Assembly (NCBI RefSeq): GCF_013004595.1
Contig: NZ_JABEMC010000009.1
Coordinates: 62,001-97,651 of the forward strand
DNA from: Brevibacterium luteolum
Lineage (GTDB): Bacteria > Actinomycetota > Actinomycetes > Actinomycetales > Brevibacteriaceae
Reading direction: 5' to 3'
Length of the DNA: 35,651 bases
Part shown: one piece after another, positions 1 to 35,651 of the stretch
Layout of the letters: each line of letters starts with the position of its first letter
Numbering within the stretch: the first letter of the stretch is position 1
Made by a program: the position numbers and the translations under genes
The notes under the pieces: generated by a model
Databases searched by the model: none
Told to the model about the DNA's origin: nothing
The model's input: the letters and a program-made list of their open reading frames with translations, nothing else

Positions 1-312
1 CCCCGTGGAGAAGGACCACATGGCCCGAGCGCCTTTGAGCACGCGGCCGGAGAACTCCATGCTGTAGGGCATCGCACCGAAGACCACTGCGATGAGGATC
101 GTCGAATAGGTGCCGAGCTGGTCGCTGAAGGGCAGCCAGCCGAGCACGGCAGGGCCGAAGATGAGGCCGAGGATGCCGGCGGTGATCGATGACGGGATGA
201 GGAGGCTCTGCACCGGACGGGTACGGGTGTAGGCGCGGATGAGCTTGCCGATGAGCAGCAGCGCTGAGATGAGGCCGATGTCCACAAGCAGTGTGTAGGG
301 GGTGTACTCCAT
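1..312 (-). CDS. Sodium/glutamate symporter family protein (5' part; runs off the left edge)
   Basis: Manual translation from ATG at 312: MEYTPYTLLVDIGLISALLLIGKLIRAYTRTRPWQSLLIPSSITAGILGLIFGPAVLGWLP..., with hydrophobic helices and the 'L.IP.S..AG..GL..GP' pattern of GltS-like symporters. AGGAGG lies upstream. Confidence 0.75.
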   Translation of the reverse strand, partial: MEYTPYTLLVDIGLISALLLIGKLIRAYTRTRPVQSLLIPSSITAGILGLIFGPAVLGWLPFSDQLGTYSTILIAVVFGAMPYSMEFSGRVLKGARAMWSFSTG

Positions 313-622
313 CAGGGTCCTCCTGGTCGTGTGCGTCGCCGCCGGCGCGATGCGCTCTCGGCCCGGGTGCCGGGAACCCCGGCCCACCACGATCCAGCCC
401 ACCAGGAGGGCTGAGTGTTCCCTGTGAACACCCTATCGTGCGGGCCTGCCAATAGATAGCCCTTCCGGGTCTCGGTCGCCTCTGTCATGGGCGCAAGTGC
501 CCTTGTGCGCATGCGGACTGCCCGCGTACGCGTCAGGCGCCGGCCGACCGTGTGGTCGACCGGCGCCTGTGCTGCGGGCTGTCACGTCCCCGCGGGGACG
601 TCTCCGCGTCAGGTGGTGCGGA

Positions 623-1384
623 TCATTTCGGTGCCATGCGGATGGCGCCGTCGAGGCGGATGGTCTCGCCGTTGAGCATCGGATTGGCCACGATCGACTC
701 GACGAGCTGGGCGTACTCGGCCGGCTGGCCGAGGCGGGCCGGGTGCGGGATCGAAGCGGCCAGCGAGTCCTGGGCGGCCTGCGGCAGGCCGGCCATCATC
801 GGGGTCATGAAGATGCCCGGGGCGATCGTGACGACGCGGATGAGCGAGCTGGCAAGCTCACGGGCCATCGGCAGGGTCACGGCGTGCACGCCGCCCTTGG
901 AGGCGGAGTAGGCGATCTGGCCGATCTGGCCGTCGAAGGCCGCGACCGAGGCGGTGTTGATGATGACACCGCGCTCCTCACCGTCGGCCTCCTGCTGCTG
1001 CATGGCGGCAGCGGCGAGCCGGCAGACGTTGACGGTGCCGACGAGGTTGATGTTGATGACCTTGGCGAAGTCGTCGAGGCCCAGCGGGCCGCGCTTGCTC
1101 ACGAGCTTGCCGGGGGTGGCGACGCCGGCGCAGTTGACGACGACCCGCAGGTTGCCCAGCGAGGTGGCCAGGTCGACGGCCTTCTGGACGTCGTCTTCGC
1201 TGGTGACGTCGGCTGCGACGAAGTGGGCCTTGTCGCCGAGCTCGGCGGCGGCGGCTTCACCGGCTTCGGCGTTGAGGTCGAGCAGGACGACGGTGGCACC
1301 AGCATTCAGCAGGCGTTCGGCGGTCGCACGGCCGAGACCGGAGACACCTCCGGTGACGAGGGCGACGGCGTTGTTGAGTTCCAT
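623..1384 (-). CDS. SDR oxidoreductase, 3-hydroxyacyl-CoA dehydrogenase type II (HSD10-like)
   Basis: [36 protein letters not shown] (YxxxK) and C-terminal [19 protein letters not shown] precedes the ATG at 1384. Confidence 0.9.
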
Positions 1385-1530
1385 TGCGGTGTGATTCCTT
1401 TCACTCACGGGGCACGCTGAGCACTATACCGACCACCTGCCTGCGTTCCCTCCGGCGGTCCCGGCCAGGCCCCGAACCGGTCCCGGCCCGGTCCCAGCGA
1501 TGATCCTTACCGCGCCCGAGGCGGTGGTGA

Positions 1531-2289
1531 TCAGAAGGTCAGCAGGTCGCGGTCTTCGAGGTGGCCGAGTTCGTTTCCGGTGAGCATGACCGCCCGGTCG
1601 GCGGCGAAGCGCACCCGGGTGATCCCGGCATGGGCGGGTCGGAAGAGGAAGTCGGCCTCCAGCCCGTACTCCTCGGCGAGAAAGGCGTTGATGACCCCGC
1701 CGTGGCAGGCGATGGCGATTGCCTGCGGGTGCGGGACCGGTTCACCATTCTGCTCAGCCGCCGCGCGGGCCTGTGCCGCAGTGCCCGGTTCGGGCAGGTG
1801 CCGGCTGGCCAGCTCCCAGATCGCGGTGTGCACGCGGGTGCGGAAGGCCTGCGAGCCTTCGCCCAGCGGCAGGGCATCCCACTTGCGGGTGCGCACCATC
1901 GTCTCCGCCGCCTCGGCCGCGGCCTGGGCTCCGACGGCCTGTTCGAAGCTGAGGTGGGCGGGCACCTGCTGGAAGATCCCCACCTCGGCCAGCCGCTCAT
2001 CGACCCCGACGCCGAGGCGGTGGCGGGCGGCGATCGCGGCGGCCGTGTCATGGGCGCGGGCGAGCTGAGAGGCGTAGACCGCGGTGATCGGGTGAGCGGC
2101 CAGGGCGTCGGCGGCGGCCTCGGCCTGGGCGCGGCCGGTATCTGACAGCGGCGGGTCGTAGGAGGCGGCCTCCGGGGCGTCGGGGCCGGGCCGGGTCTGC
2201 TGGCCGTGGCGGATGAGGAACACGTCGAGGCAGTCGGTGCCGCGGGTCAGCAGGGCGGCGCCGAGGGTGCGGCCGAGGAAGCTGCTCAT
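1531..2289 (-). CDS. Histidine phosphatase (phosphoglycerate mutase superfamily)
   Basis: LIRHGQ, S-x-L-x-R-A-x-x-T-A and CHGGVI motifs. ATG at 2289 overlaps the upstream stop (ATGA). Confidence 0.85.
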   Translation of the reverse strand: MSSFLGRTLGAALLTRGTDCLDVFLIRHGQQTRPGPDAPEAASYDPPLSDTGRAQAEAAADALAAHPITAVYASQLARAHDTAAAIAARHRLGVGVDERLAEVGIFQQVPAHLSFEQAVGAQAAAEAAETMVRTRKWDALPLGEGSQAFRTRVHTAIWELASRHLPEPGTAAQARAAAEQNGEPVPHPQAIAIACHGGVINAFLAEEYGLEADFLFRPAHAGITRVRFAADRAVMLTGNELGHLEDRDLLTF

Positions 2290-3344
2290 CGGCTGCCGGT
2301 GATGAGGTCGAGTCCGGCGAGGGCGAGCTCTTCGACACCGTGGCCAGCCTGTTCGGGGTCGAAGCCGGTGTCGCCCATCTGGCCTTTGAGGATGCGGGTG
2401 TAGACGCCTTCGGAGATGCAGGCGAGCTTCCACAGTGCGAAGCCGGCGTAGTAGTCGACGTGGGCGGCCTCCCGGGCGGCGGATTCCTCGTAGCGGGCGA
2501 TGAGCTCGGACTTCTCCGGGAAGCCCTCGGCGACACTCGGCACCCAGATGTGGGTGAGCTTCGGATCCGAGTACAGCATCGCGACGAGGTAGCCGAGGTC
2601 GGTGACGACCTCGCCGATGGCCGAGAGCTCCCAGTCGACTATCGCGGCGATCTCGCCGGCAGGGGTGAAGATCGCGTTGTTGGGTTTGAAGTCGCCGTGG
2701 ACGAGGCCGACGGCGGCCTGGGAGTCATCGGGCATGCGGGCGACGAGTTCGGCGTGGACCTCGCGGATGGCCGGCAGGTCGCGAGTGGTGATCGCCTCGT
2801 ACTGGCCCAGCCAGCGGCGCAGCTGGCGTTCGACGAAGCCGCCGGGCCGGCGCAAGTCGCCCAAGCCGACGGCATCGATGTCCACGCGGTGGATGGCCGC
2901 GAGTGAGTCGACGAGGTTGAAGGCGGTCTGCCGGCGCTGGTCAGCAGGGATGCGACCGAGGTCGTCGGGGGTGTTGAGGGGGAAGCCGGCGCAGTGGTCC
3001 ATGAAGACGAAGGGGACTTCGAGGACGTTCTCATCGTCGACGATGTCGAGGACGTTGACAACCGGCACGTCGGTGTCCTTCAGCGCCGCCATGATGCGGC
3101 CTTCGCGGGCGACGTTGTGGGCGCTGCCGCCGGTGTGGCCCAGCGGCGGACGGCGCAGCACCCAGCGGGGCTCACCGTCATGCCGGACCGTGTAGGTGAG
3201 GTTCGACCGGCCGACCGACATGACCTCATAGCTGAGCCTGCCGGGGTCGGCACCGTGGTGTTCGGCGATCCATGCACCGACCCGCTCGGCGTCGATGCCT
3301 GCCGGGACTGAGCTGTGCTCCGGCTGCTGCTCCTTGTCGACCAC
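2286..3344 (-). CDS. APH-like phosphotransferase, ACAD10/11 or LvaA-type acyl-CoA kinase subfamily
   Basis: GRSNLTY, VLRRPP, SAHNVARE, HGDFKPNN and DWEL motifs. GTG at 3344 follows AAGGAGG. Confidence 0.85.
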   Translation of the reverse strand: MVDKEQQPEHSSVPAGIDAERVGAWIAEHHGADPGRLSYEVMSVGRSNLTYTVRHDGEPRWVLRRPPLGHTGGSAHNVAREGRIMAALKDTDVPVVNVLDIVDDENVLEVPFVFMDHCAGFPLNTPDDLGRIPADQRRQTAFNLVDSLAAIHRVDIDAVGLGDLRRPGGFVERQLRRWLGQYEAITTRDLPAIREVHAELVARMPDDSQAAVGLVHGDFKPNNAIFTPAGEIAAIVDWELSAIGEVVTDLGYLVAMLYSDPKLTHIWVPSVAEGFPEKSELIARYEESAAREAAHVDYYAGFALWKLACISEGVYTRILKGQMGDTGFDPEQAGHGVEELALAGLDLITGSR

Positions 3345-3381
3345 CCTAAACCTCCTTGTGAACAAACGTTCGTCTACATTC

Positions 3382-3411
3382 AAAATATGGAGGCCGGGCG
3401 GCCGCTGTCAA
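3382..3411 (-). promoter_or_regulatory. Putative sigma-A promoter for the kinase-phosphatase operon
   Basis: Minus strand reads TTGACA-N18-TATTTT, followed by the imperfect palindrome ACAAACGTTCGT (3362-3373) just before the RBS. Confidence 0.5.
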
Positions 3412-3495
3412 GAGGACCACCCGCACGCAGGCACCCGCCGGCGACCGGCACCTCGGGCACGGCGGCCGGCCACCGCCTCGGGCACGGATGAAGAA

Positions 3496-3518
3496 ATTGA
3501 GCGATTGCTCGATAGAAT
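3496..3518. promoter_or_regulatory. Candidate TetR operator abutting a -10 box
   Basis: Imperfect 18-bp inverted repeat ATTGAGCGATTGCTCGAT (3496-3513), directly followed by TAGAAT, upstream of the tetR gene. Confidence 0.5.
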
Positions 3519-3615
3519 GCCCGCTAGACTGAAAGCGGGCCACGACGAGGTGCGCCGCCCCGGCTGCCGCCTGCGCCGCCTGGCCCCCGCGAATCGAGAC
3601 ACGTCAGGAGCCAGC

Positions 3616-4278
3616 ATGCGATCGTCCAACGGCAGGTCCGTCATCCTCACCGCCGCCCGCAACACCTTTGCCAAGAAGGGCTTCGACGGCGCCTCGATCC
3701 GCGACATCGCCCAAGAGGCGGACCTGAGCCTGTCGGCACTGTACTACTACTTCCCCTCGAAGCAGGATGCCCTCTTCGAGCTCATCCGCTCGGCGTTTGC
3801 CGGCTACATCGAAACCGCCACCCGTGTCATCGCCGACGCCGGGGACCACCCGATCGACCAGACCGCAGCTGTCGTCCGGCTGCTCGTGCGCTACCGGGCG
3901 CACAACCAGCTCATCTCCCGGGTCGTCGTCCGCGATGCCGAACGCCTGGATGCGGAGAAGTTCGAGGTCATCCACGAACAGCAGCGCGCCTCCCGTGCAG
4001 TGCTCAACGACCGGATCGCCGCCGGCGTGACGGCCGGGGTATTCGACGTCGATGACGCTGAGCTGGCCGGCCGGGCGGTGCTCTCGATCTGCAATTCGAT
4101 CGCACTGTGGTACCGCGCGGACGGGCCGATCAGCGTGGCCGAACTGGAGCGGACGTATCTGCAGTACTGCCTGCGGCTGCTCGGCCACTCCCCCGATGAC
4201 ACCGAGCTCGACCGGCTCATGGACCAGCCGCTGGCGGTTGCCGAGGAGCTCGATTTCATCGCCCAGCCCGCCGACTGA
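3616..4278 (+). CDS. TetR/AcrR family regulator (KstR2/PaaR-like C-terminal domain)
   Basis: N-terminal HTH 'FAKKGFDGASIRDIAQEADLSLSALYYYFPSKQDAL' and C-terminal 'WYRADGP'. AGGAG precedes the ATG at 3616. Confidence 0.88.
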   Translation: MRSSNGRSVILTAARNTFAKKGFDGASIRDIAQEADLSLSALYYYFPSKQDALFELIRSAFAGYIETATRVIADAGDHPIDQTAAVVRLLVRYRAHNQLISRVVVRDAERLDAEKFEVIHEQQRASRAVLNDRIAAGVTAGVFDVDDAELAGRAVLSICNSIALWYRADGPISVAELERTYLQYCLRLLGHSPDDTELDRLMDQPLAVAEELDFIAQPAD

Positions 4279-4400
4279 ACCGGCCGCCCGCGGGCCTGCG
4301 GAGCGTCGGCCCAGACGGACGCCCGGGCCGCTTTCCCTGCGTTAGGACATTCAGGCTGACCTGAGTGAAACGTATCTGCTGGCGGGTAGATAATGGGTAC

Positions 4401-5906
4401 ATGTCCCGTATCACATGCCCCATTCTGGCCCAGCGGGTGACGAGCGCTGACGAGGCCGCGACCCACATCAGCAACGGCGACAACGTCGCCATGAGCGGCT
4501 TCACCGGCTCCGGCTATCCCAAAGCCGTCCCCGGTGCACTCGCCGAGCAGATCGCGAAAGCGCACGCCGCCGGCGACGAGTTCAGCATCGGGTTGCTCAC
4601 CGGCGCCTCGACCGCACATGAGCTCGACGGAGTGCTCGCCGAGTCCAAGGGCGTGCATCTGCGGGCGCCGTTCAACACGGATCCGGACATGCGCGCAGGC
4701 ATCAATTCCGGAGAGGTCGAATACGTCGACACCCACCTGAGCCACCTGGCCCAGCAGGTGTGGTTCGGCTTCTACGGCAACCTCGATGTTGCCGTTGTCG
4801 AGGTCGCGGCGGCGCTGCCCAACGGGCTGCTCGTGCCGTCCTCTTCGGTCGGAAATGACAAGACCTGGCTCGACCTGGCCGACAAGGTCATCATCGAAGT
4901 CAACTCCTGGCACCCGCGGGCCTTCGAAGGCTTCCACGACGTCTACTACGGCACCAAGCTGCCCCCGCACCGCAACCCGATCCAGATCCTGGAGCCCACC
5001 CAGCGCATCGGCGATCCGTACCTGCGCGTCGACCCGGACAAGGTCGTCGCCGTCGTCGAGACCAATGCTCCGGACCGCGACAACACCTTCGCCCCGGTCG
5101 ATGCGAAGTCCGAGGCAATGGCCGGGTACCTCATCGACTTCCTGCGCCACGAGGTCAAGGCTGGGCGGATGCCGAAGAATCTGCTGCCGCTCCAGTCCGG
5201 TGTCGGCAACGTCGCCAACGCCGTGCTCGAAGGCCTGGCCGACTCCGAGTTCGAGCAACTCCACTCCTACACCGAGGTGATGCAGGACAACCTGCTCAAA
5301 CTCATCGACACCGGGAAGATGGATTCGGTTTCGGCGACCGCATTCAGCCTCTCGCGCGAGGTAGCTGAGAAGTTCAACGCCAACGCTGAGTCGTACAAGG
5401 GCAAGATCCTGCTGCGCACCCAGGAGATGTCGAACCATCCGGAGATCATCCGCCGGCTTGGGGTCATCGCGATCAACGGGATGGTCGAAGCCGACATCTA
5501 CGGCAACGTCAACTCCACCCATGTGCTCGGCGCGAAGATGATCAACGGCATCGGCGGCTCCGGCGACTTCGCCCGCAACGCCTTCCTCAACTTCTTCGTC
5601 TCACCCTCGACCGCCAAGGACGGGGCGATCTCGTCGATTGTGCCGATGGCCTCGCATGTCGATCACACCGAGCACGACGTCCACGTCGTCATCACCGAGA
5701 ACGGCATCGCCGATCTGCGCGGGGCCGCCCCGCGCCGGCGTGCGAAGAGGATCATCGACAACTGCGCCCACCCGGACTACCGCGAGCGCCTGCACGACTA
5801 CCTCGACCGCGCCTGGGCCGCCTCCGAGGGGGCCCGCCACACCCCGCACCTGCTCGATGAGGCGCTGAGCTGGCACCGAAGTCTGCGCGACACCGGCCGC
5901 ATGTGA
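4401..5906 (+). CDS. Acetyl-CoA hydrolase / succinate:acetate CoA-transferase
   Basis: SGFTGSGYPKAVP, LQSGVGN, YTEV, EADIYGNVNSTH, NGIGGSGDFARNA, SHVDHTEHDV. Confidence 0.92.
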   Translation: MSRITCPILAQRVTSADEAATHISNGDNVAMSGFTGSGYPKAVPGALAEQIAKAHAAGDEFSIGLLTGASTAHELDGVLAESKGVHLRAPFNTDPDMRAGINSGEVEYVDTHLSHLAQQVWFGFYGNLDVAVVEVAAALPNGLLVPSSSVGNDKTWLDLADKVIIEVNSWHPRAFEGFHDVYYGTKLPPHRNPIQILEPTQRIGDPYLRVDPDKVVAVVETNAPDRDNTFAPVDAKSEAMAGYLIDFLRHEVKAGRMPKNLLPLQSGVGNVANAVLEGLADSEFEQLHSYTEVMQDNLLKLIDTGKMDSVSATAFSLSREVAEKFNANAESYKGKILLRTQEMSNHPEIIRRLGVIAINGMVEADIYGNVNSTHVLGAKMINGIGGSGDFARNAFLNFFVSPSTAKDGAISSIVPMASHVDHTEHDVHVVITENGIADLRGAAPRRRAKRIIDNCAHPDYRERLHDYLDRAWAASEGARHTPHLLDEALSWHRSLRDTGRM

Positions 5907-5909
5907 GGC

Positions 5910-5951
5910 GACCGGTGCCTCGGGAGCGGTGACCGGCGCCTCGGGAGCGGT
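5910..5951. repeat. 2 x 21-bp tandem repeat carrying the dispersed GCCTCGGGAGCGGT motif
   Basis: GACCGGTGCCTCGGGAGCGGT followed by GACCGGCGCCTCGGGAGCGGT. Confidence 0.85.
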
Positions 5952-6067
5952 TGTGCCAGTCTCGACACACAGCCGGGCAGCGGCGTGGAATCGGCTCACG
6001 GCTCGGTTACGATCGAAGCGACAATGAGCCGCCCGGCTCAACCCCGCCGATTTCGCAGGGAGGGACC

Positions 6068-6844
6068 ATGAGTCACGATCAGCCGATGCGCGACGGGCAT
6101 CGCCCGCCGCCGCCGATCGTCGGCGTGCAGGTGCCCTCCAGCGGGGTCAGCACTCCGCCGCATCCTGGTTTCAGCGCGGCAACCCCACCGCACCATGGGG
6201 GCCGTGTCCCCAGCGCACCAACAGGAGGACCATCCATGACCGATACCCCATCCCAGCCCGGCGGCTCACCGCAGCCGCACGGCCAGCCTGCCGGCAGCCA
6301 GCCCGGCGGCTCCCACTCCGCCCAGCCCGGCTACGGCTCTCAGCCCAGCGCACAGCCGCAGGCCGGCTACGGCTCCCAGCCCGGCGGACAGCCCGGTTAC
6401 GGATCGCAGCCCGGCGGCCCGGTCGCTCAGCAGCCCGGCCAGGGCCCCAGCTCCGGTTACGGCGCCCAGACCTATGGCAGCCCGCAGCCCGGCGCCGGCT
6501 ACGGCGGCACCCCGCAGAAGTCCTACATCCTCACGTGGGTCTTCGCCCAGTTCCTCGGCAGCTGGGGCATCGACCACTTCTACCTCGGCAAGATCGGCAC
6601 CGGTGTGGCCAAACTCCTGACCGCCGGCGGCCTGGGCATCTGGTCGATCATCGACGTCTTCCTCACGATCTTCGGCAAGCGCACCGACTCCGAAGGCCGT
6701 CCGCTCGAAGGCTACGAGGAGCACCGGAAGATCACGATGATCATCTCGATCATCCTCATCGTGCTCGGTGTGCTGTCGTCGATCGTCTGGATCATCATCG
6801 TCATCGCCACAGCGGCATCCTCGCCGGCGGTGTACAACGGCTGA
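6068..6844 (+). CDS. TM2-domain membrane protein with a Pro/Gln/Gly-rich N-terminus (alternative start 6236)
   Basis: KSYILTWVFAQFLGSWGIDHFYLGKIGTGVAKLLTAGGLGIWSIID is a TM2 signature; the N-terminus has GYGSQP repeats. SD-like sequences precede both 6068 and 6236. Confidence 0.85.
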   Translation: MSHDQPMRDGHRPPPPIVGVQVPSSGVSTPPHPGFSAATPPHHGGRVPSAPTGGPSMTDTPSQPGGSPQPHGQPAGSQPGGSHSAQPGYGSQPSAQPQAGYGSQPGGQPGYGSQPGGPVAQQPGQGPSSGYGAQTYGSPQPGAGYGGTPQKSYILTWVFAQFLGSWGIDHFYLGKIGTGVAKLLTAGGLGIWSIIDVFLTIFGKRTDSEGRPLEGYEEHRKITMIISIILIVLGVLSSIVWIIIVIATAASSPAVYNG

Positions 6845-6977
6845 TCACCCGGCTGCGGTGAGTCCTCGCCGCAGCCACCGGATCGCGTGAGCGGCCGGGA
6901 CGGGCACTGTGCTCGTCCCGGCCGCTGCGCGATTCGCCCCCTGTCGGCTTGTGGGTGCGGCGATTAGAATGACCGGC

Positions 6978-7304
6978 ATGAGTATTCCAAGCTGCAGCAT
7001 CACCGAGATCCCCGAGGGTGCCAACATCCTCGATGTCCGCGAAGACGATGAGTTCGCCGCAGGCCATATCGACGGCGCCCAGCACATCAGGCTCTCCGAC
7101 CTGCCGGTGCGCTACGGCGAGGTGCCGATGGACGAGGACGTCTACGTCATCTGCCGCTCCGGCGGGCGCTCGCGCACCGCGACCGAGTGGCTGAACAAGA
7201 ACGGCTTCGACGCCATCAACGTCAACGGCGGCATGGGTGCCTGGCACCTCGACAACGGCCGTCCGATCGTCGGCGACACCGACGCAGAACCGCACGTCAA
7301 GTGA
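6978..7304 (+). CDS. Single-domain rhodanese-like protein
   Basis: LDVREDDEFAAGHIDGA, active-site loop ICRSGGRS, GGMGAW. TAGAAT lies 7 nt before the ATG (leaderless). Confidence 0.9.
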   Translation: MSIPSCSITEIPEGANILDVREDDEFAAGHIDGAQHIRLSDLPVRYGEVPMDEDVYVICRSGGRSRTATEWLNKNGFDAINVNGGMGAWHLDNGRPIVGDTDAEPHVK

Positions 7305-7467
7305 CCACCCGCGGCGGCAAGCCGACTTGCCGCCCAACCACCGCCTCGGGCGCGGCGTTCTCACCAGCTGGGACGCCGCGCCCGCGCTGTCTCGGCCAGC
7401 TGGCCGCATGGCGAGATGATTCAGCTTTCGACTACGTTTCGGCGCGCGGCTCTGAGAAAGTGTGTCT

Positions 7468-9117
7468 ATGAATGTTCGTGCAGGAGAACCCGCAGCTGAG
7501 TCGGATCTGGTCTCGATCCCCGATCTGCTCGATGACTACCACGACATCGTCCCTGATCCGAGTGATCCCGCCCAGCGGGTGAGCTTCGGGACGTCGGGGC
7601 ATCGGGGCAGTTCGAGTGCCGGGTCGTTCAACGAAGCGCACATCACCGCGATCACGGCCGCGATCGTCGAGTACCGTCGGGAGCAGGGCTACACCGGTCC
7701 GCTCTACCTGGCCCGGGACACCCATGCGCTGTCGGAGCCGGCGCTGCTGACGACCTTGGAGGTGCTCTCGGCCGCCGAGGTGCCGACGATGATCGATGAG
7801 CGCGACGGCTACACCCCCACCCCGGTGCTCTCGCACGCGATCCTCAAGCACAACGCCTCGCGCGGCAGCGCGCAGGGCCTGGCCGACGGCATCGTCATCA
7901 CGCCTTCGCACAACCCACCCTCGGACGGCGGCTTCAAGTACAACCCGCCGCACGGCGGGCCGGCCGGCTCATCGGTGACCACCTGGATCGAGAACCGGGC
8001 GAACGAACTGCTCGAAGCCGGCTGGGAGAAGATCCCCCGGCAGGCGTTCCAGCGGGCCTTCCACCTCGATGAGACGATGAACTTCGACTTCACCTCCAGC
8101 TATGTCGACGACCTGGAGAAGGTCATCGACATCGCTGCGATCCGCGGCTCCGGGCTGCACATCGGTGCCGACCCGATGGGCGGAGCGGCCGCGGACTACT
8201 GGCCGATCATTGCCGAGCGCCTCGACCTCAACATCGACGTCGTCAACGCCGAGGTCGACCCGACGTGGTCGTTCATGACGCTGGACTGGGACGGCAAGAT
8301 CCGGATGGACTGCTCCTCGCCGCACGCGATGGCCTCACTCATCGCCAACCGGAACCGGTTCGACATCGCCACCGGCAATGACGCCGACGCCGACCGGCAC
8401 GGCATCGTGACCCCGGATGCCGGACTCATGAACCCCAACCACTACCTCGCCGCCGCCGTCGACTACCTCTTCACCCACCGGCCGGACTGGCCGAAGGACA
8501 CGAAGATCGGCAAGACCGCGGTGACCAGCGGCATCATCGACCGGATCGCCGCTGCCCGCGGCCGGGAGCTGTATGAGGTGCCGGTGGGCTTTAAGTACTT
8601 CGTGTCCGGACTGCTCGACGGCAGTGTGGGCTTCGGCGGAGAGGAGTCGGCAGGCGCCTCGTTCCTCGCCTTCGACGGCAGCGCCTGGACGACCGACAAG
8701 GACGGGATGCTGCTGTGTCTGCTGGCTGCTGAGATGACCGCGGTGACCGGCAAGACGCCCTCGCAGCTGTATGCCGGGCTGGCCGCCGAGCACGGTGAGA
8801 GCGCCTACGCCCGCATCGACGCTGCGGCCACCCGCGAGCAGAAGGCCGCGCTCAAGCAGCTCAGCCCCGCGCAGGTCAGTGCCGATACGCTCGCCGGTGA
8901 GCCGATCACCGCCAAGCTCACCGAGGCTCCCGGTGATGGCGAGGCACTCGGCGGGCTCAAGGTGACAACCGAGAGCGCCTGGTTCGCCGCGCGCCCCTCA
9001 GGCACCGAGAATGTCTACAAGATCTACGCCGAGTCGTTCAAGGGCGCCGAGCACCTCGCCGAGGTCCAGGCTGAGGCGAAGGCTGTCGTCGACGGGGTCA
9101 TCGGATCACAGCCCTGA
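7468..9117 (+). CDS. pgm: Phosphoglucomutase (alpha-D-glucose-1,6-bisphosphate-dependent)
   Basis: FGTSGHRGSS, TPSHNPP (phosphoserine), DADADRHG, GGEESAG, RPSGTE. Confidence 0.96.
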   Translation: MNVRAGEPAAESDLVSIPDLLDDYHDIVPDPSDPAQRVSFGTSGHRGSSSAGSFNEAHITAITAAIVEYRREQGYTGPLYLARDTHALSEPALLTTLEVLSAAEVPTMIDERDGYTPTPVLSHAILKHNASRGSAQGLADGIVITPSHNPPSDGGFKYNPPHGGPAGSSVTTWIENRANELLEAGWEKIPRQAFQRAFHLDETMNFDFTSSYVDDLEKVIDIAAIRGSGLHIGADPMGGAAADYWPIIAERLDLNIDVVNAEVDPTWSFMTLDWDGKIRMDCSSPHAMASLIANRNRFDIATGNDADADRHGIVTPDAGLMNPNHYLAAAVDYLFTHRPDWPKDTKIGKTAVTSGIIDRIAAARGRELYEVPVGFKYFVSGLLDGSVGFGGEESAGASFLAFDGSAWTTDKDGMLLCLLAAEMTAVTGKTPSQLYAGLAAEHGESAYARIDAAATREQKAALKQLSPAQVSADTLAGEPITAKLTEAPGDGEALGGLKVTTESAWFAARPSGTENVYKIYAESFKGAEHLAEVQAEAKAVVDGVIGSQP

Positions 9118-9435
9118 GATCGCCCACGCACAGCGCAGACGTCCGCCTTGTCTGCAGCACTGACCGTGATAGCTGTACCGGACGGTGAATGTGTGCGCGG
9201 ATGGGTCACGTGCGACTCTCAGACCGAACTCTGGGACGAAGATCTCGTCGACGACCGGCCCGTCGGAGCAGTCAGCCTCGGCTTCATGCTCACACTGCAG
9301 GAAGGACTGCTCGCCGCACTCGGATACTGAGGCGCCCGCTCCCGCGCATCCACCGCCTCGGGACCGGTGCCGCGGTGACCAATCACACCACGGAATCGAG
9401 CCTGCCGGCAGGCGGGTGCGGGATAGACTGTCCTG

Positions 9436-10698
9436 ATGTTCCGCAACTATCAGGAGATCTTCTCCCTGCCCGGAGCATTGAAGTTCTCGCTGGCGGGACT
9501 CATCGCGCGCTTCCCCATCGCCATCCTCGGACTCGGCATCGTCCTCTTCATCCAGGGTGTGCTCGGATCGTACGCGCTCGCCGGTCTGGTCGCAGCGGTC
9601 TTCATGCTCGTCCAGGCAGTCTCGAACCCGATCATCGCCCGCCTCGTCGACGCCCACGGCCAGGCGCGCATCATGCTGCCCGTCGTCGTCATCCACGTCA
9701 TCGGGCTCATCATGCTGCTCATCGCCGTCTACCAGAGCTGGTGGATGGGCCTCGTCTTCGTCTTCGCCGGCATCTCCGGCGCGACGGTCGGCTCGCTCGG
9801 CTCGCTCGTGCGCGCCCGCTGGAACGCGATCGTGACCAGCCGCAAACAGCTCGACACCGCCTTCAGCTGGGAATCGGTGGCCGACGAGATGCTCTTCGTC
9901 ACCGGCCCGATGATCGTCACGTTCCTCGCGACCATCATCTACCCGGCCGCCGGCATCATCGCCTCGCTGCTCACGACGATCTTCGGCTCAGCGCTGTTCT
10001 ACAGCCAGAAGTCCACCGAACCGGTCCCGCAGCCCCGCCAGCGCGGTGCGGCGAAGGGCAGGGTGCTGTCCAATCTCGGCATCTTCATGGTCATCGTCGC
10101 CCATGCCGTGCTCGGCGTGAACTTCGGCGCCCTCGACATCATCGCCGTGGCCTTCGCAGAGGAATCCGGGCACAAGCCGATGGCCGGCGTGCTCGTGAGC
10201 GCCATGGCGCTCGGCTCGCTGCTGGCCGGCATCCTCTACGGCGTGCGCACCTGGAAGTCCCCCGTCCAGCACCGCCTGGCGATCGCACTGACATGCCTGG
10301 CCGCGCTCACCTGGCCGATGCTGCTGGCAGGCTCGATGCTGACCTTCGGGCTCACGATCTTCGCCGTCGGCCTGGCGCTGGCTCCCTCGCTCATCGCCGC
10401 TGCCTCCGTCATCCAGGAGCTCGCCCCGCCGCACCGGCTGACCGAGGCGCTGGCCTGGATCGGCACAGCGCTCGGCTTCGGCGTCTCGATCGGATCGGCG
10501 GTCTCCGGCGTCATCATCGACACCCTCGGCGCACGCAACGCCCTCATCCTCCCGGCCGTCTGCGCGACCCTGGCCGCAGTCCTCGCGATCGCGTTCAACC
10601 GGCAGATGGATCCGGCCACGCGCAGCCATGCCGCGCGCCAGAACCGCACGGTCATCAACACCATCACCGACGACGATGCGGCTTCCGCTCAGAGCTGA
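9436..10698 (+). CDS. MFS transporter
   Basis: About 12 hydrophobic segments, motif-A-like 'ARLVDAHGQAR', and 'ESVADEMLFVTGP'. TAGACT lies 6 nt before the ATG. Confidence 0.88.
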   Translation: MFRNYQEIFSLPGALKFSLAGLIARFPIAILGLGIVLFIQGVLGSYALAGLVAAVFMLVQAVSNPIIARLVDAHGQARIMLPVVVIHVIGLIMLLIAVYQSWWMGLVFVFAGISGATVGSLGSLVRARWNAIVTSRKQLDTAFSWESVADEMLFVTGPMIVTFLATIIYPAAGIIASLLTTIFGSALFYSQKSTEPVPQPRQRGAAKGRVLSNLGIFMVIVAHAVLGVNFGALDIIAVAFAEESGHKPMAGVLVSAMALGSLLAGILYGVRTWKSPVQHRLAIALTCLAALTWPMLLAGSMLTFGLTIFAVGLALAPSLIAAASVIQELAPPHRLTEALAWIGTALGFGVSIGSAVSGVIIDTLGARNALILPAVCATLAAVLAIAFNRQMDPATRSHAARQNRTVINTITDDDAASAQS

Positions 10699-10970
10699 AA
10701 ACGCAGGTGCGGGCCCTTGCCGGTTCGACGTTCAATGATTGGCATAAATGATTACTGGACAGTTATAGTAGATCAGCCGTGGTGGCCAGGCTGAAAGAGT
10801 GCGTGGCTGCCATGGCATTTCACTTTCCGCCAGCGCATGGCGCTGGCCTGGTGACGATGACCGCTCCCGAGGCGGTGGCCGGGTCGCCGAGCTCGGGGAA
10901 CTGGGACGGCGGAGTCCAGCCGATTCGCATTACCTTTCAGTAACTGGCGCCGGGCGGGTAGCGTATCAGC

Positions 10971-11102
10971 ATGCGCCCTCTGCCGGTCCGCGCCCGCGCC
11001 CGCGCCGCCTGCTCACAGGCATGCCGCATCGACTCCCGCCCCCGCTGCCTTCGTCCTGCCGGATCCGCCGCCCGGGACCTGTCTGGGCTGATCTCGCCAT
11101 GA
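10971..11102 (+). CDS. Candidate leaderless upstream ORF (43 aa, Arg/Pro/Ala-rich)
   Basis: TAGCGT (10959-10964), 6 nt, then ATG. Its TGA overlaps the monooxygenase ATG (ATGA at 11099-11102). Confidence 0.35.
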   Translation: MRPLPVRARARAACSQACRIDSRPRCLRPAGSAARDLSGLISP

Positions 11103-12247
11103 AGGTCGCCGTCGTCGGGTCTGGGATCGGCGGACTGGCCGCCGCGATCGGACTGCAGCGTGCCGGCGCCGAGGTGACGGTCGTCGAACAGTCCGCCGGC
11201 CTGCGTCCGCATGGATCGGGCCTGTCGATCTTCGGCAATGGGCTGCGCGCCCTCGATGCGCTCGGCCTCGGTGCGGACTTCCGGGCGATCAGCACCGCGC
11301 AGGCTGCCGAGCTGACCGGCGGGCAGCGTCGCCCCGACGGCAGCTGGGTGAGTGTCTACCCGATGGATGCCGTCGCCCAGCTGCGCATCGTCGACCGCGC
11401 GGACCTGCATGCGATGCTCACCGCCGCGCTGGCACCGGGCACGGTTCGCTCCGGCGCCCCGGTCACCGGCTGCTCCCCCGACGGGACGCTCAGTGTTGCA
11501 GGCCGGGAGGATGAGCGCTTCGATGTCATCATCGGTGCCGACGGCCTGCGCAGCACCGTGCGCACCGCCTGGCCTGCCGATCCCGGCATCCGCTACGCCG
11601 GATATGGGTCCTGGCGCGGGATCACGCAGCAGCCCGTTGAGCTGCACGGCGAGGCCGGTGAGACCTGGGGTGTGGACACGCGCTTCGGGCTCGCCCCGCT
11701 CGGTGATGGCCGCGTGTACTGGTTCGGCGTCATCGACGCCCCGGCCGGCCGGCGGTTTTCGGCAGACCGTCAGGCGGTCGCTGCGGTCTTCGCCGACTGG
11801 CACGCTCCGATCCCCGAACTCATCGCCGCCACGAACCCTGCCGCCATCAGCTACCTGCCGATCGAGGAGCTCGCCGGACGACTGCCGTCCTTTGTGCGCG
11901 GCCGGATCGTCCTCCTCGGCGATGCCGCCCACGCGATGACACCCAACCTCGGGCAGGGCGGCAACCAGGCTCTCGAAGACGCCGCAACACTCACCCGGCT
12001 GCTCGCCCCGCTCACCGCAGCCAACGCGCACGACACCGGCCGGCTCATCGTCGCCCTCGACCGCTATGACGCGCTGCGCCGCCCGCGCACTCAGCAGGTC
12101 GCCGCCCGTTCGCGGCTGGTCGGCCAGATCGCCCACCGCCCCGGCCCACAGCTGAGCCGACTGCGCGATCGGCTCATGCACCTCATACCCGCATCCGTCC
12201 TGCGCCGGCAGCTGGACGCACTGCAGGACTGGCAGACCCCAGCCTGA
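11099..12247 (+). CDS. FAD-dependent monooxygenase (aromatic hydroxylase-like, class A)
   Basis: MKVAVVGSGIGGL (GxGxxG), IGADGLRS (DG motif), LLGDAAHAMTPNLGQGGNQALEDA (GD motif). Confidence 0.9.
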   Translation: MKVAVVGSGIGGLAAAIGLQRAGAEVTVVEQSAGLRPHGSGLSIFGNGLRALDALGLGADFRAISTAQAAELTGGQRRPDGSWVSVYPMDAVAQLRIVDRADLHAMLTAALAPGTVRSGAPVTGCSPDGTLSVAGREDERFDVIIGADGLRSTVRTAWPADPGIRYAGYGSWRGITQQPVELHGEAGETWGVDTRFGLAPLGDGRVYWFGVIDAPAGRRFSADRQAVAAVFADWHAPIPELIAATNPAAISYLPIEELAGRLPSFVRGRIVLLGDAAHAMTPNLGQGGNQALEDAATLTRLLAPLTAANAHDTGRLIVALDRYDALRRPRTQQVAARSRLVGQIAHRPGPQLSRLRDRLMHLIPASVLRRQLDALQDWQTPA

Positions 12248-12342
12248 CGCGCACCGTCCCCACGCGACCCCCGCCTCGGGCACGGCCCCGCAGAGCCGAC
12301 CTGCACCTCGGGCACGGCCCCGCATGACCGGCCTCTCGAGAA

Positions 12343-12392
12343 CGGATCCCCGGCCGAGGCGGGTGCGGGCGCACCCCTCGACCGGGGATCCG
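12343..12392. terminator. GC-rich hairpin between convergent genes (candidate bidirectional terminator)
   Basis: CGGATCCCCGG...GGGTGCG-GG-CGCACCC...CCGGGGATCCG inverted repeat. Confidence 0.55.
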
Positions 12393-12408
12393 ATGCCAGG
12401 TCAGGCGA

Positions 12409-13080
12409 TCAGCTGCGCGGGGCAGGACCCTTCGGGTCGTCGCCTTCGGTGCCGGGCAGGCCCTGGCGCTTGCGCATGAGCAGCAGCACCACGAGGGCGA
12501 GGACAGCCAGGCCGCCGATGCCGAGCAGGATCATCATCGGCATGGACATGCCGCCGGCCTCATCGCTGGTGAGCTCGCCGCGGTCCTGGGACTCACGGTC
12601 CGGGGCGTCGACGGCTGAGCCGCCGAGTCCAGCGGATTCCTCACCGGCACCGGCGCCCTCGGTGGCCTCACCGGACTGGGCCTCGCCGCCGCCGGAGCCG
12701 TCGTCCTTGAGGGTGAAGTCGAAGGAGCCGCTGATGGGGTGGCCGTCTTCGGAGACGACGCGCCAGTTGACGGTGTACGCACCGGGCTTGAGGTCATCGG
12801 GCAGCGCCGACTTCAGGGTGCGGTTCTCGATGGTGATCTCACCGGCGGAGACGTCGGTTCCGTCGTGCATCACCTTGATCTCAGCGCCGACCTGCTGCAG
12901 CTGGCCGGAGAACTCCATCTCCAGCCAGTCCGGCTGCTCGTCGAGTTCCTCACCATGCTCCGGGTTCGAGCTGACGAGGCGGTCGTGGGCGCTGGCGGGG
13001 GCTGACCAGAGCAGCGTGAAGCCCAGGGCCACAGCCGCGACGATCGCCAGCAGGGAAGTCGAGAAGGTGCGGATATTCAA
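12409..13080 (-). CDS. copC: CopC-family copper-binding protein with a C-terminal membrane anchor
   Basis: Signal peptide ending ASA then H(1)DRLVSSNP; WRVVSEDGHPISG; C-terminal TM followed by RKR. TTG start after GGAG. Confidence 0.85.
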   Translation of the reverse strand: MNIRTFSTSLLAIVAAVALGFTLLWSAPASAHDRLVSSNPEHGEELDEQPDWLEMEFSGQLQQVGAEIKVMHDGTDVSAGEITIENRTLKSALPDDLKPGAYTVNWRVVSEDGHPISGSFDFTLKDDGSGGGEAQSGEATEGAGAGEESAGLGGSAVDAPDRESQDRGELTSDEAGGMSMPMMILLGIGGLAVLALVVLLLMRKRQGLPGTEGDDPKGPAPRS

Positions 13081-13180
13081 AGGGATACTCCAATCAGGGC
13101 GGACTCGCGCCCTCATTATCCACCATCGACCTGGCCGCTGCCTGCATATGGGGGCGGGGTCCATTACGACTTGGCTACGA

Positions 13181-13723
13181 TCAGCGGCGTGATGCGACGG
13201 CCTCGCGGATGCCCGGAAGGGCGGCGGTGATCATGTCGAAGGTCTCGTAGAACCCGTCCTGGTCGCCGTACCACGGGTCGAAGACGTCGAGGTCGTCGCC
13301 GGTCCGGCCGGCGCAGGCCGGGTCATAGGACCTGAGCATCCGCACCTCGGGGCGATTCGCCTCGGGCACGGATTCCAGCAGCCGTTCGGTGGCCTGCCGG
13401 TGGCGTTCGGTCATGACGATCGCGATGTCGCGGGAGGCCAGCCAGTCGGCGGTGAGCTGGCGGGCGGCGTGACCTGCAGTGTCGTATCCGCGCTCGCTCA
13501 GCACGCGGGCGGCCCGCGGGTCGATCGGGTTGCCGTGCTCCTCGTCGCTGATCCCAGCTGAGTCGATGTGCAGCGGCAGATCGGACAGCTCGGCGGCTGC
13601 GATCCGCTCGGCCATCGCCGAGCGGCAGATATTGCCGGTGCACACGAACACGATGCTCACCTCACCGGTCTGGCTGCCCTGGCCGCCCTGGCTGTCCTGC
13701 GTGCTGTCTGCCTGTGCGCTCAT
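13181..13723 (-). CDS. Low-molecular-weight protein-tyrosine phosphatase
   Basis: VCTGNICRSAMAE P-loop and DPWYG. GGGAGG precedes the ATG at 13723 (alternative start 13744). Confidence 0.9.
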   Translation of the reverse strand: MSAQADSTQDSQGGQGSQTGEVSIVFVCTGNICRSAMAERIAAAELSDLPLHIDSAGISDEEHGNPIDPRAARVLSERGYDTAGHAARQLTADWLASRDIAIVMTERHRQATERLLESVPEANRPEVRMLRSYDPACAGRTGDDLDVFDPWYGDQDGFYETFDMITAALPGIREAVASRR

Positions 13724-13840
13724 GGATCCTCCCGTCTCGGTCATCGCCTCCACTCTAGCGACCTGTCCCCTGCCGGTTGTCCGCCCCGGCGCATAGACTC
13801 GGAAGCACTGGTGCCTGCCCCTGTGTCGTAGGAGGATCCG

Positions 13841-14356
13841 ATGGATGCCGTGTCCGTGCTCGCCGATATGCTCACCCGTCCCTTCGAGGTCTGCCGGCGG
13901 GTCCTCGCTGGGATCTGCACCGAGGACCTCAACGCCCACCTTGTGCCCGGCACGAACTCGACCGCCTGGCTGCTGTGGCACACCGGCCGCGAGGCCGACG
14001 TCCAGCTGGCGGCGCTGACGTCCGCGCCCGAGGTGTGGACCGAGCAGTCCTTCCACGCTCGCCTCGGGCTGCCGGCCGAGGGGTTCGGGTTCGGGCAGAG
14101 CGCTGACGAGGCCGCCGGAATCCGCATCGACGACCCGGAGGCGCTGGGCGAGTACCTGGCAGCTGTCGAGAACGAGATGGCCGCTTATCTGCGCGGGCTC
14201 GCGCCCGCTGACCTCGACGACGTCATCGACCGCTACGACGGCCAGCCGGTCACCCGCGGAGTGCGGCTCGTATCGATCATCGACGATGCCGCCCAGCACG
14301 CCGGGCAGGCGGCGTTCATCCGCGGCGCACGCGGCTGGGATGCCCCACGTCCATGA
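13841..14356 (+). CDS. DinB-superfamily protein (mycothiol-transferase-like)
   Basis: NSTAWLLWHTGR and VTRGVRLVSIIDDAAQHAGQA (His/Asp/His metal site). AGGAGG RBS. Confidence 0.8.
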   Translation: MDAVSVLADMLTRPFEVCRRVLAGICTEDLNAHLVPGTNSTAWLLWHTGREADVQLAALTSAPEVWTEQSFHARLGLPAEGFGFGQSADEAAGIRIDDPEALGEYLAAVENEMAAYLRGLAPADLDDVIDRYDGQPVTRGVRLVSIIDDAAQHAGQAAFIRGARGWDAPRP

Positions 14357-14432
14357 GCCAGCCGGCGCCTCGGGAGCGGGAAATCCAGTCCCAGCCGACC
14401 GCAACCGGGCGCGCAGGCGATAGGTTGGAACT

Positions 14433-16391
14433 ATGACTGAGATCTCCCTGCCCCACGGCGACCCGGATGTCGCTGCATCACACGACCTCTTCCGCCATGT
14501 CAACGGCGCCTGGATCGACTCGTTCGAGATTCCCGACGACCGCGCCGGCGACGGAGCGATGCGCGAACTCTACGACGCCGCCGAGGAGAAGGTCCGCGAC
14601 CTCATCACCGGGCTCGCCGACGCCTCTCCCGCTCCGGGCAGCGAAGAGGCGAAGATCGCCGACCTGTTCACGTCGTTCATGGACACCGAGCGGATCAACG
14701 AGCTCGGCGTGACCCCGCTTGCTGAAGGATTCGAGCGGGTCAAGGCCGCAGCCGATCACAGCGAGCTCGCCCGCCTCATGGGCGAACTCGACCGCGAGGG
14801 CTGCGGCGGACTGCTCGGCGGGTTCGTCAGCGCCGATGCCAAGGACTCCGACGTCTACGCGATGTACATCGTGCAGTCGGGCCTGCACCTGCCCGATGAG
14901 TCGTACTACCGCGGTGAGGACAACGCCGAGCTGCGTGAGAAGTTCCGCGCCCACATCGCCAAGATGTCGCAGCTGGCCGGGCTCCAGGAGCACACCGGGA
15001 TGACCGGTGAGGAACTGGCCGAGAAGATCCTCGCCTTCGAGACCGCAGTCGCCGAACACCATTGGGACCGGGTCACCAGCCGTGATGCGGAGAAGACCTA
15101 CAACCGGTTCACCGTGCCCGAGGTCGCCGACCTCGTGCGCGGCTTCGACCTCGACGCATGGCGGGCCGGAGCCGGCATCGAGCACGCCGACTACCTCATC
15201 GTCAGCCAGCCCTCCTTCCTCACCGGCGCCGGCCAGGTGTGGGCCGACACGCCCGTCGGGGTGCTGCGCGGGTGGATGATGTTCGCCCTGCTCAACGCCT
15301 CAGCCAGTGTGCTGGGCGATGAGATCGTCGAGGAGAACTTCGACTTCTTCGGCCGGACGCTCTCGGGCACCCCGCAGCTGCGCGAGCGCTGGAAGCGCGG
15401 CGTCAGCCTCGTGGAGGGGCTGCTCGGTGAGGCTGTCGGCAAGCTCTACGTCGCCCAGGAGTTCCCACCGGAGGCGAAGGAGGCGATCGGCGAACTGGTC
15501 GACAAGCTCATCCGCGCTTACGAGTCCTCGATCACGAGCCTCGACTGGATGGGTGAGGAGACGAAGGGGCGGGCGCTGACGAAGCTCTCGCAATTCACGC
15601 CGAAGGTCGGCTACCCGGATGTGTGGCGGGAGTACCCGGCCGAGATCCGCGCCGATGACCTGTTCGGCAACATCCGCCGTTCCGCCGAGGCTGAGCACGA
15701 CCGGCACGTCGGGCGGATCGGTGAGGAGATCGACCGCAATGAGTGGCTCATGACTCCGCAGACGGTCAACGCCTACTACCACCCGGTGATGAACGAGATC
15801 GTCTTCCCTGCTGCGATCCTGCAGCCGCCGTTCTTCGACGTCGACGCCCCGGATGCCGTGAACTTCGGAGCGATCGGCGCGGTCATCGGCCACGAGATCG
15901 GCCACGGCTTCGACGACCAGGGCTCCCGCTACGACGGCACCGGCAACCTCGTCGACTGGTGGACCGCTGAAGACCGTCAGCGCTTCGAGGAGCGCACTCG
16001 CTCCCTCATCGACCAGTTCGATGTGCTCGTCCCGGCCGGGTTCGAGTCCAAGCACACTGTCAACGGTGCGCTGACGATCGGTGAGAACATCGGCGACGTC
16101 GGCGGGCTGTCGATCGCGTACAAGGCACTGACGATCGCCGCAGCCGACGAGGGCCGCGAGGTCACCACCGAGGAGAAGCAGCAGTTCTTCTACGCCTGGG
16201 CGAAGGCCTGGCGGATCAAGATGCGCAAGGAGGAGCGGCTGCGCCGGCTCAGCGTCGACCCGCACTCGCCCGAGGAGTTCCGCTGCAACCAGGTGGTCAA
16301 GAACATCGACGCCTTCGCCGAGGCCTTCGACGTCAGCGAGGGCGAACCGATGTACCTGCCGCCGGAGGAGCGCGTCCACATCTGGGTGTGA
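14433..16391 (+). CDS. pepO: M13 family zinc metallopeptidase (PepO/Zmp1-like)
   Basis: VNAYY, HEIGHGFD (HExxH), GENIGD, DPHSP. TAGGTT lies 6 nt before the ATG. Confidence 0.93.
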   Translation: MTEISLPHGDPDVAASHDLFRHVNGAWIDSFEIPDDRAGDGAMRELYDAAEEKVRDLITGLADASPAPGSEEAKIADLFTSFMDTERINELGVTPLAEGFERVKAAADHSELARLMGELDREGCGGLLGGFVSADAKDSDVYAMYIVQSGLHLPDESYYRGEDNAELREKFRAHIAKMSQLAGLQEHTGMTGEELAEKILAFETAVAEHHWDRVTSRDAEKTYNRFTVPEVADLVRGFDLDAWRAGAGIEHADYLIVSQPSFLTGAGQVWADTPVGVLRGWMMFALLNASASVLGDEIVEENFDFFGRTLSGTPQLRERWKRGVSLVEGLLGEAVGKLYVAQEFPPEAKEAIGELVDKLIRAYESSITSLDWMGEETKGRALTKLSQFTPKVGYPDVWREYPAEIRADDLFGNIRRSAEAEHDRHVGRIGEEIDRNEWLMTPQTVNAYYHPVMNEIVFPAAILQPPFFDVDAPDAVNFGAIGAVIGHEIGHGFDDQGSRYDGTGNLVDWWTAEDRQRFEERTRSLIDQFDVLVPAGFESKHTVNGALTIGENIGDVGGLSIAYKALTIAAADEGREVTTEEKQQFFYAWAKAWRIKMRKEERLRRLSVDPHSPEEFRCNQVVKNIDAFAEAFDVSEGEPMYLPPEERVHIWV

Positions 16392-16414
16392 GCCTGTACC
16401 TGCGGCCGCGCCGT

Positions 16415-16480
16415 CGCGCCAGGCGGCCGCAGGCTGCGCGCCAGGCGGCCGCAGGCTGCGCGCCAGGCGGCCGCAGGCTG
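16415..16480. repeat. 3 x 22-bp perfect tandem repeat
   Basis: CGCGCCAGGCGGCCGCAGGCTG at 16415, 16437 and 16459. Confidence 0.9.
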
Positions 16481-16493
16481 CTGACCTCGAACC

Positions 16494-16557
16494 CGACAGA
16501 ACCCGGTCCGCGCATCGCGGGCCGGGTTCTGTCGCGTCATCGTTCTGTCGCGTCATC
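16494..16557. repeat. REP-like palindrome with a duplicated right end
   Basis: CGACAGAACCCGGTCCGCG-CAT-CGCGGGCCGGGTTCTGTCG (16494-16534). GTTCTGTCGCGTCATC occurs at 16526 and 16542. Confidence 0.75.
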
Positions 16558-16600
16558 CGGCGGTAGGCTGGAACTCCGCGAAGCGAAGGAGCCCGCCGTC

Positions 16601-17209
16601 ATGCTCAGCGAACTGCTCGAACTCGAGCACCAGGGATGGAAGTCCCTCTGCGAGAGCAATGGCGCGGACTTCTACGGACAGATCATGACCAGCGACGGCG
16701 TCATGGTCCTCGCCCACGGCCAGATCCTCGACCGGCAGGCGGTCGTCGACTCCCTGAACGATGCGCCGCCGTGGCGAACCTACGACATCACCGACGCAAG
16801 ACTCCTCGCCCTCAACGACGATCACGCGATCCTCGTCTACACCGGCCGCGCCTACCGCGCGGAGGACGAGCCCAGCTTCATCGCGCTGATGTCCAGTGTC
16901 TACACCCGATGCGACGGCGCGTGGCGACTCGCGCTCTACCAGCAGACACCCGTTCCCGTACAGGAGTACAACCAGACCCCTGACGGCCTCTCAGGGTCTG
17001 GCCCTGCGATCCACTGCGATTCCACCAGTTGGTCAACCGCTGACGGCGGGGTCCGTCAGCACTGGCAGATGGTACTGGCAGGAGCTGTCACATGGTGGTG
17101 TGCAGGAGACGCGCGAAGCGCTCAGCCAGATCGCGCCAGGCGACCTCATGAGCGCCGAAGGTCCGCTGCGCCTCGCGGCGGGCCTCGTCACGGTCCGCGT
17201 CGCCGTTGA
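16601..17209 (+). CDS. NTF2-like / DUF4440 protein (recognisable part ends near 16960; tail looks like read-through)
   Basis: LEHQGWKSL...APPWRTYDI...SSVY...WRLALYQQTP. AAGGAG precedes the ATG at 16601. Confidence 0.75.
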   Translation: MLSELLELEHQGWKSLCESNGADFYGQIMTSDGVMVLAHGQILDRQAVVDSLNDAPPWRTYDITDARLLALNDDHAILVYTGRAYRAEDEPSFIALMSSVYTRCDGAWRLALYQQTPVPVQEYNQTPDGLSGSGPAIHCDSTSWSTADGGVRQHWQMVLAGAVTWWCAGDARSAQPDRARRPHERRRSAAPRGGPRHGPRRR

Positions 17210-18590
17210 GCCCGGCTGGCAGCTCTTCGCCCTCGGCCCGGTCGATGACGATGTAGCCGACCCCGTCAGGGTCGAGGCGGGAGATGTTGTTGCGGAACAG
17301 CCGGTCCTCAGCGACGGTGTCGGTGACAGCCAGCGGGATCGGCCCAAGGCTGTCGGCGGTCTTCTCGAAGGTGATCCGCCCGGCTGTCAGCGAACCGTCA
17401 AGCGAGGCGGCGGCGAGCATCGTGGTGGCGGTGCCGACGGCGACGACCGGGATCCGGGCGGCCATCGCATCGGAGACCATCTCGACGATCTCGGTGATGC
17501 GCTCAGTGCGGACCTCGCTTGTGCATCCCCAGCAGAAGACGACGAGGGCGGCGAAGCCGGGCAGCGGCGGCAGCGGCTCGTCACGGTTGACGAGCGTGAC
17601 ATCGAGACCGAGTTCGGTCCACAGGTCGATAACCCCGCCGATCTCGATCTCCGGGGACAGGTCGATGAACAGCACCGGCGTGTTGATCCCGGACTCCGAC
17701 AGCGTCTGTGTCGGCAGGCGCTCGCCTGCCTGCAGCTCGACCGGCAGCACGTTCTCCGGCACCGGCGCCGGGCAGGTGGCGTGCGGGATGAAGGCGAACG
17801 GGTAGTTGATCGTGCGATTGAAGTCGATGATGACATGACCCTGCGCGTCGGGCAGGCCAAGGTTGATGCGCCGCCACGTCGCGCTCGTGCGGCCGTTAGT
17901 GTAGTCGTGGAAGTTGATGTGCAGGCCCTTGTCCGGGCTGCCGGAGGTCTTGAGCACATACTCGACGTCGCACAGCGTGAACCGGACCTCGCCGGTCAGC
18001 TGTTCGTCGAGCTCCAGGCCCGGGCAGGCGGTGGCGATGCGGCGCGGCTCCGGTTCGGGATACGGGGTAAAGACACCGGAGACGATCCACTCCTGGCTCA
18101 GCGGGAAGGCGGGGATGTCGATGAAGCGCTGCAGCAGCGGAGCCTTCGAATCCCGCCGGCGGATCCCGTAGTTCCCGTCGCGGCGGATGAGCTCATAGGT
18201 GACGTGATCGACGACGAACCAGTTGAGCGACTCCCCGTCATCAAGCCTGGCCGACATCGACTCCGAGGAGTCGACCCGCACCTCGGCGGCGGGATGGGAG
18301 GCCCGCGCTGGAATCGAATCATGAGCGGCGTCCCCGCCGGAGCGCTCACCGGCCGGACGGCTCATGACCTCGAGCGCGGCCTTGCTCGGACCGGCGGACA
18401 CCCCGTCAGCCAAGGTGAAGTGCACCCAGTCGCCGTCAACGGTGAAGGTGCCCGGCGCCTCGGGCCAGGTGACCGGTTGAGACGACGTCAGCCACGTGAG
18501 TCCAGTGACACTCAGCCACCCGAACGGGGTGGCGAGATCGGAGATGCGGGCGTCATGCCACGCCTGCCACTCGGCACTGTACTGTTCCAC
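17088..18590 (-). CDS. DUF1684 protein fused to a degenerate class-I glutamine amidotransferase-like domain
   Basis: N-terminal WQAWHDAR...PFGWLSVTGLTWL and IDFNRTINYPFAFIPHATCPAPVPENVL...GE are typical of DUF1684. The ~190-aa tail reads like a GATase1 scaffold. GAGGAG precedes the GTG start. Confidence 0.75.
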   Translation of the reverse strand: MEQYSAEWQAWHDARISDLATPFGWLSVTGLTWLTSSQPVTWPEAPGTFTVDGDWVHFTLADGVSAGPSKAALEVMSRPAGERSGGDAAHDSIPARASHPAAEVRVDSSESMSARLDDGESLNWFVVDHVTYELIRRDGNYGIRRRDSKAPLLQRFIDIPAFPLSQEWIVSGVFTPYPEPEPRRIATACPGLELDEQLTGEVRFTLCDVEYVLKTSGSPDKGLHINFHDYTNGRTSATWRRINLGLPDAQGHVIIDFNRTINYPFAFIPHATCPAPVPENVLPVELQAGERLPTQTLSESGINTPVLFIDLSPEIEIGGVIDLWTELGLDVTLVNRDEPLPPLPGFAALVVFCWGCTSEVRTERITEIVEMVSDAMAARIPVVAVGTATTMLAAASLDGSLTAGRITFEKTADSLGPIPLAVTDTVAEDRLFRNNISRLDPDGVGYIVIDRAEGEELPAGLNGDADRDEARREAQRTFGAHEVAWRDLAERFARLLHTTM

Positions 18591-18664
18591 AGGGCTCCTC
18601 GAACTCGCATAGGGGGTGCGCGGTCAGCGGCCGTCAGCCGATCGGGCTGGCGACTAGTCCTATC

Positions 18665-20071
18665 CTAGGCGATCCGGGTGCTGCGGCGGCGGTGCTCGGA
18701 TCGGTTTGCCAGCAGCTGCACACCGCCCAGACAGACGAGCAGCGCGGTGGCGACGGTGATCATGTGGAAGCCCTCCACGTAGCTGAACCGGTCGATGATG
18801 ACGCCGGTGAGCGCTGAGGAGCCGGACTGGCCGACGACGACGCCGGTCGACATCATCGCCATGACGGTGGTGGTGCGGCCGAAGGGGGCGACGTCGGAGG
18901 CGATCGAGTACAGGGTCACGAGTGCCGGGCCGATGCCGCAGCCCATGATGACCAGCGGCAGCACCACGTCGAGCGGGTCGGAGACGAAGTGCATGACGAT
19001 CGAGCCGGCCAGGGCAAGCGAGCCGAAGACGAGCCAGCGGGCGGTGAAGGTGAAGCGCTCGGGCAGCAGGACGACCGACAGTGCGAGGATCGCTGAGCCA
19101 ACGCCCATGATGCCGTAGTAGATGCCAGCGGCATCGGCCTGGCCGAAACGCTCCATGAAATTGCTCAGGGAGGTGAGCGAGGCGCCGAAGAACACGCCGA
19201 TGCTCGTCATGCCGAGCACCGGGACGAGGACGATGAGGCGGTAGATCTCGCGCACCGGGGCCGGGCGTGTCGGCTCGGCGGGTGCAGGCTGGGCGGCGGG
19301 TGCAGGCTGGGCGGTTTCGGGCAGCGGGCCGGCTGCGGCGCACGTCGGGGAGGCGCCTTCCGGCTGGGAGGCGCGTTCCAACTGGGGGGCGTCTTCCGGC
19401 TGGGAGGTGCCGGCCGCCTCGGGAGCGGAGGCCGCCTCGGGGGCAGACGCGGGCTGGCGGGCGTGGCCGGTGGTGAAGCGCACCGAGGGGTGGACGGCGA
19501 AGGCGAGGACACCGAGGCCGGTGAGCACGGCGGCGAAGTCGAGCGGGACGACGACGCCCAAGGCTACGGCGACGATGCCGACGATGACCGGGCCGAAGAC
19601 GAAGACGAGCTCATCGGTCATCGACTCATACGACAGCACCTTCGAGGTGACCTTGCGGGCATCGGTGCCGGTGAGCGTGGCGCGGATGGCGTAGAGCCAG
19701 CGGGTGCGCACCATCGACGAGGCCTGCGGGCTGGTGAGGCCGATCGCCATGCCGGCGGCGAGCACAACCGGGGTGGTGACCTCCAGCCGGAGGGCGACGG
19801 CGAGGCCGAAGAGAGCGGCGGCGTTGGCGAGCGCGGTGATGATGAGGACGATGCGCTGGCCCCAGCGGTCGGCAGCCGCGCCGATGAGCGGGCCGGAGAT
19901 CGCAGTGCCGAGGCCGACGAGCGCGGCGGTCGAGCCGGCCAGGGTGTAGCTCTCGCGGGTGGCGGCGACGGCTGTGAGCACGGCGACGACCGACATCGCG
20001 AAGGGCAGCTTGGCGATGACGGAGATCGGGATGTAGGTCCAGCCGAACAGGCGCATGAGAACCGAGAGCAC
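18665..20071 (-). CDS. MFS transporter with a Pro/Ala-rich central loop
   Basis: GAAADRWGQR (motif A), YESMTDELVFVFGP, about 12 TM segments. Same subfamily as 9436-10698. Confidence 0.88.
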   Translation of the reverse strand: MLSVLMRLFGWTYIPISVIAKLPFAMSVVAVLTAVAATRESYTLAGSTAALVGLGTAISGPLIGAAADRWGQRIVLIITALANAAALFGLAVALRLEVTTPVVLAAGMAIGLTSPQASSMVRTRWLYAIRATLTGTDARKVTSKVLSYESMTDELVFVFGPVIVGIVAVALGVVVPLDFAAVLTGLGVLAFAVHPSVRFTTGHARQPASAPEAASAPEAAGTSQPEDAPQLERASQPEGASPTCAAAGPLPETAQPAPAAQPAPAEPTRPAPVREIYRLIVLVPVLGMTSIGVFFGASLTSLSNFMERFGQADAAGIYYGIMGVGSAILALSVVLLPERFTFTARWLVFGSLALAGSIVMHFVSDPLDVVLPLVIMGCGIGPALVTLYSIASDVAPFGRTTTVMAMMSTGVVVGQSGSSALTGVIIDRFSYVEGFHMITVATALLVCLGGVQLLANRSEHRRRSTRIA

Positions 20072-20091
20072 GATTGACTACGCTACTACGT
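20072..20091. promoter_or_regulatory. Candidate bidirectional leaderless promoter
   Basis: TACGCT on + (20079-20084) and TAGCGT on - (20085-20080) overlap, lying 7 and 8 nt from the divergent start codons. Confidence 0.55.
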
Positions 20092-21510
20092 ATGAGCATC
20101 ACGACTGAATCTGCGCCGAGCACCGTTGCTGCCGACCTCTCCTCCTTCGTCTACGCCTCGCCGTCGTCGTTCCACGCGGCGGCCAATGTGCGCGAGCGGC
20201 TCGTCGCGGCCGGGTTCAGCGAGCTGAACGAGGCCGATGCCTGGCAGCTGCGCGCAGGCGGGAAATACGTCGTAGTGCGCGACGGCGCGGCGATCGCCTG
20301 GGTGATGCCCGAAGGCAGTGCTGGTGATAGTGCTGGGAAGGCAGGCGGCGCTGGCAAGACTGGCGGCACTGGCAAGGTGAGCGGCGCCTCGGCCCCGGTG
20401 TTCCGGGTCTTCGGCACGCACACCGACTCGCCTGCCTTCAAACTCAAGCCCAACCCGGGGTTCACGACTGAGGGTGCGCTGCAGATCGGCGTCGAGATCT
20501 ACGGCGGGCCGCTGCTGAACTCGTGGCTCGACCGGGAGCTCAGCCTCGCCGGACGACTCGTGACCCGTGATGGGCAGACGGTGCTGGCGCGCACGAAGCC
20601 GATCGCCCGGATCCCGCAGCTGGCGATCCACCTCGACCGTGAGGTCAACCAGAAGCTCTCGCTCGACAAGCAGCGTCACCTGCAGCCGGTCATCGGCTTG
20701 GAGGATCTCACCGGGCTGCTGCAGGCCGCCGACGGACTGCAGAGCACTGACGTGCTTGAGGTGCTCGCCGCCTCGGCCGGGGTCAAGGCCGCGGATGTCG
20801 CCGGATTCGATGTCGTCACGATCGCCGCGCAGGAGCCGGCGACCTTCGGCCTGCATGACGAGTTCCTCGCCAGCCCCCGGCTCGACAACCTGTCCTCGGT
20901 GCATGCCGGAATGAGTGCGCTGGCGCTCATCGACCCGGCCGAGATCAGCGAGATCCCGCTGCTGGCCGCCTTCGACCATGAAGAGGTCGGCTCCAACACC
21001 CGCTCCGGCGCCTGCGGGCCGTTCCTCGCCGACGTCACCGAGCGGATCGTTGCGGCTGCTACCGGGGACGGCGATGAGGCCGGCGCTGCCGCGGCCGGCC
21101 GGGAGGCGTACTTGCGCTCAATGGCATCCTCCATATGCTTCTCCGCCGACACCGGGCACGGGGTGCACCCGAACTTCCCTGAGCGCCACGACCCGGTCAA
21201 CCGGCCGCGTCTGGGAGCCGGGCCGCTGCTGAAGATCAACGCCCAGCAGCGCTACGCCACCGATGCGATCGGCACCGCCCGGTTCGCCGCCGCCTGCGAT
21301 GCTGCTGACGTCACCTACCAGGAGTTCGTGTCGAACAACTCGATGCCGTGCGGTTCGACGATCGGGCCACTGACCGCGACCCGGCTGGGCATGACGACCG
21401 TCGACATCGGCATCGGGCTGTGGAGCATGCACTCGGCGCGCGAGATGTGCGCGATCACCGACGTGCACGACATGTTCCACGTCGCACACGCCTACATGCG
21501 CGGCGCCTGA
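20092..21510 (+). CDS. M18 family aminopeptidase (aspartyl aminopeptidase-like)
   Basis: SPSSFHA, HTDSP, LAIHLDR, RLDNL, DHEEVGS, CGSTIGP, SMHSAREM. Confidence 0.93.
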   Translation: MSITTESAPSTVAADLSSFVYASPSSFHAAANVRERLVAAGFSELNEADAWQLRAGGKYVVVRDGAAIAWVMPEGSAGDSAGKAGGAGKTGGTGKVSGASAPVFRVFGTHTDSPAFKLKPNPGFTTEGALQIGVEIYGGPLLNSWLDRELSLAGRLVTRDGQTVLARTKPIARIPQLAIHLDREVNQKLSLDKQRHLQPVIGLEDLTGLLQAADGLQSTDVLEVLAASAGVKAADVAGFDVVTIAAQEPATFGLHDEFLASPRLDNLSSVHAGMSALALIDPAEISEIPLLAAFDHEEVGSNTRSGACGPFLADVTERIVAAATGDGDEAGAAAAGREAYLRSMASSICFSADTGHGVHPNFPERHDPVNRPRLGAGPLLKINAQQRYATDAIGTARFAAACDAADVTYQEFVSNNSMPCGSTIGPLTATRLGMTTVDIGIGLWSMHSAREMCAITDVHDMFHVAHAYMRGA

Positions 21511-21547
21511 CGCTCCATTGTCGGCCCTGACGGTGCTCCGGTGACTG

Positions 21548-21595
21548 ATGTGGCGGAGCAACAGTGCCTGCCCTGGCGGAGCAACAGTGCCACAT
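21548..21595. repeat. 2 x 18-bp direct repeat framed by a short inverted repeat
   Basis: TGGCGGAGCAACAGTGCC at 21551 and 21574, framed by ATGTGGC...GCCACAT. Confidence 0.8.
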
Positions 21596-21646
21596 ATGCC
21601 GGTCAGCGCATTAGCGCCGTAGGCCGCCTGATTCTACAGTTCGACC

Positions 21647-22525
21647 ATGGTCGACTCGCAGCACTTCACCGACGCCGCCGCTGACTACTCCCGCCTCGCT
21701 CCGCACCTGTGGGATCGCATCGGCGCAGATGCCGTCGCGGCGGCAGGCCCCCAACCCGGTGAGCGGGTTCTCGACGCGTGCTCCGGGATCGGCTCCTCAG
21801 CGCTGCCGGCCGCTGCTGCGGTCGGGGCCGATGGACGCGTCGACGCCGTCGACCTCGCGGGCGGTCTGCTCGATGTGCTGCACCAGCAGGCGAGCAAGCG
21901 TGGGCTGGGACAGGTGCGTGCACACCAAGCGGACGTGCTGGACTTCGGGCAACCAGGTGAGTACGACCTTGTGCAGTGCGTCCTCGGAATCATGTTCTTC
22001 CCGGACTTCACAGCTGGGTCGCGCCAGCTGGTCAACCGGCTGCGGCCAGGCGGGCGGCTGATGCTGTCTGTCTGGGATCACGGGGTCATGGCCGACATCG
22101 GAATGCGGGCCTTCAATTCGATCCAGCGGGTGAGAAACGAGAAGCGGCCCGACCCTGCCTACGCGAAATCTGCCCGAGAGGATGAGAGGCACGGCGGTGA
22201 CGGCACCGCCGCCCACGCAGACGACGCCGGCAACGAGGCCGGACTCAGCTTCGACCAGATCGACACCCAGGACGCCTTCGGACCGTGGATGGAAGGGCTC
22301 GGCCTGATCGACGTGACCGTCACCGTGCAGGAACGGAACCTGGAGCTCGACGACGATCTCGCCTGGCTGGTGATCACCGGTTCAGGATTCCGCAGCATGT
22401 TCTCCGGGATGACCGCCGAGCAGATCGAGAAGGTCCGGTTGGACTTCCTCGCGGGCCTCCACCGCGATGGATTCACCTCGCTCAACACGAGCACACTCGT
22501 CGGAATCGGGCACCGGCCGGAGTAG
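21647..22525 (+). CDS. Class I SAM-dependent methyltransferase
   Basis: VLDACSGIG (motif I), VDLA, YDLVQCVLGIMFFPD, LRPGG. TACAGT lies 6 nt before the ATG. Confidence 0.88.
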   Translation: MVDSQHFTDAAADYSRLAPHLWDRIGADAVAAAGPQPGERVLDACSGIGSSALPAAAAVGADGRVDAVDLAGGLLDVLHQQASKRGLGQVRAHQADVLDFGQPGEYDLVQCVLGIMFFPDFTAGSRQLVNRLRPGGRLMLSVWDHGVMADIGMRAFNSIQRVRNEKRPDPAYAKSAREDERHGGDGTAAHADDAGNEAGLSFDQIDTQDAFGPWMEGLGLIDVTVTVQERNLELDDDLAWLVITGSGFRSMFSGMTAEQIEKVRLDFLAGLHRDGFTSLNTSTLVGIGHRPE

Positions 22526-22539
22526 ATTCTCCCGGTGTG

Positions 22540-22647
22540 CGTTGAGTACCACATCAACGTTCGTCGAAGTGGTACTCAATGCCCATGAATCCGGCGAAAC
22601 ATAGTCGTTGAGTACCACATCGAGTGGACTCGATGTGGTACTCAACG
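22540..22647. repeat. Doublet of 42-bp palindromes (REP-like)
   Basis: CGTTGAGTACCACATC-N10-GA[A/T]GTGGTACTCAA[T/C]G at 22540-22581 and 22606-22647. The second copy is a perfect 20-bp stem with a GG loop. Confidence 0.9.
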
Positions 22648-22737
22648 TCAAGACTGAAACGAGGAGCCTCAGGCGCCGCCATCCACAGATTTGGCTTTCC
22701 CGTTCCAATCGCGATGGGAACCGATAAAGCTGTCCTC

Positions 22738-23709
22738 ATGAGCACGCGAAACCGCTCTCAGCGTAAGAAGAGAGCGACCCTCCCACAGTTCGCCAACTAC
22801 GACTTCCTCGTCCAGCGAAACCTCACCGGGTATCGACGGCGCCAACTCCTGTCCCGGTACGGCAAGGGCATCTACGACCACCCGGATGGGCCGGCAGATC
22901 TCGGCATCCCGGTTTGGGCCGGTGAGAACTGGCTGCGCACATTCGAAATGGCAACGGCACTGGCTGTCGTGGCACCCCACGCGGCTGTCTCTCACCGTTC
23001 TGCAGCGGATCTTCACGGCCTCCCGCTCCGAGGACGGCTCGACAAGCTGGAAGTGACAGTCGAACGGTCAGCAACGGTCATCAAGCGCCCATGGGTCAGC
23101 TGTCGTCAAGCCGAAACCGTCAACCACCTCACAGTTGCGACTTTCCGGCTGACCACCATTAGACAGACGCTTCTCGACCTCGCCGGTCAGCTCGGCTTCC
23201 TTGAACTCGTCCAGTGCTTCGACGCTGTGCTCGGTCGCTGGCATGGCCCGCCCCAGCTCACACCCGTTCAGCTGTCTCAACTCATCATCGGGACCCGACG
23301 CTATCCCGGCCGCAAGCTCGCCATCGCCGCACTCCACCGCGCCCGGCCCGGAGTCGACTCGCCGCAGGAGACCCGCGTGCGCCTCAGCCTCGTCGACGCC
23401 GGCCTGCCCGAACCCGAGGTCTCTGTCAGCGTCGAGAATCCCGCCACCGGCTATTACTTCCTGCTCGATATGGCCTACCGGCGTGAGAAGATCGCAGTCG
23501 AATACGACGGTGACCATCACCGTGACGACGAAGTCCAGTACAACCGCGACATCGCCCGACTGCAGACGCTCGAGCAGCTCGGCTGGACGGTCATCCGGGT
23601 CACTCGCCGCAGCGATATGAGCCGGGTCGTCCACGACGTTCGCGCCGCACTCATCCGCCGGCGCCAGAAGTCCCCCGCCGGCCCCGCTCAGGCGGACCGC
23701 GCCAGCTGA
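22738..23709 (+). CDS. DUF559 / Vsr-like endonuclease-domain protein (AbiEi-like N-terminal region)
   Basis: SHRSAADLHGLP, DSPQETRVRL..VDAGLPEP, DMAYRREKIAVEYDGDHH...RDIAR...LEQLGWTVIRVT. Confidence 0.85.
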   Translation: MSTRNRSQRKKRATLPQFANYDFLVQRNLTGYRRRQLLSRYGKGIYDHPDGPADLGIPVWAGENWLRTFEMATALAVVAPHAAVSHRSAADLHGLPLRGRLDKLEVTVERSATVIKRPWVSCRQAETVNHLTVATFRLTTIRQTLLDLAGQLGFLELVQCFDAVLGRWHGPPQLTPVQLSQLIIGTRRYPGRKLAIAALHRARPGVDSPQETRVRLSLVDAGLPEPEVSVSVENPATGYYFLLDMAYRREKIAVEYDGDHHRDDEVQYNRDIARLQTLEQLGWTVIRVTRRSDMSRVVHDVRAALIRRRQKSPAGPAQADRAS

Positions 23710-23801
23710 ACCCCAGCGGCCCCGACCACCTGACCGCCCGGCCACCCCGCCATCCGAATCCACCAGTGACAAGCACCCGCCCACGGAGTACTGTCACAGA
23801 T

Positions 23802-24527
23802 GTGAGCACCGACACGGCAATGCGCGCCGCAGCCTTCGCCATGGAGCACCTTGCGGAGGACATCAGCGTTGCCGACATCGCCGACCACCTCGGCTACAGT
23901 CCCTTCCACTTCAACCGCATGTTCGCCGCCGCCACGCACACCCCGCCTGGCCGGTTCCTCGCCGCGCTGCGCTTCCACGCCGCGAAAAACCTGCTGCTGA
24001 CCGGCGATGACGCCGTCGTCGACGTGTGCACGCAGGTCGGCTTCACCTCGGTGTCGTCGTTCACCCGCCGGTTCCGCGAGGCCGTCGGCACCAGCCCGGC
24101 GGCCTTCCGCACGCTCGCCGACCAGGTCGCCGACCGCTCGCCGGCCCCGTTCTCCATCGGCGACCCGAAGGCCGCGCACGTCACCATCGACATCGAGAGC
24201 CCGCCGTCCGGGCTGCGCCTGCCGCCGCTCATGTGGATCGGCTGGTTCCCAAAGCCCGCACCCATCGGGCTGCCGCTGGCCGGTGTGCTGTGCCGCGGTC
24301 AGCAGCGCATCCGCCTGCCGCTGTGCGCCGGCGCCCCGTGGCTACTCGGTTTCAGTGTCGATGCCGCCGCCGAGGTGGTCGACCACCTGGCACCAGCGGC
24401 TCCCGTCGTCGCCATCCACCAGCAACCGGTGACCACAGCCCAGCACATCACGCTGAGCTTCGGCCCGGCCCCGCAGCCGTCGGTCCCCATGCTGGCAGCC
24501 CTGCCGGCTCTGGCTCCATCGCACTGA
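23802..24527 (+). CDS. AraC-family regulator with N-terminal HTH
   Basis: DIADHLGYSPFHFNRMF and VCTQVGFTSVSSFTRRFREAVGTSP. TACTGT lies 7 nt before the GTG at 23802. Confidence 0.88.
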   Translation: MSTDTAMRAAAFAMEHLAEDISVADIADHLGYSPFHFNRMFAAATHTPPGRFLAALRFHAAKNLLLTGDDAVVDVCTQVGFTSVSSFTRRFREAVGTSPAAFRTLADQVADRSPAPFSIGDPKAAHVTIDIESPPSGLRLPPLMWIGWFPKPAPIGLPLAGVLCRGQQRIRLPLCAGAPWLLGFSVDAAAEVVDHLAPAAPVVAIHQQPVTTAQHITLSFGPAPQPSVPMLAALPALAPSH

Positions 24528-24639
24528 TCCTCCGCTGACCGGCAAGACCGCAAAAACGGATACACATCACCGCACCGAGCCGCCATAGATTGGCATCACC
24601 CGGCCGTGACCGATGGCCCTACTGCGATTGGATTGCATC

Positions 24640-25443
24640 ATGTCACCTCAATACCGCACCGGCGCTCCCTGCTGGCTCGACCTCGGAACCCGTGACCTCA
24701 ACGGCTCCCTCGACTTCTACCGCGAGCTCTTCGGCTGGGAGTTCAACGACCTCGGCGCCGAGATGAATCACTACCACCTCATCACCGCAGATGGCAGCAC
24801 CGTCGGCGGGCTGATGGATGTCTCCGGCATGACCTGCCCGGAAGGCGGTGAGATCCCCACGCGATTCGACGTCTACCTCCACACCGACGACCTCGCCTCG
24901 ACAGTCGCGAGGGCCCGCGAGCGCGGCACCGTGTACATCGACAATGACCAGGCAGGCGATGCCGGTTCGATGTCCGTCATGGCCGACCCTTCCGGCGCGG
25001 GCCTCAACGCGTGGCAGCCGAATCAGATGACCGGCTTCGAGCTGCCGCTCACACACGGCACGCCGGTGTGGTTCGAATGCCGCAGCACCGACTTCGATGC
25101 CTCGGCTGACTTCTACCGCGAGGTCTTCGACTGGTCCGTCGTGGAGATGGACAGCGCGCCGGAGGGCACCCCGCGCTATGCCACCAACGGCTCGGTCACC
25201 GGGACGCTGCCCGACGGCACCCAGTGCGAAGCCGTCTGCGGACTCGTCGACGCCGCCGCCATGCCACCGGAGTTCCAGGAGTCGACGTGGTCGATCTTCT
25301 TCGGCACGAAGGACCTCGACGCCTCACTCGAGACCGCCAACCGCCTCGGTGCCACCACCGGCGAGGTCGGCCAGTCGCCGTTCGGCCGCTTCTGCCAGGT
25401 CACCGACCCGCAGGGTGCCGCCTTCATGCTCAACGAACTGTGA
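24640..25443 (+). CDS. Two-domain VOC/glyoxalase family protein (Rv0577/Cfp30B-like)
   Basis: GAPCWLDL...FYRELFGW, ADPSGA...WQP, PVWFE...FYREVFDW, PFGR...DPQGA. Confidence 0.9.
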   Translation: MSPQYRTGAPCWLDLGTRDLNGSLDFYRELFGWEFNDLGAEMNHYHLITADGSTVGGLMDVSGMTCPEGGEIPTRFDVYLHTDDLASTVARARERGTVYIDNDQAGDAGSMSVMADPSGAGLNAWQPNQMTGFELPLTHGTPVWFECRSTDFDASADFYREVFDWSVVEMDSAPEGTPRYATNGSVTGTLPDGTQCEAVCGLVDAAAMPPEFQESTWSIFFGTKDLDASLETANRLGATTGEVGQSPFGRFCQVTDPQGAAFMLNEL

Positions 25444-25484
25444 CCAGCCCGGCCGCAGCCACCCCATCACAGTACGGAAATGCC

Positions 25485-25964
25485 ATGACCTCCACCCTCC
25501 CGATCAGCCCATGCCTGTGGTTCGACTCGAATGCCAGGGAGGCGATGGAGTACTACGTCAGCGTCTTCCCCAACTCACGCATCGTCTCCATCGCCGAATA
25601 CCCCGATGAGTCCCTCAGTGAGCACTTCGCCGGCATGCAGGGCAAAGTGCTCACTGGGGAGTTCATCCTCAACGGGGTCTCGTTCATCTGCCTCGACGGC
25701 GGCCCGCTGTTCACGTTCTCCGAGGCGACCTCTTTCACTGTCCAGTGCAAAGACCAGGACGAAATCGACTACTACTGGAAGGCACTGTCGCATGTACCCG
25801 AATCCGAGCAGTGCGGTTGGTGCAAAGACCGGTTCGGGCTCAGCTGGCAGATCGTGCCGGCGAACATGTCCGACCTCCTCCGCACCGATGCGCAGATCCA
25901 GACGATGATGCAGATGCACAAGCTCGACATCAGCGCCCTCGAAACCGCAGGTCAGGGCGTGTGA
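25485..25964 (+). CDS. PhnB-like VOC family protein
   Basis: ISPCLWFD..AREAMEYYVSVF, LDGGPLFTFSEATS, QDEIDYYW, CGWCKDRFGLSWQIVP. Confidence 0.9.
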   Translation: MTSTLPISPCLWFDSNAREAMEYYVSVFPNSRIVSIAEYPDESLSEHFAGMQGKVLTGEFILNGVSFICLDGGPLFTFSEATSFTVQCKDQDEIDYYWKALSHVPESEQCGWCKDRFGLSWQIVPANMSDLLRTDAQIQTMMQMHKLDISALETAGQGV

Positions 25965-25975
25965 AAGGACTGTCC

Positions 25976-26775
25976 ATGACTGCTGATTTCCGATCCGGTG
26001 CACCCTGTTGGCTCGACCTCGGCTCACCGGACCCCGACCGCTCGCAGGATACTACCACCGTCTCTTCGGCTGGGAGTTCGCGGCTCCAGCCGGGCCGGAT
26101 GAGTTCTCCACCATCACCTCTGCTGGCCACACCGTCGGCGGTTTCGTCGGCACCCGCGGGATGACCGATCCAGCCGGCCAGCCATGGCCGAGCAGCTTCG
26201 GGGTGTATCTGCGCTCCGACGACCTCACGCGCACCGCCGAGCGCGCCCGGGCTGCCGGCACACAGCCGCACGAAGCTCCGAGCCCAGTCAAGACCGGCGC
26301 GCTCATCTTCGTCGACGATCCCGGCGGCGCGACAGTCAACGTATGGCAGCCGGGCACCATCACCGGATTCGACCTGCCGCATGCGCCCGGCACCCCGGCA
26401 TGGTTCGAGTGCCGCAGCACCGCCTTCGACGCCGCCGCAGAGTTCTACCGCGATGTCTTCGACTGGGCGCTCGTCGATCGCACCGGCACCGTCCATGACG
26501 GTACCCGGTATGTCACCAACGGCTCACCGACCGGAACCTTGGACGACGGCACACCCTGTCCGGTGGTGTGCGGGCTCGCCGATGCCGCGACGATGCCGGA
26601 CCCTGAGCAGTCCTCCCGCTGGCTCATCTACTTCCACACCCCGGAGGTCGCCGCCGGCTGCGAGGCAGCCGAGCGCCTCGGCGCCACAATCGGATCGACC
26701 GGCCGCACGCCGTTCGGGGTGTTCGCCCCTGTCACCGACCCGTGTGGGGCGGAGTTCGTACTCAACGGGCAGTGA
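25976..26775 (+). pseudogene. Second two-domain VOC paralog, frameshifted near 26050
   Basis: ATG at 25976 (after GAAAGGA) gives MTADFRSGAPCWLDLGSPDPDRSQD. The continuation YYHRLFGW... is in another frame, and the 800-nt span is not divisible by 3. Confidence 0.8.
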
Positions 26776-26831
26776 CCGGCCGCCTCGGCTTCGGTACCGT
26801 TCCCGAGGCGGTGGTCGCCTCCCCACTCAGC

Positions 26832-29210
26832 TCAGCTGCGCGGCGGGGAGAGCCGGTCGAGCTGCCGGGTGAGCGCCTGCTCGTCTACCAGCGGCGGCAG
26901 GCAGATCGCATCCCGGCAGACGGTCGCTCCTGATTCGGGCACGGATCCGCCGGGACCTTCTGCTGCGATCTCGACGACGGCGACGAGCGGATAGCGGGCA
27001 GCACGCTCAGCGAGCGTGCGGCTGGCGGTCGTGACGTGCACCATCCGGGATTCGAGGAGTTCGGACAGGTACAGCGCCCAGCCACAGCCGCGCGGGGCCT
27101 CCTGGATGAGCGGACGGTAGACGCTCAGCAGCCCGTAGACGATGTCGCTGGCCTCAGCGCCGAGCTCTGCGGCGCTGCGCGGCCGCAGCTTCACACCGGT
27201 CTCGGCCTGGTCGCCGCGCGTGCCGCCCACGGAGTGCTCGCCGTCGTTGAACCGGTCGCCGGAGCGGCCGACGTCACTGTAGCGGCCGCCGCCTGTGCCG
27301 TCCCCAGTGCTGCTGCCACCGCCGTAGCGATCCCCGTCAGCGTCGCGATCGTTGCTGTCACCGGACTCTCCGGCGCCGGGTTCCCGCCAGCCGATGGCCG
27401 GGACGATGAGTTCGGCCAGCAACAGGAACAGCTCCGCTGCTGCGGTGCGGCCTGCCGGGGTGACGTTGTCGACCGGGTCGGAGGTGCTGATGCCGATGAC
27501 CGGGTCAGTGCCGTCAGTGCAGCGCATCGGCTCGCTGTTCGTGTCGATGAAGTGGGAGCGGATGTGCCGGGCTGCAGCGACGGCGATGCCGAGGTTGTCG
27601 CCGACTTCGTGGCGGCGACCGGCATCGAGGAGCTCGAGTGCGATCGCGGCCCGGCCCACACCTGCCCAGTCGGCCAGCCCGCCGGCATTGTCCCCCGGCT
27701 TCCCGGCAGAAGAGCTGCGCGGCAGCCGACCGGCCGGCAGGTCGGCGGTGGCCAGCAGGGCAGCGAACACCTCGCGCGCGGTGTCAGCATAGTCAGGTTC
27801 AGCGAAGACGAGCGAGGCCTCGGCCAGGGCCGTGACGGCGAGCGCGTCCCACTCGGTGACCGTCTTGTCATCGACGTGCGGGAAAGCACGGTCGGCGCGC
27901 ATGTCAAGGAGCAGCTGACGGTCGGCGGCGACTTGTTCGCCTTCCCACGGTGGGGTCTGGTCAGCCTGGCCGTCGGTCAGCCAGTCGAGGATCGCCGGGG
28001 CGGTGACGACGCTGCGGCCTTCAACATTGCCGGCGGCAGTGAAGAGGCTGCCGGTGGGGAAGGCGTCCTGCATGTCGGCAGCGGCGACGGTGTAGTAGGC
28101 GCCTTCGACTGACCGGCCGTGGTCGTCGAGCGAATCGGCGTCGATGGCTGCGGCGAAGGTGCCCTCAGGTGTCAGTGTGGTGCGCAGATAGGCGATGGTC
28201 TCGCGGGCTTCGCGGGCGGCCAGCGCCGCGTACCGGGAGGCTGCCTGCGCACCGGCTCCTCCCCCGCCGGCCAGCCACTGCTCGAGCCGGAACCAGGCGG
28301 TGGTCGCACGGATGTACAGGGCGTTGTCGTAGAGCATCTTCTCGAAGTGCGGCACATGCCACTGGCCGTCGACACTGTAGCGGGCGATGCCGCCTTCGAC
28401 CTGATCGCGCATCCCGCCGGCGGCGATGTGGGACATGGTCGTGCGCACCATGCGCAGCGCCCGCGCCCCACTCCCAGCATCAGCCCCGCTGCCGGAATCG
28501 CCACCGCCGCCAGCGTCTTCAACCCCGACCCGCGCGATGTGGGTGATGAGCTGGATGACCGTCATGAGCGGCGGGAACTTCGGGGCGGGTCCGAATCCGC
28601 CGGTGCGCGCATCGAAGGACCCTTCGAGCATCTCGACGGCGGCGGTGAGCTCCTCGGCGCCGGGCACCTCGGCGGCGGTGCCGGCAGGCAGGCTCGCGGC
28701 GACCTTCTCATGCACCGCGGCCAGCGCATCGGTCAGGTGGGAGGCGATCCCGTCGACGCGCTCGCGCTCGGTCCGCCACGTCTCAGTCACCGCCGAGAGC
28801 ACCTGCCGGAAGGCCGGCTGGCCGGGCCGGGGCCGCGGCGGGAAGTAGGTGCCGGTGAAGAAGGGCCGGCCGTCGTGGTCGACGATGACGGTCATCGGCC
28901 AGCCGCCGGCCCCGCGCATCGCCTGCAGTGCGTCCATATAGTAGGCGTCGACGGTCGGCAGCTCCTCGCGGTCGACCTTGATGCTGACGTAGTCGGCGTT
29001 GAGCTGAGCGGCAGTCTCCGCGTCGGCAAACGATTCGGCGGCCATGACATGGCACCAGTGGCAGGTCGAGTACCCGATCGAGACGAGCACCGGCACATCG
29101 CGGGACCGGGCCTCATCGAAGGCCTCGGCACACCACGGCCACCAGTCGACGGGATTGTCGGCGTGCTGGCGCAGGTACGGACTGCTGGCATCGCGGAGTC
29201 TGTTGGCCAC
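26832..29210 (-). CDS. YyaL/SSP411-like thioredoxin-domain protein
   Basis: [63 protein letters not shown]-terminal [10 protein letters not shown]. Confidence 0.92.
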
Positions 29211-29300
29211 AGCGGGCGTCCTTCCCTTCTCCGGCCGGTCACGGCCGGTCGCCGGGACTGCGGCGTCCCGGAGCTTCAGTGTCTCACGGCGGTCTGCCGC

Positions 29301-30617
29301 TCACCTGACCTCGAAGGTCTCCCGGCGTGCGCCCTCGGCCGGTCCCGAGGCGCCGGGTGCGTCGGTGCCGAACAGCTCGCGGGGGCTGCCCGGGGACATC
29401 CGGATGGTGCCGGCGTTCGGATCGATGGCGACGGTGACGAGAGTGGCGGTGCGCCGCCCGAACGGCGCGTGCGCATCCGCGCTCGTGCACACCGGGGCGT
29501 CGCCGGTGCCGGTGCACATGAGGGCCAGCAGATCGTCGGCACCCGGGTGCGGTCCGCCCTCGGCTGAGGACGTGACGGCGAAGCCGCGCAGCCTCTCGTC
29601 GAGCAGGCTGATGCGCTCCTCGGAGCGGCTCGTCGCCGACAGCGGCAGGGCGCCGTCCTGCTGGTCAGGCGCGATGAAGTGGTTGGTGTGGATGAGGAAT
29701 CCTCCACTGGCCGCGATCCCCCGGTCCCCGCCGCCGGGCCCGTGCGGGAAGCCTCCGGAGTTCGGGGCAGGGGTGCCGGGGCCGATCGGCTCGCCGCCGA
29801 GGGCGACGACCTCGCTGTCGTGGCGCAGCCGGGACGTGCCGTGCGGGCTGATCTCGACCATGACGGCGTCATCGCAGCCGACGACGGTGATGACCGAGGA
29901 CGAGGTGGTGTGGGCGGAGTCGATGATGTCGAGGGCCTCCTCGACGCTGCGCGCCCGGTCGAGTACCCCGGCGAGCAGCGCGTGGACGGGCACCCCGCCG
30001 GCTGCGTCGTCGCGGTTCTTGAGGATGTTGAGCATCACCCCGACGCCGGCGGAGTTGAGCCCGATCTTGCCGAGCATCCCGTACTCGGCGAATCCCGCAT
30101 GCGACAGGCCCGGTTCCCCGCATGGGCTGACCTGCTGGTAGTGCCAGTATTCGGCGAACTCGGCGTGCCAGTCCCAGGTCTGCACACCGACGGTGCGGCC
30201 GGGTGCGGCGTAGGCGATCGTCGAGCACTCCGGGGTCGGTTCGACGGCCAGGGTGAGGATCTCGGTGCGGGCGGCGACCAGGCCCACATGCCACAGCTCC
30301 AGCGGCTGACCGTCGAACGTCGCGCCGGCCGCGGCGGCGCCGGCGGCCACCCCGCGCAGCTCCTCGACCTGACGGGGATCCCACGCTTCGAGCGCGGTGA
30401 GCGAGGCTTCGGCGGCATCGCGCTGGGACTGGGGCGGGATCTGCCCTGCGGTGAAGAGGGCCGAATACCCGGCCGCGGCGCGGGCGATGTCCCCGGCGGC
30501 GGCCTGCCCGCGCGCATAGCCCCGGTCCCGAGGCGTGTCTCCGGTGATCATGAGCGTGGCAGGCTCGACGTCGCCGGGTGGAGTCAGGGGTTCGGTGAAG
30601 GGCTGGGAGGCGTCCAT
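29301..30617 (-). CDS. C45 family autoproteolytic Ntn hydrolase/acyltransferase
   Basis: ARTEIL, E-CST (Cys nucleophile), QTWDWH, GMLGKIGLNSAGVGVMLNIL, HTNHF. Confidence 0.85.
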   Translation of the reverse strand: MDASQPFTEPLTPPGDVEPATLMITGDTPRDRGYARGQAAAGDIARAAAGYSALFTAGQIPPQSQRDAAEASLTALEAWDPRQVEELRGVAAGAAAAGATFDGQPLELWHVGLVAARTEILTLAVEPTPECSTIAYAAPGRTVGVQTWDWHAEFAEYWHYQQVSPCGEPGLSHAGFAEYGMLGKIGLNSAGVGVMLNILKNRDDAAGGVPVHALLAGVLDRARSVEEALDIIDSAHTTSSSVITVVGCDDAVMVEISPHGTSRLRHDSEVVALGGEPIGPGTPAPNSGGFPHGPGGGDRGIAASGGFLIHTNHFIAPDQQDGALPLSATSRSEERISLLDERLRGFAVTSSAEGGPHPGADDLLALMCTGTGDAPVCTSADAHAPFGRRTATLVTVAIDPNAGTIRMSPGSPRELFGTDAPGASGPAEGARRETFEVR

Positions 30618-30725
30618 AGGCTCATGGTTCCAGCGGGCGTCGAGCCTGGTCAAGGGTGCGTCTCAGCTGCAGTGCGGCGGCCCCTCGGGCCGCCATGCGC
30701 CCGCAGCCGTGTCCGCGCGGCCGAT

Positions 30726-31313
30726 TCAGGAGCGGGTGATGACGAGCTGGCGGGCGCGCTGTCCGCTGGTGTCGTCGAAGCGGGCGGAGACGGTCCAGTC
30801 GCCGGCTGCGGTGTCGTGGTCATCGGAGTCGGCATGCGCATTGGCCCATTCGCGGATCGCGTCCCAGTCCATGCCGGCGTACCGGCCGGGTTCGACTGCC
30901 TGGCCGAGTTCGCGCAGCAGGGTGTCGTAGTGCGGGTGCAGGGCGGTCTGCGATCCGGTCTCGCGCACCTCGGCCTCCAGCTCGTCCTCACTCAGGCTCA
31001 CCGTGTAGTCGACACCGGCTTCGGTGCGCGTGCACGTCTCGCTGCTGCAGGTGTATCCGGCTGCGCTGAGTCCGGAGACCGACTGGGTGACATCGACCGC
31101 CTCGGCATCGTCACCCGCACCTGCATCGTCACCCGCATCGGCAGCACTCGTCTGTCCGGCGGTCCCTGCCGACTGCCCGGTATGCCCGGGCTGCCCGGTC
31201 GTCCCGCCGTCCCCGCAGGCAGCCAGCCCGGTCAGGCTCAGCACCCCGATCACAGCGGCTGTCATCTTCCAGGCGGCAGGTGCGGGCAGGCGGCGGAAGT
31301 CGATGCGTCGCAT
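30726..31313 (-). CDS. Hypothetical lipoprotein
   Basis: Basic N-terminus, hydrophobic stretch, lipobox LAAC, Gly/Ala/Asp linker, then a small domain with CSSETC. Confidence 0.65.
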   Translation of the reverse strand: MRRIDFRRLPAPAAWKMTAAVIGVLSLTGLAACGDGGTTGQPGHTGQSAGTAGQTSAADAGDDAGAGDDAEAVDVTQSVSGLSAAGYTCSSETCTRTEAGVDYTVSLSEDELEAEVRETGSQTALHPHYDTLLRELGQAVEPGRYAGMDWDAIREWANAHADSDDHDTAAGDWTVSARFDDTSGQRARQLVITRS

Positions 31314-31450
31314 TCGGCCAGTCTGGCGTCGGCCCCCTGCCGGGTTGCGGCCAGCGCGCGTCCATCTCCCCTCGCTACACTCGATGCCGAAGCCCTCCCG
31401 GCAGCCACCCGCCCCCACCCTCCCGGCACGAAAGGACAGGTGCCCAGACC

Positions 31451-32389
31451 ATGGCCCCACTGCCTCGGCGGCGGTTCCTGACCGCAGCCGGACTCACCGC
31501 CTCGGCGGCGGCTGGGGCTCTGCTGTCCGGGTGCGGGCTCACCGAGCCGATCATCCGGGCTCCGCAGGAGGAGAAGCCGGAGCCGGGCACGCTGGTGCGG
31601 GTGGGTTCGCAGTCGTACTACTCGAACATCGTCATCGCCGAGATCTTCGCCCAGGTGCTCGAAGGTGCCGGCGCCGAGGTGGAGCGGAAGTTCGAGCTGG
31701 GTCAGCGGGAGGACTACCTGCCGCAGTTCATGGCCGGGGGGCTCGAGGTGTTCCCGGAGTACGGCGGGCATCTGCTGCAGTACTTCAAGCCCGATATCCG
31801 CGAGGTCGACACCGCCCAGATCCAGCTGGCGCTGCAGTCGGCGCTGCCGACGAACATGCGTGTGCTCGCCCCCGCCGAGGCGGCTGACCATGAGTGCTTC
31901 GTCATCCGCCGCAACTACGGGCAGGAGCACCGGCTCGTCGACATCGGCGAGCTGCGCGGGGTCGATGAGCCGGTGGCAATCGCGGCGGGAGCACATGTGC
32001 GCCACCGCCCGTACGGTCCGCGCGGGCTGGAGGACGCCTACGGGGTCACGGCCGAGTACATCGACACGATCCCCGGTGACACGCTGGCCGCCCGCGATAT
32101 GCTCACCGCCGGCGAGGTGCCGGTCGCGCTCATCCCGGCCGCCGATCCTGCGCTTGAGAGCGACGAGCTGCAGGTGCTGGGCGATCCGCGCAAACTCGTC
32201 CTCGCCCAGCTCGTCACCCCGCTGGTGGTGCCGAGTCTGCACCCGTTCTTCACCGAGGCGCTGGCCCGAGCGGCGCTGCGCCTCGACATCGCCGAGCTCC
32301 AGCAGCTCAATCGGCGCAGCCACTACGGCACCCGCAAGGCTGCGCCGATCGCCCGCGACTGGCTAGCCGAGAAAGACCTGGCCTCATGA
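31451..32389 (+). CDS. Glycine-betaine/osmoprotectant ABC substrate-binding lipoprotein (OsmF-like), Tat-type signal
   Basis: PRRRFL twin-arginine signal, LSGC lipobox, VRVGSQ, PEYGGHLLQY, RPYGPRGLEDAYGV, LGDPRKL. AAAGGA upstream. Confidence 0.82.
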   Translation: MAPLPRRRFLTAAGLTASAAAGALLSGCGLTEPIIRAPQEEKPEPGTLVRVGSQSYYSNIVIAEIFAQVLEGAGAEVERKFELGQREDYLPQFMAGGLEVFPEYGGHLLQYFKPDIREVDTAQIQLALQSALPTNMRVLAPAEAADHECFVIRRNYGQEHRLVDIGELRGVDEPVAIAAGAHVRHRPYGPRGLEDAYGVTAEYIDTIPGDTLAARDMLTAGEVPVALIPAADPALESDELQVLGDPRKLVLAQLVTPLVVPSLHPFFTEALARAALRLDIAELQQLNRRSHYGTRKAAPIARDWLAEKDLAS

Positions 32390-32961
32390 GACCTGCCCGC
32401 CGCGAAGTGCTCACGCTGCCCAACGTCATCTCGGTCATCCGGCTGGTGGTGCTCGTACCGATCGTCATCTGGCTCATGCGCGAACCCGACGACCGGATCC
32501 TCGCGACGATCGCGCTGGCGATGTTCGGGGCAACGGACTGGATCGACGGATTCATCGCCCGCCGCTGGAACATGGCCTCCCGCGTCGGCGCGGTCCTCGA
32601 CCCGGTCGCCGACCGCCTGGGCATCGCGTTCATCTGCGCGGCGATGACGCTCTTCGGGATCCTGCCGGTGTGGATGCTGCTCGTCATCGTGCTCACGGAC
32701 TTCGGCCTCGGCATCGTCGGCGCGACCCGCATGCACGCCACGCAGGACTCGCACGTCACCTGGCTGGGCAAGATCCGCACCGCGCTCATCATGACCGGGC
32801 TGCCGCTGCTGCTGCTCGGCAGCGCCCCGACGCTGGCCGCCACCCCGATCGAGACGATCGCGCTCGGGCTGCTGAGCACCGGCGTCATCCTCCACCTCGC
32901 CGCCGGCATCCACTACGCACTCATGCTCATCCGGATCGGTCGGCAGCGTCCCGCGGTCTGA
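32386..32961 (+). CDS. CDP-alcohol phosphatidyltransferase (PgsA-like)
   Basis: TLPNVISVIR and the family signature DWIDGFIARRWNMASRVGAVLDPVAD. ATGA overlap with the upstream gene. Confidence 0.9.
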   Translation: MRPARREVLTLPNVISVIRLVVLVPIVIWLMREPDDRILATIALAMFGATDWIDGFIARRWNMASRVGAVLDPVADRLGIAFICAAMTLFGILPVWMLLVIVLTDFGLGIVGATRMHATQDSHVTWLGKIRTALIMTGLPLLLLGSAPTLAATPIETIALGLLSTGVILHLAAGIHYALMLIRIGRQRPAV

Positions 32962-33027
32962 GTTCCGGGCCCGAGGCGGTGGGCACCGCTCCCGAGGCGG
33001 TTGCCGGGTACGTGTCCTGACAGCAGA

Positions 33028-33057
33028 ACGCGGCCGCACCGGTCGGTGCGGCCGCGT
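33028..33057. terminator. Hairpin between convergent genes
   Basis: ACGCGGCCGCACCG-GT-CGGTGCGGCCGCGT, a perfect 14-bp stem. Confidence 0.65.
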
Positions 33058-33129
33058 CCCTGCCTGCCGTGGCCGAGGTGGTGGCTCAGGCTGGCGTCTG
33101 CCTGGTCATCAGGTCAGGTTCGCTGATCA

Positions 33130-35530
33130 TCAGGTCAGGTTCGTCCTGCGCCGGGCGAGGACGAAGACTCCGGCGCCGAGTGCGACGAGTCCGCCGCCAG
33201 CGGCGAGCGCCCAGGTGATGTCGCTGCCGGTGCGCGGCAGCTCACGGCCGTCGGAGTCGCGGTTGCGGTCCTCGCGCGTGCCGTCACCCTCCCGGTCACC
33301 GCCGCCCTGGCCGTCATCGTCGCGGCCGTCATCGTCCCGGCCGTCGTCTGATCCGTCGTCATCGCCATCATCTGCTGCGACGACGGTGAACCGGCCGGTC
33401 AGATCGTCTCCGCCTGCGCAGCGGACGGTGACGTCGTAGCTGCCGACGTAGGCCTCCGGGGCCTCGGCGTTCTCGCCGTAGACGGTGAACGCTGCCGCGC
33501 CGGTCTCGTCGGCGGTCGCCGTGTCGGTGAACGCGGTGACGCCCGAGCCCTCCGGTTCGACGGTGACGGTTGCGGTGCTGCCCGGTGTGCAGCCGCGGGC
33601 GACGATCTCGACGGCACCGTCGGTGACGAAGTCGGCGGCGGTGATCGTCTCAGGGGTGACGGTCAGTTCGCGCACGCTGTCAGTCGGGTCCTCGGTCGGG
33701 TCGGTGGGATCTTCGCTCGGGTCACTCGGGTCATCCGAGGGGCCCGTCGGGTCGTCCGTCGGCTTCTCGGTGGGGTCGTCCGTCGGCTCACCGGTGGGAT
33801 CGTCCGTCGGCTCACCGGTGGGATCGTCCGTCGGCTTCTCGGTCGGATCGTCGCCGGCGGCCACGGTGATCGTGCGGGTGGCTGTGGCCTCATTGCCCGA
33901 GGAGTCGGTGACCGTGTAGGTCAGCTCGTAGTCGCCCGGGGTCGAGGTGTCGACGTCACCGGTGACGGTGATGTCGCCGGCGGTGACGTCGCTGCAGGCG
34001 TCGGAGACTTCGACACCGGCCATCGGATCGAAGTCGGCGCCGAGGCGGACGGTCGTGTCGCCCGGGTGGGTGATCGTCGGAGCTGACTTGTCCTTGACGA
34101 GTTCGACCTTGTCGACCTGGTCGCCGGTGTGCGTCATCGTCGTCGAGGTGATCGAGCATTCCTTGACGTCGACGTTGGTGAACTGCGGGGTGTAGTTCTG
34201 GCTGTTCGTGTACTTCCACGGCACCAGTCCGTCCGGCACGAGCTCGTAGTACTTCGACCCGGAGGAGGAGTTCGCGGTGATATAGATGACCTGGCCGTCC
34301 TTCGGATAGACGACGTCGTGGCCGTCGTCCGGGTTGGTGTCCGGGGTAGCCGCGTAGCCGGCACCCTCAGCACCTGCCCCGTCGCCTTCGGGCAGCACCG
34401 GTGTGGTGCCGTCCATGAGGTGGGTGCGGGTGTAGCTGTGGTCGTGTCCGGCGAGCACGAGGTCGATGTCGAGGTCCTTGACGATTGGGGCGATGCCCTC
34501 GCGCAGACCCTTGGTCGTCAGCGACTGCGAGTGGGTTGCACCGGAGGAGAAGATCGAGCGGTGGAACGTCAGCACCGTCCAGTGGGTGTCGTGGGACTGC
34601 TCGGCGATGATCTGCTCGAGGTAGGCGCGGTAGTCGTCGTAGCGGCCGCGGTCCTCGGTGCTGATGTTGAGGTGCAGGACGCCGTTGTACTTGAACCAGT
34701 AGGTGCCCTTGCTCGGGTCGCCGTCCCACATGTTCGGCTGGTGGAAGTGCTGGCCGTAGAGTTCCTGGATCTTCGTGCGGTTGTAGTCGTGGTTGCCCAG
34801 GGTCTGTGCTGAGGCCTGGGTGCGCATCTGCTTCGGATCCAGGTAGGCGCGGTATTCGCCTGCGTCACCGGCGTAGGTCTGCACCTGGTCGCCAGCGGAG
34901 TACATGAACTGGGCGTTCGGGTACATCTCGTTGGCGGCATCGAGGGTGGCCTGCCAGCCGGCGCGGTCCTTCTCGACGTTGCCCGAGGCGCCGATCTGGG
35001 CGTCGCCCATGAACGTGAACTCGTGTTCAAGCGTGTCCTCGTAGACGCGGAACTGCTCGATGTCGGTCCAGCCGCCGGCCTCGGAGCCCACCCGGTAGGA
35101 GTAGGTGCCCGGCTTGAGCCCGGTCAGGGTGGCGTGGACGTACTCCTCACCGGCGACTGCGCTGGTGCCGCGGGTGACCGGGGCGACGGTCTGCGCGTCG
35201 GCGGGCATCTCGGTGTGCTCACCCGGCGCGAACTGCACGGACTCATCGACACCGGAGGTGGTGAACCAGGAGATGTAGCGTTCGCTGGGGTCGGAGCCGA
35301 TGCCCAGCAGCAGCGAGTGGTGCACCGGCTTCTCCTCCGGTGCGCTCAGGCTCAGGTCGGCGACGTCGAGGTAGATGTCGGAGCTGGTGGCCCGGCCCTG
35401 GTGGAGCTGGACGGCGATGGTGTTCTCACCGGCGGTGAGCACATCGGCGTCGACGTCGATGCGGCCGGTCTTCGGCGCCGAGGAGTTCGAGCCGCCGTAG
35501 ACGAGGTTGCGCCCCTCGCCGTCGGCTAGG
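33130..35530 (-). pseudogene. Sortase-anchored purple-acid-phosphatase-like metallophosphoesterase (FN3, Ig-like domain, PTDD linker, LPxTG), interrupted by an IS
   Basis: GDAQ, AGDQV, GNHD, FH and GHDH metallophosphoesterase motifs; YTVTDSSGN Ig-like domain; LPRTG, TM and RRR tail. The frame stays open and protein-like (LADGEGRNLVYGGSNSSAPK...) up to the CTAG at 35526-35529, with no signal peptide inside the window. Confidence 0.85.
33690..33850 (-). repeat. Coding tandem repeats (24-bp units; PTDDPTGE/PTDDPTEK linker)
   Basis: Repeated GTCCGTCGGCT...GTGGG units translate to DDPTEKPTDDPTGEPTDDPTGEPT. Confidence 0.85.
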
Positions 35531-35651
35531 TGTAGTTCCCCGTGAGGTTGTGAACGCGGTCGGCTGGGGTGAGGCCTCCGATAGCGGTGTGGGCTCGATG
35601 CTGATTGTAGTCGTGGAGGAACGTCTCGTAGGCGGCTTCCCGCTCGGCTTC
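35526..35651 (-). CDS. IS481-family transposase, C-terminal 41 aa
   Basis: Manual translation EAEREAAYETFLHDYNQHRAHTAIGGLTPADRVHNLTGNYT*, carrying the 'YN..R.H..IGG..P..R..NL' integrase-core tail. The stop TAG comes from the target site. Confidence 0.88.
   Translation of the reverse strand, partial: EAEREAAYETFLHDYNQHRAHTAIGGLTPADRVHNLTGNYT
35531..35651 (-). mobile_element. IS481-family insertion sequence, right end (continues beyond the window)
   Basis: Terminal TGTAGTTCCCC adjacent to an NCTAGN target (GCTAGG, 35525-35530). The transposase runs through the terminus. Confidence 0.88.

Follow-up and report, generated by a model that had tools for sequence, protein, structure and literature searches.

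A palindrome doublet in Brevibacterium luteolum lies just upstream of a gene for an AbiEi-fold/Vsr-like (DUF559) nuclease and has relatives elsewhere in the genome. We favour, with a probability of roughly 0.55, the reading that this locus is the 'master' site of a REPIN/RAYT-like partnership between repeat and enzyme that uses an unrelated nuclease. The layout of the locus, the dispersal, turnover and lineage specificity of the repeats, their co-variation with the protein and the fold of the protein emerge from comparison; binding, cutting and spreading by the nuclease are what we infer. An initial annotation of the window (the whole stretch of 35,651 nucleotides analysed, to which unprefixed coordinates refer) had proposed that a nuclease fills the role of a RAYT here. 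That proposal is strengthened by the enrichment of palindromes beside homologs, their dispersal in their own genomes, the separate repeat family of a second paralog and the lack of a RAYT in the genus, and is weakened by a gene that is syntenic and has no empty site.

Architecture of the doublet

The doublet consists of two 42-bp hairpins with a period of 66 bp, the last base lying 90 bp upstream of the ATG at 22738, at the coordinates given in the initial annotation (Table 1). The 16-bp arms described there are present, except that the right arm of hairpin 1 has two mismatches to them; the 10-nt spacers pair with themselves as well. Within the 24-bp linker there is one more stem, a short one. 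The linker stem and the extension of the arms together define a unit of four ~22-bp half-sites in alternating orientation, spaced 10 and 12 bp apart in the doublet.

Table 1. Features of the nuclease locus, in window coordinates
Feature	Position	Strand	Description or basis
Upstream neighbour, SAM methyltransferase (outside the system)	21647..22525	+	Methyltransf_25/UbiE types only
Hairpin 1 of doublet (family 1)	22540..22581	.	Imperfect, 34/42 positions self-complementary
Linker, 24 bp	22582..22605	.	Inner arms continue into its two ends (22582-22587 and 22600-22605), which show co-variation within the family
Hairpin 2 of doublet	22606..22647	.	Near perfect, 40/42 self-complementary
TCCACA promoter motif	22682..22687	+	56 bp before ATG 22738
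AbiEi-fold/Vsr-like (DUF559, MTES_1575) nuclease gene, 323 aa	22738..23709	+	Pfam, model, homologs
Residues 1-60, rapidly diverging N-terminal segment, candidate module for repeat specificity	22738..22917	+	Sister-species identity
Residues 14-203, AbiEi antitoxin-like fold	22777..23346	+	Structure match to 6y8q
Residues 206-310, Vsr-like nuclease domain	23353..23667	+	Structure matches and conserved residues
Downstream neighbour, AraC regulator (outside the system)	23766..24527	+	

Folding of 22526-22737 gave a z-score of -6.6, equalled in 0 of 200 shuffles. In an alignment of 11 family-1 doublets, the two hairpins and the 6-bp stem of the linker between them were together 81% paired, compared with 26-40% in slid controls, and 65 cells had changed on both sides, compared with 30.5 in shuffles; these pairing figures are overstated because the structure was derived from the same related sequences. 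Five of the six linker pairs contain changes on both sides.

The hairpins could instead be structured RNA, as the initial annotation had allowed, or bidirectional terminators under selection for what they do to adjacent genes, or they could owe their spread to another agent, with the nuclease gene as a tolerant landing place. The strong folding energy would suit such roles, as would the position of most copies at the 3' ends of genes, and one weak terminator-like match was found on the minus strand, at chance level (1 found versus 1.0 in shuffles). However, mismatches in the doublets show no wobble bias (20 G-T versus 27 A-C), and Rfam returned nothing at threshold for the doublet, just miRNA/snoRNA-type matches far under their gathering scores. 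A DNA palindrome is therefore the simpler reading, and the RNA alternative gained no support. The lineage-specific pairing of repeat family with paralog and the co-variation with the N-terminus would be left unexplained by an RNA or by another driver. As to the latter, a survey confined to the Y1/RAYT transposase (Y1_Tnp, PF01797) was negative in all 69 Brevibacterium genomes, with a control search positive in 6 of 14. We regard this group of explanations as quite improbable.

The nuclease and its domains

The longest open reading frame starts at a GTG (22624) within hairpin 2; this start is not conserved, and the conserved start is the ATG. Pfam DUF559 matches the C-terminal third of the 323-aa protein above its cut-off (27 bits versus 20.6) and MTES_1575 matches the same third slightly under its cut-off (E 1.4e-8); NCBIfam gave nothing over cut-off. 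A PDB sequence search yielded weak matches only (3hrl, E 0.004; 3r3p, E 0.012), and Pfam AbiEi_1 was found in just 3 of 77 homologs. In an AlphaFold2 model (77 sequences, pLDDT 93.9), residues 14-203 superimpose on AbiEi (6y8q; Z 9.0, rmsd 5.2, 162 aligned, E 4.5e-4) and on Rv2827c (Z 6.6), and residues 206-310 on 3hrl (Z 8.1, rmsd 2.5), the homing endonuclease I-Bth0305I (3r3p; Z 7.8, rmsd 2.5) and Vsr (1cw0; Z 5.5). S208, E211, R215, D244, E255, Y256, G258, D271 and R274 are invariant in the 77 homologs, and H260/H261 are nearly so; judged from the fold, the conserved residues of this domain form the putative active site.

The nearest named orthologs are those of Brevibacterium gallinarum (93%), B. 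sp. p3-SID960 (84%) and B. otitidis (74%). Values of dN/dS to three orthologs are 0.14, 0.17 and 0.35, similar to those of neighbouring genes (0.11-0.32), and indicate purifying selection on the nuclease gene in the four species where it occurs.

Two dispersed repeat families

A profile search found family 1 in this genome as nine doublets at seven sites and two half-copies; a weak match (C17:114684, E 0.002) was excluded before sites were counted. The arm is unique in the window, as the initial annotation stated, but not in the genome, where the 16-mer has four exact matches, one of them on another contig. Classified by the orientation of the flanking genes, six of nine family-1 sites are convergent, three tandem and none divergent; the convergent background is 183 of 972 gaps of at least 100 bp, delimited with a crude ORF caller (P 0.002). 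Copies of family 1 or 2 lie upstream of just 8 of 2249 called genes and on either side of 33, and at the nuclease locus itself the repeats are on one side (upstream) only. Two public DNA runs, examined as contigs, contain one more doublet, which was left out of the counts; its flanks have no match in this genome.

Turnover was followed at six family-1 sites in three sister genomes. These 18 comparisons gave 7 doublets, 5 singlets, 5 absences and 1 unclear case. Two of the singlets lack one 66-bp period, a loss that slippage between direct repeats alone can give, and the five absences fall in rewritten intergenic DNA in which no clean junction or target-site duplication was seen. Multiple copies of the doublet occur in 4 of 69 Brevibacterium genomes (a fifth has one weak 34-bp match), and a close ortholog of the nuclease is present in the same four of the 69; this co-occurrence counts once, because the four genomes form one clade and so represent one event.

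One other intact paralog, with 36% identity, is present in this genome. The 59-bp hairpin ~174-180 bp upstream of it belongs to family 2, a set of 11 AT-rich hairpins of ~64 bp with no cross-match to family 1 in the profile search. The idea that each paralog might have its own palindrome family thus holds for both intact paralogs (2/2), with families that do not cross-match. The copies of family 2 lie at G000:C1:448651-448714 and 10 more places, and two of them bracket a methyltransferase gene (G000:C17:235461-236368), which could be a case of passenger capture.

Two degenerate AbiEi-like paralogs (G000:C1:380356-381219 and G000:C16:56615-57190) have no recognisable nuclease motif, and no family hairpin was found at either, though both have the same TCCACA promoter motif (see below). 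Distant homologs resembling these degenerate paralogs occur near araC in loci L176 and L177. Brevibacterium genomes hold 1-5 paralogs each.

Hairpins beside homologs across Actinobacteria

We fetched 110 homolog loci, 97 of which had the full gene and 300 bp on either side, and scored a hairpin as present at a score of at least 13; the 97 loci are not independent, since many are from Mycobacterium and the query and three orthologs are included. The enrichment of palindromes next to DUF559 homologs on which the initial annotation turned was seen, with a hairpin beside 54 of the 97 homologs versus 6 of 100 other ORFs in these loci and, in this genome, 33 of 250 genes. Hairpins are upstream at 33 loci, downstream at 32 and on both sides at 11; the other 43 loci have none at threshold. 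Upstream and downstream flanks are alike at 47 of the 97 homologs, versus 0 of 100 ORFs, 2 of 250 genes and 15 of 600 mismatched pairs. Among the 54 loci with a hairpin, the hairpins are similar in 96-100% of pairs at protein identities above 70% and in at most 2% below 50%, a relationship expected even without function because flanking DNA shares the ancestry of the gene. A quick tree of 59 of the proteins served for display only, and no test is based on it.

Four hairpins from distant homologs, picked as strong and two-sided, were each searched in five genomes. They occur at 8, 9, ~40 and 16 places in their own genomes and in 0 of the 16 other combinations, each thus being dispersed in its own genome only. 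All 13 of the dispersed copies that were fetched have no nuclease homolog within ~1.6 kb. In locus L182 (G046:C34:11182-24730), two divergent family members lie 12 kb apart on one contig, with a strong hairpin at one only.

Co-variation of hairpin and N-terminus

At the nuclease locus the same doublet subtype is found in three species, and another subtype occupies the same place in the sister genome G057. Residues 1-60 are 93% and 83% identical to this protein where the subtype is kept and 42% identical in G057, whereas the nuclease domain keeps 89-92% identity in every sister species. At the locus of paralog 2, all four sister species have a hairpin of 59-66 bp at -242 to -167, in four different sequences; the hairpin of G072 is weak (score 12), and two of the four were missed by the family-2 profile. 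Here, residues 1-60 are 22-40% identical among the sister species and the nuclease domain 79-96%. The paralog-2 hairpin of G057 is present at 7 places in G057 and at none in five relatives. The pattern recurs in one public DNA run, where the region from the doublet to approximately codon 129 is replaced by unlike sequence (joint 22543-23124). Being linked, the hairpin and the 5' half of the gene are exchangeable as one block. The co-variation is our strongest evidence, from sequence, for an N-terminus that would read the repeat.

The same co-variation would be expected of an autoregulatory operator, another alternative of the initial annotation, in which the four AbiEi-type half-sites repress the gene, copies elsewhere are incidental or make up a small regulon, and the target of the nuclease is elsewhere, e.g. 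in foreign DNA. The N-terminal fold of AbiEi and Rv2827c points the same way: in the available part of PMC7319586, inverted repeats of 23 bp occur as two pairs within -1 to -131 of the Rv2827c promoter, and AbiEi binds two 23-bp repeats. With this fold and four half-sites like those of the Rv2827c promoter, the operator alternative is stronger than first thought, but the gene-less copies between convergent genes are left unexplained. No promoter is present at those convergent sites, and divergent genes have no family-1 site between them. Moreover, 34 bp separate the end of the doublet from the conserved TCCACA motif downstream, so that the doublet is outside the inferred core promoter; the paralog-2 hairpin is more than 100 bp away; hairpins are often downstream of homologs; and no toxin partner is present. 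An operator in this sense is improbable in our estimate, and binding of the protein at the doublet may add feedback as a side function.

Mobility of the repeats and of the gene

The nuclease gene is a free-standing ORF flanked by two intact genes, with no intron or intein. As annotated initially, no AbiEii/DUF1814 partner is beside it; the neighbours are the methyltransferase and AraC regulator genes. Its position is syntenic across four sister species, one of which (G072; L136, G072:C11) has lost 640 bp of the methyltransferase gene and retains the doublet and the nuclease gene. No empty site between the methyltransferase gene and araC, of the kind envisaged in the initial annotation, was found in related genomes. 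Unrelated genes follow the M18 peptidase at 21 other Brevibacterium loci and precede six araC homologs. The methyltransferase-nuclease-araC block is thus clade-specific in its entirety and offers no empty site for comparison. The initial annotation had held that a stably syntenic, vertically inherited gene would speak against a mobile system; synteny and purifying selection across four species go part of the way, without a clean empty site. The repeats, not the gene, thus look mobile on a short time scale, as for RAYT genes.

The 24 Brevibacterium homolog loci with full flanks fall into 14 unrelated neighbourhoods, implying that the gene has moved over long times. Recent horizontal arrival was considered and rejected: GC (65%) and GC3 (76%) are merely in the lowest 11-17% of genes, and the nuclease has no match in the phage collection. 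The plasmid database gave five weak nuclease matches, on large non-mobilisable replicons.

A promoter motif shared with competence genes

The TCCACA at 22682-22687, which we take to resemble a DnaA box, belongs to a motif found 56-60 bp before an in-frame ATG at 21 of 29 homolog loci in Brevibacterium and at 3 of 78 elsewhere; within this genome, 14 of 2244 genes have it. Here all four AbiEi-like paralogs, comEA-comEC and the Tad locus share it at 56-58 bp, a spacing also seen in 8 of 8 comEA promoters. Besides the four AbiEi-like paralogs, a set of 12 genes with the motif includes comEA (then comEC), the gene that opens the Tad ATPase locus, and SAF-domain, FtsK-type ATPase, M23 peptidase, dapA, dus and NUDIX genes. 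A sigma-70 consensus scan at the locus found no promoter, and the nuclease gene is probably leaderless. Co-expression of the nuclease gene with competence genes is suggested by the shared motif, and incoming or recombining DNA may accordingly be the substrate. TCCACA sites in this genome lie at G000:C16:94389, C1:193321, C17:66011, C18:61375 and C1:633755, and we regard TCCACA as a candidate Brevibacterium competence regulon motif.

The competence regulator of Actinomycetota is still to be found according to the available parts of PMC12849477 and PMC8467076, which mention neither DUF559 nor DnaA.

These promoters raise the alternative of a domesticated function in transformation, in which the protein would bind the palindromes as marks of 'self', or for processing, on DNA that is entering the cell or recombining (cf. 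uptake sequences and Chi sites), and the palindromes would accumulate by biased incorporation, not by selfish copying. The sharing of the motif by comEA-comEC, the Tad ATPase locus and the SAF-domain gene, its frequency at Brevibacterium homolog loci relative to all genes, the synteny and purifying selection of the gene and its near absence from mobile elements (none in phages; the weak matches on large replicons) all argue for such a role. Against it, ~10 copies per family are few for genome-wide marks, the motif in its exact spelling and spacing is rare at loci outside Brevibacterium, and the number of paralogs per genome, the at least 14 unrelated neighbourhoods and the fast change of specificity are conflict-like rather than housekeeping. 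We consider this alternative rather doubtful, and it is compatible with, not exclusive of, the REPIN/RAYT-like explanation.

Relation to known systems

The system most closely recalls REP/REPIN sequences with their RAYT (TnpA-REP) genes, the 'REPtrons' and 'TIRtrons' (PMC3116915, PMC3733652). As far as the available text of these papers goes, the two are alike in a single-copy conserved enzyme gene beside a dispersed family of extragenic palindromes, in several enzyme-family pairs per genome, in doublets that decay to singlets and in gene-less copies. They differ in the enzyme, here an AbiEi-fold/Vsr-like PD-(D/E)xK nuclease and there an HUH Y1 transposase (PF01797), and in the repeats, which here have long non-palindromic half-site arms and, in the 11-doublet alignment, no invariant GTAG (or CGTC) foot tag. 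The present system is in Actinobacteria, a group that goes unmentioned in the available text of the REP survey (PMC3733652). Lacking both the HUH enzyme and the GTAG tag, the system falls outside the REPIN/RAYT class.

The AbiE type IV toxin-antitoxin system (AbiEi, Rv2827c; PMC7319586, in the part available) shares the fold and the tandem inverted half-sites of ~22-23 bp upstream. Here, in contrast, the fold is fused to a nuclease, there is no DUF1814 toxin gene, and the repeats, which are often downstream and have copies throughout the genome, do not reach the inferred core promoter; with no toxin, the locus is not an AbiE toxin-antitoxin pair. The EDxHD homing endonuclease I-Bth0305I likewise joins a Vsr-like catalytic fold to an N-terminal DNA-binding region, a match that rests on the fold and on conserved acidic and His residues rather than on a residue-by-residue alignment of the EDxHD motif. 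According to the available text of PMC3239194, this enzyme is a dimer that cuts a pseudo-palindrome and its Vsr-like fold drives mobility, so that the fold has a precedent for selfish spread by cutting and repair. Our gene differs in having no intron or intein, an AbiEi-like rather than NUMOD N-terminus and a dispersed palindrome partner, and in its absence from the phage collection. The Vsr very-short-patch repair endonuclease, which the available text of PMC3424549 groups with DUF559, is alike in nuclease fold, but here no cytosine DNA methyltransferase is the partner (the neighbour is a small-molecule-type SAM methyltransferase), an extra 200-residue domain is present, and there are multiple fast-evolving paralogs. 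MITEs and other non-autonomous IS derivatives are also short, gene-less, palindromic, dispersed and variable in presence; they differ in that no linked DDE transposase or target-site duplication is seen here and that, at this locus, no terminal repeats enclose the gene.

PMC3424549 and PMC3710099, in the parts available, classify the nuclease fold only. In the main-text literature covered, we found no description of a palindrome family paired with an AbiEi-DUF559 nuclease. What is shown is the layout and the co-variation; the system would be categorically new if the mechanism of the nuclease were confirmed.

Proposed mechanism and significance

In the REPIN/RAYT-like reading, the AbiEi-fold domain would bind the ~22-bp arms, one protomer per arm, by analogy with AbiEi and Rv2827c on 23-bp inverted repeats, and the inverted arms would juxtapose two Vsr-type nuclease domains, as in dimeric I-Bth0305I. 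A nick or cut at or beside the palindrome would then set off repair or recombination, with repeat units copied, homogenised or lost as a result. Spreading would need host repair functions because a Vsr-type hydrolase, unlike an HUH enzyme, cannot re-join DNA itself. The gene would be switched on with the DNA-uptake machinery and would move rarely, between lineages, as a hairpin-gene(-hairpin) cassette. Tentatively, we raise as possible a more specific version, namely a second, independently evolved class of REPIN-like replicator in Actinobacteria, with a swappable AbiEi-type N-terminal module and a competence-expressed Vsr-type nuclease, in which cutting and repair during DNA uptake favour repeat-bearing alleles.

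A protein family that is very common in actinobacteria and has no assigned function hereby gains a testable job and a named DNA substrate, and the palindromic repeats of a genus without a Y1/RAYT transposase gain a candidate driver. If the enzyme does spread the repeats, the REPIN/RAYT layout would have evolved twice with unrelated chemistry. The shared promoter motif ties the nuclease family to the competence regulator sought in Actinomycetota. The pairs from sister species, with near-identical nuclease domains but different N-termini and hairpins, are ready-made material for specificity swaps. If the reading as a competence-linked replicator is true, the AbiEi-DUF559 family would be a natural library of protein-programmed nucleases, with the target written beside each gene.

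Other repeats in the window

Several further repeats were observed in the window. Downstream of araC, 24640-25443 and 25975-26775 are tandem duplicates of a glyoxalase/VOC gene with ~72% DNA identity and a spacing of 1332 bp. A 12/24-bp tandem repeat at 33743-33862 lies in a 770-aa minus-strand ORF, in a low-complexity linker. Short GC-rich repeats occur at 19348-19419, 5897-5956, 26780-26824 and 32951-32998, with an 18-bp tandem and a recurring CCCGAGGCGG-type motif. The CCCGAGGCGG-type motif is also frequent in hairpins genome-wide, and these short repeats possibly make up a third, terminator-like family.
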